Part shown: positions 1 to 64,000 of the stretch, in pieces
How the letters are laid out: every line of letters begins with the position of its first letter
Numbering within the stretch: the stretch's first letter is position 1
From: a virus
Lineage: Duplodnaviria; Caudoviricetes
DNA length: 64,000 bases
Strand: one strand, 5' to 3'
IMG/VR virus record: IMGVR_UViG_3300032281_001326
Location: 28-64,027 of that record
The notes under the pieces: model-generated
What the model was told of the DNA's origin: nothing
What the model saw: only the letters and a program-made list of their open reading frames with translations
The model's database searches: none
Translations under genes and position numbers: made by a program

Positions 1-97
1 TTTTTTTCATCTCCATCCAAGAATCTGGATTTTTCGGGGTAATCGTGCAAGATGTAAAAATAATACAACCCATCAACAACAAAAATATTTTTTTCAT
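1..97 (-). CDS. Putative lipoprotein, runs off the left window edge (not in ORF track)
   Basis: Manual translation from ATG at 97: MKKIFLLLMGCIIFTSCTITPKNPDSWMEMKK..., a basic N-terminus, hydrophobic core and lipobox-like FTS-C. Confidence 0.6.
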   Translation of the reverse strand, partial: MKKIFLLLMGCIIFTSCTITPKNPDSWMEMKK

Positions 98-131
98 ATT
101 TATACTTATCATAATAAAAACGTTTCATGGT

Positions 132-344
132 TTATCGATGAATTAAGAATGCTTTTGTTTTTAAAAGTTCTTCTTCTTTGCAGTCATCATATTCTCCGTA
201 ATACCATGCTCTTTTAAATGGGCCACATACATCAAAATACTTTATTCCAACAGGTATAGCATAACCACCTTCATATCCATCCACTAAAACAATAGTATCT
301 GGATCTAGTTTTTGTAGTTGTTCAATTAATTCTTTAGCTTTCAT
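132..344 (-). CDS. Hypothetical phage protein
   Basis: 70-aa ORF, co-oriented and overlapping the ligase stop, operon-like packing. Confidence 0.65.
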   Translation of the reverse strand: MKAKELIEQLQKLDPDTIVLVDGYEGGYAIPVGIKYFDVCGPFKRAWYYGEYDDCKEEELLKTKAFLIHR

Positions 345-1419
345 AGTTTTGATTTATAAGTTTTGTCCACTGTTCTTTGGCTATTATTTTACCATCTAAG
401 ACGGAAAATACAAATGAAGAATTTTCTTTAAAATTTCTTTTGATCATTAGTGCCTGTTCTTTTCTGGTTTCTACTGTTCTTATATCATGCACTACCTCTA
501 GGATATGATCAATATATTTTTTTGCTTTCTCTCCTGCTTCACAAATTTTCTCAAGTTCTTCTTTTAATTGCACAGCAATTTCGTAGTCAAATTCAGTTTC
601 AATTATTTTATAGAAATCTTCAGAAGAAGGCATTTGTTTTTCTATATAGAATTCAATAAGGTTATTTTTTGAACTTAGTTGGGACTTTACCCTGTGGCAA
701 AATAAATACCAGTCTGATTTTAATTTTATTCTATTTTGTCCATTATTATAAGAAACAACAATGCCCTCCTTGCCTTTCCAAAATTTTATACTTTCAGCGA
801 TTTTGGGAAGATCATTAGTATCTAAAAAATTATAAAGTTGAGGTACAGGAATTGGTCCAATCTTTCTCCATATTTCTAATAAATCAGAAGAAGAAACAAT
901 TTCCATATTGTTTTTATTAATCGCACCCAAGAGATAAAATTCTATTTGTGGTGATCTAATAACTATTACATTATTAGGAGTTACGATCTCAAACAATAAA
1001 CTAAGATGTTGGTTTTCTTTTAAAAACTCAACTATAGCTGGATACTTTTGAGGGAGTAATTCAAAATCTTCTGCATTCTCTTGAGTAATATAACTTACAG
1101 TTCCCCTAGTTCTCATGGAGAATTTATCATTTACAAAATCAGCAATTAAAAGAGATCCATCTTTTTTCTCTTCGTATTTCCAATCATTATATTGTTCGGG
1201 ATTTGGATAACAATCCTCTTTCTCGCCATGATTAAAAAATTTAGGAAATCCGCACGACAAAACATTGCCTTCTTTATCAGTAATTAAAGATCTAAAAAAT
1301 AAATTATCCTTGCTCCATTTTGCATCTATCTGCGGAGTTATTAAGCGACAATCTAATCCGCAAAATTTACCTGCCGAAATATTAAAATTACTTTCTTTAA
1401 AAAGTATCTCAATTTTCAT
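334..1419 (-). CDS. RNA ligase, T4 Rnl1-like
   Basis: Nucleotidyltransferase motifs KxDGS (EKKDGSL), FPKFFN, FEIVTP, EGIVV, KLKSDWY; start placed at ATG 1419 (ATGA overlap with upstream stop; ORF track start 1443). Confidence 0.88.
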   Translation of the reverse strand: MKIEILFKESNFNISAGKFCGLDCRLITPQIDAKWSKDNLFFRSLITDKEGNVLSCGFPKFFNHGEKEDCYPNPEQYNDWKYEEKKDGSLLIADFVNDKFSMRTRGTVSYITQENAEDFELLPQKYPAIVEFLKENQHLSLLFEIVTPNNVIVIRSPQIEFYLLGAINKNNMEIVSSSDLLEIWRKIGPIPVPQLYNFLDTNDLPKIAESIKFWKGKEGIVVSYNNGQNRIKLKSDWYLFCHRVKSQLSSKNNLIEFYIEKQMPSSEDFYKIIETEFDYEIAVQLKEELEKICEAGEKAKKYIDHILEVVHDIRTVETRKEQALMIKRNFKENSSFVFSVLDGKIIAKEQWTKLINQNYES

Positions 1420-1973
1420 TCGATTTCGTCCTCTGGGGTCCAAATTTTTCCAATTCCCAAGATTTTATTTTTCCAATTGCGGACATGCGTTTCGAGGTCT
1501 TCTTTTAGGATATCAGAAGCCAGCCTTAGGATTCTTAGGTTTGGCCATGCTACTGGTCTTGCTTTTAAGATTTCAGAAAGTGAATTTTCTATTGTTCTTC
1601 CGGACATAAACAGAGCAATTATTCCAATCGCGGTTGATCTGGACATACCGGCGAAACAATTAACTCCGAGACTGTGAGGTTTATCATTTTCGGCAAATGG
1701 CTTTAGGAATGTAATAATATTTTGAATATGTCTGCTTTGGGGAGCATCTGCTTCTAGGTGCTTCCATTGAATGCCGTCTTCGTCCGACCAATCTGCGAAA
1801 AACTGATGAAAGTGTTTTACTTTCTTTTCGTCAAAATTTTTACGCATTCTGTTGATTTGTTTTCTGTCTTCTTGTCCAACGGCAGAAACCCAAATATCAT
1901 ACTCCGTATTATTTTTATTAAAACTATAGCTTTCAGCTTCTGCCAAGTTAGTGATTTTAATTTTATTAATCAT
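1416..1973 (-). CDS. Cys-based (PTP/dual-specificity-like) phosphatase
   Basis: CX5R loop VNCFAGMSRSTA plus downstream PNLRILRLA segment. Confidence 0.82.
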   Translation of the reverse strand: MINKIKITNLAEAESYSFNKNNTEYDIWVSAVGQEDRKQINRMRKNFDEKKVKHFHQFFADWSDEDGIQWKHLEADAPQSRHIQNIITFLKPFAENDKPHSLGVNCFAGMSRSTAIGIIALFMSGRTIENSLSEILKARPVAWPNLRILRLASDILKEDLETHVRNWKNKILGIGKIWTPEDEIE

Positions 1974-2686
1974 TCGATATATTGATATATTTCATTTATA
2001 TCCAGAAGTCTATGTGTGCAATCAACTTGTTTTTCGGTCCAACTGGAGTGAAAATGTCCATACAAATGAAGTCTAGGTTTGCATATTTTAAATATTTCAT
2101 CCATTACTGATCGTTCATCTGTAAGATCTTCTAATAAATAAGTATCTTCTTTAGCCCAACCATAAACCATTTCGTTAAATTGTTGAGGAAAACACCAAGA
2201 GGGGGCGGTATGAGTTACAAGAATATCAACTTTTTGGCACTTATCTTTATCAAATACCAGTTTTTCATCTTTCCAATAAGATATTCCTTCTTTTCTTCCC
2301 GTACGGTCAATAGATGTAGCCCCGCCGATAAATTGAATAAGTTTAGAATTGTATTGGCAAACCGAGTAATCTTCGATTAATTCAAAATTACTCAAACTTA
2401 TTTTGTTCTCTACATTATAATAGTAGGGGTCATCGTGGTTGCCCCTAATAGACATGAATGTAATATTTTTATTTTTAAATTCATCATTCAAATAGTTTAT
2501 CGTTTTTATTTGATTTATGTTATCGATAAATCCTATTCCTGAATCTCCCACGCTAATAAGATAACAATCGCTTATTTTCTTATATTCTATAATGCCAAGC
2601 AATTGAGTCCAAGCTCCATGATGATCCCCCAAAAATAAAATAGGCTTTTCTTTGTCTAAAATTTTAATTTCACCACTCATCTTCAT
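1970..2686 (-). CDS. Calcineurin-like metallophosphoesterase
   Basis: Motifs GDHHG, VGDSG, RGNHD, THTAP, GHFH in order. Confidence 0.9.
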   Translation of the reverse strand: MKMSGEIKILDKEKPILFLGDHHGAWTQLLGIIEYKKISDCYLISVGDSGIGFIDNINQIKTINYLNDEFKNKNITFMSIRGNHDDPYYYNVENKISLSNFELIEDYSVCQYNSKLIQFIGGATSIDRTGRKEGISYWKDEKLVFDKDKCQKVDILVTHTAPSWCFPQQFNEMVYGWAKEDTYLLEDLTDERSVMDEIFKICKPRLHLYGHFHSSWTEKQVDCTHRLLDINEIYQYIE

Positions 2687-2960
2687 CGTTTCTTTCTTCT
2701 ATGAATTTCTTTTCTTCTTCTATTTTTTCAACCAAAATCTCTTTTAATTTTTTCAATGCTTCATCATAAGATAAACATTCTATATCTTCAAAATCGTGTA
2801 AAATGTAACCATGGTGTTGGACTGTATAAACAGGAGAAAGTCCATAGCTCCACTTTGTTTCTATATACCAATGACAGTCTCTGTCTTTATGGTGATCTTT
2901 GCCTATGAGGTGATACCACTCATCGGTTAATTTTGTAATTTCACTTATAAGACAGTCCAT
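2670..2960 (-). CDS. Hypothetical phage protein
   Basis: 96-aa ORF overlapping its neighbours in the operon. Confidence 0.6.
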   Translation of the reverse strand: MDCLISEITKLTDEWYHLIGKDHHKDRDCHWYIETKWSYGLSPVYTVQHHGYILHDFEDIECLSYDEALKKLKEILVEKIEEEKKFIEERNDEDEW

Positions 2961-3183
2961 GTGATTCTAAATATTCAGTAAACATTAATTCAATATCGGC
3001 ATCTTCGTTATAGATGTAATCAAATAACCAATCATCTAGACTATTATCTTTCAAATTTAAATCATTAAATAATTCCGCGTAATACTTTTCTTGTACTATT
3101 CGCAATTCATTAATGAATGTTTTAGCTTTGTTGATGGCGTCATCTGGATGTTGTCCTGATTTTGTGTAGTGTTTTTTATTCAT
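2941..3183 (-). CDS. Hypothetical phage protein
   Basis: 80-aa ORF overlapping its neighbours in the operon. Confidence 0.6.
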   Translation of the reverse strand: MNKKHYTKSGQHPDDAINKAKTFINELRIVQEKYYAELFNDLNLKDNSLDDWLFDYIYNEDADIELMFTEYLESHGLSYK

Positions 3184-3928
3184 GGTTTGATTTGTAAGGT
3201 TCCTCTACAATCACATAATATGTTCCAGCAACGTCTTCTATTCTGGTTTTGTTTCCCGTGGGCAAAGGTTTCTTTTTAAAAGAAGAATATACTATATCCC
3301 ATGCCTTTTCATAATCTTTATTATTCATTGCCTTCCTCATGGATTCTTGCTTACCTTGAGGTATTCTGAATTCTTTTTGAGGTTTCCAATATCCCTTAAT
3401 TGAATCTAGAAATTTAGGGGCAGGTATACCGGATATTTCTAAAGGACCATCACCGGAGACATCACATATGCGTCTCATTCCACCATTTCGTTGATAATGT
3501 AAATATTGTTCAATTGCCTTTTTGATCTCCCAAGCAACTGTACCATCCTTCATTTCTTCACACCCTACGCCAAACGAGGAATTTAGATGTTCTAAATGAG
3601 GTCTGTTTTTTTTACTCTTCCACTCGTCACTTTCTTTTATAATGGTTCCATTGTCATCGTATGTATTATTGTACATATCATAGAATCCACCATGCCCGTC
3701 ATATTCTCTGTTTGGGGTAGGAGGAAAAATAATGAACCTAACACTGTTTTCAATAAATTGACCCTCTTCGTAAGTAATATTTATATCCCCAAAAGCTTGA
3801 CCGATCGCCATTTTAATTTGACCCGAGCGGAGACGACTATAAACCTCTAAAGCAGTTGTCAGAGTTGAAAGGTGTCTCTCGTCAAACTCGATTAATACTT
3901 TTTCGGAATCTATTTTTTTCTTTTTCAT
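3176..3928 (-). CDS. Hypothetical phage protein
   Basis: ~250-aa ORF; ATG at 3928 preferred over TTG 3937 because the promoter -10 box lies at 3941-3946. Confidence 0.7.
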   Translation of the reverse strand: MKKKKIDSEKVLIEFDERHLSTLTTALEVYSRLRSGQIKMAIGQAFGDINITYEEGQFIENSVRFIIFPPTPNREYDGHGGFYDMYNNTYDDNGTIIKESDEWKSKKNRPHLEHLNSSFGVGCEEMKDGTVAWEIKKAIEQYLHYQRNGGMRRICDVSGDGPLEISGIPAPKFLDSIKGYWKPQKEFRIPQGKQESMRKAMNNKDYEKAWDIVYSSFKKKPLPTGNKTRIEDVAGTYYVIVEEPYKSNHE

Positions 3929-3940
3929 TATAACCAAGTG

Positions 3941-3969
3941 ACTATAATCTTAGTTTTAGAATTTGTCAA
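3941..3969 (-). promoter_or_regulatory. Sigma70-type promoter TTGACA-N17-TATAGT
   Basis: Perfect -35, near-consensus -10, 17-nt spacer, intergenic. Confidence 0.85.
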
Positions 3970-4013
3970 TTGTTTTGTGACTAATATCTATAATTAAATT
4001 TTGATATATAAAG

Positions 4014-4469
4014 TGGAGGCGAGGGGAGTCGAACCCCTGTCTTTATTTTTTACGCTAAAAGGTCGTTACATGTTTGGGTATATTTAACATTTTAGCTATC
4101 TTACGATAACGAAGACAAAAGGCTGTTTGGTTATACTAACCGAGTTTTGTGTCTGCCTATATGTGTGATTAAAGACCACATATCGCCTCTGTGTATTTTT
4201 TTCTATGATCTCTAACAGTTCATCAAAACCTCTGCGTTTCAAAATAGTTTTAGAGGATCCACTATTAGGCTCTTAGGCTGCGAGTTCGTACTCGTCCTCA
4301 CAACCAACGAGGAACTCGTCGGCGTGATTGATGATGTACTCAGCTTCAGCTAGGAGATCAGAAGTATCGTCTTCTGCATTTAGTTTTTTAATCGATTTTT
4401 AAAGAGGCCATCGATTAACCTCTACATGCGTTTTTAGTTTCATAAATAAATCGAAACCAGTGCGCCCCC
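4014..4469 (-). ncRNA. ssrA: tmRNA (one-piece, 456 nt); tag (A)AEDDTSDLLAEAEYIINHADEFLVGCEDEYELAA*
   Basis: Acceptor stem GGGGGCG/CGCCTCC-A with G3:U70; T-arm GGGGTTCGACTCCCC; pk1 GAGG/CCTC plus TTAATCGAT/ATCGATTAA; resume codon GCA after CTAAAT; tag ORF 4273-4377 ends LAA-TAA; CCA not fully encoded. Confidence 0.96.
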
Positions 4470-4474
4470 AAATT

Positions 4475-4722
4475 TCAAAGATCATTACCACTGATTTGCA
4501 TTGCTGGCTCAATGGTCAAGCCTCTGTAGCATTTCTATCTCTGATAGAACATAAATGTAAATGAGGCGTTTACCCGCGACGCCTCTGGCTAAACCGCGTC
4601 TAAAAAGACTGTCGGCTACTTTACGGTCTCGCCTGATTAGTAAAAATATTCATTGGCTACCGGGTTTTTAACCCGTTGGGCGAATAATTTTTATTATCCC
4701 TGCCTAATCGGGACTAATCTAT
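4475..4722 (-). ncRNA. Candidate structured non-coding RNA of unknown family, upstream of tmRNA
   Basis: No ORF of 60 aa or more; locally GC-richer; at least 7 stems (4506-4522, 4533-4549, 4563-4585, 4587-4633, 4661-4675, 4697-4713, 4635-4641 with 4713-4719); promoter-like element just upstream. Confidence 0.6.
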
Positions 4723-4728
4723 ATTAGA

Positions 4729-4756
4729 TATATACACTTTTGTTTTTAAAAGTCAA
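4729..4756 (-). promoter_or_regulatory. Possible promoter TTGACT-N16-TATATA for the ncRNA/tmRNA transcript
   Basis: Good -35, weaker -10; also contains the GTGTAT motif at 4732-4737. Confidence 0.5.
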
Positions 4757-4934
4757 ACTCTTTTATTAAGAGATGAGCTTCTTCTTCCAGCTCATTTAAA
4801 TCCAGCATTAGCTTAGTAGCCAAAAGCTCATTTTCATAAAAATGATCCAAGGTTTTATCCTTCATTGAAGCGATTGAGTCTATAATTTCACTTATTTCGG
4901 TTAAGTGACTATAATTGTCGGTTAATTCGCTCAT
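4746..4934 (-). CDS. Hypothetical acidic protein
   Basis: 62-aa ORF with ATG start. Confidence 0.55.
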   Translation of the reverse strand: MSELTDNYSHLTEISEIIDSIASMKDKTLDHFYENELLATKLMLDLNELEEEAHLLIKEFDF

Positions 4935-5057
4935 TTCTTTTTACACCAGAAGTCGTAATAACCTTGACCCCCCTTCTTTTTTAATTTGACTCCACTGTTT
5001 TTTTATTTTTTCATAATCTATAGAATTATTAGGAGAATTATTATTCATACTTAAATT

Positions 5058-5291
5058 TTATTCATCTGACACATCAGATAAATAATTGTTTTTTTTACTT
5101 TTTTGTTGTCTTTCTGCTTTTCTTTGCTTTTTTTGATCTTCTGAAAGAATCCCGAGAATTTCTTCCCTCCAGGTTCTGTTTGCTTCCCTCCTTGGAGGAG
5201 TTGCCTCTCCGGGCTTTGATTTCTTTTTAAGTTGTTCTCTCATTTCTTGCATAATAAGAGACTTGTTTGAGTGCCATACTCCTAGGTTCAT
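5058..5291 (-). CDS. Hypothetical basic protein (start may be 5252)
   Basis: 77-aa ORF, co-oriented with the operon. Confidence 0.5.
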   Translation of the reverse strand: MNLGVWHSNKSLIMQEMREQLKKKSKPGEATPPRREANRTWREEILGILSEDQKKQRKAERQQKSKKNNYLSDVSDE

Positions 5292-5310
5292 TTTTTTATT
5301 TTATTCTATT

Positions 5311-5910
5311 TTAATTGTTAAAGCTATTTCCGTACAAAAAATACTCTCCGACTTTTTTAAAGTTATTGCAATGTATAATTCTGTTTTCTTCCCATAATTT
5401 TGTATCTAATTCTAGATAAGATGATTCACTAGAGTCGTCTATTTCATTTATCAACAAATCTGCTTCTTTTTTTTCGCAAGCGAGTGAGAAAAGCGCCGCT
5501 TGTGATCTTAATTGATCAAAGGTTATATTTTTGTATATGATGGTCTTTTGATTTTCTTCGAAAAGATCTGTTAAATTTTTGACAGGGAATCCGACGCTTA
5601 CAATTTTTAAATTATTTTTCGTTAAGTTTTTAATAGAATTATTTAAAATACTTCTTGCTTCCTGATTTAGGAAAAGCCCGTTTATTAGAAAGTTAGTTTT
5701 CTTCTTTAAGAAAGTTAAGCATATTTTTTCAAATTCTTTTTTTACTAATTCTTCTGAATTTTTGTCTATTGGGATATAAGATCCAACTATTTTTTTTCTT
5801 ATTTTATGTAGCTCTATAAGCTTGTACTCTGCGTTTTCTTTTACAAATTGTTTACAAAACAAATTCTTTTTTACAGAAAGCGGTCCGTAGCAATATACTA
5901 ATAAGCTCAT
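5311..5910 (-). CDS. Degenerate P-loop kinase-fold protein (PNK/AAA_33-like), probably inactive
   Basis: Layout resembles PNK kinase domains (hhhhG-P-loop, LHKIRKKI, LINGLFLNQEAR) but the Walker A position reads GPLSVKKN. Confidence 0.45.
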   Translation of the reverse strand: MSLLVYCYGPLSVKKNLFCKQFVKENAEYKLIELHKIRKKIVGSYIPIDKNSEELVKKEFEKICLTFLKKKTNFLINGLFLNQEARSILNNSIKNLTKNNLKIVSVGFPVKNLTDLFEENQKTIIYKNITFDQLRSQAALFSLACEKKEADLLINEIDDSSESSYLELDTKLWEENRIIHCNNFKKVGEYFLYGNSFNN

Positions 5911-6707
5911 TATTCTTTAATAGAAATCTTTTTTTTGATTCTTTGAATTAGAGAAAAGATTGTCTTGTGTGGAATTTCATTTATAGAGGTCCAGTTTTCT
6001 GCCTCCGCAATTCCTTCTTTCACAAGAGTTTCTTTTATTTTATCAAAAGAAATATTCGCTTTAGCCATGGCGTCTTTTAAAACATTTGAGGGATGACTGG
6101 CTGATACTTGTGCTTCGACCCCGGACTCCGTATGAACGACGGTTTGATTCTTTGAATCGCCAAGTTCGTCGCTTCCAAGAATATTAATTCGCAAAAAGTT
6201 TCTGACAGATCTAACAAAAGCCCTATTTTCCGCGATAGCCATAAGAAAATCTTTTGCAAAGCTTTTTGTATTATCTAAATGCGCATCTGCAAGGGATTCA
6301 AATTCTACTTCTTTATTATTGGTTTCGAAGTTTGGGAGCCATGTTATCTTGCAGGAAACTGCAACGTGATTTTGAGTGCAGTTAAATACGTTGTATTGTA
6401 CCTTAGAATATCCTCTTAAATTTGCTAGATCTTTAATTCCGCCTAATAGGATTAAAAGTTGCGAGTCTTCTAGCTCATCAATATTTAGATTTTTATTTTC
6501 TGTTCCAGTTGGAAACTTTGAAAGATTGGGGACTAAATATTTTGAATCAATCATCTTGCGCCAATTTACAAGTCCATCATCTGTAAATTCATAACTTTTA
6601 TTTAAAAGTAGCCCGCTTTCATCTCTTTTAAATTTAAGCACGGGATTTTCCGAGCTTTGATTTTCGTTTTCTAGCTGAGGGTCTTCGTTTTTTTTATTCT
6701 TTGACAT
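5910..6707 (-). CDS. Putative single-strand annealing protein (Rad52/Sak-like fold)
   Basis: LLGGIKDLA...AVSCKITW...SLADA...AENRAFVRSVRNFLRI core plus small C-terminal helical domain. Confidence 0.5.
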   Translation of the reverse strand: MSKNKKNEDPQLENENQSSENPVLKFKRDESGLLLNKSYEFTDDGLVNWRKMIDSKYLVPNLSKFPTGTENKNLNIDELEDSQLLILLGGIKDLANLRGYSKVQYNVFNCTQNHVAVSCKITWLPNFETNNKEVEFESLADAHLDNTKSFAKDFLMAIAENRAFVRSVRNFLRINILGSDELGDSKNQTVVHTESGVEAQVSASHPSNVLKDAMAKANISFDKIKETLVKEGIAEAENWTSINEIPHKTIFSLIQRIKKKISIKE

Positions 6708-6721
6708 AATTTATTTTATAA

Positions 6722-7969
6722 TTAAATATTATATAAATAACAATTTTCTAATTCTTTACCTAGAGCTTTTAGGTCTTGTATGTCAGACAGGGGCTGAGTA
6801 AATTTATTTGTAGGTTTATTTTCTGATAGTGCGGCTCTCGATAAGAATACTTTGTTATTGGAGTAAATAATACGAGAACTTTTAAATATTGTCAAATTAT
6901 TAATTTTTTTATTAATATCTTCTGTTATGCATGTTTCCCAACTTGTTTGATTTAAAAAAGAAATTCCTTGAATATTCAAAAATTTAAATTTTAATTCGGA
7001 TACTTCTTCTTCTGAAAAGTTTTCTTTAATTAAAGCAACTTTAATGTTGAATCCTAGCTTTTTTGCATAATTAATAAATTCGATTGATTTACCAATTGAA
7101 TCTAATGAATTCTTTTCTATATGAAAAACAAAAGAAATGATATTTTCCTTTATTCTGTTATCTTTGAATTTCGCCAAATCGAACGGTCGAGAAGTAATAA
7201 TTCCGCACTTTCTTTTTAATAGGTTCATCAAAGCTGAATTAATATTGTGGTCAGATATATCTGAATCAAGATAATCAAATCTAATATTTAATGGAATTCC
7301 TGTTCCGTTATTTAATTCTATTAAATTGTCGGGCACAAATTCAGTTGAAAGTCTTGGGTAATTTTTGCCAAAAAAAAGTGATTCTAAGTTGTTATTCCGA
7401 GATAAGTCTATTTCTGGTATGGCTAGGGACATTTTTTCTAAAATTTCTTCTGGCTTGATTCTATCAATGCATCTATCTGGATCTTCTACTGCGTATTTTG
7501 GTTTTTTGCCTTCAAGCGGAGCCATTATTGTAAATTGCTTTCCGTTATTCCAATACGGACCCGCGACTTCTGGCTGTATCGTAGAATACAAACTTACAAG
7601 AGGTGTTCCAAAAGCTGAACTAACGTGGGTAGAAAAACTATCGTTTCCAATGAAAAAACTTGCATTTTTTAATACGAAGCATGTTTGATGGATATTAGTT
7701 TTACCTTGTAGATTTATACATTTAGACAAAGGAGCGTCTTTTTCTTCTCCTATTTGTATAATTTCAAACCCTGCCTTTTTTGTTTGCTCGTGTATGAAAT
7801 CTACAACATCTTGATAATATGAATAATTTTTTGATGCCATTCCGCTGCTCGGATGAATAACAATATATTTATTACTTGGGAGCGGATAATAAGATGTATA
7901 TATATATGGTTTTCCAAGTTTAGATGGGCTAATTCCGCAACTTAAACTATATTTTTCTAATAGGTGCAT
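6722..7969 (-). CDS. GT9 (heptosyltransferase-like) C-terminal domain plus unknown C-terminal region
   Basis: YIVIHP, NLQGKTNI, FFIGNDS..THVSSAFGTPLVSLY motifs; lacks the GT9 N-terminal domain. Confidence 0.8.
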   Translation of the reverse strand: MHLLEKYSLSCGISPSKLGKPYIYTSYYPLPSNKYIVIHPSSGMASKNYSYYQDVVDFIHEQTKKAGFEIIQIGEEKDAPLSKCINLQGKTNIHQTCFVLKNASFFIGNDSFSTHVSSAFGTPLVSLYSTIQPEVAGPYWNNGKQFTIMAPLEGKKPKYAVEDPDRCIDRIKPEEILEKMSLAIPEIDLSRNNNLESLFFGKNYPRLSTEFVPDNLIELNNGTGIPLNIRFDYLDSDISDHNINSALMNLLKRKCGIITSRPFDLAKFKDNRIKENIISFVFHIEKNSLDSIGKSIEFINYAKKLGFNIKVALIKENFSEEEVSELKFKFLNIQGISFLNQTSWETCITEDINKKINNLTIFKSSRIIYSNNKVFLSRAALSENKPTNKFTQPLSDIQDLKALGKELENCYLYNI

Positions 7970-7979
7970 TTTTTTTTTA

Positions 7980-9992
7980 TTAAAGTAGTAATTTGTTTAT
8001 TCCGTTATGGATATAATTCATTGATCTTTGAGTTGAAAGATGCGGGGTAAAACATATGTCAAACCATCCTGGGTGATCGCCAATTCCCTCCATAAGCATA
8101 TGGTTTTCCATATCTTGCATGTAAGGTATCCAATTTGTTATATTTTTATTTCCTTCAAAAATCTGTTTATATTTAGAATCAGAGGAAACATATAAATCCC
8201 AATTTTCAAAATCATATATGCTTCTAAGACTTTCTATTACTGCAGTAGAAAGAAAGCAGTCTCCTATTGATCTAGGTATAACATATAAGATTTTCTTTTT
8301 TGAATTTTTCAAAATAAAATTATCTAGAACGCTTTTCTTGTTAGTTTTATTTTGTTCTTCTAAGTCTTTTCTGGCGACGTGCCTAAAGTATTGTTCTATT
8401 TGATTTCTTTCAACATTTTTTGACAATTGATCCATCCAATATAAAAATCCATCGTCATCATCTGATACTTCTCTAATTAAAATGTTTTTATAAAGAGATT
8501 TTACCCATTCTTTATTTGCTAAATTTCCATCTATTAATGCATCTGGATTATGATTATGGTTATTTTTTTGAGAAAAGTTACTTTCTTCATCTTGGTCTAC
8601 AAAAGGAGAATTGTCTATAAATTTTTCTATATTTCTGCCAACGTTTTTAATTGAAAAATTTTTTATTACCCATTCTCTAGCTAATTTACCATTCTTCTTT
8701 TTTTCAGAAGGTGACATTTTAATGAATCTATCAAGTTGGTCTGCTATAGAATCAGGCTTAGTGGATGCTTTTATAAATTCTGTTCCATGTTCTATATATT
8801 TATCCCATTTTAATGGAAGAGAATGAGCTTCCTTTTCACAGCATTCTTCTCCACAACTGTAATTTGTAACAAGAGTAATTAATTCTGTAAGTTTGGCTTC
8901 TTGAATGGGTATTTCTTGACCGCCGCTTGTAAACGGATGAGCGTAAACGTCCATTAAGTTATATACCTCATTCAGTTGTTCTTCAGTAACTCCCAAGCCT
9001 ACAGACGTAGTTCTTTGAGAGTTTTTAGTCCCACAGTGCTTACAGTTTTTTCCCTCTGCGGATAAAGGGACCTCTATTTTTTGTCCGTCTTTTGTTAACT
9101 TAAGGCTTCCATTCTCGTTTTTTTCAAAACGAGAGTCTCTATCGTCAAAGGATTTAACTTCATAATTATTACAAACGGGACATACGTATGTAGTCAGTAT
9201 TTCTTTTGTATCAACATTATATTGATCAGCTTGCGATTTTATATTCCACCCTTCTGAAAAACTTGTATGAAAAAGCAAGTATGTATTTTTAATTTCTGGA
9301 TGCCTATCTTTCCAAATTTTATATCCTTCGATTAAGTTAGGAACTAGCTTTCTTAATTGATTTCTAAAAACAAAGCCTATAATAATAGCATCTTTAGGTA
9401 TATTATTTTTTAATCTGAGCTGTTCTCTGTCTTTGTCTTCCAATCTAAAGAATTGATTTGACTCAATTGGTCCATGAACTGTTTTAACGTGCTTATGACC
9501 AAATTTGTGAAGGGCTTTTTCTGCGAAATTACTCCATACCCAGTAATTTTTTATATCCTTGGCTCTTTTTACCGCTGATGGAAGAATAGGGAGTGAGTCA
9601 AGAGTTGTCCATATGCAAGTGGTAATTTTACTAAACCAATTTTTTTCTATTGAAAAGTCTACGCCCCAAAAATCTTGAACACCAATATATACGTCTGGCT
9701 TTATTGTTTTTACGTATTCGTCAATTGTTTGGCTTCCATATCCCGCCATTCTTAAAGCGGATGGATCTTGTGATAATTGGTTATTTTTTTGAAAATCTGA
9801 AACAACGGCTCCATAACTTCGCCACGGGGTAGTCTCTAGCTCTGGGGTGCCTTGAACTACTCCGCAACAAACGTGATGAATTTCATATTTTTTAGTTTCG
9901 TAAAGATACGAAAGAAGAGTTTTCATGGCTCTTCCAAATCCTGTTTTTACAAGTGTAAAATCGGAATGAAATAAAATCTTTTTTTTTCTCAT
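7980..9992 (-). CDS. Multidomain glycosyltransferase: GT4 with Zn-ribbon insert, DUF4214-like domain and GT9 N-terminal domain
   Basis: TGFGR, RNQLRK, VYNLMDVYAHPFTSGGQEIPIQEA (GT4); CPVC...CKHC; LYKNILIRE..DDDGFLYW; ILYVIPRSIGDCFLSTAVIESLR. Confidence 0.8.
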   Translation of the reverse strand: MRKKKILFHSDFTLVKTGFGRAMKTLLSYLYETKKYEIHHVCCGVVQGTPELETTPWRSYGAVVSDFQKNNQLSQDPSALRMAGYGSQTIDEYVKTIKPDVYIGVQDFWGVDFSIEKNWFSKITTCIWTTLDSLPILPSAVKRAKDIKNYWVWSNFAEKALHKFGHKHVKTVHGPIESNQFFRLEDKDREQLRLKNNIPKDAIIIGFVFRNQLRKLVPNLIEGYKIWKDRHPEIKNTYLLFHTSFSEGWNIKSQADQYNVDTKEILTTYVCPVCNNYEVKSFDDRDSRFEKNENGSLKLTKDGQKIEVPLSAEGKNCKHCGTKNSQRTTSVGLGVTEEQLNEVYNLMDVYAHPFTSGGQEIPIQEAKLTELITLVTNYSCGEECCEKEAHSLPLKWDKYIEHGTEFIKASTKPDSIADQLDRFIKMSPSEKKKNGKLAREWVIKNFSIKNVGRNIEKFIDNSPFVDQDEESNFSQKNNHNHNPDALIDGNLANKEWVKSLYKNILIREVSDDDDGFLYWMDQLSKNVERNQIEQYFRHVARKDLEEQNKTNKKSVLDNFILKNSKKKILYVIPRSIGDCFLSTAVIESLRSIYDFENWDLYVSSDSKYKQIFEGNKNITNWIPYMQDMENHMLMEGIGDHPGWFDICFTPHLSTQRSMNYIHNGINKLLL

Positions 9993-10477
9993 TGATTATT
10001 GTTATCTTTGTCTTGGGTTAATTGAGTTTTAAAAATTTCCTCTAGACTTAACTTAAGCCACTCCCTTAGTTTTATGGATTCATCATTTGTAAAACCTACA
10101 GAAAATACGTTTTCTTTATCTTTAGAATCGGAAACTCTAAGCCCAAAGCCAGCCATAACATTATCTTTAATATAAGGAGCAAAAGAAATTGAAACGCCTG
10201 TGTCGTTATTAAATTTATGGAAAGTTGACCATTTTTCTTCTTTCTCAATTGATCTTATAATTCCAGAAACTTCTATATCATTAAATTTGATATTTTTTTT
10301 AGCTTTTGGATTTTCTTTATTTTCTTTGAAAGAACCAATTTTTTTATTTTGATCCCAGCTAAATTGTTTAATAAAAGAGACATACACTCCAGCGTCTGAG
10401 GGGTTAAATGATAATGATACCGCAACACCCTTGTTTAATGAATTCGGCTTATAAAATTGAATATTATTTAATCGCAT
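9989..10477 (-). CDS. Whirly/PC4-like single-stranded nucleic acid binding protein
   Basis: Duplicated beta-beta-beta-beta-alpha pattern: FYK..., IKFNDIEVSGII, STFHK, SVGFTNDESIKLREWL. Confidence 0.55.
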   Translation of the reverse strand: MRLNNIQFYKPNSLNKGVAVSLSFNPSDAGVYVSFIKQFSWDQNKKIGSFKENKENPKAKKNIKFNDIEVSGIIRSIEKEEKWSTFHKFNNDTGVSISFAPYIKDNVMAGFGLRVSDSKDKENVFSVGFTNDESIKLREWLKLSLEEIFKTQLTQDKDNNNQ

Positions 10478-10511
10478 ATTTTTTTTAGTTTATTTAACTA
10501 AATATTATATA

Positions 10512-13112
10512 TTATGCAACCTCTTCTTCAATTAAATCTTGATCTTTTAGATCTCTTAAAGCCATATATATTTTTGCGCTTTGGATTCCAATTTTTTCAG
10601 CATAACAAGCGTTTCCATCTTTTTTGTTTGCCTTAACAACCAGTACGTCGCCTTCTTCTGGTAGTTTTCCGCCGTTATTTTGACGACATTCTTCTAGCTT
10701 ATCTCTTTTGTCACTGCTAAATACGAAGCAGTCTATTTTTCCACCCTCGTCTGACAGTTCATATTTTACATACGGATTGCCATTTTTGGAAGTTCTCTTG
10801 ATTACGTCTGTAACTATTCCAGCAAAAAATATTGACGCTTTCTCTTTAGAGTTATTGCATTCTTCTATACTTTGGATGTTTTCATTTTTTTGTTTAAAAA
10901 TCGCACTTAAGCTTTGACTATATGGCATTCCAAGTAGCTCTTTTTCATAAAAGAAGTTAGCCAGCTTTTCATTTCTGCTATTTAATAGATATATTGTTTT
11001 GAATCTGTCATAGTCTTTTTTGATTGTTGCAAACCTTGAATCTTTTATTATTAATTTACCCTTGTCGTCTTTGATTTCAGTATTAAGCGCCTTTAATGCG
11101 GTTAAAACGTCTTCAAATCTACCTTGCTCTACAAGCTGTTTAACTATTACCTTCTCTTTATCCTTTAAGACATTCCATGTTTGAGCTTCAAGAACCATTC
11201 TGCTTCTGGTTTTTGTATTTAAACTCTCTAGCGCTCCAGCTTGAATAAGAGCAGAAAGAACGCCTATTGAAATCTTCGCTTGCTTTGCGGCGATAAATAA
11301 ATCAATTTTAGAATTATATTCTCCTCTAAAGTTAATCATCTTTTCGATTACTTTTTTACTAATTCCTTTCACTGCGGAAAGACCATATCTAATATTATTC
11401 CCTTCGATTTCAAAGTCTTCTTTGCTTTTCGCTAAGTCTGGAGGTAGAAGAGTAATGCCAAAATGCTTCATTTCTTGGCTGATTGTGCTTATTTCTCCAA
11501 GACTGTCTTGTTCATTTTTAGCCATTCTTAAGAGTGCCAAGAAAAATTCTTTTGGGTGATTGAATTTAAAATAAATCGTGAGAGCCGCCATTGCTGAATA
11601 AGATATGGAATGAGATAAATTGAATTGATATCCGGCGCTGTCTTCGCAAACCTTCCAAATTTGATCGGCTGTTTCTTTTTTTAAGTATTGCTTTTCGCAT
11701 TGTTCGTAAATTTTGGGCTTCCACTTAGCGATTTCTTCTGGAAGCTTTTTCCCAATTGCTCTTCTAATTTCTTCAGAGTCAGTAAGCGAAAATCCGATTT
11801 TATTAAACATAGCCATCACCTGTTCTTGATAGAGACAAATGTTACCGGTTTTTTCTAGTACTGATTCAATTACTGGATCGATTTCAGGCTTCACGCCTGT
11901 TAGTGCATATGTAGCATATTGATCAACGTAATCTAAAGCTCCTGGTCTTGCAAGCGCCACAACCGCACTAAGTTGATCTAAGTTTTTTGGTTGAACTTTT
12001 TTACAAACTTTATAGTTGGTATCTGCTTCAATTTGAAACAACCCTTTTGGGTTTTTTAATTCCTGAAGATGTGCGTAAATATTTTCATAGCTTTCTAGAT
12101 CTATATTTTTATAATCAACTCCGACTAGTTTAGATACCTCATGAATAACAGAAACACTTTTCAACCCAAGTAGGTCTAGTTTGATATTGATCTTAGTAGC
12201 CCAATCCATTGTAAAGGAAGAAACAGACTCTTTGTCGGCTGTTAATTCTGTTGGCGTAGTTTTATTTATATCGTCAAAGCTAACAACAATCCCGGAAGCG
12301 TGAACTCCTTTGTTTCTAATAAGATCTTTCAATTTTAAAGATGTTTCGTATATTAATATATTTTCATCGCACCAATCTTTAAACTCTTCGCTGGTTTCAT
12401 ACATTTCTTCTGGCTCTGCAACTTTTCCGTACTTTGAAGTAAATAGAGATGTAATTTTATTCATTTCCGTTTCTTCTTTTTCTCCAATAATCTTGCCAGC
12501 GTCTTTAATTAGAGCCTTTCCGGAAAGGGTAGAAACCGTTAACATCTTTGATGTTCGGTTTGGATATTTTTCCTCAAGATATTTTACTACTTCTTTTCTT
12601 CTGTAGTAGCAGATGTCACTATCAATATCAGCAATCATCTTTCCATCAAGATAGGTTATTCCGTCGATAACCTGTTTCTTTGCTCTTACCTCTGATACGA
12701 AACGTTGAAAGAAAAGCCCGTATTTGACTGGATCTATTCCTGTTACGCCAAGAAGATAAAGAACTAGGCTTCCAGCCGCGCTTCCTCTTCCAAGTCCAGT
12801 CGGTATATTGTTTTTATTGCAAAAGTTAAAAACATCCCAAATAATTAAAATATAATCTACGAAATCAAGCTTAGATAACGTTTCCACTTCTAGCTTAACT
12901 CTATTCTTATATTCTTCAATATTTAACCCGTCCTGTTTCCATTTTTTTATATTTCTTTTGAAGCCTTGATTGCAAAGCGTTTGCAATATTTCTAGATTTG
13001 AAGCTCCTTCTTTAATATCATACTCGTCTCTATCTTTTGCCGATAAAGAGATTGTGGGGCACCTTACTCCGTAAAGAGGAAGCTCTATATTTTTAAAGTT
13101 TTCTATAAACAT
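10512..13112 (-). CDS. dnaE: DNA polymerase III alpha subunit core, lacking the PHP domain
   Basis: GRGSAAGSLV, ADIDSD, GVHASG, KLDLLGL, YQEQVM, FNLSHS, LLPPD, C-terminal OB fold. Confidence 0.95.
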   Translation of the reverse strand: MFIENFKNIELPLYGVRCPTISLSAKDRDEYDIKEGASNLEILQTLCNQGFKRNIKKWKQDGLNIEEYKNRVKLEVETLSKLDFVDYILIIWDVFNFCNKNNIPTGLGRGSAAGSLVLYLLGVTGIDPVKYGLFFQRFVSEVRAKKQVIDGITYLDGKMIADIDSDICYYRRKEVVKYLEEKYPNRTSKMLTVSTLSGKALIKDAGKIIGEKEETEMNKITSLFTSKYGKVAEPEEMYETSEEFKDWCDENILIYETSLKLKDLIRNKGVHASGIVVSFDDINKTTPTELTADKESVSSFTMDWATKINIKLDLLGLKSVSVIHEVSKLVGVDYKNIDLESYENIYAHLQELKNPKGLFQIEADTNYKVCKKVQPKNLDQLSAVVALARPGALDYVDQYATYALTGVKPEIDPVIESVLEKTGNICLYQEQVMAMFNKIGFSLTDSEEIRRAIGKKLPEEIAKWKPKIYEQCEKQYLKKETADQIWKVCEDSAGYQFNLSHSISYSAMAALTIYFKFNHPKEFFLALLRMAKNEQDSLGEISTISQEMKHFGITLLPPDLAKSKEDFEIEGNNIRYGLSAVKGISKKVIEKMINFRGEYNSKIDLFIAAKQAKISIGVLSALIQAGALESLNTKTRSRMVLEAQTWNVLKDKEKVIVKQLVEQGRFEDVLTALKALNTEIKDDKGKLIIKDSRFATIKKDYDRFKTIYLLNSRNEKLANFFYEKELLGMPYSQSLSAIFKQKNENIQSIEECNNSKEKASIFFAGIVTDVIKRTSKNGNPYVKYELSDEGGKIDCFVFSSDKRDKLEECRQNNGGKLPEEGDVLVVKANKKDGNACYAEKIGIQSAKIYMALRDLKDQDLIEEEVA

Positions 13113-13119
13113 TTTATAA

Positions 13120-13770
13120 TTAAATATCTATTTGATATTTTAGTTTGTTCCAAATTTGGACATTGAGTTCAAGATCATACAATCCATCATGTAGCTTAGA
13201 TTCATCATACTGTATATTGAAATTTGATGCAACCTTTGAAAGAGAATTTTTTGACCCCTTGATTATTTTATTAAGAACCTTGTATTGATAAAAAATAAAA
13301 TCATCTCCTTTTTGGTATGGAATATTATTAAAATATCCTTTTGCAATTGCGAAGGTATCAAATACGGGTTTTTTTGATAAAATATCCGGATAGGGTCTTC
13401 CTAGTTTATTGTAAATGCATTTAATTAAATAAATATCAAACCCTAATATATTGTGCCCCACGATTCCATCGCAGTTGTTTAAGTTTTCAGATAGTATCTT
13501 TAGAGCTTCTATTGGCTTGATCCCTTCTCTTTCCATTCTTTCTTTTGAATACGAGTGAGCCATTGCTTCTGCCCCTTTTGAAAATTTAAAATCGCTGCCC
13601 CAATTAATTAAAATATTTTGATTCTCTCCCTCGACTACTCCTCCTACCGTGTTGATCATCGCCATCTGCCAAGGCAGGTTGAATCTGTAATTAAGACAAA
13701 GGTTTGCTGTTTCAAAGTCAATGAAAAGCAATTTAATTTTTTTATTAAATCTAATAAGGTTTTCTTCCAT
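13120..13770 (-). CDS. DEDDh 3'-5' exonuclease (epsilon/DnaQ-like)
   Basis: IDFET, GHNILGFD, LHDGLYD motifs. Confidence 0.9.
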   Translation of the reverse strand: MEENLIRFNKKIKLLFIDFETANLCLNYRFNLPWQMAMINTVGGVVEGENQNILINWGSDFKFSKGAEAMAHSYSKERMEREGIKPIEALKILSENLNNCDGIVGHNILGFDIYLIKCIYNKLGRPYPDILSKKPVFDTFAIAKGYFNNIPYQKGDDFIFYQYKVLNKIIKGSKNSLSKVASNFNIQYDESKLHDGLYDLELNVQIWNKLKYQIDI

Positions 13771-13771
13771 T

Positions 13772-14530
13772 TTATGAATCCAGTTTTTCTAAAAGTGACT
13801 CTGTGCAAAATTCATCACTACATAGGTGATCAAGATTAGGTTTTTGTAAAGTTGATTTTTTACCAATACATTTCATAGTTAAATATGCGAGGAAATCATC
13901 TTTCATCTCGTAAAAGATGGACTGCATCCTAATTATTTCGCATTCTGCGTAGTTTTTAGAAAGATGTTCAAATAGAGATTTTTTATAGACCCTATCAAAT
14001 GGAATGGAATTATCTTCCCAAAAGAATGTTGGACAACTCCAAAAATCGGGAGGAAAACAATTGTACATTTTCATGTGGTTATTAAACAAAAAGCTGTCAT
14101 AAAACGGAACCCCTATATCTAATGAATCGCTCCATAACTCTTTTAGAGTTTTAAAATCTAACCTTGGTACGTAGTAAAATCCTTTTGATGACGCTGTTGA
14201 AAAAATCCTACAAAGTGACTCATATCCATTTGAGTCTTTCAAAAAGATAATGTATTTCGACTCTGTTTTTATTGAGTTTTCACTTTTGTCGTTTATATCG
14301 GCGCAAAATGTTAAACGAAGTCCGAAGTTTAATTTTATCCCCGTACTTTTAGCGTTATAGTAAGCTTCTAAGAAGCCGCTCATGTTGTCGTCTATTAGGA
14401 AAGAATTTTGCAGATTGTAATTTTTTATCAATCCAAAAATAGATCTTGGTCCAGTCTCGGGGTGAGACTCCGAGAGGGTAAGAATACTTTTATTCAGAGA
14501 ATAATGAGACTTAAAAGCTGGAATAATCAT
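13772..14530 (-). CDS. Stand-alone PHP domain of Pol III alpha
   Basis: KSHYSL, DDNMSGF, GIKLNFG, KDSNGYESL, FYYVPRLD match the DnaE N-terminal PHP domain. Confidence 0.85.
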   Translation of the reverse strand: MIIPAFKSHYSLNKSILTLSESHPETGPRSIFGLIKNYNLQNSFLIDDNMSGFLEAYYNAKSTGIKLNFGLRLTFCADINDKSENSIKTESKYIIFLKDSNGYESLCRIFSTASSKGFYYVPRLDFKTLKELWSDSLDIGVPFYDSFLFNNHMKMYNCFPPDFWSCPTFFWEDNSIPFDRVYKKSLFEHLSKNYAECEIIRMQSIFYEMKDDFLAYLTMKCIGKKSTLQKPNLDHLCSDEFCTESLLEKLDS

Positions 14531-14560
14531 TGTTGATTATTATGTATATATTTTTTTTAA

Positions 14561-15580
14561 TTAAAAATCAAGGAATTGATTGCTCTTGAAGGCCGGGCAG
14601 CCTTCATAGAGCACTGTCTCAACTTGCCAGTTTTTATTTTTTGCCGCTTTTTCTTTTGCCTCATCAAGTTTTAAATGAGAAGACACCTCTGCGTCTTTAC
14701 CTGTTTTTGTGTCGTCTTTTACTTTATAAAAAGTCATTTTATTTTTGTATGGGCATATCCACTTGCCCCTTCCGCATAGCCATGACTTTTCTTTGTCATT
14801 AACTGCGAGATTATTTTTCGCCGAATCCTCGTTAAGGTTTTCAAGTATTTCGGTTATGTACTCCAGGTAATGCTCTAGTCCATCTAACTCTTTTTCAGAA
14901 AACTCATTATGTTGATAAGGGTCTTCTGGAAATCTCATGAAGAAAAAGCTTGCCTTGTAGTTTTTATAATTTTTCCATATCTTTCTTGCTACAAGTGAAT
15001 AAATCATAGCTTGGATATTTGCCTCCTCGTCTTCTCCTTTGAATTTTTTTGAAGAACTCTTATAGTCTAGGATTCTTAGAATTGTCCCTCCCTCTTCTTC
15101 TGAAAGTCTGTCTATAAATCCTCTTACTGCGTATTTAGGATTTTCATTTACTATATCGAATTCGTATTCTGAATGAATTATTTTATTTTTTGATTCTAAG
15201 AATTCGAATTTTAACGTAGTCATTACCATTTCGCATACGCTCTCCCAATTATTTTTAGCGCCATATTTTACTTTTATTGGTTTGACTTGCTCGTTAAGAT
15301 CTAATTTTTCTTTTTTAAATTGTCTTTCTAAGAATTTTTTAACAGCTGGAACTTTTTCTGGACTTCCCGATAGCCATATTTTTTGAACAAAATGGATATG
15401 TTTAGGCTTTGATATTAACTCAAATAAATTATGAACAACCGTCCCTCGGGACGCTCCACTGTTTCCAGACTGCGGTATTTTTAGATTGTAAGAGGCATAG
15501 TACTGCCAAGAGCAGGACGAATATGTTTTTATTTTTGAAGCGCTTAGATATAGCGGTTTGTTTTTTATTTGTTCTTCCAT
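14561..15580 (-). CDS. PD-(D/E)XK exonuclease (Cas4/RecB/AddB-like)
   Basis: LSASKIKTYSSC, GTVVH, RGFIDRL, ILDYKSS, C-terminal Cys cluster (LCG..WICPY...GCP). Confidence 0.85.
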   Translation of the reverse strand: MEEQIKNKPLYLSASKIKTYSSCSWQYYASYNLKIPQSGNSGASRGTVVHNLFELISKPKHIHFVQKIWLSGSPEKVPAVKKFLERQFKKEKLDLNEQVKPIKVKYGAKNNWESVCEMVMTTLKFEFLESKNKIIHSEYEFDIVNENPKYAVRGFIDRLSEEEGGTILRILDYKSSSKKFKGEDEEANIQAMIYSLVARKIWKNYKNYKASFFFMRFPEDPYQHNEFSEKELDGLEHYLEYITEILENLNEDSAKNNLAVNDKEKSWLCGRGKWICPYKNKMTFYKVKDDTKTGKDAEVSSHLKLDEAKEKAAKNKNWQVETVLYEGCPAFKSNQFLDF

Positions 15581-16500
15581 TGTAATATTTGTTCTTCGGT
15601 CATAGATCCAAAGTCGTTTAACTCTGGTAACTTTATTGAGATTTGATCTTTCGAAAAAAAGGTTTCAAGCGTTTTCTTAAAATTTCTTGCCGCTATATTT
15701 CCTGAACCATTAGTTTTACCATTTGCAAAGTCGTTGTTAAATGCTATTGTTATCAAGGATGGGTCAAGTTCAACAAGCAGATAACAAATGTGTTCCAAGG
15801 AATTTAACCCGAAAGAAATAATAAAATTTTTGATACCGGCTTGCCATAGACTTAGTCCGTCTCCGATGCTTTCTATTATAATACATTCTTTTTGATTTTG
15901 AATATGCTCCCTTGTGAGGAAAAGAGGATAGTTCCAGTCGCTCCTTTTGCCTATATGTTTCCATTTTATTTCATTATTTGAGTAAATTGACCTTCCTGAA
16001 AAACCTCTTATTCTCTTGTCTTCATCGAAGATTGGAAAAACATATCTACCAGCCATTTTTCCAGTACAGCATAGTCCTCCTCCAAATTCAGCGAGAGTGT
16101 CATTTTTTATTCCTCTTTTATTCCAATAAGTACTATTATTGGATAGCTTTTTTAAAAGTTCTGGATCAAAAAACTTAATATAATCTAAGCTTATTTCTTC
16201 TTTCATTTTCAAAGTAGAAACAGAAGAAGCATTTATTCCATTTTTTTTTATCCAGTTTTTGCCTGTACCAAAAGAAATTCCGAGAGTCTTTTCAACTAAC
16301 TGCTCTATTCCTCCTGATTCATTTCTGGCAAAATCTACCCATTTGCCATCTAATTTATTTATCTTTAAGGATGTGTCATTATCGGAGTCTCTATAAAGAG
16401 GCTTTGATCTCCATTCTTTTCCTCTATCGTTTAATTTGTACCCAAGCTGTTCTAATACTTGCTTTACATCTTCGGGATTATAATAGGTCGTCGTTTTCAT
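15565..16500 (-). CDS. dnaG: DnaG-like primase (TOPRIM) with Cys-free N-terminal domain
   Basis: YVFPIFDE..GFSGR, ESIGD, FNND; sits next to DnaB; start at ATG 16500 preferred (track 16530). Confidence 0.8.
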   Translation of the reverse strand: MKTTTYYNPEDVKQVLEQLGYKLNDRGKEWRSKPLYRDSDNDTSLKINKLDGKWVDFARNESGGIEQLVEKTLGISFGTGKNWIKKNGINASSVSTLKMKEEISLDYIKFFDPELLKKLSNNSTYWNKRGIKNDTLAEFGGGLCCTGKMAGRYVFPIFDEDKRIRGFSGRSIYSNNEIKWKHIGKRSDWNYPLFLTREHIQNQKECIIIESIGDGLSLWQAGIKNFIISFGLNSLEHICYLLVELDPSLITIAFNNDFANGKTNGSGNIAARNFKKTLETFFSKDQISIKLPELNDFGSMTEEQILQWKNK

Positions 16501-17980
16501 TTTTGTCAACTGTTTTCCCATTTTTATCAAAAATTTGAAATTTTAATCCTCCCTTTTTTACCAAGGAATCGAGACTTCCCTTTTCTTCTACGTTGAAATT
16601 TTTTACATCAAAGGAAATATAATTGCTGACGAATTTTTTTTCTCCGTCTATATTTCTTTCTACAAGATCAACATGCCCGGCTGCTTCTTTTCCTTGAAAG
16701 CGACTTGCGGTTGTAACCAGTTTATGGGTCCCCCAGTCTTCTCCGTCTTCAGCTATTTCATCAATAGTTTTTCTTCTAAAGATTCCAACGTAAGAGGCGA
16801 ACCATTGGAGTCTATCTGAAAGAGCGATGGCAGAAGAATCGTCTGAAAAGCTTCCGGCTTTTTTATTTTGACTTTCTCCGCTTCGGTTCATTTGTGTCGA
16901 GGTTAAGATAACGCAATTCAGTTCCTCTCCTAGTTTTTTTAATTTATCTGTTTTGTCTCCAATTACTTGATATTCTTTCCACGATTCGGAAACTCCTTCT
17001 CCTGTCATTTTTAAGTAATCGTACGTTATAATCGCCTTCTCTCCTCTTCCAACTTTTGAATAATACCATCTTCTGGCAATAGAAAGAATCTCATTCGTGC
17101 TTTTATTTCCGACTTTTAAATGGTGAAATTTAAAGTTTTTGATTTTGATCCACGTGGCTTTAATTTTTTGTGTCATTTCTGGATTTTTTCTCCAGTTTCC
17201 GGTGTCGATGTACCAGAATGGTACTCCGGATATAGAGGCGATAAGCCTTTTTTGGACATCCAGTGTTTCCATTTCTGTATCAAGATACAAACACGACACT
17301 TGACCATTATATGTCTCGTTGCATATTTTATAATTTAAATCACAAAGCATGGTCGTCTTGCCGGACTTTGGTCTGGCGACAAAAGCATAAAGATTTTTTG
17401 GTCGAAGACCTCCGTAGAGTCTGTTGAAGTCTTTGAATGGGGTTAGAAAGCCTGAGTCGTCAACTGGGTTATTACCAATTTCTTCGATTTGAAATTGAGC
17501 ATCCTCGAAAATATTTGTAGGTTCGTCAAACAAATCATATGCGCTTATTTTTTCGTTATAAATAGCGTCAGCAGCAGAGATGATTTGATCAGCAGACATC
17601 TCTTCTTTTGCGGACATTCTTGATTTTAGCTTTTCTGCTGTTTCGTAGATCTCTCTTCTTATTGTTAGCGTTTTTAATGTTTTAGCGGATTCTATAAAAG
17701 CTTTTTCAGATAGATTAATTAAGCTTAAACTTTGCAAGTACTCGTATGGATTTACGCTATTTTTAAATGTGATTCCTAAATTTTTTATCTTTTCGCTAAT
17801 AAGAACATTGTCAATATCTTCTGACTGACCGATACTTGACTTTATCACAGAGAAAATTATAGAATGAATATCATGATAGAAGTCTTTTTCATTAATAAAG
17901 CTATCAATTTCGTAGAAATTTTTTGGATATTTTAGACATCCAGCGATAACGTGCTTTTCTACGGGTAGAGAATAAATCAT
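16478..17980 (-). CDS. dnaB: Replicative DNA helicase
   Basis: Walker A ARPKSGKT, DTEM, YDYL, QMNR; DnaB N-terminal domain. Confidence 0.92.
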   Translation of the reverse strand: MIYSLPVEKHVIAGCLKYPKNFYEIDSFINEKDFYHDIHSIIFSVIKSSIGQSEDIDNVLISEKIKNLGITFKNSVNPYEYLQSLSLINLSEKAFIESAKTLKTLTIRREIYETAEKLKSRMSAKEEMSADQIISAADAIYNEKISAYDLFDEPTNIFEDAQFQIEEIGNNPVDDSGFLTPFKDFNRLYGGLRPKNLYAFVARPKSGKTTMLCDLNYKICNETYNGQVSCLYLDTEMETLDVQKRLIASISGVPFWYIDTGNWRKNPEMTQKIKATWIKIKNFKFHHLKVGNKSTNEILSIARRWYYSKVGRGEKAIITYDYLKMTGEGVSESWKEYQVIGDKTDKLKKLGEELNCVILTSTQMNRSGESQNKKAGSFSDDSSAIALSDRLQWFASYVGIFRRKTIDEIAEDGEDWGTHKLVTTASRFQGKEAAGHVDLVERNIDGEKKFVSNYISFDVKNFNVEEKGSLDSLVKKGGLKFQIFDKNGKTVDKNENDDLL

Positions 17981-17992
17981 AAGGCTTTTTAT

Positions 17993-18021
17993 ACTTTAAA
18001 ATATTTTTTAGATTTTGTCAA
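17993..18021 (-). promoter_or_regulatory. Sigma70-type promoter TTGACA-N17-TAAAGT
   Basis: Intergenic, 12 nt upstream of the dnaB ATG. Confidence 0.8.
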
Positions 18022-18026
18022 TTGCT

Positions 18027-18296
18027 CTATTCATTATCGTCATCGCCATCTTGACCGTATAAAAAGGATATGTCTTTTTTTATTCTTTCTTTTCTGAATT
18101 CTCTTTCTGCTTCGAGCCAGTCAAGCGCAAATCCTTTAACTTGAGATTCTTGACCTATTCCATCAAAGCTTTCATATATTGATGGTTTGTTTTCTGAATC
18201 CAGAATAAAAATTAAATAACCACCTCCACTCATCTCTTCTAGTTGAGATAGTATTGATTCTGGAAGTTCGAACTGATGATTGTATTCTTCACTCAT
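18027..18296 (-). CDS. Hypothetical acidic protein
   Basis: 89-aa ORF within the operon. Confidence 0.65.
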   Translation of the reverse strand: MSEEYNHQFELPESILSQLEEMSGGGYLIFILDSENKPSIYESFDGIGQESQVKGFALDWLEAEREFRKERIKKDISFLYGQDGDDDNE

Positions 18297-18718
18297 AGTG
18301 TAACTGAAAATTTGCTTTCTATTCCTTTTCTATTTAAATTTGTCGTTTCGTAGTCGTATATTTCTATTAGTTTTATATTATTAATTTCCAACCATTTTAT
18401 TTTTTGAAAATCTCGCTTTATTGATTTGATGAATCCGATTCTGGTTTTATGAAAAAATTTATTAAAAGCTTCGTGTTGTTGTCCAGAAACTTCTACAGCT
18501 ATCATCTTTGTAAAATTAATTAAATCCACCCTCAGTCTGCTTCCTGGGATGATAAACTCTTCACAAACCGAATCTCCAAGCCAAAAATCTTTTAAAAACT
18601 GCTTTGTTCTATATTGAGGCGCACTGGCTCTTTTTGAACCCCAGTCTATTTTGTATTTTGATATGGATACATTTCTACTCTTGCCTCTTATATCAAGAAG
18701 AGTCATTAGCTGGTGCAA
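18293..18718 (-). CDS. DUF559/Vsr-like endonuclease
   Basis: EEF...RVDL...AVEVSGQQH...RDFQK..WLE.NNIKLIEI. Confidence 0.7.
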   Translation of the reverse strand: MHQLMTLLDIRGKSRNVSISKYKIDWGSKRASAPQYRTKQFLKDFWLGDSVCEEFIIPGSRLRVDLINFTKMIAVEVSGQQHEAFNKFFHKTRIGFIKSIKRDFQKIKWLEINNIKLIEIYDYETTNLNRKGIESKFSVTL

Positions 18719-19788
18719 ATTTCTTTAAATTTATTAAAGAGATACTTGGTGGCTTCCTGATTGTTCGTGAGATAAGTTCTCAGATTGTCGATTCCTTGAA
18801 TCGTTTCGGGAAAGTCAATTTTTTTTGATTTTAATTCTTCTATAAGAGAAGACTCAATTTTTATCCATGCTCCGGCTTTTTTTGCTAGCTCCCACATTAT
18901 CATAAGGTCTGCTATTTCGTATTCTATCCAAATAGAGTTTCCTCCATTCTGGCTATGCTTAATTGGATACCTAATCTCTTTTCCGTCTTTTTCGTTTGTT
19001 GACTTTTTAAAAGTTATTTTAGCCCAATGACCTATATTTTCTTCTTTGCCATTTACGGAGGCGGTAATGTAGTCAGACTTATATCTAGGAGCGAATTCAA
19101 AAATCCAATCAGAGTAATGTAATAAAGCTGATCCGCCTGATGCATTTGTTAATCTTGGGTCGGTTTTTGCATATTGATTAATTTTAACTTCACTTCTTAC
19201 TTGACTAATCATTGCGCAAATATGTCCGCCGACTGAAAAAGGCAAAGCCATTTTCTTTAAGAAGTGCGAAGATATTGCTGCTCCTCCGCTAACTTTTACC
19301 GCGTCTTCAAAAGTTTTATCCTTGTCTCCTTTGGGGATAAGAGCATCCATGCTGTCAATTATAAAAAAGTAAGAAATGTCTTCTTCATTATTTTGAACAA
19401 GTTTATGAATTAGATTAGCGGCGGTTTCGTATATGTTGGTTTTAAATATAAAACAACTTCCATCAGCCCAATCTTCAGCATCCTCTACAAAATTTATACC
19501 GGATCTGTCTACTACGCTTTTAGATAGCCTTCCCTCAGCCTTAATATATAAGCCTTTCCTATTCTTAGAAGATGTAAGAAAGCTTTTCATGATTGAAAGA
19601 CTTGCGCTAGTTTTGCCTCCTCCGGAAACTCCGCTAAATCTAAGAATTGACGGATGTAGTCCGCCGCCAACTTCAATGTCAAAGATTAGACTGCCTGTTG
19701 AAACGATAAAGTCTTTATCTTTAACAAAGTTGAAGTGTTCCTCTTTGTTTGTTTTTAAATAGCTTGATAGTAATTCTTTTGAGTTCAT
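18706..19788 (-). CDS. recA: RecA/UvsX-like recombinase
   Basis: STGSLIFD..GGG, Walker A GVSGGGKT, IIDSM, ISQVR, SGGSALLHYSD. Confidence 0.9.
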   Translation of the reverse strand: MNSKELLSSYLKTNKEEHFNFVKDKDFIVSTGSLIFDIEVGGGLHPSILRFSGVSGGGKTSASLSIMKSFLTSSKNRKGLYIKAEGRLSKSVVDRSGINFVEDAEDWADGSCFIFKTNIYETAANLIHKLVQNNEEDISYFFIIDSMDALIPKGDKDKTFEDAVKVSGGAAISSHFLKKMALPFSVGGHICAMISQVRSEVKINQYAKTDPRLTNASGGSALLHYSDWIFEFAPRYKSDYITASVNGKEENIGHWAKITFKKSTNEKDGKEIRYPIKHSQNGGNSIWIEYEIADLMIMWELAKKAGAWIKIESSLIEELKSKKIDFPETIQGIDNLRTYLTNNQEATKYLFNKFKEICTS

Positions 19789-19794
19789 TTTTAT

Positions 19795-20175
19795 TTATTT
19801 TTTTATAAAATCCATTATTGTTTTTGGTTTTTTGGGAATCAAGGGTTCGTCTGAGCCAAGTTTTTTTTCATCTAGCTTTATTTCTTCTTTTACTTCTTTC
19901 TTTAACTCTAGGTTAAAAGTTGCGTATTTCTCATTCAAGTATCTTCTTCCGTCTCTGGTTAAGAACCAAGCTAGCGAGGGTAGCTGAAACTCCGGTCTGG
20001 CATGAAACCAGAATTCCGGATTAGGGCATTTATCTACCAAAGAGTTCATTATCTTGATCTCTTTGGCCCAAGGGATCTCCTTATGTCTTGATTTTGGGAG
20101 ACGAAAGCAAGAAATAATAAATTCAGTCTTATAATTTTTTTGGTTATAAGAATCTTTATATTTATACTTTGACAT
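19795..20175 (-). CDS. Hypothetical phage protein
   Basis: 126-aa ORF with its own promoter. Confidence 0.7.
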   Translation of the reverse strand: MSKYKYKDSYNQKNYKTEFIISCFRLPKSRHKEIPWAKEIKIMNSLVDKCPNPEFWFHARPEFQLPSLAWFLTRDGRRYLNEKYATFNLELKKEVKEEIKLDEKKLGSDEPLIPKKPKTIMDFIKK

Positions 20176-20186
20176 TTATAATCATA

Positions 20187-20214
20187 AGTATAAACATTAT
20201 TAGAATTATGTCAA
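20187..20214 (-). promoter_or_regulatory. Sigma70-type promoter TTGACA-N16-TATACT
   Basis: 11 nt upstream of ATG 20175. Confidence 0.7.
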
Positions 20215-20393
20215 GCTCTTTTGTCTTCGAAGAGGGAGCAATCTGCGCATATTTCTGGTTTTACGTCGATTATTGACCTTAACAGGCATTGATAAACTAG
20301 CTTTTTCTTTTTTCGACATGGGCAGCCGTCAAATATCTCAATTTGCTCTTCTGGCTTGTGCTTACAAAAATTAAATTTTTCTTCGCCACTCAT
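20211..20393 (-). CDS. Small Cys-rich hypothetical protein
   Basis: 60 aa with 6 Cys including CPC and CxxC. Confidence 0.55.
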   Translation of the reverse strand: MSGEEKFNFCKHKPEEQIEIFDGCPCRKKKKLVYQCLLRSIIDVKPEICADCSLFEDKRA

Positions 20394-20401
20394 ATTATAT
20401 A

Positions 20402-21541
20402 TTACACGTTCGCAATATCGTTTTCTACCATTTTTTTTACAAGGCTATCAAATGTTATCTCTGGTTTCCAGTTTAATTCTTTTCTTGCTAGATTAGAATC
20501 TCCAAATAAAAGTTCCACTTCCGCTGGTCTATAAAACTTTGGATTAATTTCGACTAAAATTTGTCCTGTATCTTTTCTAAAAACTTCATTTTCTGGTTTT
20601 TTGTCTTCATGATTTAGATTTTTAAAAGACCAATGTCCTTTAATACCGGCTACTTCAAAGGCTTTTTCAACAAATTCCCTAACTGTATGCGTTTCATTTG
20701 AAGATAAAACATAGTCTTTTGGCTCTTTTTGGTTAAGCATCTTCCATATACCGTCAACAAAGTCTTGTGCGTGGCTCCAATCTCTTTTTGCATCAATGTT
20801 GCCTAATTCAAGTGGTGTAATTTTTACGTCGGCGCTTATTTCTTTTTTGATTCTGGCTACATTTGTTGTTATTTTTCTTGTAACAAATTCGACACCGCGT
20901 CTTTCCGATTCGTGATTGAATAACCATCCCTGAATTGCATACAAGCCGTACGACTCTCTATAAACTTTTACAAGTTGTCTAGCGGCAGCTTTGCTGGCTC
21001 CATACGGACTTCTTGGTTTTAATGGATGGTTTTCATCTTGAGGAACGTATGAAACGTTGCCGAATTCTTCGCTTGAGCCAGCTTGGTACATTTTACAATC
21101 TGGTTTATGTAGCCTAATTGCTTCAAGTATATCTAATACGGATGTAGAATTTGTAGCCCAGGTTTGCCTCGCAAAGTCCCAGCTACTAGCGACGAAACTT
21201 TGAGCTGCAAGATTTATAAAATATTCCGGCTGAAGCTTTTCAACGATTCTGCAAATAGAGTGTGAATCTGTTAAATCAAAATTAAGCAATAAAAATCTAT
21301 CATGATTTATGTGCTTTATATTTGTATGGTTGTAAACGCTTAATCTTCTTACTCCTCCAACTATGTATAAGTCTGTATTTTTAAGTAAATAATCTACCAT
21401 GTAGCTTCCGTCTTGCCCCGTGACACCTGTGACTATGCAAGTTTTTTTACCCGTCAATAGCTTAGATGCTTCATCTATATTTAAAATATTTACTGTGTCT
21501 ATTTTTTTCCCAAAAAGGGTTTCTTGTATGTTATTGCTCAT
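20402..21541 (-). CDS. gmd: GDP-mannose 4,6-dehydratase
   Basis: TGVTGQDGSY, LAAQSFV, SSEEFG, SPYGASK, FNHESERRG..FVTRKIT, LGNIDAKRDW. Confidence 0.96.
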   Translation of the reverse strand: MSNNIQETLFGKKIDTVNILNIDEASKLLTGKKTCIVTGVTGQDGSYMVDYLLKNTDLYIVGGVRRLSVYNHTNIKHINHDRFLLLNFDLTDSHSICRIVEKLQPEYFINLAAQSFVASSWDFARQTWATNSTSVLDILEAIRLHKPDCKMYQAGSSEEFGNVSYVPQDENHPLKPRSPYGASKAAARQLVKVYRESYGLYAIQGWLFNHESERRGVEFVTRKITTNVARIKKEISADVKITPLELGNIDAKRDWSHAQDFVDGIWKMLNQKEPKDYVLSSNETHTVREFVEKAFEVAGIKGHWSFKNLNHEDKKPENEVFRKDTGQILVEINPKFYRPAEVELLFGDSNLARKELNWKPEITFDSLVKKMVENDIANV

Positions 21542-21575
21542 TTTTTATTATAATATTATATGTTATATTTTGTTA

Positions 21576-22679
21576 TTATAAATAGATTAAATCTTTTTCA
21601 TAATTTTTAATGCAATTGACTTTTAAGGTAAAAACATGAACTTGGTACTCTCCTATGCATTTAATTTTTTCAAAAATGAAATCAGACATATTTTGAATAA
21701 AGTAGAAAGCTTTTTGATCAAATTCATTTCCATTGAATGAAATTACTATATCTGTTTCAGTATTTGGATTAAAATCACTAATTAAATTAACTCTTTGATT
21801 TAAATCAAAAGAAGTATTGGGCTGTTCGGATGAGATGTAATCATATTTATTTTCTACAAAAATTTTACCACACCAAGGTTCAAGCAATTTTATTAAATCT
21901 AGTGTCGAATTCTTGATTACAAGCGAAATGTTATATTTTTTATTATATTGCGAATTTGTAAATCCCCATTTACGTATAAAGTTTTTATTCGCGTTTTGCT
22001 CTATTATTTCATGCCCTTCGGTTCTAGAGGTTTTGCTTACAAAATGATAAACACAGGCATTGGATATAACTCTTTTTAATCCAGAAATTTTGTACCTGAC
22101 GTGAATATCTCCATCTGCGCTCCAGCACTGTGGGGGATTAAATGTTTTTTCGTCAAGTTTAATATAATTTTTCTTAAAACAGGCAATAAATAAATATCCA
22201 CCGCCTTCATATTTTGCGTCATAATTTGAACAAAAATCTATGACGGCTTTTTTATTTAATGTTTTCAAATCATGGCCAAAGTCTCTAACTATTTTTCCTG
22301 GCTCTTCTCCTGGAAAACGAGGAGGTTCTATTCTGGCAAAAGATACTATTGAATGCTCGTCTAGATCCGTAAGTAATTTATTTTTAAAATCTGGAGGAAC
22401 AAACATGTCATTGTGCAATAATGCGACTATATTGGTTGTTGCATTCTTTACAGCTATATTATAGTTTTCGCATAAATTAACGCGGATATTTTCAATATAA
22501 ATTAAATTTTCATCTTTTATTTTTTGAAAAAAAAATGATGTGTCCGTCTCCGTGCTGCCCCCATTTGAAATTACTATTTCGTCTTCCGGAAAATATTCTT
22601 TTAAATTAAGATATATGCTTTTTGTATATTCAAAGTTATTAAATACTGGAATAACGAATGATATTTTTGTGTTGTCCAT
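21576..22679 (-). CDS. Glycosyltransferase family 2
   Basis: ISFVIPVFN, NIAVKNA, LLHNDM, ADGD..R, VYHFVSKTSR. Confidence 0.85.
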   Translation of the reverse strand: MDNTKISFVIPVFNNFEYTKSIYLNLKEYFPEDEIVISNGGSTETDTSFFFQKIKDENLIYIENIRVNLCENYNIAVKNATTNIVALLHNDMFVPPDFKNKLLTDLDEHSIVSFARIEPPRFPGEEPGKIVRDFGHDLKTLNKKAVIDFCSNYDAKYEGGGYLFIACFKKNYIKLDEKTFNPPQCWSADGDIHVRYKISGLKRVISNACVYHFVSKTSRTEGHEIIEQNANKNFIRKWGFTNSQYNKKYNISLVIKNSTLDLIKLLEPWCGKIFVENKYDYISSEQPNTSFDLNQRVNLISDFNPNTETDIVISFNGNEFDQKAFYFIQNMSDFIFEKIKCIGEYQVHVFTLKVNCIKNYEKDLIYL

Positions 22680-22684
22680 ATTTT

Positions 22685-23254
22685 TTATCTTTTTAGTCCA
22701 TAGAAATAAAGGTCGTGATGATTGGTCTCTATTTCGAATTCGTACTGATAAAACAAATTGTCTATATTTATTGATTCTCTTATGTCTTCTTCTGTTAAAT
22801 TTTTATAATAATCATTGTTCCAATTTTCTCGAATTACATTCGGCATCGTTTTCCAATTTGAAAACTTTTTCTTATTTTCTTCTTCAAGAGATTTTACCCC
22901 ATGAACTGGTCTTCCTGTTGTTGCGCATGTAAATAAGAATAAACCATTTGATTTTAATATTCTTACAGCGTTTTGAATGGTTTCTTTATAGAAGGGATTA
23001 TGCTCAAAGCATTCGCATGAAATTATTACGTCATAGCTGCAGTCTGGAGCGTCGTACTCCTGGGCTGGGCAAACTATATCCACTCCCGGACCTGGACCAA
23101 GGTCTAAGCCTTTGTAGTCACACTCGTCGAAAAATTGATCTTCCGTGCCACAAACATTGAATGTGCCTATTCCAAGAACCTTCTTTTTATGGAAAAATTC
23201 GGGAAAAGTTCTTTTAATTTTATTTATGTAATTTATTTGTTCTATATGAGCCAT
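22685..23254 (-). CDS. Class I SAM-dependent methyltransferase
   Basis: VLGIG, GLDLGPGPGVD, YDVIISCECFEH, LKSNGLFLFT. Confidence 0.85.
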   Translation of the reverse strand: MAHIEQINYINKIKRTFPEFFHKKKVLGIGTFNVCGTEDQFFDECDYKGLDLGPGPGVDIVCPAQEYDAPDCSYDVIISCECFEHNPFYKETIQNAVRILKSNGLFLFTCATTGRPVHGVKSLEEENKKKFSNWKTMPNVIRENWNNDYYKNLTEEDIRESINIDNLFYQYEFEIETNHHDLYFYGLKR

Positions 23255-23256
23255 GT

Positions 23257-23931
23257 TTATAATGTATAATTTTTTATTATGTTGTTCAAAAACTCTGCTT
23301 TTTTTTCTATTGCCGTTTCGAACTTCATTTCTAGAGTTGAAAAATTACAAGCGTGATATATAAATAAACCTTCGTGATTAAATGCATGACTTGGAAAAAT
23401 CGCGGTATTGTCGCTTAAGCCTTTATAATTCCGAGCTAGCATTTGTTGAAAAATCGGTTGCTCTACAAAGAAATCGTTTTCTATTGCGATATTTACTATA
23501 TCACCAATAACTTCCCTCATGTATTCTGAATTTTTGCAAAAAAATATTCCGGTATTTACATTCCAAAATTTTGAATCGTATGCTTGATTGGTTTCGCAGA
23601 CTAAAAATTGCTTGTCGCGCTGCGCAAGATTTGGAAATATGTTTAAATTTATTTTTTCTTCTAATACTACAGCATCCGAGTCCATTAAAAAAAACCATTC
23701 AGTTTGCTTATCTGAGTCTAAAAGCTCCTTTAAAATAAACATTTTTGTCCAATATTTTTTATTTTTTTCGGACATTTTATCTGATGAGTATCTTTCTAGA
23801 TTTTCACAAAAGCTCAAGTAGTTTATATTGTATAGTTCGAAATATTTTTTATTTTTAGGCTCTACGATTTCTTGTATAGATTTAAAGTTTTTGTCGAATG
23901 TCGAAAATGCAGTTATTTTATAATGTGTCAT
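23257..23931 (-). CDS. GT34/MNN10-like (GT-A) glycosyltransferase
   Basis: WTKMFIL, WFFLMDSDAV, NTGIFF, EQPIFQ; start at ATG 23931 preferred (track 23976). Confidence 0.75.
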   Translation of the reverse strand: MTHYKITAFSTFDKNFKSIQEIVEPKNKKYFELYNINYLSFCENLERYSSDKMSEKNKKYWTKMFILKELLDSDKQTEWFFLMDSDAVVLEEKINLNIFPNLAQRDKQFLVCETNQAYDSKFWNVNTGIFFCKNSEYMREVIGDIVNIAIENDFFVEQPIFQQMLARNYKGLSDNTAIFPSHAFNHEGLFIYHACNFSTLEMKFETAIEKKAEFLNNIIKNYTL

Positions 23932-23935
23932 TTGC

Positions 23936-24550
23936 TTATCTTTCCATGGAGGCGTACATTGATAACTGTTTATCAACTTTTACTTTATCTTTTACGTGCA
24001 AAATACTATAAAGTTCAATTGGCTCTTGAATGATTGAGCCTTGGTTTTTTGCACCAGAAAGGGTTTCGTGAACTTTTCCGCTCCATTTTATATAGTCTAC
24101 ATTTTTATAAAATCTTCCTTGAAAATCTGGAAAACCCTTCCATCCCATAATGTTTTTTTCTTTATCTAGCTTTTCTTCATCTTCGTCTATTCCGTAAGTT
24201 TTATTTATTCTTGGTATCCATAATAGGTCTGTTTCATCTTTTTGCGCCACTTGTCTTAAAAAATAAATTAAACTTATTGGAATTTGTTCGTCGGCATCAA
24301 TTTGAAATATATATTTTTTACAAGATAGGGCAAATAGTTGATTTTTAAATTCGGAAAAGTCTCTTTGAAAATTAAAGAAACTTATCTTTAACTTGCAATA
24401 AGAGGCGTGATTTATTATTTGACTTGTTACTTTATTAGAATCTGCAAGTATTACAATTTCTTCGTTTTCAAAAAGATATGGATGTAAACTGTTAATTAAT
24501 CTTTTAAACTCGAATTCTTCATCTGCTACTGTTATTGCGTATGTTATCAC
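23936..24550 (-). CDS. Glycosyltransferase family 2
   Basis: ITYAITV, RDFSEFKN, IFQIDADE, PDFQGRFY, VHETL. Confidence 0.8.
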   Translation of the reverse strand: MITYAITVADEEFEFKRLINSLHPYLFENEEIVILADSNKVTSQIINHASYCKLKISFFNFQRDFSEFKNQLFALSCKKYIFQIDADEQIPISLIYFLRQVAQKDETDLLWIPRINKTYGIDEDEEKLDKEKNIMGWKGFPDFQGRFYKNVDYIKWSGKVHETLSGAKNQGSIIQEPIELYSILHVKDKVKVDKQLSMYASMER

Positions 24551-24789
24551 TCAACGTATTCCTCGAAGTTAACCATAAGCGGATTCGATTTTCTGCCAGA
24601 CCTGGAACTCATTTTTTCTCGATATTCCGTTTCAGACATTAAAATAATGTAGTCGTTTTTTATTGATTTTTCTGAAAAGGTTTCGTCGCTTTTATCACTT
24701 TTTATTATAAAAGATTTTATTTCTAGCTCTGGAAGCGTCCCAGTATTTTTGTCTTCTATTAAAAAATTATAAACTTTTATCTTTACCAT
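24547..24789 (-). CDS. Hypothetical protein
   Basis: 80-aa ORF overlapping the downstream start. Confidence 0.55.
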   Translation of the reverse strand: MVKIKVYNFLIEDKNTGTLPELEIKSFIIKSDKSDETFSEKSIKNDYIILMSETEYREKMSSRSGRKSNPLMVNFEEYVE

Positions 24790-24821
24790 AGTGAAGATAT
24801 TATATGATAATAATTGCTTTT

Positions 24822-25256
24822 TTAAATTTCAGTATTTTTTTGAAAAACCTTTTGAACCTCTGAAAGAGCTTTGTTATATATCTCCTGATAGTCTTCCGTG
24901 CTTGGAAGCGAATAGTTTGAAATCGCTCCGAGGAAATTCATTTTATTATCTTTTAGCTTATTATTAATTTCAAGAATTTCTCTCTTAGACCTTTTTTTAG
25001 CATTGTCTAACCATGAAGAAAAAAATATTTTAGCGACAGTATTATCTTTGTTTATTATGTCTCCGTTTTGGGGTTTATTTTGACAAATTTCATTAAAAAT
25101 AAAAAAAACCATTGACCCAATTAATTCTTGCATGTATCGACCTTTGAGGGTTTCAAGCAAGACAAGATTTGTTTCATTAAGATTTCTTTTTAAATCCTCT
25201 ACTGAAAAGTCATTACTTGTTATAGGATTGTCTTCGTTGAAATCTTCTTGGTACAT
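24822..25256 (-). CDS. Hypothetical protein
   Basis: 144-aa ORF within the operon. Confidence 0.65.
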   Translation of the reverse strand: MYQEDFNEDNPITSNDFSVEDLKRNLNETNLVLLETLKGRYMQELIGSMVFFIFNEICQNKPQNGDIINKDNTVAKIFFSSWLDNAKKRSKREILEINNKLKDNKMNFLGAISNYSLPSTEDYQEIYNKALSEVQKVFQKNTEI

Positions 25257-25269
25257 TTATTTTCAATAA

Positions 25270-25695
25270 TTAGTTTCCTGAACTTCCGTACCCATTGGAG
25301 GCTCTATCTGTTTCCGAGAGGCTTTCGGATTCTATAAAATTTACATTTTCATATTTTTTAAAAATTATTTGAGCGATTCTTTCTCCTTTTTGTATTTTTA
25401 TAGTTTCGTACATGTCTGTATTTAAAATAATTACTCCAATTTCGCCTCTGTAAGAGGGATCAACTATCTTTCCAAGACAGTGGGCTCCCTTTTTTAAAGC
25501 CATTCCGCTTCTATCGGAAATATGTCCATAATAGCCAGATGGCATACTTATGCATATACCAGTCTTAACAAGACATCTTTCCATTGGTTTTATAAAAAAA
25601 TCATCCGAAGAGTAAAGATCGTATCCGGCGTCATCTTGACATGACTTGCTTGGGATTTTTGCATTATCATTTAGTAGTTTGATTTCTATATTCAT
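25270..25695 (-). CDS. dut: dUTPase (trimeric)
   Basis: AGYDL, DRSGMA, VDPSYRGEI, RIAQ, RASNGYGSSG. Confidence 0.95.
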   Translation of the reverse strand: MNIEIKLLNDNAKIPSKSCQDDAGYDLYSSDDFFIKPMERCLVKTGICISMPSGYYGHISDRSGMALKKGAHCLGKIVDPSYRGEIGVIILNTDMYETIKIQKGERIAQIIFKKYENVNFIESESLSETDRASNGYGSSGN

Positions 25696-25713
25696 TGTTT
25701 TTTGCTTTTTATT

Positions 25714-27369
25714 TTATGATTCACATGATTTACAGCTTAAAATCGAACGAGCAAGTTCCTGTGAGGGGTTTGCACTTCTTTGGTAATATAAAGATTTAAT
25801 GCCTTGCTCCCAAGCAAAAATCATAAGTTCGTTTACGTCTTTCGGTTTAGTATTTGGGGGTATCATTATATTTAAACTTTGACCCTGATCAATATATTTT
25901 TGACGTTGAGCCGCTTGTATTATGATTTCTTTTTGTGAAATTTCTCCAAATGTTTTGAAAGCGTTTTTTTCGCCTTCATTTAGAAAGTCTAGGTGCTGAA
26001 CACTTCCGCCTTTCATAAGGATTGATTTCCAGATATCATCATTGTCTTCGTCCTTTTCCTTTAAAAGTTTTTTTAGATAACTGTTTTTAAATGTAAATTT
26101 ACCCTTTGCTAAATCTTTTACAAAATAATTACTATTAAGGGGCTCTATACTGGGAGAGACTTGCCCAAGAATAAAACTAGAAGAAGTTGTTGGGGCGATA
26201 GCTAAAGTGGTAACATTTCTTCTGTTTTCAGAAGAGTTTTCGTAAATGGGAGCTTTTCCAAAAAGAAACGCTAGCTCTTGTGTCGCTTTATCTGATTTTT
26301 CTCTAATGGTTTTCCAAATTTTATTGTTAAGTATTTTTGCTTCCATTGATTCAAAGGCAATCATCTTAGCTTGAAGTAGCGAATGCCAGCCCAAGGCTCC
26401 AATTCCTAGTGCTCTTTGGCTCATGGCAAACCTTCTAGGAGCCTCCATAAATTTCATCCCTTCGGTTTTTTCTATAAATTCAGACATTACTGCGTCCAAA
26501 AAATAGACCAATGTTTCTACCGCGTCGGTATCTTTCCACTCTTCCCAGGTTTCTAAATTCATAGAAGATAAATCGCAAACAAACGATTCGCCTTCTGAAT
26601 TTGAAAGCATAATTTCTGAACAAAGATTGGAATTATTAATTTTTATTCCTTTATCCTTATAAATTTGCGGAGCTTGATTGTTAGCATTATCGCTAAAAAA
26701 GATATAAGGATAACCTGATTCAAATCTTTTCTTGATAACAAGTCCCCAAATTTTACGGGCATCTTTGTCTCCATTTGTCATTTTTTTCATCCACTCATCG
26801 GATACACAAACCCCAATTGATAGATTTTGAATAGAGTGACCCTCTCCTCTAATTTGAAGAAACTCTTCAATATCAGGATGATCTATGGGAAGATAAGCGG
26901 CAAAGGAGCCTCGTCTAACGTTTCCCTGAGAAACCACTTCCATTAATTTGTCATAAAGTTCCATAAAATGGACTGCTCCTGTAGACTCACCTCCGGAAGA
27001 AATAGGAGTCCCTCTTCCTCTAAGAGATCCAAAGTAAGCTGATGTGCCGCCTCCTTGCTTTGTCATCAAAGCGACTTCGGAAACTTTTTCCATTATATCT
27101 TCCATTGTGTCCCCAACGTAGGAGCCAAAGCAAGATATTGGAAGACCTCTTTTTCTGCCGAAGTTAGCCCATATGGGAGAGCTTAAGCTATAAAAGCCCA
27201 TAGCCATATAGTTTTCAAACTTATTAGCGAAACCCTTTATTTTCAGATAATTTTCTGCTATTCCCGCAATATCTCCAATTCTTTGTTCGGCGGTTTCTTC
27301 ATTTAAGAGATATCCTCTTTCAAGGAATTTTCTTGAATCTTTATTTAGCCATTCATATTTGTTTGTCAT
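25714..27369 (-). CDS. nrdA: Class I ribonucleotide reductase alpha subunit (short, no ATP cone)
   Basis: PISCF, SNLCSEI, CDLSS, IAPTTSSS, SLYYQR, C-terminal CKSC. Confidence 0.95.
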   Translation of the reverse strand: MTNKYEWLNKDSRKFLERGYLLNEETAEQRIGDIAGIAENYLKIKGFANKFENYMAMGFYSLSSPIWANFGRKRGLPISCFGSYVGDTMEDIMEKVSEVALMTKQGGGTSAYFGSLRGRGTPISSGGESTGAVHFMELYDKLMEVVSQGNVRRGSFAAYLPIDHPDIEEFLQIRGEGHSIQNLSIGVCVSDEWMKKMTNGDKDARKIWGLVIKKRFESGYPYIFFSDNANNQAPQIYKDKGIKINNSNLCSEIMLSNSEGESFVCDLSSMNLETWEEWKDTDAVETLVYFLDAVMSEFIEKTEGMKFMEAPRRFAMSQRALGIGALGWHSLLQAKMIAFESMEAKILNNKIWKTIREKSDKATQELAFLFGKAPIYENSSENRRNVTTLAIAPTTSSSFILGQVSPSIEPLNSNYFVKDLAKGKFTFKNSYLKKLLKEKDEDNDDIWKSILMKGGSVQHLDFLNEGEKNAFKTFGEISQKEIIIQAAQRQKYIDQGQSLNIMIPPNTKPKDVNELMIFAWEQGIKSLYYQRSANPSQELARSILSCKSCES

Positions 27370-27372
27370 AAA

Positions 27373-28344
27373 TTAAAATAGATCGTCTTCAGAAAAGGAT
27401 TGGTTCTTTTTAGAGTACTCCGTTGGTCTGCTATGGAAAAAATCAACCATATTATTTCCCAACAACTCCTCCGTAAACCATATCGTAGAAGAAATAAGAT
27501 TTTTGTCAATCTCAAATGCGGCAGGAAATCCAATCATTTTCAATGATTCATTAATTCTATTTTTTACAAACTCTTTTAATATTGGGGCACTAAGGCTATC
27601 TTCTTTTATTCCATTTACCATCCAATCGATGATTTTTGACTCTGATTCGTATGCTTCTTTTGCTTCGGAAATAATTCTTTCGATAAAATCCGAATCAAAT
27701 AAATCGGGGTATTCTTCTCTTATTGTATTAATAATCTTAGCCCCAACCAAAGCATGTATGTTTTCTTCGTTTCTGGTATATTTTACTTGCTGATCTGTAT
27801 CTTTAAGCACATTTTTGAAACGAGCAAACCAATTAATAATATAAAATTGAGAAAACAAAGAGACGTTTTCAACAAATAATGTAAAAAGAGTTAAAGCGTA
27901 AACATATTGTTTTTTAGAGTCTTTGTAGTAGCGATGAGTGTACTTTTTAAGATATTTAACTCTACCCTGTATCCAATCGAGCTTTAAGTTTTCTTCAAAA
28001 ATATCTTCCAATCCAAGAGTTGATATGAGTCTTTCATAGGCGTTATTATGAATAACTTCCGTATTAGCCATTACATAGCCAAGATCTTGCAATGAAGGAT
28101 GGGGAAGGTTTTCACCAAGCTTAGCCCAGAAGGTTTTAACGGCAATTTCTATCTGCCCTATAGCCGATAGTGTTCTTATAATTATTTCCTTTTCCTGTTC
28201 GGTTAAATTCACTTTAAATTGCTGAACGTCAGATTTAAAAGAAAATTCTTTATCTGTCCAAAAGCCATTGTGCATGGCTTCAATGAAGTTTTCCGTCCAA
28301 GGATAATAGTTTGGCTTGCGTGAAATTTGTTCGTCGAAAATCAT
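27373..28344 (-). CDS. nrdB: Class I ribonucleotide reductase beta subunit
   Basis: FWTDKEF, QIE, EVIHNNAY, ENVSLFSQF, EENIH, DFFHSRPTEY. Confidence 0.95.
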   Translation of the reverse strand: MIFDEQISRKPNYYPWTENFIEAMHNGFWTDKEFSFKSDVQQFKVNLTEQEKEIIIRTLSAIGQIEIAVKTFWAKLGENLPHPSLQDLGYVMANTEVIHNNAYERLISTLGLEDIFEENLKLDWIQGRVKYLKKYTHRYYKDSKKQYVYALTLFTLFVENVSLFSQFYIINWFARFKNVLKDTDQQVKYTRNEENIHALVGAKIINTIREEYPDLFDSDFIERIISEAKEAYESESKIIDWMVNGIKEDSLSAPILKEFVKNRINESLKMIGFPAAFEIDKNLISSTIWFTEELLGNNMVDFFHSRPTEYSKKNQSFSEDDLF

Positions 28345-28366
28345 ATTTTTACTGTGTTTGAGTATA

Positions 28367-28395
28367 AGTTTACAGTAAATTTTGAGCTAGGTCAA
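28367..28395 (-). promoter_or_regulatory. Sigma70-type promoter TTGACC-N17-TAAACT
   Basis: Intergenic, upstream of nrdB. Confidence 0.75.
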
Positions 28396-28454
28396 ATTAA
28401 TATTTTTATATTAACTTTTTATTAATAATAAGATTATCGCAGTGTATTAGAATC

Positions 28455-28853
28455 CTAATCGGAAATAGACACGCCAAACTTTTTAAGTTTTTTATTTGCT
28501 TTTTCGAGTTTTTCTTTCTTTATTTCCGAAGAATGTTTAACTCCTTTCTCGTCCTTGTATGACGAGAGGAAGTTTTTTAAAACTGGATCATTTCTTTCCC
28601 CGCCTCTTTTTTCGCTTAACTCCTTGCTTGCGTTTAGCAGATCTCCAATTGTGCCTTTTTTATTTCTTGTTTTTTCGGCAAAATCTTTTGAAGAAAAAGC
28701 GTCTATTTTTGAATCTATTGAGGAAGATGGGACTGTATATATTCTTTTATATTCAAGTCCGTTCGAGTCGATAAATACATGAGTTTCATTCATGTTTTGA
28801 ATGATTTCAATGATTTCTTCTGTTTTTGGATTTTGAAACAGATAAATAGGCAT
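28455..28853 (-). CDS. FmdB-like small protein lacking the Zn-ligand cysteines
   Basis: MPIYLFQ...EIIQNMNE...KRIYT pattern of FmdB-type proteins, with no Cys. Confidence 0.5.
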   Translation of the reverse strand: MPIYLFQNPKTEEIIEIIQNMNETHVFIDSNGLEYKRIYTVPSSSIDSKIDAFSSKDFAEKTRNKKGTIGDLLNASKELSEKRGGERNDPVLKNFLSSYKDEKGVKHSSEIKKEKLEKANKKLKKFGVSISD

Positions 28854-28854
28854 T

Positions 28855-29955
28855 TTATACCCCCATTGAATTAAGTATAATATTCACAGTTTTTTCCCAT
28901 GTAAATTTTTTAGTTAGCTTTTCGCCTTCTACGTTATTTGGGTTATCTGTAAATCTTTTTTCAGCGACTTCGCATGCAGAAATAAATTCATCATCATTCC
29001 AATCAAAGTAAGAGCCTTGATTGAATTCTTGTTTTTCATTAAAAAATAAACCATCGTAGCACGGAATTTTTCCGATTGGTTTTACTAGAACAGAATTTTT
29101 TTCATCAGCCCAATCCTTATAAGAGTGAGCATTTAAAATAACAGCATGTTTGCCAAGAGCAACGCTTTGAAACTCTGGAAGACCCCAGCCTTCAGCCGCA
29201 GACATTCCAATGATAATATCATTACTATTTAAATAATTATTATAGACTACATTAGTATCCATAAATGGCAAGAAATTAATATTAAAATAGTTTTTTCCTT
29301 CTAAAACAGAAGAAATTGACGTCTCTTGCTGTTCTTTAGTTAAGAACGGATTCGCAATCGCGCAATTAAGTAGATACTTTGGATTGTTACCATACTTCTT
29401 GGCCCAATTTTTTAAAACCTTATGGTGCTGTTTTCTTTTTTCTAATTTTCCAGCTAAGCCAAAAACTATTTTATCATCTTGCTTTTTATTGATTTTAGAA
29501 AACGATCTTGAATCGAATCCAAGTGGACAATGAATAACGTTTTCGCAACCTAGCTTAGAAAAGACATCAACAGCATACGATGAAGATAAAAATAAAGCTT
29601 TTTGATTTTTTACAATGTTTAACTCGGAAGAAGTAGGAGAATCCAACTCATAAAAAGTAAACAAATGCTGATCTCTTGAATAAGAGTTTAATGACCCATT
29701 GAGATGCCATAATTTAAAAGTCGGATCATTCCGACTTATCCTAGCTTGCGCTCCAGAAAAGCTAGCTTTAAACCATTCTAAAAAATCATTATCTATTAAT
29801 CCAGCAAATGCTCCAAAGTCAGCTTGACCTCCAATTGTAATTACATTTGGTTTCTTTTTAAGTTTAAAAAGCTCAAAAAGAATATTAATACTACAGTTTC
29901 CAAATGAAACTTTGTTAACTGGGATTTCTAAATTGAAGTTTCCCATTTTTTTCAA
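28855..29955 (-). CDS. Glycosyltransferase family 4 (GT-B)
   Basis: CPLGFD, GKLEKRKQH, AEGWGLPEFQSVALG (EX7E-like). Confidence 0.85.
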   Translation of the reverse strand: MKKMGNFNLEIPVNKVSFGNCSINILFELFKLKKKPNVITIGGQADFGAFAGLIDNDFLEWFKASFSGAQARISRNDPTFKLWHLNGSLNSYSRDQHLFTFYELDSPTSSELNIVKNQKALFLSSSYAVDVFSKLGCENVIHCPLGFDSRSFSKINKKQDDKIVFGLAGKLEKRKQHHKVLKNWAKKYGNNPKYLLNCAIANPFLTKEQQETSISSVLEGKNYFNINFLPFMDTNVVYNNYLNSNDIIIGMSAAEGWGLPEFQSVALGKHAVILNAHSYKDWADEKNSVLVKPIGKIPCYDGLFFNEKQEFNQGSYFDWNDDEFISACEVAEKRFTDNPNNVEGEKLTKKFTWEKTVNIILNSMGV

Positions 29956-30242
29956 AAAGGGATTTCGTCTGAGGCTGTTTCGTCAGCCGCGAGATCTTGA
30001 GGCGAGGCGGTGGATTGAGCTTGTTGGGTTTTATTATTTTCAGACAAATAAATCCTGTAATCAGGAGATGGCTCGCCTGGCTTTTTAAAATTGTTCTTAA
30101 ACACGACAACGCTAACTTTTTCTTTATTAGAATCTAGGAAGTATCCAGAAAGAAATGTGTTTCCGGCTTTTGACTTTTTAATCCAAAAGGCTCCAGCTTC
30201 TTGTTCTCTTGATGTTTTTGTAGTTTGGTTTTCGTTATTCAT
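29952..30242 (-). CDS. Small putative ssDNA-binding protein with SSB-type acidic tail
   Basis: GAFWIKKSKAG..FLSG...FKN..K..PDYRIY core (DUF736-like); C-terminus DEIPF. Confidence 0.55.
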   Translation of the reverse strand: MNNENQTTKTSREQEAGAFWIKKSKAGNTFLSGYFLDSNKEKVSVVVFKNNFKKPGEPSPDYRIYLSENNKTQQAQSTASPQDLAADETASDEIPF

Positions 30243-30268
30243 ATTTTTATGTTTTAATTTAGATTATT

Positions 30269-30297
30269 AGTATAGGTATATTTTTTCTATAAGTCAA
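30269..30297 (-). promoter_or_regulatory. Sigma70-type promoter TTGACT-N17-TATACT
   Basis: Upstream of ATG 30242. Confidence 0.8.
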
Positions 30298-30922
30298 ATA
30301 TAATTTTTCTATTTTTGCATTTTTGTTTGATAAGCTTTATAAATTTTTTATGCCAGTTTATAACTGTCTGTACTGTTACGTTCATTTCACTAGATACTTC
30401 AGTATAGCTTTTGCATCTATCTTCAGAAGAAAAATATTTTCTGTTTATGCACTCCTGCATTTTTTTATTTGCTAAATTTGGAAGTATTTCTTTTATTATT
30501 TCTAGAGTTTCATTTTTAGCTTCTCGCTCAAGGCTTGATTTTTTTTCTTCTGAATTTCCTGATTCTAGTAAAAAATTTAGATCTTTATCATCTGTTGGTA
30601 TTAATTTATTATATTTATTAATGCAATTTAAACAAAAGAATCTAGTTTGATTAGAAAGCCATGTGGAAAATTTGCTACCCATTGAAGGGTTATACGTTTT
30701 TGCAGAATTGTATATGATGTAATCTTTACTAGAAGTTATTTCATCAGAAATAAAGCCGGATATGTTTGGTAGATTTATATACCTTTTATAAGTGTCTACG
30801 CATATTCCGCTATGTTTGTCTATTAACAATTTAATAGCTTCGTTATTTCCGTTTTTGACGGAATTAATTAAGTCAATGTCTTCCTTGATTGAAAGATCTG
30901 AAGAAAGTTTTGCGCGTTTCAT
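30287..30922 (-). CDS. RNA polymerase sigma factor (sigma70 family)
   Basis: Region 2 (DLINSVKNGNNEA, YNPSMGSKFSTW) and region 4 HTH (SYTEVSSEMNVTVQTV). Confidence 0.85.
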   Translation of the reverse strand: MKRAKLSSDLSIKEDIDLINSVKNGNNEAIKLLIDKHSGICVDTYKRYINLPNISGFISDEITSSKDYIIYNSAKTYNPSMGSKFSTWLSNQTRFFCLNCINKYNKLIPTDDKDLNFLLESGNSEEKKSSLEREAKNETLEIIKEILPNLANKKMQECINRKYFSSEDRCKSYTEVSSEMNVTVQTVINWHKKFIKLIKQKCKNRKIIFDL

Positions 30923-31524
30923 TTTTTTGAATTTAAAAAGTTAAATATTGAATCAATGCACTGTTTTGCTTCTTGTTCAATAAGGGATTTGTCAGAATGG
31001 GTTCCCCAGATAAGATCGTGGTCTGAATTTTTCACAAAAAAGGGGAAGCTGCCTTCTTCAGAAGAATGCGCGGCTTTATTCATTGAGCCGTCTTTTAATT
31101 GTCTTGAAACTGTCACTATAAAATTAGAGCTATAAGATTTAATAAAATCAAATTCATCGAATTCATATTGTTTAAACCTAAGATCTGGGATTATTGCCAC
31201 GCTTCCATTATTTTCAAAGAAAGAATCTATTTCTGGCTTTAGCCTATTAAACCAATAGGTCCCTTTTGAAGAGTCTCGTTGAGCGTTTCCATAAGCAATT
31301 AACAGAGGTCTTATCTTGGATTTCAAATCTGATTCGTTGGTAAATGGCGATATTCCAAACTTGTCAACAAGGAAACTTTCCATGTCTAGCTTTAGTGCGG
31401 TGGCAAAAGAGAAGATCTTAGACCTGAACCCTCTTTCGTTTAATTTTGAATTAAGCAAAGAAGCGAGGGTATCTTTACCAGATCTTGCAAAACCAGAAAT
31501 TCCTATTACTGTTTTATTGTTCAT
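30919..31524 (-). CDS. Deoxynucleoside monophosphate kinase
   Basis: IGISGFARSGKDT, FATALK, RPLLIAYG, IPDLRF. Confidence 0.85.
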   Translation of the reverse strand: MNNKTVIGISGFARSGKDTLASLLNSKLNERGFRSKIFSFATALKLDMESFLVDKFGISPFTNESDLKSKIRPLLIAYGNAQRDSSKGTYWFNRLKPEIDSFFENNGSVAIIPDLRFKQYEFDEFDFIKSYSSNFIVTVSRQLKDGSMNKAAHSSEEGSFPFFVKNSDHDLIWGTHSDKSLIEQEAKQCIDSIFNFLNSKK

Positions 31525-31536
31525 TTAATGTGATTG

Positions 31537-31566
31537 AAGTTAATACTCTTTTTTACAAAGAGTCAA
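31537..31566 (-). promoter_or_regulatory. Possible promoter TTGACT-N18-TAACTT
   Basis: 12 nt upstream of ATG 31524. Confidence 0.55.
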
Positions 31567-31579
31567 ACCTATTTTTGTC

Positions 31580-31755
31580 AGGCCATATTTATCGCATAAA
31601 TATATATTACGTGAGTTAAGGCTTCGATTCGTATTTTTAATCACGTGTAAAAAATACCAAGCCGCTAGAAAAATCCGAGCATCGCTTCGCTCGCTAGAAA
31701 TTAAATTGCTTTTTAATAAAAGCGCGGGGATTTGCGATTCGCAGGGAATGATAGT
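31580..31755 (-). other. Structured intergenic element (candidate small RNA or origin) at the divergent strand switch
   Basis: Five hairpins plus the direct repeat CGCTAGAAA (31663-31671, 31692-31700), downstream of a perfect promoter. Confidence 0.45.
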
Positions 31756-31759
31756 TCCT

Positions 31760-31788
31760 ATTGTATTTTATTTTGGGGCCATTGTCAA
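31760..31788 (-). promoter_or_regulatory. Strong sigma70-type promoter TTGACA-N17-TACAAT
   Basis: Near-perfect consensus; nearest start codon on this strand is 236 nt away. Confidence 0.85.
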
Positions 31789-31827
31789 GTTATTTTGAAA
31801 AGCAAAAAAGCCAATATATCATAAAAC

Positions 31828-32211
31828 ATGATAGAAAACTATATTTACCTTCCGATTTCAATTGGGTGTATTGTATTTTTAATACAACAAACTGATTTTA
31901 TATACGAATACGCATCCCTGCTCTCTAATTTATTTAGAATAAAATATCTTCAGAATAAGTTCAAAACTTACGAAAATTCAAATAATTACGAAAATTATAT
32001 TTCCTTCTTAGGCTCCGTTCACGGGGTAAAAAAAAATATAACAGGCTTTATTTGCAGACTAGCAACATGTTTCATATGTTTCAATTGTTTTCTTTCTCTT
32101 TTCTCTGTACTTTTAATTACAAAAAGTATAATACTTGTCTTTCCATGCTTTTTCTTTTCTGTTTTGATATTTTATATTCTATTCATTATCAAGAAACACG
32201 TTTTTTCTTAA
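31828..32211 (+). CDS. Small membrane protein with CxxC (DUF1360-like or holin-like)
   Basis: Two to three hydrophobic segments, TCFICFNC motif, basic C-terminus. Confidence 0.55.
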   Translation: MIENYIYLPISIGCIVFLIQQTDFIYEYASLLSNLFRIKYLQNKFKTYENSNNYENYISFLGSVHGVKKNITGFICRLATCFICFNCFLSLFSVLLITKSIILVFPCFFFSVLIFYILFIIKKHVFS

Positions 32212-32255
32212 AAAAAAGTGTAATTTTACAGTGAAATATAACTATATATAAACAT

Positions 32256-32873
32256 ATGCCTCTTGTAAAACCAAAAAATAAAGAAAAAAAAACTGACTTT
32301 GTGTCCCGCTGCATAGGAGACACACAAACAAATAAAGACTTTCCAGATCAAAAGCAAAGGATCGCTGTTTGTTATTCTCAGTGGGATAAAGCCAAGAAGG
32401 ACGCTTCCGCTTCTGTTGAGTTGAACGACGATGAGTTTTTGGTTTTCGCAGAGTCGGAGTGTTCAGAATGCGACGAGACGGTAACAGCAAATGAGGAAGA
32501 GCTTACATTGGAAAATTTATATATTCCAACCGCTGAAGAATATCTTAATGCTGAAGAAATTGATCTCGAAAAATCCGAATTTACTGAACTCAATGTAGAC
32601 GAATATTTTAATATTGAAGTTGCAAATGCTGCAGAGTATCAGGGTAGAAAGGTTACATTAAATAAACCATTTAGAACTCCAGGCGGTCCAAAAAAGTCTG
32701 CCGTATATGTAAAAAATCAAAGTGGAAAAGTAGTTATCGTAAGATTCGGCGACCCAAACATGTCTATTAAGAAAAACATTCCAGCAAGAAGAAAAAGTTT
32801 TCGCGCTCGGCATAATTGCGAAAATCCAGGACCCATCTGGAAAGCCCGTTATTGGGCCTGCAAAAGTTGGTAA
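32256..32873 (+). CDS. Modular phage protein of unknown function
   Basis: N-terminal FVSRC...FPDQKQRIAVC module, acidic middle, basic C-terminal RFGD...RRKSFRARHNC...ARYWAC module. Confidence 0.75.
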   Translation: MPLVKPKNKEKKTDFVSRCIGDTQTNKDFPDQKQRIAVCYSQWDKAKKDASASVELNDDEFLVFAESECSECDETVTANEEELTLENLYIPTAEEYLNAEEIDLEKSEFTELNVDEYFNIEVANAAEYQGRKVTLNKPFRTPGGPKKSAVYVKNQSGKVVIVRFGDPNMSIKKNIPARRKSFRARHNCENPGPIWKARYWACKSW

Positions 32874-32893
32874 AATTAAAACTTCACAAAATC

Positions 32894-33364
32894 ATGAATA
32901 AGAACTTCTCAAAAACAAAAGAAAATGGAATTGATACATTCATAGTATCTTTCAATAAAAAAGAAAATCTTGTTAAGTCGTCAGAAGACGAAACGCCAGA
33001 AGAAGAATTGATGGATTTAAAAGAAGATCTATCTGAAATGGTTATTGGATCACTAGGAGCCGTCAAGTCACTTTCTGAGAATATATTAAACAATTTATCA
33101 AGCGAATCGGTAAAAGAAAATCTGTCTGAGCCATTCTTACAACAAATGGCGGCTTTGGCAGAAGATTACGTTACAACTATTCACAACTACGTGATGTTTA
33201 GTCAGGAGCCAGAAGAAATGGAAGAAGCTGACGCCGCTAAAAGAAAAGGATTGTGGGACAATATAAGAAACAAAAAGAAAAGAATGGGGAAAAACTATAA
33301 GCCAGCACGACCCGGATCCCCCGATAGACCATCTGAAAATTCTTGGAAAAAAGCTCAAGAGTAA
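32894..33364 (+). CDS. Hypothetical phage protein
   Basis: Start at ATG 32894 preferred (track 32816); acidic helical body, basic tail GLWDNIR...RPG..DRPS..WKKAQ. Confidence 0.7.
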   Translation: MNKNFSKTKENGIDTFIVSFNKKENLVKSSEDETPEEELMDLKEDLSEMVIGSLGAVKSLSENILNNLSSESVKENLSEPFLQQMAALAEDYVTTIHNYVMFSQEPEEMEEADAAKRKGLWDNIRNKKKRMGKNYKPARPGSPDRPSENSWKKAQE

Positions 33365-33377
33365 ATAAAATAGTAGA

Positions 33378-34616
33378 ATGTCTACTATATTTATTCAAAT
33401 AGCCTCATATAAAGATCCTCAATTAATTCCAACATTAGATGACTGTATAAAAAATGCAAAATATCCCGAAAATTTAAGATTCGGAATTGCATGGCAGCAT
33501 TCAAGCGATGAGAATATAGAGAAATACAAAAACGACCCAAGATTTAAAATAATTGATATACCATATCAAGAATCAAAAGGAGCTTGCTGGGCAAGAAACA
33601 AAATACAACAAGAATACGCCGGAGAAACCTATACTCTTCAATTAGATAGCCATCATAGATTTATAGAAAACTGGGACGAGGAATTAATCTTGATGATTGA
33701 GGATCTTCGAACAAAAGGGAGCAAGAAGCCTCTTCTTACAGGTTATATATCAAGTTTTGATCCAGATAACGACCCGAACGGAAGAGAAAAAAACCCATGG
33801 AGAATGGATTTCGATAGATTTACACCAGAAGGAATAGTTTTTTTCCTGCCAGCTTCCATTCCTAATTTTAAAAATTTAAAAGAACCGGTTAAATCAAGAT
33901 TTTATTCAGCTCATTTTTGCTTTGCAGACGGAATTTTTTGCAAAGAAGTACAGCATGATCCAGAGTATTATTTCCATGGAGAGGAAATATCAATAGCTGT
34001 TAGAGCCTATACTCATGGATACGATCTTTTTCATCCACATAAAATCATAGCGTGGCATGAATACACAAGAAAAGGCAGAACAAAACATTGGGATGACCAC
34101 AAGCAATGGTGGGAAGCAAACTCCAAATGTCATAAAAGGAACCGCATTCTTTTTGGAATGGAAGAAAATACAGAAAATATAGATTTCGGAATATACGGCT
34201 TTGGAAAAGAAAGAAGCCTTCAAGATTACGAAAAATACGCAGGCTTGTCTTTTAAAAAGAGGGCTGTTCAAAAATTTACTTTAGATAAGGATTATCCCCC
34301 TAATCCCTCTTATGAAAATGAAGAAGAATATGAAAAATCATTTTTAAAAATATTCAAGCACTGTATAGATATTCAATATAGCCAAGTCCCAGAAAAAGAT
34401 TATGAATTCTGGGTAGTAGCTTTCCATGGCGAAAACGGAGAAACTATCTTTAGAAAAGATACAGATAAAGCGGAAATCTCAAGAATGATGAAAGATCCAG
34501 ACAAATACTGTAAAATCTGGAGAGAGTTCAATGCCGAAACCCTACCTAAAAAATGGGTAGTCTGGCCTTATTCCCAATCTAAGGGATGGTGTGAACAAAT
34601 ATCTGGACAATTATAA
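33378..34616 (+). CDS. GT60-like (Skp1/polypeptide GlcNAc-transferase-like) glycosyltransferase
   Basis: IFIQIASYKD, GACWARN, LQLDSHHRF..WD, FYSAHFCF, FHGEEISIAVRAYTHGYD. Confidence 0.88.
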   Translation: MSTIFIQIASYKDPQLIPTLDDCIKNAKYPENLRFGIAWQHSSDENIEKYKNDPRFKIIDIPYQESKGACWARNKIQQEYAGETYTLQLDSHHRFIENWDEELILMIEDLRTKGSKKPLLTGYISSFDPDNDPNGREKNPWRMDFDRFTPEGIVFFLPASIPNFKNLKEPVKSRFYSAHFCFADGIFCKEVQHDPEYYFHGEEISIAVRAYTHGYDLFHPHKIIAWHEYTRKGRTKHWDDHKQWWEANSKCHKRNRILFGMEENTENIDFGIYGFGKERSLQDYEKYAGLSFKKRAVQKFTLDKDYPPNPSYENEEEYEKSFLKIFKHCIDIQYSQVPEKDYEFWVVAFHGENGETIFRKDTDKAEISRMMKDPDKYCKIWREFNAETLPKKWVVWPYSQSKGWCEQISGQL

Positions 34617-34643
34617 TCTATTTAAATTTTTACTACCAAATTG

Positions 34644-35240
34644 CTATTCCTCAGGCGACGGCGTTGGAATCTTGCCCGGAGTTAAACCCACAGTCTTAAA
34701 AAATTCAAAACATGGCGCTCCATTTACGGCTGTATAATACAATCTAAAATCTAAATTCCCACACCAATATTGCTTAACAAGAACTTGAGGACGAGCATCT
34801 GGAGGCGCCCCTGGAGGGGTATACTTATAAATATAAGCTAAAGGAATATACATAGTTATTTGCATTTTTCCTTCGCCGTAATCAACTACTTTAGTCGCCC
34901 ACGCCTCCCTATCGCTTGAGTCAAAATCGCTTATAACATGAATTTCTTGAATTTTTTTATGTTCATAATCATCATGCATAAACACTACCGATAAAGCCAA
35001 CTCGGTATCTGGCGAGATTGTTATTTCCGCAGCTGCCGGACGAGACCCCCCTGCTTGTCCTTCATTTTTTTCGTAAAAACTTGTGAAATTTATTTCACCA
35101 TCTTCAATGTAAGCCTTATATTCACCCTCGGTTGCTGTTTCATATGCTAGAACAGAAAACGGACACTTGTCTTTAATCGCGCTCCCTCCGCTTATTATTC
35201 TATTTTTAATAGTTGCTCCACCTCTTATAGCTAAAGACAT
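34644..35240 (-). CDS. Hypothetical protein at the end of the tail operon
   Basis: 198-aa ORF preceded by AAGGAGGT. Confidence 0.65.
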   Translation of the reverse strand: MSLAIRGGATIKNRIISGGSAIKDKCPFSVLAYETATEGEYKAYIEDGEINFTSFYEKNEGQAGGSRPAAAEITISPDTELALSVVFMHDDYEHKKIQEIHVISDFDSSDREAWATKVVDYGEGKMQITMYIPLAYIYKYTPPGAPPDARPQVLVKQYWCGNLDFRLYYTAVNGAPCFEFFKTVGLTPGKIPTPSPEE

Positions 35241-35264
35241 AAAATTATAATACCTCCTTGATTG

Positions 35265-36395
35265 TCATAAAACCTCTTCTAAAAAACCAGTAAACAAAAA
35301 CTTTTCCTCTATGCCACTTATAGAATATTTAAATTTATTTGCATATATCCCGCTAGGATGAGAGTGAAGTATTTCGAATCTAACATTAAATATATCATCT
35401 CCTGAGCAGCCAGCCCCTGAAATATAGCCGGTTGCAGCATAAAGACCTCTTGCTGTATTATAAGGGACAGAAGAGGAAAGAAAAAGTCCATTATTATACC
35501 CAGTGTTTATAAAAATCTTATTTGAAAATGAATGATATGGATCAAGCCATCTTACATCATCGAAAATAAATTCAAACCTAGTTCCAGAACAAGCCTGCCT
35601 TTCTAGTTCAAAAGACCAAAATTTTCCAGTCTTGCCAAATTGTACGTCAGAATCTTCTTGAAAATCTATATAATAAAAAGGAGAAGACTTTAATGGCACA
35701 CTTACTGGAATATCAATGCTTCCAAAATTTGTATCTAAATATAAATTTCCATACAACGGTGAGGCTTGCTTGTAAGAGTCTAAAGAAAAAGACGTGCCTC
35801 CGGAGAAAGATAATATTATTTGTCCAGAATTATTTGGCTTTATTTTAACTGCCTTTATCGTAGATGATATATTGTAATCAGCCCCAGGAAAATACGAAGA
35901 CCCAGAGAAAAGTTTCAAACTTTGAAACGCATTTGAAGAAGTATTTTTTAAAAAACCAGTTACAGGACTGCCCGTAATTTGATTCTGACTTGGAAAGACT
36001 AATTCATATTGAGGTTTAACTTCTCCAAAAATATCAACAAAAAATTCAACCTCAGTCCCACTAGTTGAAAAAACTAAATTTTCAAAAGAAGAAGTAGAAG
36101 TAGAAATGCTAGAGTTTAAAGAAATAGGATTTTTATCTATATAATATCCAAAAATACCGCTACAAAAGTTTCCAGAAATATTAATAGGCTCAGATGGAGA
36201 ATAAGATTTCACGAATCGATTAGAGCAGTCAAAAACCTTGCCGCCACTAAAAGAAAACAAAGAAATTGAAGACGACTCGCCCGAAGCCAAAATCCTAGAA
36301 ACTCCTGTTGAATTTTTTATCGACAAGTCGCAATCAAAAGAAAAACATCTTTGCTCCGCAAAGTTTCTAAAAATATTTCCACTAGAAAGTATCAT
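35265..36395 (-). CDS. Putative virion (tail tip) protein
   Basis: Beta-rich, S/G/F-rich, downstream of the tape measure gene. Confidence 0.55.
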   Translation of the reverse strand: MILSSGNIFRNFAEQRCFSFDCDLSIKNSTGVSRILASGESSSISLFSFSGGKVFDCSNRFVKSYSPSEPINISGNFCSGIFGYYIDKNPISLNSSISTSTSSFENLVFSTSGTEVEFFVDIFGEVKPQYELVFPSQNQITGSPVTGFLKNTSSNAFQSLKLFSGSSYFPGADYNISSTIKAVKIKPNNSGQIILSFSGGTSFSLDSYKQASPLYGNLYLDTNFGSIDIPVSVPLKSSPFYYIDFQEDSDVQFGKTGKFWSFELERQACSGTRFEFIFDDVRWLDPYHSFSNKIFINTGYNNGLFLSSSVPYNTARGLYAATGYISGAGCSGDDIFNVRFEILHSHPSGIYANKFKYSISGIEEKFLFTGFLEEVL

Positions 36396-36400
36396 AAATT

Positions 36401-38836
36401 TTATCGGACCTGAAACGCAGGAGAAGAGGAATTTGATCCATTGTTTACTCTATTTAAGTCTTGAGACGGAAACACAGGCGGTCGAGTAGAATAGCTATAA
36501 GTTGCTGAAAATCCAGAATCGGATATTGACATATCAAGAGCTTCTAATCCGCTAGTTACGCTTGTTGGAAGGCTTGATACAAAACCAGCACAAGAATAAG
36601 TAACCTTCTTAATGTCTGAAGACTGGACATATCCTTCTCTACTTGAAAGTTCGCTAGGAGTTGGCGGATTTTGAGCTGATAGCTTCTCAGATGTAGTTCT
36701 ATTTTCAACTATAAGCCTAGTCTCTATAATTTTTGAAGAAGAAGAAGTGGATCCAGACGTATTAGATATAATATTTTCTACTTCCGTGATATCCAAGATT
36801 GCTTCTACTGAATAAGAATGAGTAACAACACACCTATATTGGGATTGAGAGGATGAAAGTATTTTAATACTACCCTCGCTAGTCTTTATCGATGCGCCAA
36901 CGCACGATCCTTTATTCGTTAAACCCGAAAATGGCTTTATTGTTTCGAAATTCTGAGTCTTTTCTTGTTCTTTACGTTGCTTTTGTTTTAGTTCGTCTTT
37001 TTGAGATAGGCATTTATCTTCGTTTGGATCTTCTAGTTCGCATTCCCGCTCTTCACCTTCTTGAGAATTTTTTATATCATGCCAAGTGGTTTCTTTTTCA
37101 TTAGTGCCAGAAGAAATGTAAGATGCCCTGAATCCAATTTTTGTTGATACTAATTCCGAAGTGGGAATTAGAAATAAAGAATCGTAACCGGAGGTATCAA
37201 TATCTTGAGCTTTTAATGCTAAATCTAATTTAGAACCAGATAACAACTCTATTTGAACGGGTAATAATTTTTGCAATCCTTCGCTGCTATTCTTATCTGT
37301 TAAGCCAAGCTCCTCAAGAGCCTTAGCCCCAGCAAGCTCTGGACCCGGACCGCCTCTAGAAAATACCCTTCTTCCAATTAGTTTTTCATCCAAAGGATTA
37401 TCATTATCTTCCATCATGTCCCCTTCTGGTTCAAAATTAATTGAAGTTTTTATTATCATTCTTGGAGTACAGAAAGTAGATCCTCCACTTTTGTTATATG
37501 AACATCTATAATAATTTCCTATTTTACTAGTAAAAATTTCTTGTTCTGAATTAGACCACGCGTCTTCTGTTCCTTCATCGTATTTTACTAATAAAGAATA
37601 ATACGCCTCACCTAAACCAGATTCAGCATATCCAGAGTAAGCAAGCATATCATTAACGAGCTCAAAATTACCCGAATCTTTTAACGCAATTGCTACTTTT
37701 GCAGTAGTTAATGGCTTAAGATTCGAACCGCTAAATCCAATATTTCCACCCCATTTGCTTATCCATGAATAATTATAAATTTTTCTAAGAGCAGGAGAAA
37801 CATACCCAAGAGCCGCGCTAGTTATAAACTCATTCTTAGATCTACCCCCTCCGTAAATAGTATCCTCAACTTCCGAATCTTCTGTTAAAGATCTATTAAT
37901 GAAATCAGAAAGACTATAACAATTCAGTTCAGTCGTGGTATAAAAGGTCTTAGATAAAGACGCGCTTGCTGTTTTTGGATTATAAGGCTTCGCAAAATAA
38001 TCTACCGCTACTTGATTATATTTACCCTCAGCAGAAGCAAATGTTTTTTTTGAAGTTATTTTTGCACTCGATATAAAACTAGGTATTGAAAAAACCGCTT
38101 GTTTCGCATCAAAGAACTTAAGAGTATTGGCGCTATAATCCCAATAAAAAGAATAACCAAAATCTTGACACCAGCTATTAAGAACAGATCTCAATGTCCC
38201 TTCATATGTTTTTCTTGTCTTGGAGTCCCTAATAGGACAAGAAGAAAATCCATTTACTCCTGTTATAGATTTTAACTCATCAAACGTATAAGAAGAAGAG
38301 GGTATTTCACAATTAGTATCCGGAGTTTCCTCTGTGCCTACAATTATTATATCTCCTATTTTTTTGCTTCCCCCGTAAACATTTCTTTTTACGCTTCCAT
38401 TTTTATAATTATTTTTAACTGGCTTAAACACTCCATTTACCTGCTTAATCGTATAAAACTCGTCATCTGCATCAAACTTAACCGGAATATCTAAAGTTTT
38501 TTTTGTTCCATTGAATCCCATTAATCCGCGTCTAAAAACAGAAACGTATAGTTTATCTAAAATCACACTCTTATCTATTAACGTAATAGAGAGGACATTA
38601 CCAGAATTAGATTCCTCTAATTCGTAAGAATAAACATACCCGTTAAACGAAAAACTACCAAAAGATATAGATGCATCAGACTCAAGCGTTGGCAAAGAAT
38701 AAGAGCCAGAGCTATTTACAACCTTATATGTAACCTTAGAGGGCTCATTGCTAAAAGTTCTCTGAAAATCAATAGAATAAACTACGCCGCCTCCAGCGGA
38801 TGTTGCAGTAATTTTCGGTATAGTTTCTATAGCCAT
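36401..38836 (-). CDS. Putative baseplate hub/Tal-like tail protein
   Basis: N-terminal barrel pattern (VYSIDF...GYVYSYE...ITLIDKS), GTLRSVLNSWCQDFGYSFYWD segment, position after the TMP. Confidence 0.55.
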   Translation of the reverse strand: MAIETIPKITATSAGGGVVYSIDFQRTFSNEPSKVTYKVVNSSGSYSLPTLESDASISFGSFSFNGYVYSYELEESNSGNVLSITLIDKSVILDKLYVSVFRRGLMGFNGTKKTLDIPVKFDADDEFYTIKQVNGVFKPVKNNYKNGSVKRNVYGGSKKIGDIIIVGTEETPDTNCEIPSSSYTFDELKSITGVNGFSSCPIRDSKTRKTYEGTLRSVLNSWCQDFGYSFYWDYSANTLKFFDAKQAVFSIPSFISSAKITSKKTFASAEGKYNQVAVDYFAKPYNPKTASASLSKTFYTTTELNCYSLSDFINRSLTEDSEVEDTIYGGGRSKNEFITSAALGYVSPALRKIYNYSWISKWGGNIGFSGSNLKPLTTAKVAIALKDSGNFELVNDMLAYSGYAESGLGEAYYSLLVKYDEGTEDAWSNSEQEIFTSKIGNYYRCSYNKSGGSTFCTPRMIIKTSINFEPEGDMMEDNDNPLDEKLIGRRVFSRGGPGPELAGAKALEELGLTDKNSSEGLQKLLPVQIELLSGSKLDLALKAQDIDTSGYDSLFLIPTSELVSTKIGFRASYISSGTNEKETTWHDIKNSQEGEERECELEDPNEDKCLSQKDELKQKQRKEQEKTQNFETIKPFSGLTNKGSCVGASIKTSEGSIKILSSSQSQYRCVVTHSYSVEAILDITEVENIISNTSGSTSSSSKIIETRLIVENRTTSEKLSAQNPPTPSELSSREGYVQSSDIKKVTYSCAGFVSSLPTSVTSGLEALDMSISDSGFSATYSYSTRPPVFPSQDLNRVNNGSNSSSPAFQVR

Positions 38837-38862
38837 ATCATCTTTATTATATTAAAAATTAA

Positions 38863-40824
38863 TTAAATATTCCAAAACTCTTCATCAAAAGAATATACCA
38901 GTTGATTATTACCCGCTTCCTTAGCTGGACAACCAGTTAAAATAGAAAATCTAGAAATTTCGGCGTAGTCGTTATTTATCAATTGCCTTAAACCATTTAA
39001 ATAAACTTGAGAAGATTTTTTAAAAAAAGAAGTTGATCCATTGGTTCCAAGTCTCAAAAGGTTACCAGACCCGGTTATATATTTTGCATTATTAGAAATA
39101 TAATTATTATTAATCTTAGTTAAAACAGAAGAGGGTGGTATATTAAAAGCAAAATTAGAATTAAAATAATCAAATCCGCTAGTCATTTTGACACCATTTA
39201 AAAAAATAGAAAAATCCTGATAGCTAGAATTTAAAACAGAATTAAAATTAGCAGAAGACCCTAAACCCGTTAAAAGATAAACAGACATGCCGCTAATAGA
39301 ATTTGAGTTATCATATATCATAGTATCTTGAGAGCTGCAGTATCCATTTGATCTGATAATAGTGCCGTCTAAAAAAATATTTCCCGTTATATTATATTTT
39401 GTTATTCCGCTTTCTTGATATGACGACCATCCGCTTTCCAACATTAGCTGCCCATTGTTAAAAAATAAATTTTTTCCCGACCCAGAGTGAATACCTGGAA
39501 CAACCCAATCATTTATAACGGAATCAAAAGATTGAGTTAAGTTTATATTGTCAGGCGCAAAATTTCCAGTATATAAAAAACACTCGGAAGTCGCAATATT
39601 AGCACATTGATTAAATAAATATATAGAGTCAAATCCTAAAGACGATATAAATTCAGAATCCATCTGTAAACTATCTGGATAATAACCGGTAAAATCAGAG
39701 CAAATACCGGAAAGAACCTCAACAAATACCTGACCAGTTAACATTCCAGTTAAAGGATAGTTAGTATAAGTTGGAGTTATTACCTGACCAGACCCTCTGC
39801 AGGCATAAGTGTAACCAGTTGCATAAATATTTCCAGTTAATGCTGTTCTTACATATATAGGCACGTTTTGATCGCAAGAGTCTATTTGAGTTCCAACAAA
39901 CCTTTCTTCGTATCCCGTAATACCCGTTCCAACAAGATAAGAATACCCACTATCAAAACATCCAGTCGGGACATATCCGGTAGTATATGTAACTATTGTT
40001 TCGTACCCGGTTATTCCAGTTCCTAAATTGACACCGCTTCCACTCAAAACAGAAACATAATCGCAGACTTGATACTGACCACTTATTGATCCAGTTATGG
40101 GAATTGAATAAAATCCGCTAAAAAGCTCTATAAAATAATCATTCGGCTTCTTTCCACTTATGCAATAAAAGTCATCAAAATATCCACTGAAAGGTCTACC
40201 CTTAGACCAATAAGATGAAGACGGAGCTGACCCAATCAAAAAAGAATCAGAGTGGGAATAACTTTCAATTTGATCTACCGAAGCTGAGGAAAAAGATAAA
40301 TCCCCTCCAACCGGATCAAAAACGCCCAATTGAAATTCGTCAAAGGTTTTGCTAAAAAAAACTAAATTTTTAGAGCTTATATTATCTGCGTAGTCTAAGG
40401 TTTTCTTTCCTACAACTGGACTCCAGTATTCCAAATAAAGTTTATTTGCATCATTAATGCCAATAGTTAATCCAGAAGCAGCAGCAAAAAAGCTTCCAGC
40501 AGCTGAACTTAATAAAATTTCCTCGCCGCTTCTTTGCTTTTCATAACAAAATAAAAAAGTAAAATCATCTTCAGGAATTTTCCCAGATATAGAAACAGAA
40601 GTAAGCCCATTAAAAAAACCACTTCCAGGCTTTGTATAAAAATTAGGATAAGTCCCATTAATTTTTCCACTAAAAGTTGACCCAGTAACCCAATTTGGAG
40701 TAGTTAAAAAGCCTTGCTGAAAATTAGATCCAGAAACAAAATCATACGCAACAAGTAATGACTCACTAGTTATATCTAATGAGTCAAGTCTATATTTAAA
40801 GCCGGAAGAGTTAATAGATGACAT
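38863..40824 (-). CDS. Tail protein with LamG/concanavalin-like domain
   Basis: FNG..SVSI, DFTFLF, FLIG...FSGYFDDF; TG/SG-rich stalk. Confidence 0.65.
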   Translation of the reverse strand: MSSINSSGFKYRLDSLDITSESLLVAYDFVSGSNFQQGFLTTPNWVTGSTFSGKINGTYPNFYTKPGSGFFNGLTSVSISGKIPEDDFTFLFCYEKQRSGEEILLSSAAGSFFAAASGLTIGINDANKLYLEYWSPVVGKKTLDYADNISSKNLVFFSKTFDEFQLGVFDPVGGDLSFSSASVDQIESYSHSDSFLIGSAPSSSYWSKGRPFSGYFDDFYCISGKKPNDYFIELFSGFYSIPITGSISGQYQVCDYVSVLSGSGVNLGTGITGYETIVTYTTGYVPTGCFDSGYSYLVGTGITGYEERFVGTQIDSCDQNVPIYVRTALTGNIYATGYTYACRGSGQVITPTYTNYPLTGMLTGQVFVEVLSGICSDFTGYYPDSLQMDSEFISSLGFDSIYLFNQCANIATSECFLYTGNFAPDNINLTQSFDSVINDWVVPGIHSGSGKNLFFNNGQLMLESGWSSYQESGITKYNITGNIFLDGTIIRSNGYCSSQDTMIYDNSNSISGMSVYLLTGLGSSANFNSVLNSSYQDFSIFLNGVKMTSGFDYFNSNFAFNIPPSSVLTKINNNYISNNAKYITGSGNLLRLGTNGSTSFFKKSSQVYLNGLRQLINNDYAEISRFSILTGCPAKEAGNNQLVYSFDEEFWNI

Positions 40825-40830
40825 ATAAAA

Positions 40831-42453
40831 TTATGAAATAATATCTCCGTTAAAAGAGTAACTATAAGAAACAGACATTTTTTTAAGTTCTTCATTCACG
40901 GATTCACTTGCTTCATCCGTAAATAAATTTGCACTTTTTACGTAAATAGAACGAAGCCTAGAAAGCTCAGCAGAAACGCAGCTTTTTAATTGTGAAATTG
41001 TTTTATTTGGTTTGCATGTAGCGTCTATAGATATTGAAACGGAAGCTCTATTTGCGCATCCAAAATATTGAACATTATGTGCTCCATTTACATATAGGGA
41101 GGGCTGTACCGCATATGCTTTTAACGAAGGAGTTATATTTACCTTTTCAGAAATAGATGTCAAAATATCTGGATAAGGCATGTATCTATCGCTCCAACTT
41201 GCTGAATATGATATTTTACTATTAAATTCATCAAAATTAATTGATTCCGTTTTCGGAGTAGAACTAAAAGATTTAGAATACCCAGCTCTTTCATACTCTT
41301 TTAAAGCTAAATCATATCCATTAAATGTATTAGAATAATAAGTCTTAACAGCATTCCACCTAACAGAAGCATCTCCTCTTTCACATAATATTTCCGCGTC
41401 TATCTTTATATCAACTATATTTTTTATTAAATTCTCAGAAAGATCCACTTTATATATGCATTTTGCAGTTCCGGGAGCAACAGGATCATCATCAAATTTT
41501 ATTGAAAAAGATATCTCTGAGGAGTTTTGATTTTCTGTAACACTTCTAGAATATGGCTTGTCGTTTATTTTTGTTGCGCCTGTAGATTTTGAGGCGGCGA
41601 CAGCAGCAATTTGGAAAAAATTTTCCGCATTCATTTTCGCCCTCAATACAGACATGTCAGCTAGTCCAATATTTGTTTTACCAACTACGCTTCCCTGAAT
41701 GGAAACATCCGAAATACCATTTTCTATATTTTTTGATACATCAACTGTATATCTAAGAATCCCATTTCCCAAAGAGTTGGTTTTAAGCAAATCAGCTCTA
41801 TAAGCTTCTTCGATAGAATATTTTCCATTAAATCTATCAACCTGTTCAGAAAAAGAATCAAGAATAAAATCACCAGCTAAAACATTGTTAAACTTTAAAG
41901 AACTTACTCTATTACTTATTCCCGTTTTAGATAAAGCCCACTTTTTAGCTTGAGAAATAGCAGACGCGCCTGAAATATTAAATCCATCGGCAGAAACGGA
42001 GTGCCTTAAAGACAAAGTGCCATCTTCATTTTCTGAATACTCCCAAGAATCCTGAGGGTTAGTTACTCCGTAGTTTTGCCCAAAAGAATTTTTATCATAA
42101 CAAGAAGCCGATACAGAAAAAGGCAACAACGCATAATATTTAGACTCCTCAAAGGAAACAGAATCTACCTGACAGATATCGGAATTAAAAACTTCAACAT
42201 TATCCTCTATTATCTTTATTGACAAACTATCGTTTTTAAATCCAGAAATAAGTTTATTTTTTTTATTTTCTAAGTCATAAAAAGAAGTTGATCCAAGCCT
42301 TCCAGTTATTTGACCGTCTAATTTTAAATTATATTTAGAGCCCCAAACGGATCCATTTTCTATATACTCTTTATCAAAGTAAGCAAAAGGAGTAGGACAT
42401 ATTCCTGAAAATATATCCAAGTTTCCATATAATATTTTAACTTGTCCTTGCAT
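40831..42453 (-). CDS. Tail tip protein with ~5 internal repeats (paralog of 42486-44135)
   Basis: Repeated ~100-120 aa beta units each ending in E/D..F.G.I.Y...F/W. Confidence 0.6.
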   Translation of the reverse strand: MQGQVKILYGNLDIFSGICPTPFAYFDKEYIENGSVWGSKYNLKLDGQITGRLGSTSFYDLENKKNKLISGFKNDSLSIKIIEDNVEVFNSDICQVDSVSFEESKYYALLPFSVSASCYDKNSFGQNYGVTNPQDSWEYSENEDGTLSLRHSVSADGFNISGASAISQAKKWALSKTGISNRVSSLKFNNVLAGDFILDSFSEQVDRFNGKYSIEEAYRADLLKTNSLGNGILRYTVDVSKNIENGISDVSIQGSVVGKTNIGLADMSVLRAKMNAENFFQIAAVAASKSTGATKINDKPYSRSVTENQNSSEISFSIKFDDDPVAPGTAKCIYKVDLSENLIKNIVDIKIDAEILCERGDASVRWNAVKTYYSNTFNGYDLALKEYERAGYSKSFSSTPKTESINFDEFNSKISYSASWSDRYMPYPDILTSISEKVNITPSLKAYAVQPSLYVNGAHNVQYFGCANRASVSISIDATCKPNKTISQLKSCVSAELSRLRSIYVKSANLFTDEASESVNEELKKMSVSYSYSFNGDIIS

Positions 42454-42485
42454 CCTTTAGATTACCTTTTATATAAATTTATACA

Positions 42486-44135
42486 CTAACTACTAATAGC
42501 AGCCGATGAATATTTATATTTTGCACTAAATTCCACGTTTTGTTCTATTTCGTCAGAAGAAAAAGAAAAAGATTCTAAATACAAATCTGTCCCAGTTCCC
42601 TTATTAGAAGAAGCCAAGGTTACACAACTCTGAAAATAATCATTACCCTTAAATGGCAAAATAGAACTAGATATTTCTAGAGATCCGGCTATTTCTCTTT
42701 CTGCTTGCTTTGATTGATTTGCTGCTTGCGCGATTGCATATTTAACCGTGCCCCCTGGTATTAAAAAATCATTATGAATTCTTGTGGCTTTAGAATCTGT
42801 AATATTTATACTTTTTCTTCTTATTGCGCTCGACATATCAAGCGTAGAATCGTCTGTATAATTATAAGAATAAGATATCAATCCCTCAAAAGGCGCATGA
42901 GTTACATTTTTATTAATCAAACTCAAGACAGACGTGGTTGGTTTTATTTTTGCATTAGTTGTATAAAAAGATTGAACCCTAGCGTTTATGCCTGCTTTTT
43001 CAGTATTCCATCCATTAAAAGCGTTATTAAATCTATCTGGAGATCCCACAATACCATCGCCTTTAACAGATCCATTTTCAACGGCGCTCCATATAAAATC
43101 CTCAGATCTAGACAAATCTAGAACGTACTCATAAGTATATAAATTTTTTCTACGCTTATCATTTGTAAAAGATATTGTATATTCTATCTCTCCACTAAAC
43201 TGGTTTCTTTTTACTGACCTTTCAATCTCTTTATTAATCAAAGGATTAACCGATCCAAACTGAGTCTGATAAGTTGTAAACGCAGTATTACAGCGAGAAA
43301 AAACGCCAGAAATCTCAGAAGAAAATCCAGATTCCGCCGAATCAAAAAGAGACAAATTCATGCATTCGCCTTTTATAGTATTTGATTCACTAACAGTAGT
43401 TATCCCATCTTCTCCAAAATTTACAGAAATAGATCTATTCCTGCTAAAACAAGAAGAATCGTTAGAATATGAAAAGTTTCTTTTGAATCCGCATGCGCCA
43501 CTTATAGAATCATAATTTTCTGAGTAAAAATCTTTTCTTAAGTTTTCAGAAGGTTTTGAATAAGTTATTTTAGATAAATTCTCGGAAAATGTTTTAGAAA
43601 AAAGAGCCGACGCTAAATTTTTTGCAAAATCAATTTTATCTCCAGAAAACAAAGTAGAAATTTTTAAATCTATAGAATGAACCCCAGAAACCGAATCTTG
43701 ATCAGAAGAGTAGTCTATAGAATAACTCTCATTAAATTCTTCTACATATTGAATGTTTGATTTAATATCATTAATAACTTGATTAGAAAAATCTAAATCT
43801 GTAAAATTAACAGAGCCAAGATTTCCATCTCCCACTATTTCTATAGAGGCGGTATACTCTGTAACCTTAACCCAGTTTCCCGAGTCAAAAGAAACATTTG
43901 TTATTTTGCCTTTACCATAATTAACATTATCAATAACTATATCTTGATAAGCACCTAAAGAGTCTGATAAATTTTTGCAAGACTGAAAAATATCCTTAAC
44001 GCCAGAAGTATTGGATAAATCAAGAATATATCCATTTATCGATATTGAAACGGTCGATCCATATCTAAAAGCTTTATCGCCCCAAAAGTTATTTTTGTGC
44101 TCGTAACTTAAAACTTTTACATTATTAAAATTCAT
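42486..44135 (-). CDS. Tail tip protein with ~5 internal repeats (distal-tail-like position)
   Basis: Immediately after the TMP; same repeat pattern as its neighbour. Confidence 0.6.
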   Translation of the reverse strand: MNFNNVKVLSYEHKNNFWGDKAFRYGSTVSISINGYILDLSNTSGVKDIFQSCKNLSDSLGAYQDIVIDNVNYGKGKITNVSFDSGNWVKVTEYTASIEIVGDGNLGSVNFTDLDFSNQVINDIKSNIQYVEEFNESYSIDYSSDQDSVSGVHSIDLKISTLFSGDKIDFAKNLASALFSKTFSENLSKITYSKPSENLRKDFYSENYDSISGACGFKRNFSYSNDSSCFSRNRSISVNFGEDGITTVSESNTIKGECMNLSLFDSAESGFSSEISGVFSRCNTAFTTYQTQFGSVNPLINKEIERSVKRNQFSGEIEYTISFTNDKRRKNLYTYEYVLDLSRSEDFIWSAVENGSVKGDGIVGSPDRFNNAFNGWNTEKAGINARVQSFYTTNAKIKPTTSVLSLINKNVTHAPFEGLISYSYNYTDDSTLDMSSAIRRKSINITDSKATRIHNDFLIPGGTVKYAIAQAANQSKQAEREIAGSLEISSSILPFKGNDYFQSCVTLASSNKGTGTDLYLESFSFSSDEIEQNVEFSAKYKYSSAAISS

Positions 44136-44141
44136 AAATTT

Positions 44142-47100
44142 TTATTTTGCAAAAGTTTTAGTTTTCGGCGGTTTTTTATTTCCGGCGGCTTGATCAGCAA
44201 TAGACGTAACTTTATCAATAAATTCTGGAGAAGACAAGAATGAAGATAGCCCCGCCTTTATTTGTTCGGCAATTGCCGTAGCTGCATCTTTTCCTTCTCC
44301 AGCTGTTGAATTTACACTAAACGATACTGGCGCGCTTACGCTTACTCCACCAGCGGAGCCAGACTGAGCAGGTTGTTGCTCCGTTGTTCCAGACGCCTTT
44401 TTTTGAAGATCAGTTGAAATTTGCTGAACTGTAGTTAGGATACTTGAAATAAGCTGAGTAGGATCCTGCTGGGCAGATTGAGCTTTAGCCTTCTCATTTT
44501 CTTGTTTTTTTGTCTGTTCTTGCTCTGCATTTTTTTGTAAATTATTTGCGCCAGTCTGGGAAGACAACTGCTGCTGAGCTTGCTTTTGTTCTTTTAACAT
44601 TTTAAGTTCTTCAGAATAAGCCGCCTTGCCGCTTTCATTTTTCCAACCCTCTCCTTGAACATACCCATGTTTGCTCATTAGAGATTTATTTTCTTCGCTT
44701 GTGATAGCGCCACCAACCGTTGAGGCGGAAGCTTGCTTGACGCCCTCTTTAATAGCTGATACCATTTGCTGGCTTTGAGATGCAGATTCCGTAATAGGCG
44801 TCTTTGAGGAAAGAGCCGGACCAATCATTTCATTTCTGGTTCTTTCGTAAGCGCCTTTTGCTCCACCCTCTTCTCCGAGAGACGCATAAACATCTTTAAA
44901 TTTATCAAAACTCGGCACAACCATTTGAGACAATAAATCTTGGAAAGCAGATTGGTTTGCGCCGCCAGCTTTAGTAACCGCTATATTTTCATAAGTATCC
45001 CCTTTGCCGCTATAAGGGCTAATCGTAGTCTCTCTACCCGAACTTCTGTCTAGAGTTTGTTTTTGCTGTTTTGTTTTTTTGAGATTTTCTGTTGCCAAAG
45101 ATTGAGCCAAAGCAGTTTCCCTAGCTTTTTTATCATTGGCATAATAATTCATAGCCTGCTGAGCAGGCATGTTTTTCATAGCTATATTCCTACTTTGAGT
45201 AGCGGCTTCTGAAGCTTTTCGTGAAGCTTCATTCTTAGCTTGAGCAATTGGTGCAAATTCATCTTGCTTTTTGCGAATTTCTTCTGACGCCTTTGAAAGA
45301 CCAGCAGCTTCAGATTTTTTACTACTAGCCTGCTGAGATGCGGCTTTCAATGCTTCAATTTTTTTTACTTTTTCTTGAAGGGCTACAGCCTCGTCGTATT
45401 TTTTTCCTAATTCTTCTGGGGTTCCTATTCCAATTCTTTCTCTTTCTAGCTCGCCTGGAGCGCCCTTTCTATTTGAATTCTCTTCAATATATTTTTTCTT
45501 ATCTATTGATGTTATTGCGGCGGCTTTATCTTTATCTTCTTTACTAACCTCCATTGATTTAATAAAATCTTCAATAGGCAAATTATTAGCATTTCCGCCT
45601 AGAGATTCAACAGTAGAATCAACTTGCGCCTGAGCGGAAACGGCACTTTTATTAGCTTCTTTTAGTTTAGCAGAATTATCCGAGTATTGCTTGTCTAGTG
45701 ACTTAGCCTCTTGATTACTTTTTTGTGCCTCAGAAGAAGCCCTGCCCTTTTCTAAAACTGCGCCTATTGCGGCGGCAATTGCATCTGGTTGTTGCGATAA
45801 CAAGTCATTTGTTTGACCTCCAATACCAGATAAAAAATTAAATCCTTCATTTAGACTTTGGGTCTGTTTATCTTGACCACCAACCAACAACAGAGTAGCG
45901 GCTGCCCCCTCGTCGGTAGTGCTTTCAAATGCCTTCTTAAGCTCTGGGCTTAAATTTGCAAACTGACCACCGCTATAAGTTTTTAAAGCTTCATCCATTA
46001 CTTGCTTTCCGCCAACGTCTGCAACTCCAAGATCTTTAAATATTTTTAACTGAGCAACCCTATCTCCCCCACCTAATGTGGCAAGAGTTTTTTCCATTCT
46101 GCTAAAAACAGCAGGATCAACAACGCCTTTTCCCGCAGCTTTTAACTGATCCATCTGTTTTCTTATCTGGTCTGAAACTGCTTGAGCAAGAGCGCCAAAA
46201 TCTTTAGATTGACTAGACATAACAGGACTTCCGGTTATTTTACTTGCAGCTCCATAAAAATCTATAACCTTACCACTCATTGCCGCATTAGCCTTTTTAT
46301 CTTTTATTCCATATGTTTCAGCTCCACCGCCCTTTACATATCCTTGTTGCAAATCTTTTTGATTATATCCCAACGTTTTAAGATCTTTCAAAGAAGAAAT
46401 AGCCTGCTGAAAGGATTCGCCTCCATTATCTGTAATTAAACCCTTTATATCTGTTCCGCCAAAACCTTGAGCTTGACGAAGTTTAGACATAGTTCTTTGA
46501 AAAACTAATTGCTGAGCTTGAATAGCAAGATCCTTTTGTGAATTTTGTTTAATTTGGTCTAATTTCTTAGAGCTATCCTGCAATGTTTGATCTAATTGCT
46601 GACCAACTTTTGTTATGGCGTCAACGCCAACCGCACTAACTTCTTCTGGTTTTAATCCAGAAAGAGCCTCGCTTGTTTTTTGTCTTGCCCCTTCATAATC
46701 TCCCTTGAGTATCATCCCCTGAATTGGCAACAATGCTTTCTGTATAGAAGACTGAACGCCAAGCAGTTGATTCTGCTGATCCATCGACTGACCCCCGACG
46801 CCAAGCTTTGCTATATCAACATCAAGACTTCCGACTAAATCATTAACGGCAGAATTAAAAACATTAGAAGCCTCAAGTTGGGACTTATAGACATCAACTG
46901 TTAAATTATCTTTTGAAGCTTGAACTATATTTTTTTCTTTTTGTGACTCCGCAGCGTTTGGAGCCCCTCCTTCAGAATAAAATTCCTGCTTGAACTCTCC
47001 TGACGCAGCTCGCATTTTTGCGGCTGTTTCAACGCTAGAAATAAATCTTTCAAGAGAATCATTGAAGCTGCCATATATAGCTTCCGTTTCAGATTGAAGC

Positions 47101-50100
47101 TGCAATAAAGAAGCATTTGCTTTTTCTCTAATCGCAATCTCTTCTTTTATTTTTGCATTGTTTATTTCTTGTGATTTTTTCCATGCTTCTTGACTTTTTT
47201 GAACATCTTCAAATGATTTAGGCTTTAACTGAATTCCTTCAACGAAAGCCTCAGAAACCGCTCCTAAATCTGTTTGCGCGGCCGCAGAAGCAAAAGAGTC
47301 AATAACCTTTTCAAAATTAGCTTTTTGATCTACAGTAAGACTCTCTGATTGAGCCAAACTTCTCATTAACGCAATAGCTTGATTTTCTGTTCCCGCGCCC
47401 TTATCTGCAAGAGTAGGAGATGCATTTTCTAAAGCTTTTTTAATGGCGTCCGCATCAAGACCCTTTGTCAAATCAGAAACTAAAGTTTTATCTATTCCAG
47501 AGATAAGTTTTTTATCAGGTCCACCAAAAGCACCCTTACTCTCACTAAATTTTTGCAAAGACAAAGCCGACTCAGAAGCTCTAACAGAATCCTGCATCTC
47601 CCCAAGGATTTTTGCGTACTCTTCCTGTCCTTTTCCTTGCGCAACTGCTGAAATAAAGGAATCTCTTTGTGCTTGAGTTAGCTTACTTAATTCTTCAGCA
47701 TAAGCTTTTTGAGTTTTAACCATTATATCGGCAGCTTGACCAGGGTTTCCAGAATTTAACGCGTCGCCGTATTGCTCATTAAGCTGTAATAGTTTTTGAC
47801 CAGATTCGCCAAATCTACTCATTGCATCAGAGCTAGTCTGAAGAGATTTCTCCATATCTGGAACCTTACTAGTGACAGCTTTTATTCCATCATGAAAAGC
47901 CTTTATTACGCCTACACCAGTGCCAATTGCCGCACCCCAAGGACCAAACATTGCTCCAGTTCCAGCAAAGCTAGCAACAGTTCCAATTCCGCTAGCGATA
48001 GCCTTTGTTCCTCTTCCCTCCTTCGTATCGTCATTTCCAGCGTACTCTCCAGCCATACCAGCCACTGCTTGTAACCCAAACCCGGCACTTAAAGCATTTT
48101 CCTTAAAGAATTTTTTAGATTTTCCTGTAAAGCTTGTTTCTTTTTTCTTAGATTCTAGCCGTCCTCTCGTAGCTTCGACATTCTCAGAAAGCGCTGCTTG
48201 TTCAGCTTTATAAGCATCAACAGATGGCTTACTAGCAGCTATTTCATTCTCAATAGATTTTATTCTCTCTTTTACTTTTTTATATAACTCGCTATTTAAT
48301 TTTTTAAGGTCCGATTCTGCGGCTTGAACTAAAACCTGCGCTCTCTGCGCACCAGAAACATCCCCTTTTTGAGCAAGTCTATCTCGCAATTCCCGCGCCT
48401 TACCAGCTTTTGATTCAAGAGCCTTTGTTTCGGATGTAGATACGTCACCATAACCAACGCCCTCCAATCTTTCCTTCCTTCTTTCTAATCTTTCAGCCTT
48501 TTTTTCAGGGTTGCTAAAATTAGAAGCAGCTTGTTTTATCTGGTTTTCTAGTTCATCTAAAGATTTTTGAAGAGAATCTATTTCCAGTTTTTCTTCCGCG
48601 TTCGGACCAAAAAAGTTTGGCACAAAACCAGACGACGCACCACCGTAAGTTTTCGGGTTGCGTCCCTCTTTCTTGGCTCTTTTAATACCCTGGATTCCAC
48701 CAAGCGGCTCGTCCCTAGTATTAGCAACCATCAACCCCATAGGGTTATTTTTATTCTTTAAAGAACTATGTTTATCAACATATATTTGACTCTTGGACAA
48801 TCCAGATGATTGCTCTCTTGCAATTGCGTCATCAAGAGCGCTTGAGAAATTGGGAACAAAACCCGAACTCAATCTTTTATTAACTACCCTAGCATTTAAA
48901 AAACCAGGTTTTCCTATTAAATCAAGATTATCGTCAACAATTTTGGAGCCACGTCTTCCAGCTTCAGCAATCTTATCTTTTGGTTTAACGCCAAAATTAA
49001 TCTTATTAACAGGAAGACCCAGTCTTGAAGAAGTTTCGCTTATTGCTTTTTCAAACATCGGCGGACGACTTGTTAATATATCAAATTTCTTTTTTCCAGC
49101 CTTTAACTTTTTGCCTATCGGAAGAAGATCTTTTTCTTTCAAAGAACCTAATTGCCTTATGTATTCATCTGCGCCGCCTCGTATTGTTGGGATAATTGTA
49201 CCATCCCAATCGTACATATTTTTTCTAACCTGATCTGCAAAACTAGGAACAAAGCCAGAGGCTTTAGAAACCGGCGATCTCCACCACTTTAACGCAGACT
49301 CTCCCTTTGGAGTTTTTACATATTTAGAAAGCTTATCAAAATCATCTTTCGCAAAACCAGCAGACTCAAATTGAGGCTTAACATAATTCCAGTCTCCCAT
49401 TTTTAATGCATCTATAGCAAAAGATCTTCCAAAACCAAAACCAATAGCTTTTGATAAGTTTAATACCTTATCTTTTCCACGCAAAGGAAATCCCATCTGA
49501 GGTAAGAACGCTTCCAATCCAGCAACATCTATTCCAAGCTTACTCGCGGCTTTCATGTAAGCAGAATCATTTAAGCCAGCTCCCTCTTTTAACTTTTGGG
49601 CAACATTTGGATTTTTAATTCTTTTATTTATAGCTTCTATTAACTCTGGAGAAGCGAAGTTGGGCACAAACCCCCCTGATAATATTTTTTTTGTTTTATA
49701 TTCAGACTTATCTTTAAATATTCTAGAAACAGAAGCTCCTGGATATTCAGACACAAACCCTCTAGCTCCTTTTACAAAAGATGAAACCCCACCACTTCCA
49801 GAAGTAAATTGTTTTCTATCAGGAATTATAGAATCTCCTTCTTTTGCCCTTTTTTCGCGCAAAGACTTTATAGTATTTCTAGAGCCAACTAATAAATCTA
49901 AAGCGCCGCTTTCGCCAGATTTACGAAATATCTTTTTTAAATTTTCTGAAACTATTTCGTCTTTTGGCATAGACATTGTAGCCCTGTCAAGAATATAACT
50001 ATCAAATCTCGCTAAATCGTTAAATGACTTAACAATAGATCCGCCACTTTTCGAAGCCATTGTTGTTTTTCCGGAGCCAGATGGACCAATAATCGTTCTA

Positions 50101-53100
50101 ACGGGCTTATTCGTCTTTGCAAGAAAATCTAAAACGCTTTTGTATTCATTTCCTTTAATGACGTCTCCAGTTATTATTCCGCTTGCAAAATTAGGAACAA
50201 AGCCAGAAGAATGTTGAGTTTGCAAATCGACTCCAAGACCGCCGTATTCGCCAGCTTCTATATTACCAAAATAGCTTTGTAATTTTTTTGGATCTTTTTT
50301 TAATTCTGAAATTTTTGCATTAACAAATGACGTAAACTGATCACGCGTCATTTTTTCCGCTTCTAAACCCTTATGCCCATAAACCTCGAAAACAGAACTC
50401 TTAGCAAGATCGGCCCTCTTTATTTGCGGATATAATGTTTCAGCAGAAACGGGTTCGCCTTTTTTTATTTTTTCTAATAAGCGATTCATTTGAGGCAGCA
50501 GCTGCCCCTTCATTTTTTTACCTACGCTTCTTTTTATAGCCTCTTTGTACAATTCGCCAGAAATGCCTCTTCCTCTATATGCCTTATTTACAGATATATC
50601 ACCGATGTCAATCGTTCCATCTTTTCGAGTTGAAGTTTCAAATCCTCCAACTTTCTTGCCTCCCATAATCGCATTAAGAGAGCTAATTCCAAATTCGTCC
50701 TCTTTGGTCTGAGAAAATGATAATTTTGATTTCGCAAAATTAGGAACAAATCCAGAAGCTATTCCATTTGGAAAAAGGCTTTCTAAATTAACAAACTGAT
50801 CGTTATCTTTTTCAGGATCCAAACCAAAAGAACGCATGGTCTTGTCAAGGTCCTTAACATGTTTTTCCGTATAATAATCTATGCCAAGCCTAGGATACAT
50901 TAGGGCTTTATAAGCACTAGACCCCACGCTGTTCCTATTTAAATGCGCTTTAAGAGTGCTTGGTCTAAAAGATCCAGTTATTGGCACTCTTGGTAAAAGA
51001 GGATTTTTTCTTCTAATATTCTCAATTAACTTTGAAGAATCCAAAAGCAGCTTTGGGACGTTAGGACCAACAATCATTCCAGCTTCTATTTTTTTAATTG
51101 CGCCACTCATAAATAAACGAAGCAGATCCCTCATTGGGTTACCTCTGCTAGAGCTTAAATAGTTTATTTTTAGTGTTCCATCGTTGTCTAGCAAAGCATC
51201 CGAGCCTGTCCTTTGTGACACTTCCTTAGCAAAATTAGGAACAAATCCTGAAGATAGTCCTTTTACAGCAATATATTTAGAAAGAGAGCTTGATCTATTT
51301 TGAGGAGTATCAGTTATTTTCGCTTCATAGCTTCCAGTTGCACCATGGAAAAATGATCTTAATCTTTCCGAAGGATTCGGAAAGTCAATTCTATCTCCTT
51401 GACCTTGTGCCGGAACATTAAAAGCTCCTCTAACAGCAGATTCGAAAACTGTACCAGCAGCACTAAAAACAGAACCAGTATTGGCCAGCTGTTTATAATT
51501 AGAAAATTTTGAACCACTCCCAGGGTTAAAGGTTTCTGATAAATTATTAGCCTCAGTAACAAGTGCATCACCAACCCTATCTTGAATGCTACCGCCCCTT
51601 AATTGTTTACCATTTAATCCAGCTGTACCAATACTAGCCAGATATCTAGTTTTCTGACCAGTTTTTTTATCTTCTTTCGTGTAATCAGCTATTTTTTTAG
51701 AATATCCTTCAGCGCCAGCATGAATCATGGTATAATCTTCAAGTTTGCCCAAATCTTTAACTGGAACATTGCCTCCGGAAGTAGCCTTCTGATTTGCGAA
51801 ACCAGCTCTACCAGCTAATGTAGAATCACCACCACCTACTCTCTCTCTGTACAAAGCCTTTAATGCAGCTGGTTTAAAAGACTGTATATCGTATTCTTTT
51901 TTAAATTGCACCGGATCATTAATAGCATAAAACTTATCCATTACCATCTGCGTCATTCTGTCAGATGCTTTAGCTGATGCAAAATTAGGAATAAAGCCAG
52001 AAGCCATTGCGGATTTATTTCCATATGAATCCATTTTGGAAACATAATTATTCATTTTCTCGGTGCCCAAGCCTTTTGCAACCCTATAAGAATAACTTTC
52101 ATCCACAGCCTTTTTTGCTCTTTTCTGGACGACGGAAGATTGTTTCGGATTATCTGCCTGAACTAAAAGCCCCCTAATAGAAAAATTATCTCTACCAATG
52201 GTCCATTTGTCTAACTGATTATTTTCTCCATAATTTTCAGGCGCAGCCCTTAGCATTTTGGTATAAACATCACTTTGACTATAACCGCCAGCCTTTACTT
52301 CTAGAAAATCAAAAACACTACCTCCAGATCTTACTCCGTCTATAGAGGAGTTACCCTTATTATATAATTTAGCCTGAATATTGCTGTCATACCCATATTG
52401 TTTAATTATACGAGACTCATATTGAGCCTCAGACTCACCGGGCTTAATTGCCTCATATTGGGTAAAAAGTTTTCCACCGACCAGCGATACGTTATCTTTT
52501 CTATTTAACCTTGGTAATGATTTGTTTTTTTTCGCATCTTCTTCTGATTTTTTTAATTTAAAACCTATAGATCTAAATTTATCCAATGATCCAATATTTA
52601 CAAAATTAGGAACAAATCCACCAGCAGCATATTGAGTATTTTCACCAAACCCATTGGGCGGACGAACTACTGTAGCTTTCTTACCAGCGGAATTAGTAAA
52701 GGTTTTTACATCCTCTTTACTATTAACAAAAGATTTGAAAGATTTACCATTGCCGTCATGAATAGTTGTTTTTTTAGCTTTTCCAGCTTTGTAACCATGC
52801 TGTCTAGCCCCAGAATTTTCCATCGCCTGACCAATGGCTTGGTCCGATGCAAAGTTTGGTATAAAACCAGAAGACGCGGCTTTTTTACCTTTTGCTGCCG
52901 CAACCATTGGTACGCCGCTTGCGCCTACGCTAACGCCAACCTTGGACAAGTTAGCCCCTATTACTTTACTTAATCTTTCTTGCTCTCTTAAAATATTTGA
53001 TTGAGCAGTTAAATAATCAAGCATTTGCTTTTCAGCCTGAACGGTAGTTATTTTACCACTTAAAATCTGATTAGTAAATTGGTTATTCTTTTGAAGTATA

Positions 53101-54503
53101 GATAAAATACTTTGCTCTATTGCGGCTTGCTGTTGCGCGGCTTTATTTGTTCCTAATAATTCCTTTGCTGATCCGGCGGCAAATTTAGCTAACGTAGCAA
53201 ATAATTTTACAAGAACCGCAGTCGCTAAAACAGCACCTGGTCCAGATATGAAATCGCCAACCCCTTTAAAAAAGCCAGTCATTAGCTTCCCGCCAGCACT
53301 TTCCGCATCTATATTATTAAAAGAATCTAATAAATTATTGAAGCCAGAAAGAAAACCTTTTGCATTAGGTTCAAAAACAATAGAGCCAATTTTGCTTGCC
53401 GCCTGCTGCAATCCAGAAACGGCTTGACTAGATAACGCAGAAATAGTTTGATTTAAAAGTTCGTTTCTTCTAATAGCTTGATCAGTTGAACTTAATGAAG
53501 TATCTAAAGCTCTTCCAAAAATACTATATTCTTTACCTAAATCAGACAAAGCCGCTTTTAAAATGTTGATTTGGAAAACGCCGCCGACCTGCTCCGCAAC
53601 GTAAGATTTTTGAGTAGCGCCAAGAGTGTCATAAGTTGCCGCAAGCTGTTGTAATAAACTTATCGCGCTTTGCCCTTCTGTTGTATCAACCCCAAGAGAG
53701 CCAAGTAAATCTTGAACCTTTCCTCTTTGTAAACGTGTAAAAATAGTTTTAAAAGAGTTGCCGATAACCGCGCCGCCACGAGCCGTAGTTTGTTGAGCAG
53801 AAGTAACTAAAGCAATTAATTCATCTAAGGATACTCCAGCATCAACGGCAGTAGAACCAACGCGGCTAATAGCATTGGCAAGGTCAGCAGAGCTAACTGC
53901 AAAAGCGGCGTCAACGTTTGCTAATTTATTAACTACCTCTACTGCATCAAGCGCAGATCCAGCAAAAGAGTTTAATGTAGCAGTCAACGCATCAACGCTA
54001 GACTTCGCATCAAGTCCGCTGAGCCTAGTCAAAACTAGTGCGGCGTTTGTTCTTTTTAATGTTTCCTCAACCCCAAGACCTTGACGAGAAAGCTCAGTAG
54101 CTGCGTCGGCAACCGTAGAAAAAGATTGAGCCGTATTTTTAGCTATATCGAATAAACTAGCTCCAAATTTTTGCAAACCAGAAGAAGACAAACCGAGAAG
54201 AATATTTACATCTGTAAGTTTTTTCTGTACTTCTACGGTAGAGGATATTAAGCTTGAAAAAGCTTTTTCGACGGCAAAAATAGCCCCAGCAGACGCCCCG
54301 AAAGCAACGACGCGAGCATTAGACGCCTCCAAGCTTTTATTAAATTCAGAAACTTGCCCAGTTATTCTGCCAAGAGCCTGTGAACTTTTCTTTGTATTTA
54401 TCTCAGAAAATTCAACAGTTTTAAGGGCTTTGAGAATATCCTTCTCCATGCCTCTTGTATTTGCTCTTACATCAATTGTTGCCGTAGTCAAATTATCAGC
54501 CAT
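44142..54503 (-). CDS. Tail tape measure protein (3453 aa) carrying an internal array of enzyme-like modules
   Basis: TP901-type TMP core at aa ~80-330, long A/Q/K/S-rich coiled coils, G/A-rich hydrophobic segments (~47890-48100), canonical position after tube and chaperone genes. Confidence 0.93.
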   Translation of the reverse strand: MADNLTTATIDVRANTRGMEKDILKALKTVEFSEINTKKSSQALGRITGQVSEFNKSLEASNARVVAFGASAGAIFAVEKAFSSLISSTVEVQKKLTDVNILLGLSSSGLQKFGASLFDIAKNTAQSFSTVADAATELSRQGLGVEETLKRTNAALVLTRLSGLDAKSSVDALTATLNSFAGSALDAVEVVNKLANVDAAFAVSSADLANAISRVGSTAVDAGVSLDELIALVTSAQQTTARGGAVIGNSFKTIFTRLQRGKVQDLLGSLGVDTTEGQSAISLLQQLAATYDTLGATQKSYVAEQVGGVFQINILKAALSDLGKEYSIFGRALDTSLSSTDQAIRRNELLNQTISALSSQAVSGLQQAASKIGSIVFEPNAKGFLSGFNNLLDSFNNIDAESAGGKLMTGFFKGVGDFISGPGAVLATAVLVKLFATLAKFAAGSAKELLGTNKAAQQQAAIEQSILSILQKNNQFTNQILSGKITTVQAEKQMLDYLTAQSNILREQERLSKVIGANLSKVGVSVGASGVPMVAAAKGKKAASSGFIPNFASDQAIGQAMENSGARQHGYKAGKAKKTTIHDGNGKSFKSFVNSKEDVKTFTNSAGKKATVVRPPNGFGENTQYAAGGFVPNFVNIGSLDKFRSIGFKLKKSEEDAKKNKSLPRLNRKDNVSLVGGKLFTQYEAIKPGESEAQYESRIIKQYGYDSNIQAKLYNKGNSSIDGVRSGGSVFDFLEVKAGGYSQSDVYTKMLRAAPENYGENNQLDKWTIGRDNFSIRGLLVQADNPKQSSVVQKRAKKAVDESYSYRVAKGLGTEKMNNYVSKMDSYGNKSAMASGFIPNFASAKASDRMTQMVMDKFYAINDPVQFKKEYDIQSFKPAALKALYRERVGGGDSTLAGRAGFANQKATSGGNVPVKDLGKLEDYTMIHAGAEGYSKKIADYTKEDKKTGQKTRYLASIGTAGLNGKQLRGGSIQDRVGDALVTEANNLSETFNPGSGSKFSNYKQLANTGSVFSAAGTVFESAVRGAFNVPAQGQGDRIDFPNPSERLRSFFHGATGSYEAKITDTPQNRSSSLSKYIAVKGLSSGFVPNFAKEVSQRTGSDALLDNDGTLKINYLSSSRGNPMRDLLRLFMSGAIKKIEAGMIVGPNVPKLLLDSSKLIENIRRKNPLLPRVPITGSFRPSTLKAHLNRNSVGSSAYKALMYPRLGIDYYTEKHVKDLDKTMRSFGLDPEKDNDQFVNLESLFPNGIASGFVPNFAKSKLSFSQTKEDEFGISSLNAIMGGKKVGGFETSTRKDGTIDIGDISVNKAYRGRGISGELYKEAIKRSVGKKMKGQLLPQMNRLLEKIKKGEPVSAETLYPQIKRADLAKSSVFEVYGHKGLEAEKMTRDQFTSFVNAKISELKKDPKKLQSYFGNIEAGEYGGLGVDLQTQHSSGFVPNFASGIITGDVIKGNEYKSVLDFLAKTNKPVRTIIGPSGSGKTTMASKSGGSIVKSFNDLARFDSYILDRATMSMPKDEIVSENLKKIFRKSGESGALDLLVGSRNTIKSLREKRAKEGDSIIPDRKQFTSGSGGVSSFVKGARGFVSEYPGASVSRIFKDKSEYKTKKILSGGFVPNFASPELIEAINKRIKNPNVAQKLKEGAGLNDSAYMKAASKLGIDVAGLEAFLPQMGFPLRGKDKVLNLSKAIGFGFGRSFAIDALKMGDWNYVKPQFESAGFAKDDFDKLSKYVKTPKGESALKWWRSPVSKASGFVPSFADQVRKNMYDWDGTIIPTIRGGADEYIRQLGSLKEKDLLPIGKKLKAGKKKFDILTSRPPMFEKAISETSSRLGLPVNKINFGVKPKDKIAEAGRRGSKIVDDNLDLIGKPGFLNARVVNKRLSSGFVPNFSSALDDAIAREQSSGLSKSQIYVDKHSSLKNKNNPMGLMVANTRDEPLGGIQGIKRAKKEGRNPKTYGGASSGFVPNFFGPNAEEKLEIDSLQKSLDELENQIKQAASNFSNPEKKAERLERRKERLEGVGYGDVSTSETKALESKAGKARELRDRLAQKGDVSGAQRAQVLVQAAESDLKKLNSELYKKVKERIKSIENEIAASKPSVDAYKAEQAALSENVEATRGRLESKKKETSFTGKSKKFFKENALSAGFGLQAVAGMAGEYAGNDDTKEGRGTKAIASGIGTVASFAGTGAMFGPWGAAIGTGVGVIKAFHDGIKAVTSKVPDMEKSLQTSSDAMSRFGESGQKLLQLNEQYGDALNSGNPGQAADIMVKTQKAYAEELSKLTQAQRDSFISAVAQGKGQEEYAKILGEMQDSVRASESALSLQKFSESKGAFGGPDKKLISGIDKTLVSDLTKGLDADAIKKALENASPTLADKGAGTENQAIALMRSLAQSESLTVDQKANFEKVIDSFASAAAQTDLGAVSEAFVEGIQLKPKSFEDVQKSQEAWKKSQEINNAKIKEEIAIREKANASLLQLQSETEAIYGSFNDSLERFISSVETAAKMRAASGEFKQEFYSEGGAPNAAESQKEKNIVQASKDNLTVDVYKSQLEASNVFNSAVNDLVGSLDVDIAKLGVGGQSMDQQNQLLGVQSSIQKALLPIQGMILKGDYEGARQKTSEALSGLKPEEVSAVGVDAITKVGQQLDQTLQDSSKKLDQIKQNSQKDLAIQAQQLVFQRTMSKLRQAQGFGGTDIKGLITDNGGESFQQAISSLKDLKTLGYNQKDLQQGYVKGGGAETYGIKDKKANAAMSGKVIDFYGAASKITGSPVMSSQSKDFGALAQAVSDQIRKQMDQLKAAGKGVVDPAVFSRMEKTLATLGGGDRVAQLKIFKDLGVADVGGKQVMDEALKTYSGGQFANLSPELKKAFESTTDEGAAATLLLVGGQDKQTQSLNEGFNFLSGIGGQTNDLLSQQPDAIAAAIGAVLEKGRASSEAQKSNQEAKSLDKQYSDNSAKLKEANKSAVSAQAQVDSTVESLGGNANNLPIEDFIKSMEVSKEDKDKAAAITSIDKKKYIEENSNRKGAPGELERERIGIGTPEELGKKYDEAVALQEKVKKIEALKAASQQASSKKSEAAGLSKASEEIRKKQDEFAPIAQAKNEASRKASEAATQSRNIAMKNMPAQQAMNYYANDKKARETALAQSLATENLKKTKQQKQTLDRSSGRETTISPYSGKGDTYENIAVTKAGGANQSAFQDLLSQMVVPSFDKFKDVYASLGEEGGAKGAYERTRNEMIGPALSSKTPITESASQSQQMVSAIKEGVKQASASTVGGAITSEENKSLMSKHGYVQGEGWKNESGKAAYSEELKMLKEQKQAQQQLSSQTGANNLQKNAEQEQTKKQENEKAKAQSAQQDPTQLISSILTTVQQISTDLQKKASGTTEQQPAQSGSAGGVSVSAPVSFSVNSTAGEGKDAATAIAEQIKAGLSSFLSSPEFIDKVTSIADQAAGNKKPPKTKTFAK
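48864..49238 (-). other. TMP module: HAD-family phosphatase
   Basis: YDWDGT (motif I), ILTSR (II), K (III), VDDN (IV). Confidence 0.75.
49674..50186 (-). other. TMP module: P-loop kinase/NTPase
   Basis: TIIGPSGSGKTT, YILDR. Confidence 0.8.
50205..50735 (-). other. TMP module: GNAT acetyltransferase
   Basis: Motif A IGDISVNKAYRGRGISGELYKEAI. Confidence 0.8.
51249..51980 (-). other. TMP module: PD-(D/E)XK nuclease-like domain B
   Basis: GTVFESAV...RIDF...YEAKI. Confidence 0.55.
51999..52601 (-). other. TMP module: PD-(D/E)XK nuclease-like domain A
   Basis: EAQYE...SIDGV...FLEVKAG. Confidence 0.6.
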
Positions 54504-54571
54504 ATACCTTTAAATTCCGAAAGTTAACCTCTGTCAGTAATTTTACACAAAATAAGCATATACAATCCCAA

Positions 54572-55615
54572 TTATTTTAACTTATCAGTTTTTTTAATTA
54601 TCTGATTTATAGGCATTTCTCCTCCAGATTCTTCAGCGGCAGATAAAAGATCTGAACTACCAGAAGCTACGCCGCCAACTCCAAGTTTTTTATAATCCGA
54701 AGAACTAGCTCCAACAATAGAACTTATTCTACCGCTACGCTCCCCCTTTGTTTTATTTTTGTTAGGAGTTCTTTCCATCATGCTCTTTGCTTTCATAGAA
54801 GAAGAATTTCCTCCTTCGCACCAATCTATCAAGACGGACGGATCACTAAGTATATAATCTGGAATTTGTTCAGTTGCGTTATTTATAGACCTTCTAAAAC
54901 TTGCTGCATAGGAAAACAAATCAATTTGATTAATAGTTAAAGACGGAATAGGCTTCCCATAAAAATCTATTATCGACATTTCTTTACCAGTTAAAATTAA
55001 TAAATTCTGAAAAAAACCAGTCGCCGCCACGTATTTTACATTTTCTAATTTAAGAAAATTAATAACATTAAAAACACTATTCCATATGTCGTTATATATT
55101 TCGTCTTCTATTTCTATGAAATAATCTTCATTATTACCAAAGTAAACAGAAAACTCCTTGTCTTTAAATAAAGAATAATATAAGTAATACCTATTATAAT
55201 ACTTGTCAGCGTATTCTTCTGCGGTTATTGGAATAATACTTTTCTTTTCAGAAAGAATTATATCAAGCTTTCCCTGCTCTTCTTTTATAGTTTGAGAAAC
55301 CTGCTCTTTCTGGGACGGCAACATTAATTTTTCCCTACTCTTTTTTAAATTTTCAATAAATGCAGTAAGAGTTCTTATCTCATCCTCTTTGGACTGAGAC
55401 CACCACTTCTTTTCTATATAAAAATCTATATAATCTTTCTCTGTCTTTATACCATTAGACTGAGCAATAGAAATACCTTCTTTATATTTATCCTTTAAGG
55501 CGTGCCTATCAATATAGGTGTGATGTTTTAAAAAGCACTCTTCGCCGTTAATAAATATTCTTTCATAACCAGCGCAAACCTTAACATAAAGCTTTTGTAT
55601 ATCATCAAGTTCCAT
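54572..55615 (-). CDS. Putative tail assembly chaperone
   Basis: Helical protein directly upstream of the TMP; call is positional. Confidence 0.5.
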   Translation of the reverse strand: MELDDIQKLYVKVCAGYERIFINGEECFLKHHTYIDRHALKDKYKEGISIAQSNGIKTEKDYIDFYIEKKWWSQSKEDEIRTLTAFIENLKKSREKLMLPSQKEQVSQTIKEEQGKLDIILSEKKSIIPITAEEYADKYYNRYYLYYSLFKDKEFSVYFGNNEDYFIEIEDEIYNDIWNSVFNVINFLKLENVKYVAATGFFQNLLILTGKEMSIIDFYGKPIPSLTINQIDLFSYAASFRRSINNATEQIPDYILSDPSVLIDWCEGGNSSSMKAKSMMERTPNKNKTKGERSGRISSIVGASSSDYKKLGVGGVASGSSDLLSAAEESGGEMPINQIIKKTDKLK

Positions 55616-55655
55616 AAATAAAATATGGTAACTTATTTATATAATAAGCTATCTT

Positions 55656-56489
55656 CTACTTATCTGCTACTACAGATACAGATTGATTAATCTCTTCAGT
55701 TTCTTTAAAATCAACTTCAGCAACCGTCTCATTTTCTTTTTCACCTCTGCTCTTATCTTCTAACGAATTATCATCCGGTTTTAAAAGAGACTCATCCTCT
55801 TGAATTCTTTTCAGGTATTCCTCGTCTAAAGATTTAAAATCTTCAAAAGAAGATGCGCTACCAAGATACCAAACAGTAACTAAATAATTTATTCTAGAAA
55901 AGCAATCGGTAAGAAATTTATCATTTTCAATAATAGAGTCATAAATATCAAGCCTATCTTCAATTTGTCCGCTACCAAGTAACAACTCTACAATGCCTTT
56001 ATTCTCTTCGGCAGCTAAATTAGCTGCCCACCAAACAATAGTGCGATTTCTTGCCTTTGCTTCTGCCGTATTCTCAAATGCATTAACCTGAGCCATCTCC
56101 ATTTCTTGCATTCTTTTTCTAACCCTGATTAATTGACCCTCAAAAAATTCAATTTGATTTTTTTCATCTTCCGTTCTTTCCTTTTCAGACTTAACAGATA
56201 GATTATCTACAGAGTTTCTAAACTCAGAAAACTCAACAAAAAGATCAGAATACTCCTTTTGGTCTACTTCAGAAATTATACCGCCGTTGTCTTTAAAGAT
56301 CTTGTCCCAAACTATTTTGGGCAAAACCCCAGCAGAAATAAACTGAGAAAGTTTAGAAGCATAAAAAAGCTCGCCATTTTCTTTCATTTTTCTAGTCGGC
56401 TTTAAAATGCAAAATTTTCTTTTAACTGAAGCCGCGTCAGTAGCCTCAAATGAGTATAAATATTTTTCTTGTTGTTTATTGTTATCCAT
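55656..56489 (-). CDS. Putative tail assembly chaperone
   Basis: Acidic helical protein between tube and TMP; call is positional. Confidence 0.5.
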   Translation of the reverse strand: MDNNKQQEKYLYSFEATDAASVKRKFCILKPTRKMKENGELFYASKLSQFISAGVLPKIVWDKIFKDNGGIISEVDQKEYSDLFVEFSEFRNSVDNLSVKSEKERTEDEKNQIEFFEGQLIRVRKRMQEMEMAQVNAFENTAEAKARNRTIVWWAANLAAEENKGIVELLLGSGQIEDRLDIYDSIIENDKFLTDCFSRINYLVTVWYLGSASSFEDFKSLDEEYLKRIQEDESLLKPDDNSLEDKSRGEKENETVAEVDFKETEEINQSVSVVADK

Positions 56490-56522
56490 TTTTATTTTCC
56501 TTTTACCTAATTACTATTATAC

Positions 56523-56756
56523 TTAAACTAAACGTAAATTCGAAAAAATTGAATTAATTTGTTCGTCGATATTTCTTATTGCAGCATTACCCTTATCGAA
56601 AATCTCTTTTCTTTTTGCCTGATACTCATCATTTGATATTGCTCCTCGATTAGACAACTCTTCGAGATACAATAAATGAGATACAAACAAGTACTTTATT
56701 TCCTTCTCGACTTTCTGCGAAAGAAATTTATCAAAATAAAATTCAAATTTTTGCAT
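56523..56756 (-). CDS. Hypothetical protein
   Basis: 77-aa ORF in the tail operon. Confidence 0.6.
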   Translation of the reverse strand: MQKFEFYFDKFLSQKVEKEIKYLFVSHLLYLEELSNRGAISNDEYQAKRKEIFDKGNAAIRNIDEQINSIFSNLRLV

Positions 56757-56835
56757 GTTACCTTTTAAAACCTTTAAAACCTTAGATTACCTAATGTGTA
56801 TACATTAAATTTAAAAAAAATAGAATACCAAAAAC

Positions 56836-56863
56836 AAAAAAGAGCCAAAAATGGCTCTTTTTT
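56836..56863 (-). terminator. Intrinsic (potentially bidirectional) terminator
   Basis: AAAAAAGAGCCA-N4-TGGCTCTTTTTT inverted repeat downstream of the tail tube unit. Confidence 0.8.
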
Positions 56864-56888
56864 ATATTAAACTTTCTATATTTTTAAC

Positions 56889-57170
56889 TTAACTTTTAAT
56901 TTGTACCGCAAGTCTTTTTTGCTTTTCGCTTGTAGAGGCTGCTTCTAATATAGGCTCGCTAGTATTTTCTTGAATAATATCTATTGAGGGCTGTGTCTGA
57001 GCAGTAACAACTTCCATTTTTTTACCAGTGAAAGTTTTTATAAACTCATAATCGGCATTGCTTAATTCTAAACACTCATTCTTAACAACACCCCTCTTCA
57101 AAGCCTCCTCAAGGAAACCCGGAGGCTTTGATTTAGCAGCGGAAACAATCTCTGAAAGAGTAATTATCAT
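56889..57170 (-). CDS. Hypothetical protein
   Basis: 93-aa ORF after the tail tube gene. Confidence 0.6.
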   Translation of the reverse strand: MIITLSEIVSAAKSKPPGFLEEALKRGVVKNECLELSNADYEFIKTFTGKKMEVVTAQTQPSIDIIQENTSEPILEAASTSEKQKRLAVQIKS

Positions 57171-57181
57171 TAAAACTATTA

Positions 57182-58279
57182 TTAAACAGTTGGATAACTT
57201 CCAGAAAGGAATACGCCTTTAGTCAAGTCTTCTGGTCCACCAATACTAACCTCATATTCAAGAGTAACAGAAGCGTTATCACCAATTGAAGTAGTGACAT
57301 TCTCTGAAAGAAGTTTAGCACCTTTTAATTGGGCAAGCATTCCAATATCACCATTTCCCGAGCAGCTATTTTCTCTAAGAGTAATAGTCATATCATAGAA
57401 TCCAGTTTCGCAAAGCAGATCAGAAAGATTGAAATCTCTTAAATCGCCCATTTGAGCCTCAACTGAAAGAGAAGCTGTAACGGGGAAGTCGATTTCTCTA
57501 CTGAATGGGAATCTACTACCTAATTTTTCAATTGGGGTTCTTCCAAGCTCCGTCGAAAGTGTAAAGCTTTGAATCTTAATGTCATCAGCGACAAAGCCCT
57601 TCACTTGATCATTTGTAAGAGCTAAAGTAATATCACCAGGTCTTAAAACGGTAACTTGACTAGCAGTGCTTTCAACAGCAACTGGAAGAGCAAATTTAAT
57701 ACCAGTAACTTTTGTTCCATTAGATGGATTAATCGCAGGAATATTGTTTGAAACAGAAGCGTCGGCATAAACAGCAAAGTTAAGAGCTTCAAAATCCGCA
57801 CTCGCAGTTGGAACATCACCGACTGATGCCTCAAGAGAATAAGAAGTCAAGAAACAGTTACCAACTCCAAAAACGCCAGTTTTAACACCAGCATAACCAA
57901 CGGCATCACTTCCCTCATTCGCAACTAATAAAAAGTAATTTTTCTCATCTGTCTGTTTTTTAAGAATACCGGAAAGCAAAGCGGTAGTAGCTTGACCACT
58001 TCCGCAAACGCTCAAACCAATGGCTTTTTCATTAAATCCGTCAGTAGGATACCAAGAAGTGCTCATGTTAACAGTAGGAGCCTCAACCTCAATACGATCA
58101 ATAGCAGCCAACTGACCATACTGGTTAATATCAGTAAAGCTTCTTGAAAAATCAGAATCCCAACTTTGAACTCTAGTAAGCTGCTGAATTGCACCAACTC
58201 CAGTATGAATACCTGATTGAGCGCTGTTTTGCCCGGCGTAAAGAGCCAAGCTTTGATAAATGATACGATTTCTTCCCAT
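57182..58279 (-). CDS. Major tail (tube) protein
   Basis: Beta-rich with a tube-like pattern (RVQSWDSDFSR...INQYG; IQSFTLSTELGRTPIEKLG..P..RE), between neck genes and chaperones/TMP, followed by a terminator. Confidence 0.72.
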   Translation of the reverse strand: MGRNRIIYQSLALYAGQNSAQSGIHTGVGAIQQLTRVQSWDSDFSRSFTDINQYGQLAAIDRIEVEAPTVNMSTSWYPTDGFNEKAIGLSVCGSGQATTALLSGILKKQTDEKNYFLLVANEGSDAVGYAGVKTGVFGVGNCFLTSYSLEASVGDVPTASADFEALNFAVYADASVSNNIPAINPSNGTKVTGIKFALPVAVESTASQVTVLRPGDITLALTNDQVKGFVADDIKIQSFTLSTELGRTPIEKLGSRFPFSREIDFPVTASLSVEAQMGDLRDFNLSDLLCETGFYDMTITLRENSCSGNGDIGMLAQLKGAKLLSENVTTSIGDNASVTLEYEVSIGGPEDLTKGVFLSGSYPTV

Positions 58280-58363
58280 ATTTTTATTTTATTTTATTAG
58301 TTATTGCGATTTAAAAAACTATAACTTAGATTACATTGCAAAAAAAATTATGGGAATATTATT

Positions 58364-59212
58364 TTACAGTCTTGGATGTCTAAGGGCTTTTATTTTAAAA
58401 TCAATAAACCCGCCCCAAACTCCGTCCTTTATTACCTTATTTAATCTTTCATCAAATTTAGAAACTCTTACAGAATCTATATAAGCAGAATTATTTGAAA
58501 ATTGACTACATAAATCAAAGTAATCATACTGAATTCCAGATTTAAAATCACCAAATATACCGAATGGAATTCCAGAAGAAGGAATAATTGAAAAGTTTTT
58601 TCTAGCGCAGTCTTGTAAAGTAGAATTTATTGAATCTAATTTAAATGCATTATCGGACAATACTGTACATCTAAACTCATATTCAGACTCGTCCATCCCG
58701 CCAAACGCAAAAGGCTTATTTTCGCTGTAAAAATTCTTAACATAAATAAGAGGATACGGCTCTATATTTTTTGCCATTCCGCTAGGAAACGCTCTATAAT
58801 AATTAGGATCTTCCATCAAAAGTTGCGTTTCGTCTTTAGAAGTCAAGAATATATTAAATTCTTTTCTCGAAAACGTAGCGCTTAAATTTGTTAGATTTTT
58901 AGGAAAAGATTCGTCCAAAAAAACTCTGCCCATTCCATAGTCAATTTGCAATCCACTTTGGAGTTTGTTAAGAGCGCTATTTCCATAATAAACAGAATTA
59001 GCCACTACCCCACCAACGTCAGATATGCTATTATCCGCTACCCACTGCCTATACTCGGACTGATAAACCGTTTTATTTCCAAATGATAAATCATTAGAGG
59101 GATAAAGTTTTCCGCTTGTTACGTTTAAAAAGCCATTTGCATTATAACACACCTCATGATCCAAAAACATCATGAAAGAAGCAGATAATTCATTTATAAA
59201 AGAAGGCTTCAT
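58364..59212 (-). CDS. Putative tail terminator/completion protein
   Basis: Position; C-terminal YPLIYV...PFAFGG...FRCTVLSD pattern. Confidence 0.5.
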   Translation of the reverse strand: MKPSFINELSASFMMFLDHEVCYNANGFLNVTSGKLYPSNDLSFGNKTVYQSEYRQWVADNSISDVGGVVANSVYYGNSALNKLQSGLQIDYGMGRVFLDESFPKNLTNLSATFSRKEFNIFLTSKDETQLLMEDPNYYRAFPSGMAKNIEPYPLIYVKNFYSENKPFAFGGMDESEYEFRCTVLSDNAFKLDSINSTLQDCARKNFSIIPSSGIPFGIFGDFKSGIQYDYFDLCSQFSNNSAYIDSVRVSKFDERLNKVIKDGVWGGFIDFKIKALRHPRL

Positions 59213-59214
59213 TT

Positions 59215-59802
59215 TTATTTGTTATTTACAAGTCTTTTGAAGAAATCGGAATACATTTTCGAAAAATAAGAAACTCTTTTAAACGAAAGCTGCCTAATTT
59301 GATTTTTAATTTGTTCTCCGCCTTCGGATCTACCTAATCCGCTCTTGGAAAGAAAATATCCAAGCCCGCTTATTCCTTTTTCTATTCCACTGAGCCAGCT
59401 TCTTCCACTAGCCCAAGGCATTGGAGAAGCGTTTTCAAAATCTGACAATTTAGGCGACAAAACGTTAAAACTTATAAGCGTTCCATTTTTTTCTTGCTTA
59501 ACATAAGATTTTGTAATTAATCTTATTTTATTTATTAATTTTTTAACTGGCTCTATAGGATCTAAGCCAGATGGAAAACCAATAAAGGAAAAAAGATTAC
59601 CATAGCCACCAAGAGTGCCAGATATATTATTAGAAGTTGCGCCGCCTTGTATTTCAATAGTAACCGGGTGAGATGAAAACGAATCAATCAATGTTTTTTT
59701 TGAATCCTGCAATTTGCTTTCAGCTATTTCTAAAGCAGCAGATCTCACAATCTTATACTTGCCTATATTTAGATTTAATTTTCTATAATCTATTTCAGCC
59801 AT
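59215..59802 (-). CDS. Putative neck/tail completion protein
   Basis: Position; GNLFSFIGF and PWASGRSWLSGIEKG segments, basic C-terminus. Confidence 0.5.
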   Translation of the reverse strand: MAEIDYRKLNLNIGKYKIVRSAALEIAESKLQDSKKTLIDSFSSHPVTIEIQGGATSNNISGTLGGYGNLFSFIGFPSGLDPIEPVKKLINKIRLITKSYVKQEKNGTLISFNVLSPKLSDFENASPMPWASGRSWLSGIEKGISGLGYFLSKSGLGRSEGGEQIKNQIRQLSFKRVSYFSKMYSDFFKRLVNNK

Positions 59803-59805
59803 AAT

Positions 59806-60261
59806 CTAATTGACCTCTTTAAGTATTATGGTATAAAATTGAGGAGAAATTATTCCATGGGGCTTTGAAAATCCAACCCAGTCGCATTTTTTTTCATCTA
59901 CTATAAATTGCTTATAACCATTAATAAAATCATAGGCTTCTTTTCTCATTTTTAAGCGACATAAATTATCATGGATTTTTGGTCTAACTACATCCATTCC
60001 ATTTTCTGCGGATAAAACTTCTTTGCTCGGATCTTGCCACATAACCCTCATTTTAAAAACTCCAGAGACAGGAATAAATGTTTCCTCAATAGAAGATTGA
60101 GAGTCATCAGAATAGAAATAGTTATATTCAGAATCGGAAGTATTAATAATAACTCTTTTGGATTCTTTTATTATAGTTACATCTCTACCAAATGATTCGT
60201 GCAAAGATTCAAAAGCATCTTCGTAACTAGCTTTCTGCTCAGGTGTAAAAAAGTTTTGCAT
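59806..60261 (-). CDS. Putative head-closure protein
   Basis: Position and size (151 aa), beta-rich. Confidence 0.45.
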   Translation of the reverse strand: MQNFFTPEQKASYEDAFESLHESFGRDVTIIKESKRVIINTSDSEYNYFYSDDSQSSIEETFIPVSGVFKMRVMWQDPSKEVLSAENGMDVVRPKIHDNLCRLKMRKEAYDFINGYKQFIVDEKKCDWVGFSKPHGIISPQFYTIILKEVN

Positions 60262-60818
60262 TACAACAGGTTTTCTCTATTTCCTCTATAAGTATCATAA
60301 GATGAACCAGGACCAACATAATATCCACCTTCAAAAATATCAGTGCCAACAACTTGCTGCGGCGTAGCTCTAAACTTAAGATAAGATTGAACCATTTTAT
60401 CTAGTTCAGCTTTTGTATCTTGAGCTAATGATTTATAGTTTTTAGCAACTTCATTTCTATTTACTCTAGTTATTGAAGAATCCCCTTCTCTTAACGAAAC
60501 CCAATCTCCTCCAGCGTAACCAGCAGCTCCGCGTAAAGTATTTCTAGCCTGTTTATTATAAAAATCTAATTCAAATATTTTCTGATATATAGCGGTTTCC
60601 TCAGAGCCTATTTCTGGAGTTATTGTATAATTTGTCATTTCTCCATATTCGCCAGTAGTATATGCCCCAGAATAACACGTATCAATAAGCGTATTTAATC
60701 TACCAAGATTATAGTTCCCAGCAAACCAATAAGCTAAATACTCATGAGAATACCCAGCATCTTCTCCAATTTCCTCGTAAACAGATCTTATGAAATCATT
60801 AAAATAAAGACAATTCAT
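60261..60818 (-). CDS. Putative head-tail adaptor
   Basis: Position; helical with W.S..EGDSSITR hairpin typical of adaptors. Confidence 0.5.
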   Translation of the reverse strand: MNCLYFNDFIRSVYEEIGEDAGYSHEYLAYWFAGNYNLGRLNTLIDTCYSGAYTTGEYGEMTNYTITPEIGSEETAIYQKIFELDFYNKQARNTLRGAAGYAGGDWVSLREGDSSITRVNRNEVAKNYKSLAQDTKAELDKMVQSYLKFRATPQQVVGTDIFEGGYYVGPGSSYDTYRGNRENLL

Positions 60819-60870
60819 AAGAAGAATTACACTACAAGCAAGAGTTTAGACTTGCCTTATTTGAATTTAA

Positions 60871-61248
60871 TTACGCGCCTTCGCGTAATATCCTTTGCGC
60901 GGAAACACTCAAGTCGCCCCCAGAAGAATCATTTCTCATATGATTTTTAATTAAATCCTCTGAAACCATACTTCTTGAAGCAATAAATTTTCTAAACTCT
61001 CTCATCAATCTATCCTTAAGAACCCTTCTGTCTACAGACGGAACTAAACCAACTTTTTCTGCGTGTCTATGCAGATCAGTTGAATTCAATTCATTTACAA
61101 ATGACTCATACTCCGACTCATTAGAACACCTATAAGGATTAGAAAGATTTTCACCAATTAAGGCATCTAAAGTCTTAAAGCCTGAGCCGCCAGCTATTTT
61201 TCCATCGACTTGGTCCAACTGATCTATAGATTTATTTTTTTTAGCCAT
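60871..61248 (-). CDS. Hypothetical protein
   Basis: 125-aa ORF in the structural operon. Confidence 0.65.
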   Translation of the reverse strand: MAKKNKSIDQLDQVDGKIAGGSGFKTLDALIGENLSNPYRCSNESEYESFVNELNSTDLHRHAEKVGLVPSVDRRVLKDRLMREFRKFIASRSMVSEDLIKNHMRNDSSGGDLSVSAQRILREGA

Positions 61249-61282
61249 ATTTTTATATTAGTTAAATATAATTTAATTTCAA

Positions 61283-63184
61283 TTAATTGTCTGAAAACGC
61301 AGCCGCGATTTGAGCAACCGTACTTTCTACAGTCGCACAATTATTAAGCCTTGCCCATATGGAATTGCTATTTGCGCCGCTGATATTAAAATTAAAAAAG
61401 TCACTTGCCGTCAATACCGCGTTTCCAATTCCGGTACCAACGGGAATATTAAATGAAACATTGCTAGGAGAAGGAACGTTACAGCTTCCAATTAAGTTTC
61501 CTCCAGCATAAGAAATACCATATCTTACATCACTAGATAATGGATATGTATTGGAGGAAATAGGATCAGTTAATGTTCTTGTGGTATTGTAATTATCGGG
61601 ATCTCTAAAGATAATTTTTGGATTACTGATTGTTTTATTTAAAAACAATTGACCAAGTACTGGAAAATTTCCTTGAGAACCTAATTCTACTTCTTCGACA
61701 ATAAATCTAGCGTTTGTTCCAACCGTAAGTGCAGCTACTCCATCCCTTTGCGCTCCAGCAACTAAGGTATTTCCATATTCGTTTCCTATTACTCTTTTAA
61801 TATACACGTTTCCGCTGGAAGCTCTAATTCCACAACCAGTTAAACCGCCATATACATTTCCTACCACTGTAGTTGTACTGTTTACCGAGGTTTGACTAAT
61901 AGAATAATTTGACTCAGCGGTGGGCGAAACAAAATTCTGATTTTTACCGTAAACATTGCCAGTTATGTTTAAAATTCCAGCAGTATTTGTAATGTTTGTG
62001 ATACCAGTTCCATTGTTGTTCGGATGAGTATCATAAATGTTTCCGGTAAAGTTTAAAATAGCAGAAGAATTATTTAAACTAATAGCCATATTGCTAGGAG
62101 CATCTTTAACATCTATATTACCTGTAACATTAACAATAGCTGGTCCGGTTATGCTTAATCCATATGTGGTTGTTGCTACAGTCCAGTTATTAGTGCTTGA
62201 TGACGGACCCCCCGCAACATCTCCTATAATATTAACAGAATTTGAACCCGTTAAGTTAACAGCATGTTTTGTTGTTAAATTTGCTGTCAAATAAGTAGAC
62301 CTTCCGCCTGTGCAATTTCCTACTATATTAACAGATACATCAGATCCTCCCGCTAAAGCAATCCCAATTTGGCTGGTGGCTGATCCAGAGCCTCCTTCTA
62401 CGTTTCCATATATATTAACTTCTCCCGCAACAGAATTTAAAGATAACGCAACACCAATTCCATTATTTGAAGCTCCGTAACAATTTCCATTTATAGTCAA
62501 ATCCCCTTGGGAACTTGTTGCGAAGGAGATTGCTGTTCCCGTAGACCCGTAAACATTTCCATTAACTGTTATTAAACCATAAGAAGAAAGTATATTACTT
62601 TGTCTTATTGTATACCCATTCGTGCTTGTATTACTACCAAATACGTTTCCATTAACTATTATATTTCCGTTTAAAACATTTACGATACCAGAACAATATG
62701 CTGCCAACCCACCATTTACATTTCCGGTTAAACTAATAGTTCCCGAAGAAGAATTTCTAATTGCTTCCGCATGTTGTATGTTAGTATTGTTTGTTGTTGT
62801 TAGTGAAATATTTCCACCCGTGACTGTTCCAGAAACGCTAAGAGTTCCTGTTCCTAGATTATCAACTGCTCTACCTAATGCTGCTGTTCCTCCAGTTACG
62901 TTACCATTTATAGTTGGACTTGAATCATTTGTAACTTCTAAACAGACTGTTGCTCCAACCTGTACATTTGCATTTATAGTAACATTACTAGAAACTACAA
63001 ATTTACCACCAGCAGTTGCACTATGTTCAGCAATATTTGAAATTTTGGTGCAAGTAATATTAGTGTCGATAGTAACCGTATGAGTGTTACTATAAACATT
63101 ATCCCCAGCAGTAGGAACATTTCCTCCTACCCATGTAGAAGAACTTGAAAAATTACCAGATTGTGTAGCACGAATGTTTGCCAT
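61283..63184 (-). CDS. Beta-helix virion fibre/adhesin-like protein
   Basis: N-terminal SGNFSSSSTWVGGNVP.AGD.V motif, ~30-aa G-N-V-x-G-G repeats, C-terminal SDVRYG.SY...G...VP. Confidence 0.7.
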   Translation of the reverse strand: MANIRATQSGNFSSSSTWVGGNVPTAGDNVYSNTHTVTIDTNITCTKISNIAEHSATAGGKFVVSSNVTINANVQVGATVCLEVTNDSSPTINGNVTGGTAALGRAVDNLGTGTLSVSGTVTGGNISLTTTNNTNIQHAEAIRNSSSGTISLTGNVNGGLAAYCSGIVNVLNGNIIVNGNVFGSNTSTNGYTIRQSNILSSYGLITVNGNVYGSTGTAISFATSSQGDLTINGNCYGASNNGIGVALSLNSVAGEVNIYGNVEGGSGSATSQIGIALAGGSDVSVNIVGNCTGGRSTYLTANLTTKHAVNLTGSNSVNIIGDVAGGPSSSTNNWTVATTTYGLSITGPAIVNVTGNIDVKDAPSNMAISLNNSSAILNFTGNIYDTHPNNNGTGITNITNTAGILNITGNVYGKNQNFVSPTAESNYSISQTSVNSTTTVVGNVYGGLTGCGIRASSGNVYIKRVIGNEYGNTLVAGAQRDGVAALTVGTNARFIVEEVELGSQGNFPVLGQLFLNKTISNPKIIFRDPDNYNTTRTLTDPISSNTYPLSSDVRYGISYAGGNLIGSCNVPSPSNVSFNIPVGTGIGNAVLTASDFFNFNISGANSNSIWARLNNCATVESTVAQIAAAFSDN

Positions 63185-63187
63185 TTA

Positions 63188-63472
63188 CTATAATCCTTTT
63201 ACATTAATATAATTTTGAATTGCATTATAAATTTCATTGATGGCTTGCTGTTCTTCGCCGGAAGCTGCATTCAAACTACCCAATAACACACTCTTATAAT
63301 AAGAATCTTTTTTTATTATATTGCCTTCTTGATCTATCCTCGTGGGGACAAGCCTGAGCGCCGCATTTATTTCAAACTGCCCGTTTTTTTTATAAAACGA
63401 AGTAACGGCAAGATTTGCTGAATACTTTGGATAAACCTCGTCTTCAATAGTTATTGGATTTTTTGCATTCAT
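63188..63472 (-). CDS. Hypothetical protein (possible fibre-associated)
   Basis: 94-aa ORF coupled to the fibre gene. Confidence 0.55.
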   Translation of the reverse strand: MNAKNPITIEDEVYPKYSANLAVTSFYKKNGQFEINAALRLVPTRIDQEGNIIKKDSYYKSVLLGSLNAASGEEQQAINEIYNAIQNYINVKGL

Positions 63473-63490
63473 ATATTTAATTTAATAAAG

Positions 63491-64000
63491 TTATTGATAA
63501 TTTAAAAAATATCTTCCAGTCCACGGCGAATTTGTAGATTTCAATACTGATCCAGAAACTGTTCCAGAAGAAGTAAGTTGTATTTTCTTTACCGTCCAAA
63601 CGTTGTCTGATTCCGCGCTTCCTACCAAAGCCCTCCCAACGTAGGAAATACCACTTTGATAATCTGATAAAATTGAAGCACCGTTCGCACTGATATTAAG
63701 ATTACTTATTTGAGATTGCAATGAACCGCTTAAGCCGGTAATAGAATTTGTTATTTCTTGCCTTAATACGCCACTTAGTCCAGTTATAGAATTAACTGCT
63801 TCTTCTTTTAATACGCCACTTAAACCAATGATTAAACTATTTATATTTGAAATAGAAAAATCTAGCCCGGAACTTAAAGCTCCGCTAAATAGATTTAAGT
63901 CTTCGCTTGTTACGTAATCTGACAAATCCTGCTCTTGAACCTCGCCCGACAATAAAATGGGAACGCCTCCAACTACCGGCTTGTTATCAAAATAGGCTAC
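63491..64000 (-). CDS. Virion protein, 5'-truncated by the window edge
   Basis: Frame is open from 64000 (VAYFDNKPVVGGVPILLSGE...); TGLSGVL repeats; YVGRA..GS.ES..VW..KKI C-terminal module. Confidence 0.65.
   Translation of the reverse strand, partial: VAYFDNKPVVGGVPILLSGEVQEQDLSDYVTSEDLNLFSGALSSGLDFSISNINSLIIGLSGVLKEEAVNSITGLSGVLRQEITNSITGLSGSLQSQISNLNISANGASILSDYQSGISYVGRALVGSAESDNVWTVKKIQLTSSGTVSGSVLKSTNSPWTGRYFLNYQ

Follow-up and report, generated by a model that had tools for sequence, protein, structure and literature searches.

Three structured RNA families, apparently inherited independently, precede the tmRNA gene of an uncultured phage

Comparison with related sequences confirmed that positions 4487-4719 (minus strand) of the window, 64 kb of DNA from an uncultured IMG/VR phage with a completeness estimate of ~43%, hold a genuine structured non-coding RNA on the strand of the neighboring tmRNA gene. 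A first, sequence-only reading had taken this stretch for a single RNA unit of ~250 nt. The homologs divide it instead into three RNA families in series, named modules A, B and C, which judged by their distribution are separate and independently inherited, since every one of them also occurs where the other two, or a tmRNA, are missing. The explanation to which we give about an even chance is that the modules are phage-specific small-RNA genes of a tmRNA/tRNA operon, which would be co-transcribed, freed by processing and act in trans. All features of the locus are listed in Table 1.

Table 1. Positions of the tmRNA gene, the three RNA modules with their helices and the promoter in the window.
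Feature	Position	Strand	Remarks
tmRNA, one-piece	4013-4469	minus	ARAGORN; Rfam RF00023, 118 bits
A/U-rich spacer AAUGAUCUUUGAAAUUU, 17 nt	4470-4486	minus	directly 5' of tmRNA
Module C, 63 nt, hairpin and H-type pseudoknot	4487-4549	minus	alignments A3, A6
Module C hairpin	4543-4549/4533-4539	minus	covaries
Module C S1, 4 bp	4519-4522/4506-4509	minus	inner part of GGCTTGA/TTGAGCC
Module C S2, 7 bp	4510-4516/4487-4493	minus	covaries
Module B, 71 nt, long bulged stem and hairpin	4563-4633	minus	alignments A2, A4; model R2
Module B P1, 10-bp stem, one G.A mismatch	4624-4633/4587-4596	minus	
Module B variable inner hairpin	4606-4609/4598-4601	minus	
Module B hairpin 2, 7 bp	4579-4585/4563-4569	minus	loop CGCGGGUAA 4570-4578
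Module A, 85 nt, three-way junction	4635-4719	minus	alignments A1, A5; model R1
Module A P1	4713-4719/4635-4641	minus	closes three-way junction
Module A P2	4710-4712/4698-4700	minus	near-invariant 9-nt loop GAUUAGGCA
Module A P4	4682-4686/4647-4651	minus	leads via conserved internal loop to P3
Module A P3	4671-4675/4661-4665	minus	hairpin
Sigma-70-like promoter: -35 TTGACT (4751-4756), 16-nt spacer, -10 TATATA (4729-4734)	4729-4756	minus	read from sequence

The tmRNA encodes a long, acidic tag peptide with LAA at its end. The stretch upstream of it had been described as non-coding, GC-richer and densely paired, and this description holds: the G+C content is 0.44 across 4500-4724 versus 0.24-0.33 upstream, no conserved ORF was found in 4470-4745, and covariation backs nearly all of the helices listed. 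Likewise, the promoter-like element is present as TTGACT-N16-TATATA, and a promoter scan of the minus strand agrees that no other such site lies between it and the tmRNA; the element itself was skipped by the scanning tool, which demands T as the last base of the -10 hexamer. The predicted transcription start (~4720-4723) lies 1-4 nt before P1 of module A. The pattern TTGACT-N16-TATAT(A/T) also precedes module A in three related loci (L065, L073, L069) and module B in a further one (L333). Since it is conserved ahead of whichever module comes first, the promoter belongs to the operon and not to one module. With this conserved promoter and no other one before the tmRNA, co-transcription and release by processing of the tmRNA 5' end, as proposed before, would be the natural reading, though for three RNAs and not for a single unit.

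Directly upstream of the leader promoter lies an ORF of 62 aa (4746-4934), which is conserved in two phage clades and ends in a stop codon overlapping the -35 element. Its only family match, PF11918 at 17.9 bits, stays under the cut-off of 26.6 bits and is not significant. In relatives the end of an Rnl2-like ORF is located just upstream of the leader promoter, and in the window a T4 Rnl1-like RNA ligase (phrog_562) and a metallophosphoesterase are encoded 1.3 kb downstream of the tmRNA (334-2686).

Folding of the 261-nt minus strand yielded -69.3 kcal/mol (z = -2.86), and the plus strand was nearly as stable (z = -2.67). As both strands score alike, folding energy alone is indecisive and the covariation of homologs decides. 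Compensatory changes were found in all three modules, and pairing fell to 18-49% when the partners were slid by 1-3 columns. The RNA is assigned to the strand of the tmRNA because the G.U pairs of all three modules are compatible with this strand only, as seen for pair 5-95 of module B (GU in 20 of 25 sequences) and pair 42-63 of module C (UG in 9 of 17).

Most helices of the sequence-only reading are supported by the homologs, namely TCCC/GGGA, CGGGT/ACCCG, GATTAGT/ACTAATC, GGCGAGACCG/CGGTTTAGCC, GAGGCGT/ACGCCTC and TTCTATC/GATAGAA. The pairing GTCT/AGAC is present, yet its arm changes in length and sequence among homologs, and GGCTTGA/TTGAGCC shrinks to the 4 bp GGCT/AGCC that are compatible with a better-supported helix, ACCATTG/CAGTGGT. 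The latter (S2 in Table 1) had been overlooked, as had P4 of module A, and it forms a pseudoknot together with GGCT/AGCC. Conversely, the loop pseudoknot GTAGC/GCTAC had to be abandoned: it is lost in homologs, with CGAGC versus CCTAC in L080, and either of modules B and C is found where the other is missing.

For the comparison, 59 related phage loci were gathered by means of a 253-aa protein encoded downstream of the tmRNA. When the whole leader was used as query for nhmmer, only its first ~100 nt were conserved, in 17 of the 59 loci and usually 25 nt upstream of a tmRNA, which identifies the leader as composite. Copies of the modules were obtained by scanning viral, metagenome and genome collections for patterns and then applying covariance models, and comprise 42 distinct sequences for module A and 17 for module C. 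For module B, 17 viral or MAG copies and ~24 metagenome copies were obtained, ~40 of them distinct and true after filtering; the 14-mer scan used here returned mostly noise, chance matches being filtered by hairpin context, and a looser pattern gave only chance matches in the viral collection. As the homologs were collected by exact patterns, the invariance of the module B loop, of AGCCG and of the loop strands of module A is partly built in.

The order of the modules before the tmRNA varies. A-B-C is found in the window, L065 and L073, A-B in L069 and L352, B-A-C in L080, L076, L333, L389 and L396, and B-A in L370, L417 and L432. Module B stands alone in L391, and most loci carry module A alone or preceded by a block termed X. 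Module C was moreover detected in further phages, one of them GC-rich, which have neither A, B nor a tmRNA at this place. The spacer before the tmRNA, containing UGAUCUUUGAAAUU, is kept in related loci regardless of the preceding module. An A/U-rich spacer, UGAUCUUUGA(A/U)AU, recurs between RNA genes, both in the window (4470-4486) and downstream of module C in L063, L101, L104 and L398; its role may be that of an endonuclease site or of a signal for processing.

Several further elements were noticed in these loci. Block X is a conserved non-coding sequence of ~62 nt which starts with GAUAAGUCGGACGGGAAU and immediately precedes module A in most phages of clade 2 (e.g., L033:380-425, with equivalents in L031, L034, L043, L063 and others); it probably constitutes a fourth module. 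A long hairpin-rich region ~300 nt upstream of block X, non-coding, highly conserved and unmatched in Rfam, is a candidate for a larger structured RNA (L068, L072, L075, L077-L079, L085, L088, L098). In L063, L066, L074, L083, L089, L093 and L102 the RNA operon is opened by a further conserved, small structured block, AGUUGGUUCCCGAUGA..AAAAUCGG, which is located just downstream of a TTGACA-N17-TATAGT promoter and followed by C or X-A. In L016 and L089 an inserted small ORF, which starts with MKAKDQ.. or MKNKDQ.., separates module A from the tmRNA, and a similar one follows module A in L083, L093 and L094 with no tmRNA nearby. In L070 the Rfam tRNA model spans 118 nt (2268-2385), corresponding to a tRNA gene with an insertion of ~45 nt.

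Module A contains an internal loop in which CGYCCAR lies opposite GUAGCCAAU, both strands being near-invariant. Across the 42 sequences 95% of the cells are paired, versus 36-49% with slid partners, and nine of 14 pairs changed on both sides, with compensatory changes in all four helices P1 to P4 (MFE z = -2.40). A loop contact of three base pairs, GGC/GCC, is possible and, being invariant, gives no covariation signal. Its extension to AUU/AAU was rejected, as it is broken in natural GAGUAGGCA variants. A tRNA-like reading, prompted by the D-loop-like P2 loop, was also discarded: there are 19 nt between P3 and the stem that closes the module, P4 does not resemble a tRNA helix, and ARAGORN made no call there.

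In module C an invariant linker holding ACAGAGGCUU connects the hairpin with the pseudoknot. The 17 distinct sequences are paired to 96%, and six of 18 pairs changed on both sides; S1 is 100% paired with one compensatory event only (L398). Model R3 served only to collect and align gapless copies of this module, the structure being supplied by hand. The idea that the first hairpin mimics a CRISPR repeat was dismissed because its stem covaries freely.

In module B, P1 encloses a conserved strand (UAAA..AGCCG) and an inner hairpin of variable length, and the hairpin-2 loop CGCGGGUAA is identical in every copy found, all copies having been collected with patterns that fix this loop. In 25 distinct sequences 94% of the positions are paired and 13 of 17 pairs covary (nine of ten in P1, four of seven in hairpin 2). 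The module lies within tRNA arrays of unrelated phages at 2-11 nt from same-strand tRNAs, starting 2-5 nt after one (Val, His, Met, Trp, Lys) and ending 5-11 nt before the next. Of 34 contexts, ~24 have an alanine-accepting RNA next in line, directly or past A and C, namely tRNA-Ala(UGC) or tmRNA; elsewhere the module precedes tRNA-His, Pro, Asn, Leu, Gly or nothing. The outer three pairs are G-C, G-C and G.U in 21 of ~24 copies, as at positions 1-3 of tRNA-Ala, whereas they are G-C, G-C and C-G in the clade of the window, and a CCA end is lacking. These parallels may in part go back to a common origin of the arrays. The company of tRNA-Ala and tmRNA, together with the RNA-ligase and repair genes, gives a weak hint of host machinery that acts on tRNA-like RNAs or attacks them. 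A more specific proposal, in which module B mimics or targets alanine-type acceptor RNAs and forms with A and C a toolkit that controls or guards tRNA and tmRNA function against host defences, appears unlikely to us at present; if true, it would mean that phages use new RNA classes, be they decoys, aptamers or ribozymes.

Database searches support the assignment to families beyond the known ones. At the gathering score of Rfam 15, the tmRNA was the sole match and none was obtained in 4470-4745. At E<=10 two matches reach into this region, both far below their cut-offs: tmRNA_permuted (4336-4632; 19.2 versus 47 bits, E = 0.21) and a plastid 3'UTR family (17.8 versus 61.7 bits). Scans of 12 related loci and of the B-A-C stretch of L080 likewise assigned no family to the modules, and twister, pistol, hatchet, HDV, T-box, YrlA, GOLLD, ROOL and the riboswitches were among the families of Rfam 15 left unmatched. 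Thus the earlier statement that the stretch fits neither RNase P, SRP, 6S, group I/II introns nor hammerhead was borne out by the scan. In 50,697 records of cultured phages no module was matched, the searches returning only tRNA matches, and the strict pattern for module B hit no more than three short MAG contigs in a collection of 185,579 prokaryote species. With ~40 viral and metagenome copies of module B, its near-absence from prokaryotes and the lack of any match in cultured phages, the families look specific to uncultured, mostly aquatic phages. A catalog of 8,495 candidate structured RNAs from IMG/VR, to which no function or modular behavior was assigned (PMC10690425), draws on the same data source and covers the same kind of object, i.e., covarying unnamed phage RNA motifs. 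Modules A, B and C may already be among these candidates.

The position of the modules raises the question whether they are a cis-acting leader that serves the tmRNA or the following tRNA itself, e.g., by shielding the 5' end of the primary transcript, by preventing the G-rich acceptor strand from folding wrongly, by directing RNase P or by antitermination on an untranslated operon. The put RNAs of phage HK022 make RNA polymerase resistant to termination. Such a role would agree with the start of module A right behind the predicted transcription start, with the frequency of tRNA-Ala or tmRNA after module B, and with the finding that in loci chosen by the neighboring protein and not by RNA, module A lies directly upstream (~25 nt) of 13 of 14 distinct tmRNA genes. 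However, the exception (L006) and likewise L075, L083 and L093 show tmRNA genes with their own promoter, a trivial hairpin and no modules, while module A is located 1.7 kb away, before a protein gene, or is absent. Moreover, module C occurs with no tmRNA or tRNA nearby, module B also precedes the other tRNAs named above or nothing, and the order of the modules is free. We regard a cis-acting leader as rather unlikely; the very regular placement of module A just 5' of the tmRNA makes a cis role possible for this module.

It is also conceivable that at least one module is a self-cleaving ribozyme of a new class which cuts the polycistronic RNA. The compact pseudoknotted or multi-junction folds, the many invariant unpaired bases and the tightly fixed position beside tRNAs are in line with this, and theta ribozymes, which are minimal HDV-like, adjoin phage tRNAs (PMC10879173). 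Like the modules, these are small structured RNAs within a few nt of tRNA genes in uncultured phages. In contrast to them, the modules match no HDV-like or other known ribozyme class in Rfam even at E<=10 and show no evident nested double pseudoknot, and module B is found both after and before tRNAs. Furthermore, no cleavage-site signature can be named, and RNase P and 3' processing enzymes already explain the excision beside tRNAs and tmRNA. This makes a ribozyme improbable.

A binding function for small ligands, either as riboswitch-like sensors or as RNA 'sponges' for small molecules, could be deduced from the aptamer-like conservation of junction and internal loops, chiefly in module A, and from the pseudoknot of module C. 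Yet an expression platform is missing: neither a terminator nor a ribosome-binding site follows, the downstream genes being the tmRNA or tRNAs, and no riboswitch family matches. We consider aptamers very improbable.

Least credible, and hardly to be expected at all, is that the three modules jointly represent an RNase P RNA in reduced or permuted form, or some other known RNA scrambled past recognition. Short words in all three modules resemble what we take to be its conserved regions CR-I, CR-IV and CR-V (AAAGU..CCG in B, AAUGAA in A, ACAGA..GGCUU in C). The look-alike words are not conserved, the CR-I-like AAAGU varying among the homologs of module B, and neither RF00010 nor RF00011 matches at E<=10 in the order A-B-C or in the B-A-C order of L080. 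In bacterial RNase P RNA, CR-I and CR-V pair as helix P4 inside a single closed P1-P4 architecture; here each module closes on its own helix and also occurs singly, and this reading was rejected.

Y RNAs were considered as well. Bacterial and phage Y RNAs (YrlA) are bound by Ro60/Rsr (PMC4201824), and they share with the modules a structured fold and the linkage to RNA-repair genes, the outer stem of module B being superficially Y RNA-like. Unlike Y RNAs, the modules have no tRNA-like T/D-arm domain, no motif of the GNCGAA type (PMC4201824) and no match to YrlA in Rfam. A TROVE/Ro60 gene was not found in the 64-kb contig, which represents ~43% of the genome by estimate, and together with the absent motif this led us to reject a Y RNA.

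In kind the modules are comparable to two RNAs of phage T4. RNAC (species 1) and RNAD (species 2) of T4 sit in the tRNA gene cluster of this phage. Their function is still unknown (PMC9697503). They too are small structured phage RNAs on the same strand as tRNA-type genes and presumably excised by tRNA-processing enzymes of the host, just as the modules are non-coding, structured and placed on the same strand within a predicted phage tRNA/tmRNA transcription unit. Unlike RNAC and RNAD, the modules form three shuffling families and lead a tmRNA gene rather than lying in a tRNA cluster. In a blastn search of 4000-4760 and of module C against the 50,697 phage records, among which we expect T4, no match was obtained that would indicate homology.

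Taken as small-RNA genes acting in trans, which is the reading we favour, the modules would be part of one transcript with the order promoter, module A, module B, module C, spacer and tmRNA. RNase P matures the 5' end of tmRNA, and the cut of the host enzyme at this end, or at that of a tRNA, would free the modules; host endonucleases would probably cut the A/U-rich spacers too. Modules A and B are only 1 nt apart in the window phage and may stay joined here, which counts against a clean separation of the two. Once freed, the modules would act in trans during the infection, comparable to the small stable RNAs encoded in the tRNA cluster of T4, and the many invariant unpaired bases suggest that each module binds a specific partner.

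Tripartite or not in a given phage, tRNA/tmRNA operons of phages thus carry phage-only RNAs which are conserved, covary and behave in the manner of mobile genes. For three families the boundaries, secondary structures and search models are given along with dozens of members, so that synthesis and testing can follow. If any of the modules were a decoy, an aptamer or a ribozyme directed against host tRNA, tmRNA or defence functions, it would represent a new class of phage counter-measures, and such an activity would explain the abundance of non-tRNA RNA in phage tRNA/tmRNA operons. Even if the modules were mere stable passengers, the annotation of widespread 'intergenic' phage DNA would still be corrected.

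Follow-up and report, generated by a model that had tools for sequence, protein, structure and literature searches.

A phage tape measure protein with a changeable cassette of enzyme-like modules delimited by a repeated junction peptide

Several described systems attach enzymes to a conserved carrier protein. Polymorphic toxins carry one toxin at the C-terminus, together with orphan cassettes and a neighboring immunity gene, and their conserved pre-toxin junction motifs (VENN in CdiA, PxxxxDPxGL in Rhs proteins) include some, such as VENN, that provide microhomology for cassette exchange. In phage tails, where the length of the tape measure protein (TMP) sets that of the tail and the tube lumen is acidic and about 4 nm across, the TMP of mycobacteriophage TM4 bears an embedded Rpf-like peptidoglycan-hydrolase motif. 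The T5 TMP, pb2, has a peptidase; it is cut after R1127, which splits off an enzyme domain, and both pieces remain in the tail (Linares et al. 2023, PMC10038345). The cutting of pb2 and of lambda gpH takes place during tail maturation, with the fragments retained in the tail (PMC10038345; PMC12617516). In gp96 of Thermus phage P23-45, a TMP is joined to a virion RNA polymerase, by which pre-early genes are transcribed, as shown experimentally (Chaban et al. 2024, PMC10770324). Finally, the polyvalent proteins of phages and conjugative elements usually include a peptidase domain (Iyer et al. 2017, PMC5512222). We found no description, in the literature searched, of a multi-module TMP with a repeated junction peptide.

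The window analyzed here is a 64,000-nucleotide stretch of DNA from an uncultured aquatic phage. Its TMP (P0001; 3453 aa) is encoded by a single ORF at 44142..54503 on the minus strand, as are all features given below. In agreement with the preliminary description of this DNA, the protein is TP901-type: PF10145 (PhageMin_Tail) matches its N-terminal part at aa 121-308 (53580..54143; score 87.3 bits, cutoff 33.2 bits, E 1.7e-24), and PHROG TMP families match down to 1e-42. Many columns of this core are invariant in an alignment of 36 TMPs. The C-terminal 1489 aa are rich in A, Q, E, K and L. Two hydrophobic stretches flank the cassette, a transmembrane-like one upstream (aa 414-446, 53166..53264; Kyte-Doolittle peak 1.84 over 19 residues) and a Gly-rich one downstream, within the C-terminal part (aa 2168-2187, 47943..48002; hydropathy scan). 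The genes adjoining the TMP on both sides are conserved in relatives. The upstream neighbor (347 aa, 54572..55615) and the downstream neighbor (549 aa, 42486..44135) correspond to genes of 345-352 aa and 543-560 aa at the equivalent places in 8 relatives, and neither matched Pfam or PHROG.

A cassette of two conserved bookends and seven autonomous domains separates the TP901-type core from the helical/hydrophobic C-terminal part. It is delimited by the motif GF[VI]P[NS]F, of which there are exactly ten copies, with their Gly residues at aa 546, 629, 836, 1086, 1251, 1434, 1611, 1750, 1881 and 1959 and spacings of 83, 207, 250, 165, 183, 177, 139, 131 and 78 aa; positions and spacings are precisely those first described. 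The motif occurred 0 times in 2000 shuffles of the TMP, and a six-frame search of the window with a looser pattern gave no copy outside the TMP ORF. By pattern match, the copies are motif 1 (GFIPNF, aa 546-551, 52851..52868), motif 2 (GFVPNF, aa 629-634, 52602..52619) and motif 3 (GFIPNF, aa 836-841, 51981..51998). Pattern match together with homology-block comparison placed motif 4 (aa 1086-1091, 51231..51248), motif 5 (aa 1251-1256, 50736..50753), motif 6 (aa 1434-1439, 50187..50204), motif 7 (aa 1611-1616, 49656..49673), motif 9 (aa 1881-1886, 48846..48863) and motif 10 (aa 1959-1964, 48612..48629), all GFVPNF, and motif 8 (GFVPSF, aa 1750-1755, 49239..49256). The last base of motif 10 and the first base of motif 1 are the two ends of the interval 48612-52868.

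The junction peptide extends well beyond this phage. TMP relatives are encoded at no fewer than 567 metagenome loci, and most of the 80 retrieved have the motif; it was present in 117 related proteins, and G[FY][IV]PNF occurs 2-15 times per protein in more than 190 metagenomic relatives. Across 850 distinct junction contexts, a sequence logo gave G and P at 100%, N at 97% and F at 93%, within a consensus of about 10 residues, [A/K/L]-[S/A]-[S/G]-G-[F/Y]-[I/V]-P-N-F-[A], found at every module boundary; in motif 1, G and P are invariant among the 36 TMPs. In AF2 models, the motifs flanking S2 and S3 had pLDDT <50, and the junction peptide is modeled as a disordered linker. The basal layout of the family is motif, bookend of about 82 aa, motif, one module of about 250 aa, motif, bookend of about 75 aa, motif. 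In the clade to which the window belongs, this layout is enlarged to 5-11 modules; these come from some 85-100 families and vary in content and order, and TMP length within the family ranges from about 1100 to 4800 aa.

The nine segments, S1 to S9, differ in how far they can be assigned. The terminal segments turned out to be bookends conserved across the family rather than variable cargo. S1 (aa 552-628, 52620..52850), present in nearly all family members, has conserved N55, E58 and PP columns (dN/dS 0.05-0.10) and no match in Pfam or PHROG; S9 (aa 1887-1958, 48630..48845), present in 67 of 79 full-length relatives, has E1897 and G1939 invariant in the 36 TMPs (dN/dS 0.04-0.08). Among the inner modules, at least four carry active-site signatures, of a PD-(D/E)XK nuclease (S2), a GNAT acetyltransferase (S5), a P-loop NTPase (S6) and a HAD-like phosphatase (S8), and these residues are invariant across divergent copies. 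S2 (aa 635-835, 51999..52601) retains E68, D94 and E107-x-K109 throughout 9 sequences that share 29-54% identity. Its AF2 model (pLDDT 70.7, pTM 0.69) retrieved mostly PD-(D/E)XK nucleases from Foldseek and VIA, with weak scores (best E 6e-3, best Z 4.5), and the nuclease-like assignment is supported. The assignment of S5 (aa 1257-1433, 50205..50735) to the GNAT core, as originally proposed, is likewise supported: it matched PF00583 (E 5.2e-5, 23.9 bits, cutoff 20.7), its profile matched the solved GNAT 1y9k across the R-G-x-G acetyl-CoA loop (E 4.7e-4), and R60, G61 and G63 are invariant (dN/dS 0.07-0.14).

The other enzyme proposals held in part. S6 (aa 1440-1610, 49674..50186) has an invariant Walker A (G-x-x-G-x-GK-T) together with R116 and R119, as expected of a P-loop NTPase. 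The more specific proposal of a kinase is possible from motif pattern; the PDB profile search was nonspecific, giving P-loop-level matches only (kinase domain of polynucleotide kinase-phosphatase, E 0.09). In S8 (aa 1756-1880, 48864..49238) the full set of four HAD motifs is present, D-W-D-G-T, T...R-P, K and D(D), invariant in TMP copies and non-TMP homologues; a profile search of the PDB gave no specific match, and the HAD-like phosphatase assignment is a motif-level prediction. S3 (aa 842-1085, 51249..51980), which had been taken as a second PD-(D/E)XK-like domain, has an E...D...[ED]xK pattern but returned nothing in four fold searches, so that the assignment is not supported. It is the middle module, universal in the family in that its superfamily also occurs in basal three-segment TMPs, and G182, F185, E186, D205, F217, K227 and K241 are invariant in 37 sequences. 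Its AF2 model is confident (pLDDT 81), with neither a sequence nor a fold match to anything known. Independent folding is predicted for S2 and S3, S3 in a fold that matches no known one. S4 (aa 1092-1250, 50754..51230), an unassigned module, is recognizable in distant relatives by the signature AG-x-I-x-GP-x-x-P ... R ... P and occurs in tandem copies in two related TMPs (P0131 and P0134); that it is a paralogue of S5 was ruled out (hhalign probability 0.5%). S7 (aa 1617-1749, 49257..49655), likewise unassigned, is strongly conserved in 5 relatives (dN/dS 0.07-0.15), and Pfam, PHROGs and Atlas yielded no usable lead. Every cassette module has a net basic charge.

Comparison with relatives shows that whole modules are gained, lost, reordered and replaced among related phages exactly at the junction peptide, which marks it as a true module boundary. 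In DNA alignments with 11 relatives, 66 of 75 homology-block ends were no more than 20 nt away from a motif, against a mean of 9.6 and a maximum of 21 at random. The clearest case is L084, a relative with 97-99% identity in which one whole module differs, S2 being replaced: the 99%-identical block stops at gene nt 1903, 1 nt beyond motif 2, and homology restarts 9 nt upstream of motif 3. A block shared with another relative, L085, begins exactly at motif 3. The S2 slot is the most polymorphic, with 13 families found there. Module content and order differ among the related TMPs. All seven modules having a comparator are under strong purifying selection (dN/dS 0.04-0.22). Together, these ratios, the predicted independent folding and the enzyme signatures argue that the modules are functional.

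Polyvalent proteins are among the closest described systems. In them, too, a single chain combines many unrelated conflict-type enzymes (nuclease, GNAT, kinase/phosphatase types), and it is proposed that this chain accompanies the DNA into the cell (PMC5512222). The preliminary description had drawn this link for the array as a whole; we limit it to S8, whose homologues, lacking the junction motif, form part of multidomain proteins that also bear InPase, DUF192, SNF2, LigD_N, 2H/Acb1 and R2K domains, all but the last in polyvalent-protein members directly. In contrast to polyvalent proteins, the carrier here is a TMP, the search for a metallopeptidase (MPTase) processing domain was negative, and the domains are separated by a repeated junction peptide; the description of polyvalent proteins lacks such a peptide and mentions tape measures 0 times (PMC5512222). 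Like gp96, the protein is a giant TMP with a cytoplasm-acting enzyme carried into the host, experimentally for gp96 and by prediction here, whereas gp96 has one fixed N-terminal enzyme and no repeated junction motif, and cassette exchange is not reported in the available part of its description. Polymorphic toxins share the use of a short conserved peptide as the swap point of variable enzymatic cassettes on conserved carriers, but the modules here are internal, number up to eleven and have no evident immunity genes; the one orphan cassette candidate was rejected as a truncated fragment, and no other was found. The TM4 and T5 TMPs also embed an enzyme used at entry. Theirs act on the cell wall, whereas the recognizable modules here, which form a shuffled array, depend on cofactors found in the cytoplasm or on nucleic-acid substrates.

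The original interpretation, delivery of a set of pre-made enzymes by the TMP, is partly supported, and the observation behind it is confirmed. We consider it somewhat better than an even chance that the TMP doubles as the carrier of a changeable set of pre-made proteins whose chain is probably processed at the junction peptide. The tail would then probably carry ready-made enzymes into the host, the TMP exiting ahead of the DNA and bringing the modules along. Since the TMP leaves the tail before the DNA and the GNAT and P-loop modules need acetyl-CoA and ATP, the modules would most likely work in the cytoplasm of the host as soon as infection begins, in the manner of polyvalent-protein domains. 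The junction peptide would most likely be a processing site, used during tail maturation or after ejection, as well as the sole in-frame joint that keeps recombinants functional. Precedents for this reading are the enzyme-bearing gp96 of P23-45 and the T5 TMP, which is cut next to a tripeptide like that of the junction peptide. Several points run counter to it: the likeness to the T5 site is short and post hoc; the kinase and HAD-like calls are motif-level predictions; three of the seven inner modules, the universal S3 included, have no assigned activity; no peptidase domain was detected in the TMP or its ten nearest neighbor genes; and folded domains of 15-28 kDa, in three or six copies, would fit tightly into a lumen of about 4 nm.

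There is a real but distinctly smaller chance that the modules are cargo and the motif stays uncut, having a docking role that would hold the domains in order, or in a partly unfolded state, inside the lumen, with enzymes acting while tethered to an envelope-spanning TMP. A motif that lacks structure by itself, a property of short linear binding motifs, and is hydrophobic/aromatic with an invariant Gly-Pro-Asn would suit this, as would basic modules in an acidic lumen and the failure of the nearby-gene search to give a protease. The P23-45 polymerase is moreover part of its TMP, and the available part of the report does not mention release by cleavage. Yet the spacing is irregular (78-250 aa), whereas tube rings rise by even steps, and docking leaves unexplained why the motif stands at every boundary and never within a module. 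The T5 TMP, furthermore, is cut beside a similar tripeptide: F1124-V-P, directly before the cut, is the only [FY][VI]P in the 1219 aa of pb2 (0.09 expected by composition). The T5 cut follows S-F-V-P-R, which resembles S-G-F-V-P-N-F over only 3-4 residues in a likeness noticed post hoc; pb2 and gpH are cut once each, against up to ten putative sites here, and at profile level the bookends showed no homology to the C-terminal regions of the T5 and lambda TMPs (probability 0.1%).

We regard it as improbable that the motif owes its retention chiefly to use as a recombination joint, with the DNA that encodes it serving as microhomology for cassette exchange in co-infection and the peptide as a tolerated linker. 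Breaks in homology blocks do fall at the motif, some copies have up to 20 identical nucleotides in common, and motif codons are biased toward one DNA version in 12 related, non-independent genes (ATT 86% vs 48% elsewhere, CCT 66% vs 39%, GTT 72% vs 61%). The window's ten copies nonetheless differ in DNA, with a median longest common run of 8 nt, and most motif codons show synonymous differences. G, P, N and F are fixed over the 850 contexts while TMP cores are only 25-60% identical, which indicates selection on the peptide. Very improbable, in our view, is that the modules lack a host-directed role and are structural filler, setting the length of the tail or plugging its lumen, with enzyme-like motifs as relics, even if the range of TMP lengths and the three modules of no recognizable activity would fit it. 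Every module tested is under purifying selection, the active-site residues of S2, S5, S6 and S8 are preserved, the S8 domain also occurs in non-structural polyvalent proteins, and a relic would not move as an intact unit between near-identical phages.

The tail tape measure protein (TMP) encoded in the window carries autonomous modules under selection, some of them enzyme-like, and these are bounded by a conserved disordered peptide that serves as the site of their exchange. A single ORF at 44142-54503 on the minus strand encodes this protein of 3453 aa. Its N-terminal 545 aa form a TP901-type TMP core, which matched PF10145 (PhageMin_Tail) with an E value of 1.7e-24 and a score of 87.3 bits (cutoff, 33.2), and PHROG TMP families matched the same core down to 1e-42. 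The C-terminal 1489 aa favor helix, consist of 47% A/Q/E/K/L, and contain a Gly-rich hydrophobic stretch at aa 2168-2187. Since a transmembrane-like hydrophobic stretch also lies upstream of the cassette, at aa 414-446, the cassette (the part of the protein divided by the junction motif) is flanked by two hydrophobic segments. The ORF is a TP901-family TMP: PhageMin_Tail lies near its N terminus, the rest of the chain is helical and hydrophobic, and its neighbors are tail genes. Upstream of it, a match to the tail-tube family PF18906 was weak and under the cutoff (E value of 0.0038), and the genes flanking the TMP (54572-55615, 55656-56489, and 42486-44135, minus strand) gave no Pfam or PHROG match. 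Neighbors of ~347 and ~549 aa were kept beside the TMP in eight out of eight relatives checked; therefore, the varying part is the cassette and not the phage backbone.

All ten copies of the junction motif, GF[VI]P[NS]F, were located in the ORF at exactly the residues and spacings reported in the preliminary description. The motif did not appear in any of 2000 shuffled versions of the TMP, and a six-frame search of the window found none outside the TMP ORF. A logo built from 850 distinct junction contexts read [A/K/L]-[S/A]-[S/G/K]-G(100%)-[F77/Y19]-[I49/V47]-P(100%)-N(97%)-F(93%)-[A66]. The motif residues were fixed among TMPs with only 25-60% core identity while their codons varied, which argues for selection acting on the peptide. 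Motif codons were biased to one DNA version (ATT, CCT, and GTT, in non-independent counts from related genes), and this bias fits repeated recombination through the joint. The idea that the boundaries are repeats of near-identical DNA was not supported, as the longest shared run had a median of 8 nt and a maximum of 20, though the codon bias itself is real. In the structural models of the second and third segments (S2 and S3), the flanking motifs had pLDDT values below 50 and paired neither with each other nor with the domain, and on this basis the models predict that the junction peptide is a short linear motif within a linker, outside any fold. A search of 8.4 million papers and preprints with four motif strings yielded one match, an unrelated human serum proteomics paper.

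The motif divides the cassette into nine segments, of which S1 and S9 are bookends and S2-S8 are the seven inner modules. Motif-bounded segments from 79 proteins clustered into 85 families, and into 100 once further loci were added; in the window, the order of families is M02-M12-M03-M32-M04-M07-M08-M10-M01. When related TMPs were compared, as the preliminary description had proposed, the inserts were not invariant: module content, number, and even order differed, with M07 preceding M03 in four relatives, and the slot directly after the first bookend held thirteen different families. DNA of the closest relative (protein P0002 on locus L084) was 99% identical to the window until 1 nt beyond motif 2; the two sequences became alignable again, 97% identical, 9 nt ahead of motif 3, so that exactly one module has been replaced. 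Homology blocks had 75 ends across the cassettes of 11 relatives, of which 66 lay no more than 20 nt from a motif and 58 no more than 10 nt; block ends placed at random averaged 9.6, with 21 at most. The modules are under selection, with dN/dS values of 0.04-0.22 for the seven that had a suitably distant comparator (S1, S3, and S5-S9).

A word-indexed search with the cassette recovered 78 giant TMPs besides that of the window. The same search among shorter proteins recovered 38 further TMPs or fragments and no free-standing homologs. Scanning of metagenomes confirmed at least 567 loci, from lakes and oceans, that encode a relative of the TMP. Nearly all full-length members contained G[FY][IV]PNF between 2 and 15 times. 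The commonest layout, presumably the basal one, was motif, ~82-aa module, motif, one 250-290-aa module, motif, ~75-aa module, motif. S1 and S9 are the conserved bookends of this layout, S3 falls into the superfamily of middle modules that is universal here (its sub-clusters matched one another in hhalign at 97%, 94%, and 86%), and in the clade of the window the middle is enlarged to 5-11 modules. Cultured-phage records gave no tblastn match to the cassette and matched the N-terminal core only, at 24-27% identity, and Pfam searches of two of the largest relatives returned the TMP core plus weak sub-threshold matches only, one of them to GNAT. Considered as possible homologs of each other, S1 and S9 clustered together only when the motifs were included and formed separate clusters without them, and their hhalign score of 97% covered only 29 columns, mostly motif; a 'V-x-N-x-x-E/D' strand common to both came from a misalignment and is only a hint. 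P0002 has two copies of the C-side bookend, separated by an additional module of 107 aa (L084:6117-6920), so modules can be added by duplication of bookend and motif. Some TMPs (P0131 and P0134) carried the S4-type module, with its AG-x-I-x-GPRIP signature, in tandem and separated by the motif.

The preliminary description had assigned both S2 and S3 to PD-(D/E)XK-like nucleases, which we defined by the pattern E ... (P)D ... (D/E)xK with 10-20 residues from D to ExK. In S2, E68, D94, and E107-x-K109 were invariant across nine sequences of 29-54% identity, in a catalytic pattern and spacing of this type. The model built from the same nine-sequence alignment reached a pLDDT of 71 and a pTM of 0.69, and its order of secondary-structure elements suits an alpha-beta-beta-beta-alpha-beta core. 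PD-(D/E)XK nucleases made up most of the 50 listed VIA matches and the top Foldseek matches, and the types matched comprised cap-snatching endonucleases, Hjc, FAN1 VRR-nuc, NucS, FokI, BglII, Cas4, Can2, and a CdiA-CT toxin. These fold matches were weak (best Z of 4.5, with an rmsd of 4.4 Å over 85 aligned residues; best E value of 6e-3), and a PDB profile search with S2 was empty. Taking pattern, model, and fold lists in combination, we accept S2 as a predicted PD-(D/E)XK nuclease-like domain, in agreement with the original assignment. A loose D...ExK regular expression applied across the slot-2 families was too permissive and was discarded as evidence. S3 showed the invariant columns G-x-x-F-E (E186), D205, [ED]225-x-K227, and K across 37 sequences, and its model from that alignment had a mean pLDDT of 81. 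However, no usable match was returned by PDB profile, Foldseek PDB, VIA wide, BFVD, a second look at VIA, or Atlas; a nuclease match was absent from the four fold searches (Foldseek PDB, VIA wide, BFVD, and the second VIA look), and Z values for the core did not exceed 3. S3, the universal module of the family, is thus only a candidate nuclease, and none of these searches linked it to a known fold or function. On a short contig (L096:25-702), a TMP fragment has a middle module with a stop codon ahead of [ED]-x-K, which could reflect a fault in the assembly or a gene that is broken.

The assignment of S5 to GNAT was confirmed by a Pfam profile above threshold (PF00583, 23.9 bits; cutoff, 20.7) and by an acetyl-CoA loop of the form R/Q-x-x-G-x-G/A, the two features by which we defined the family. 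In this loop R60-G61-x-G63 was invariant, and the S5 profile matched the solved GNAT 1y9k with an E value of 4.7e-4 over the loop, with only ~56 residues of the fold matched. S6 had been called a P-loop kinase, a class that we defined by Walker A, lid arginines, and a kinase-specific profile match; its Walker A motif and two arginines, R116 and R119, were invariant, but its PDB and Pfam matches were to generic P-loop proteins only (E values of 0.09 for a polynucleotide kinase domain and 0.15 for cytidylate kinase), so that S6 is a P-loop module and a candidate kinase. S8 had been called a HAD phosphatase, a class that we defined by motifs I (DxDxT), II (S/T), III (K), and IV (DD/ExxxD) in order. 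D16-W-D18-G-T20, T62, K95, and D108, corresponding to these four motifs, were invariant and in order in TMP and non-TMP homologs alike, but profile searches gave no Pfam match and, with two alignments, no PDB match. Judging from their sequence motifs alone, S6 and S8 could form an end-healing pair resembling the T4 polynucleotide kinase-phosphatase. S4 and S7 were conserved in relatives and have no assignment; an Atlas search with S7 gave no usable lead. We rejected S4 as a divergent paralog of S5, given a BLAST E value of 8e-6 with the motifs included and an hhalign probability of 0.5% without them.

When 1.84 billion representatives were searched exhaustively with HMMER, relatives of the seven inner modules turned up in no more than 78 proteins. 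For S8 alone, ~20 of these 78 lay outside TMPs and had no motif. Most of the larger non-TMP S8 homologs scanned carried InPase (PF18823), with E values of 1e-13 to 1e-6 for the S8 homology in these proteins, and individual ones also carried DUF192, SNF2 helicase, LigD 3'-phosphoesterase, 2H/Acb1-like, or R2K domains. Iyer et al. 2017 (PMC5512222) list InPase PF18823 among the domains peculiar to polyvalent proteins of the phage type, and the link to these proteins suggested in the preliminary description was borne out for S8, whose homologs reside in InPase-bearing proteins with that repertoire. Like polyvalent proteins, the window TMP joins unrelated domains of conflict type (S2, PD-(D/E)XK-like by prediction; S5, GNAT; S6, P-loop; S8, HAD-like). 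It differs from polymorphic toxin cassettes, with their immunity genes and orphans, in that its modules are internal to one ORF without intervening genes. The only candidate for an orphan cassette, P0172, was rejected, being a truncated piece of a TMP from a contig of 806 nt.

Being part of a TMP makes a virion location of the modules very likely. As parts of the TMP, the modules would be carried in the tail and would reach the host before the DNA. They would then act in the cytoplasm, because the TMP-fused virion RNA polymerase of Thermus phage P23-45, as outlined in PMC10770324, offers a precedent for such action and because acetyl-CoA and ATP are required by GNAT and P-loop enzymes. The junction peptide may be cut, to which we give somewhat less than an even chance, and it would also be the sole joint that leaves recombinants functional. 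The TMP of phage T5, pb2, is cut after R1127, between a hydrophobic stretch and an enzyme domain, and both pieces stay in the tail (PMC10038345). The T5 sequence at this site is N-S-F-V-P-R / A-E-G-G, cut after R (F-V-P-R is aa 1124-1127 of L094), and its F-V-P, directly before the cut, is the sole [FY][VI]P in 1219 residues, against 0.09 expected. This likeness to the motif, of 3-4 residues, is short and post hoc and we consider it suggestive; it may bear on how tape measures are cut. For lambda gpH, neither the protease nor the place of the cut has yet been identified (PMC12617516). Homology of the bookends to the C-terminal 'GE-x-V' region of lambda gpH and T5 pb2 was not supported (hhalign probability of 0.1%).

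Unlike polyvalent proteins with a zincin-like MPTase or other peptidase, the window TMP had no such domain in its segments at E <= 1, and Pfam found no peptidase family in two larger relatives; a peptidase could be hidden in the unassigned modules. The junction peptide could instead be a docking element that is not cut, which seems to us unlikely; from their conservation beside the TMP, the 347-aa and 549-aa neighbors are candidates for a chaperone or a partner of the motif. A further version of cleavage, which we regard as doubtful, would make the motif a true maturation site equivalent to the cuts in T5 pb2 and lambda gpH. The TMP would then be a polyprotein that splits after tail-length setting into up to nine separate exchangeable effectors, arranged single-file in the lumen and fired into the cytoplasm before the DNA. 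If the TMP is such a polyprotein, a plug-in system of protein delivery would be common to thousands of aquatic siphophages.

The literature searched, including a jumbo-phage review, gave no description of module arrays of this kind in TMPs, and the polyvalent-protein paper of Iyer et al. 2017 (PMC5512222) never mentions tape measures. As far as we can tell, a motif-bounded TMP module array is unpublished; it extends two known kinds of protein, enzyme-bearing tape measures and polyvalent proteins. If modules are delivered and exchanged in this way, tails would deliver DNA plus a customizable kit of ready-made enzymes, evolution would rewire the kit through cassette swaps at one fixed joint, and the polyvalent-protein idea would extend to the tape measure. 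The array would also provide a natural rule for designing TMP-cargo fusions. With as many as ten candidate sites in one protein, it would help in studying the cutting of tape measures, a process still to be explained in lambda and T5. The ~85-100 module families, most of them without a Pfam match, are candidate early takeover or counter-defense proteins of abundant freshwater and marine phages.

The whole 3453-aa TMP lacks cysteine, and all nine modules are net basic, at +5 to +13 each. G+C content is 38-40% in the TMP region (window 44001-54000), compared with 31-35% over most other parts of the window, and the higher value could stem from an Ala/Gly-rich composition or a different history. 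CheckV estimated the completeness of the IMG/VR virus record at 43%. ARAGORN predicted a 457-nt tmRNA-like gene at window 4013-4469 on the minus strand, whose tag peptide would end in ...YELAA.
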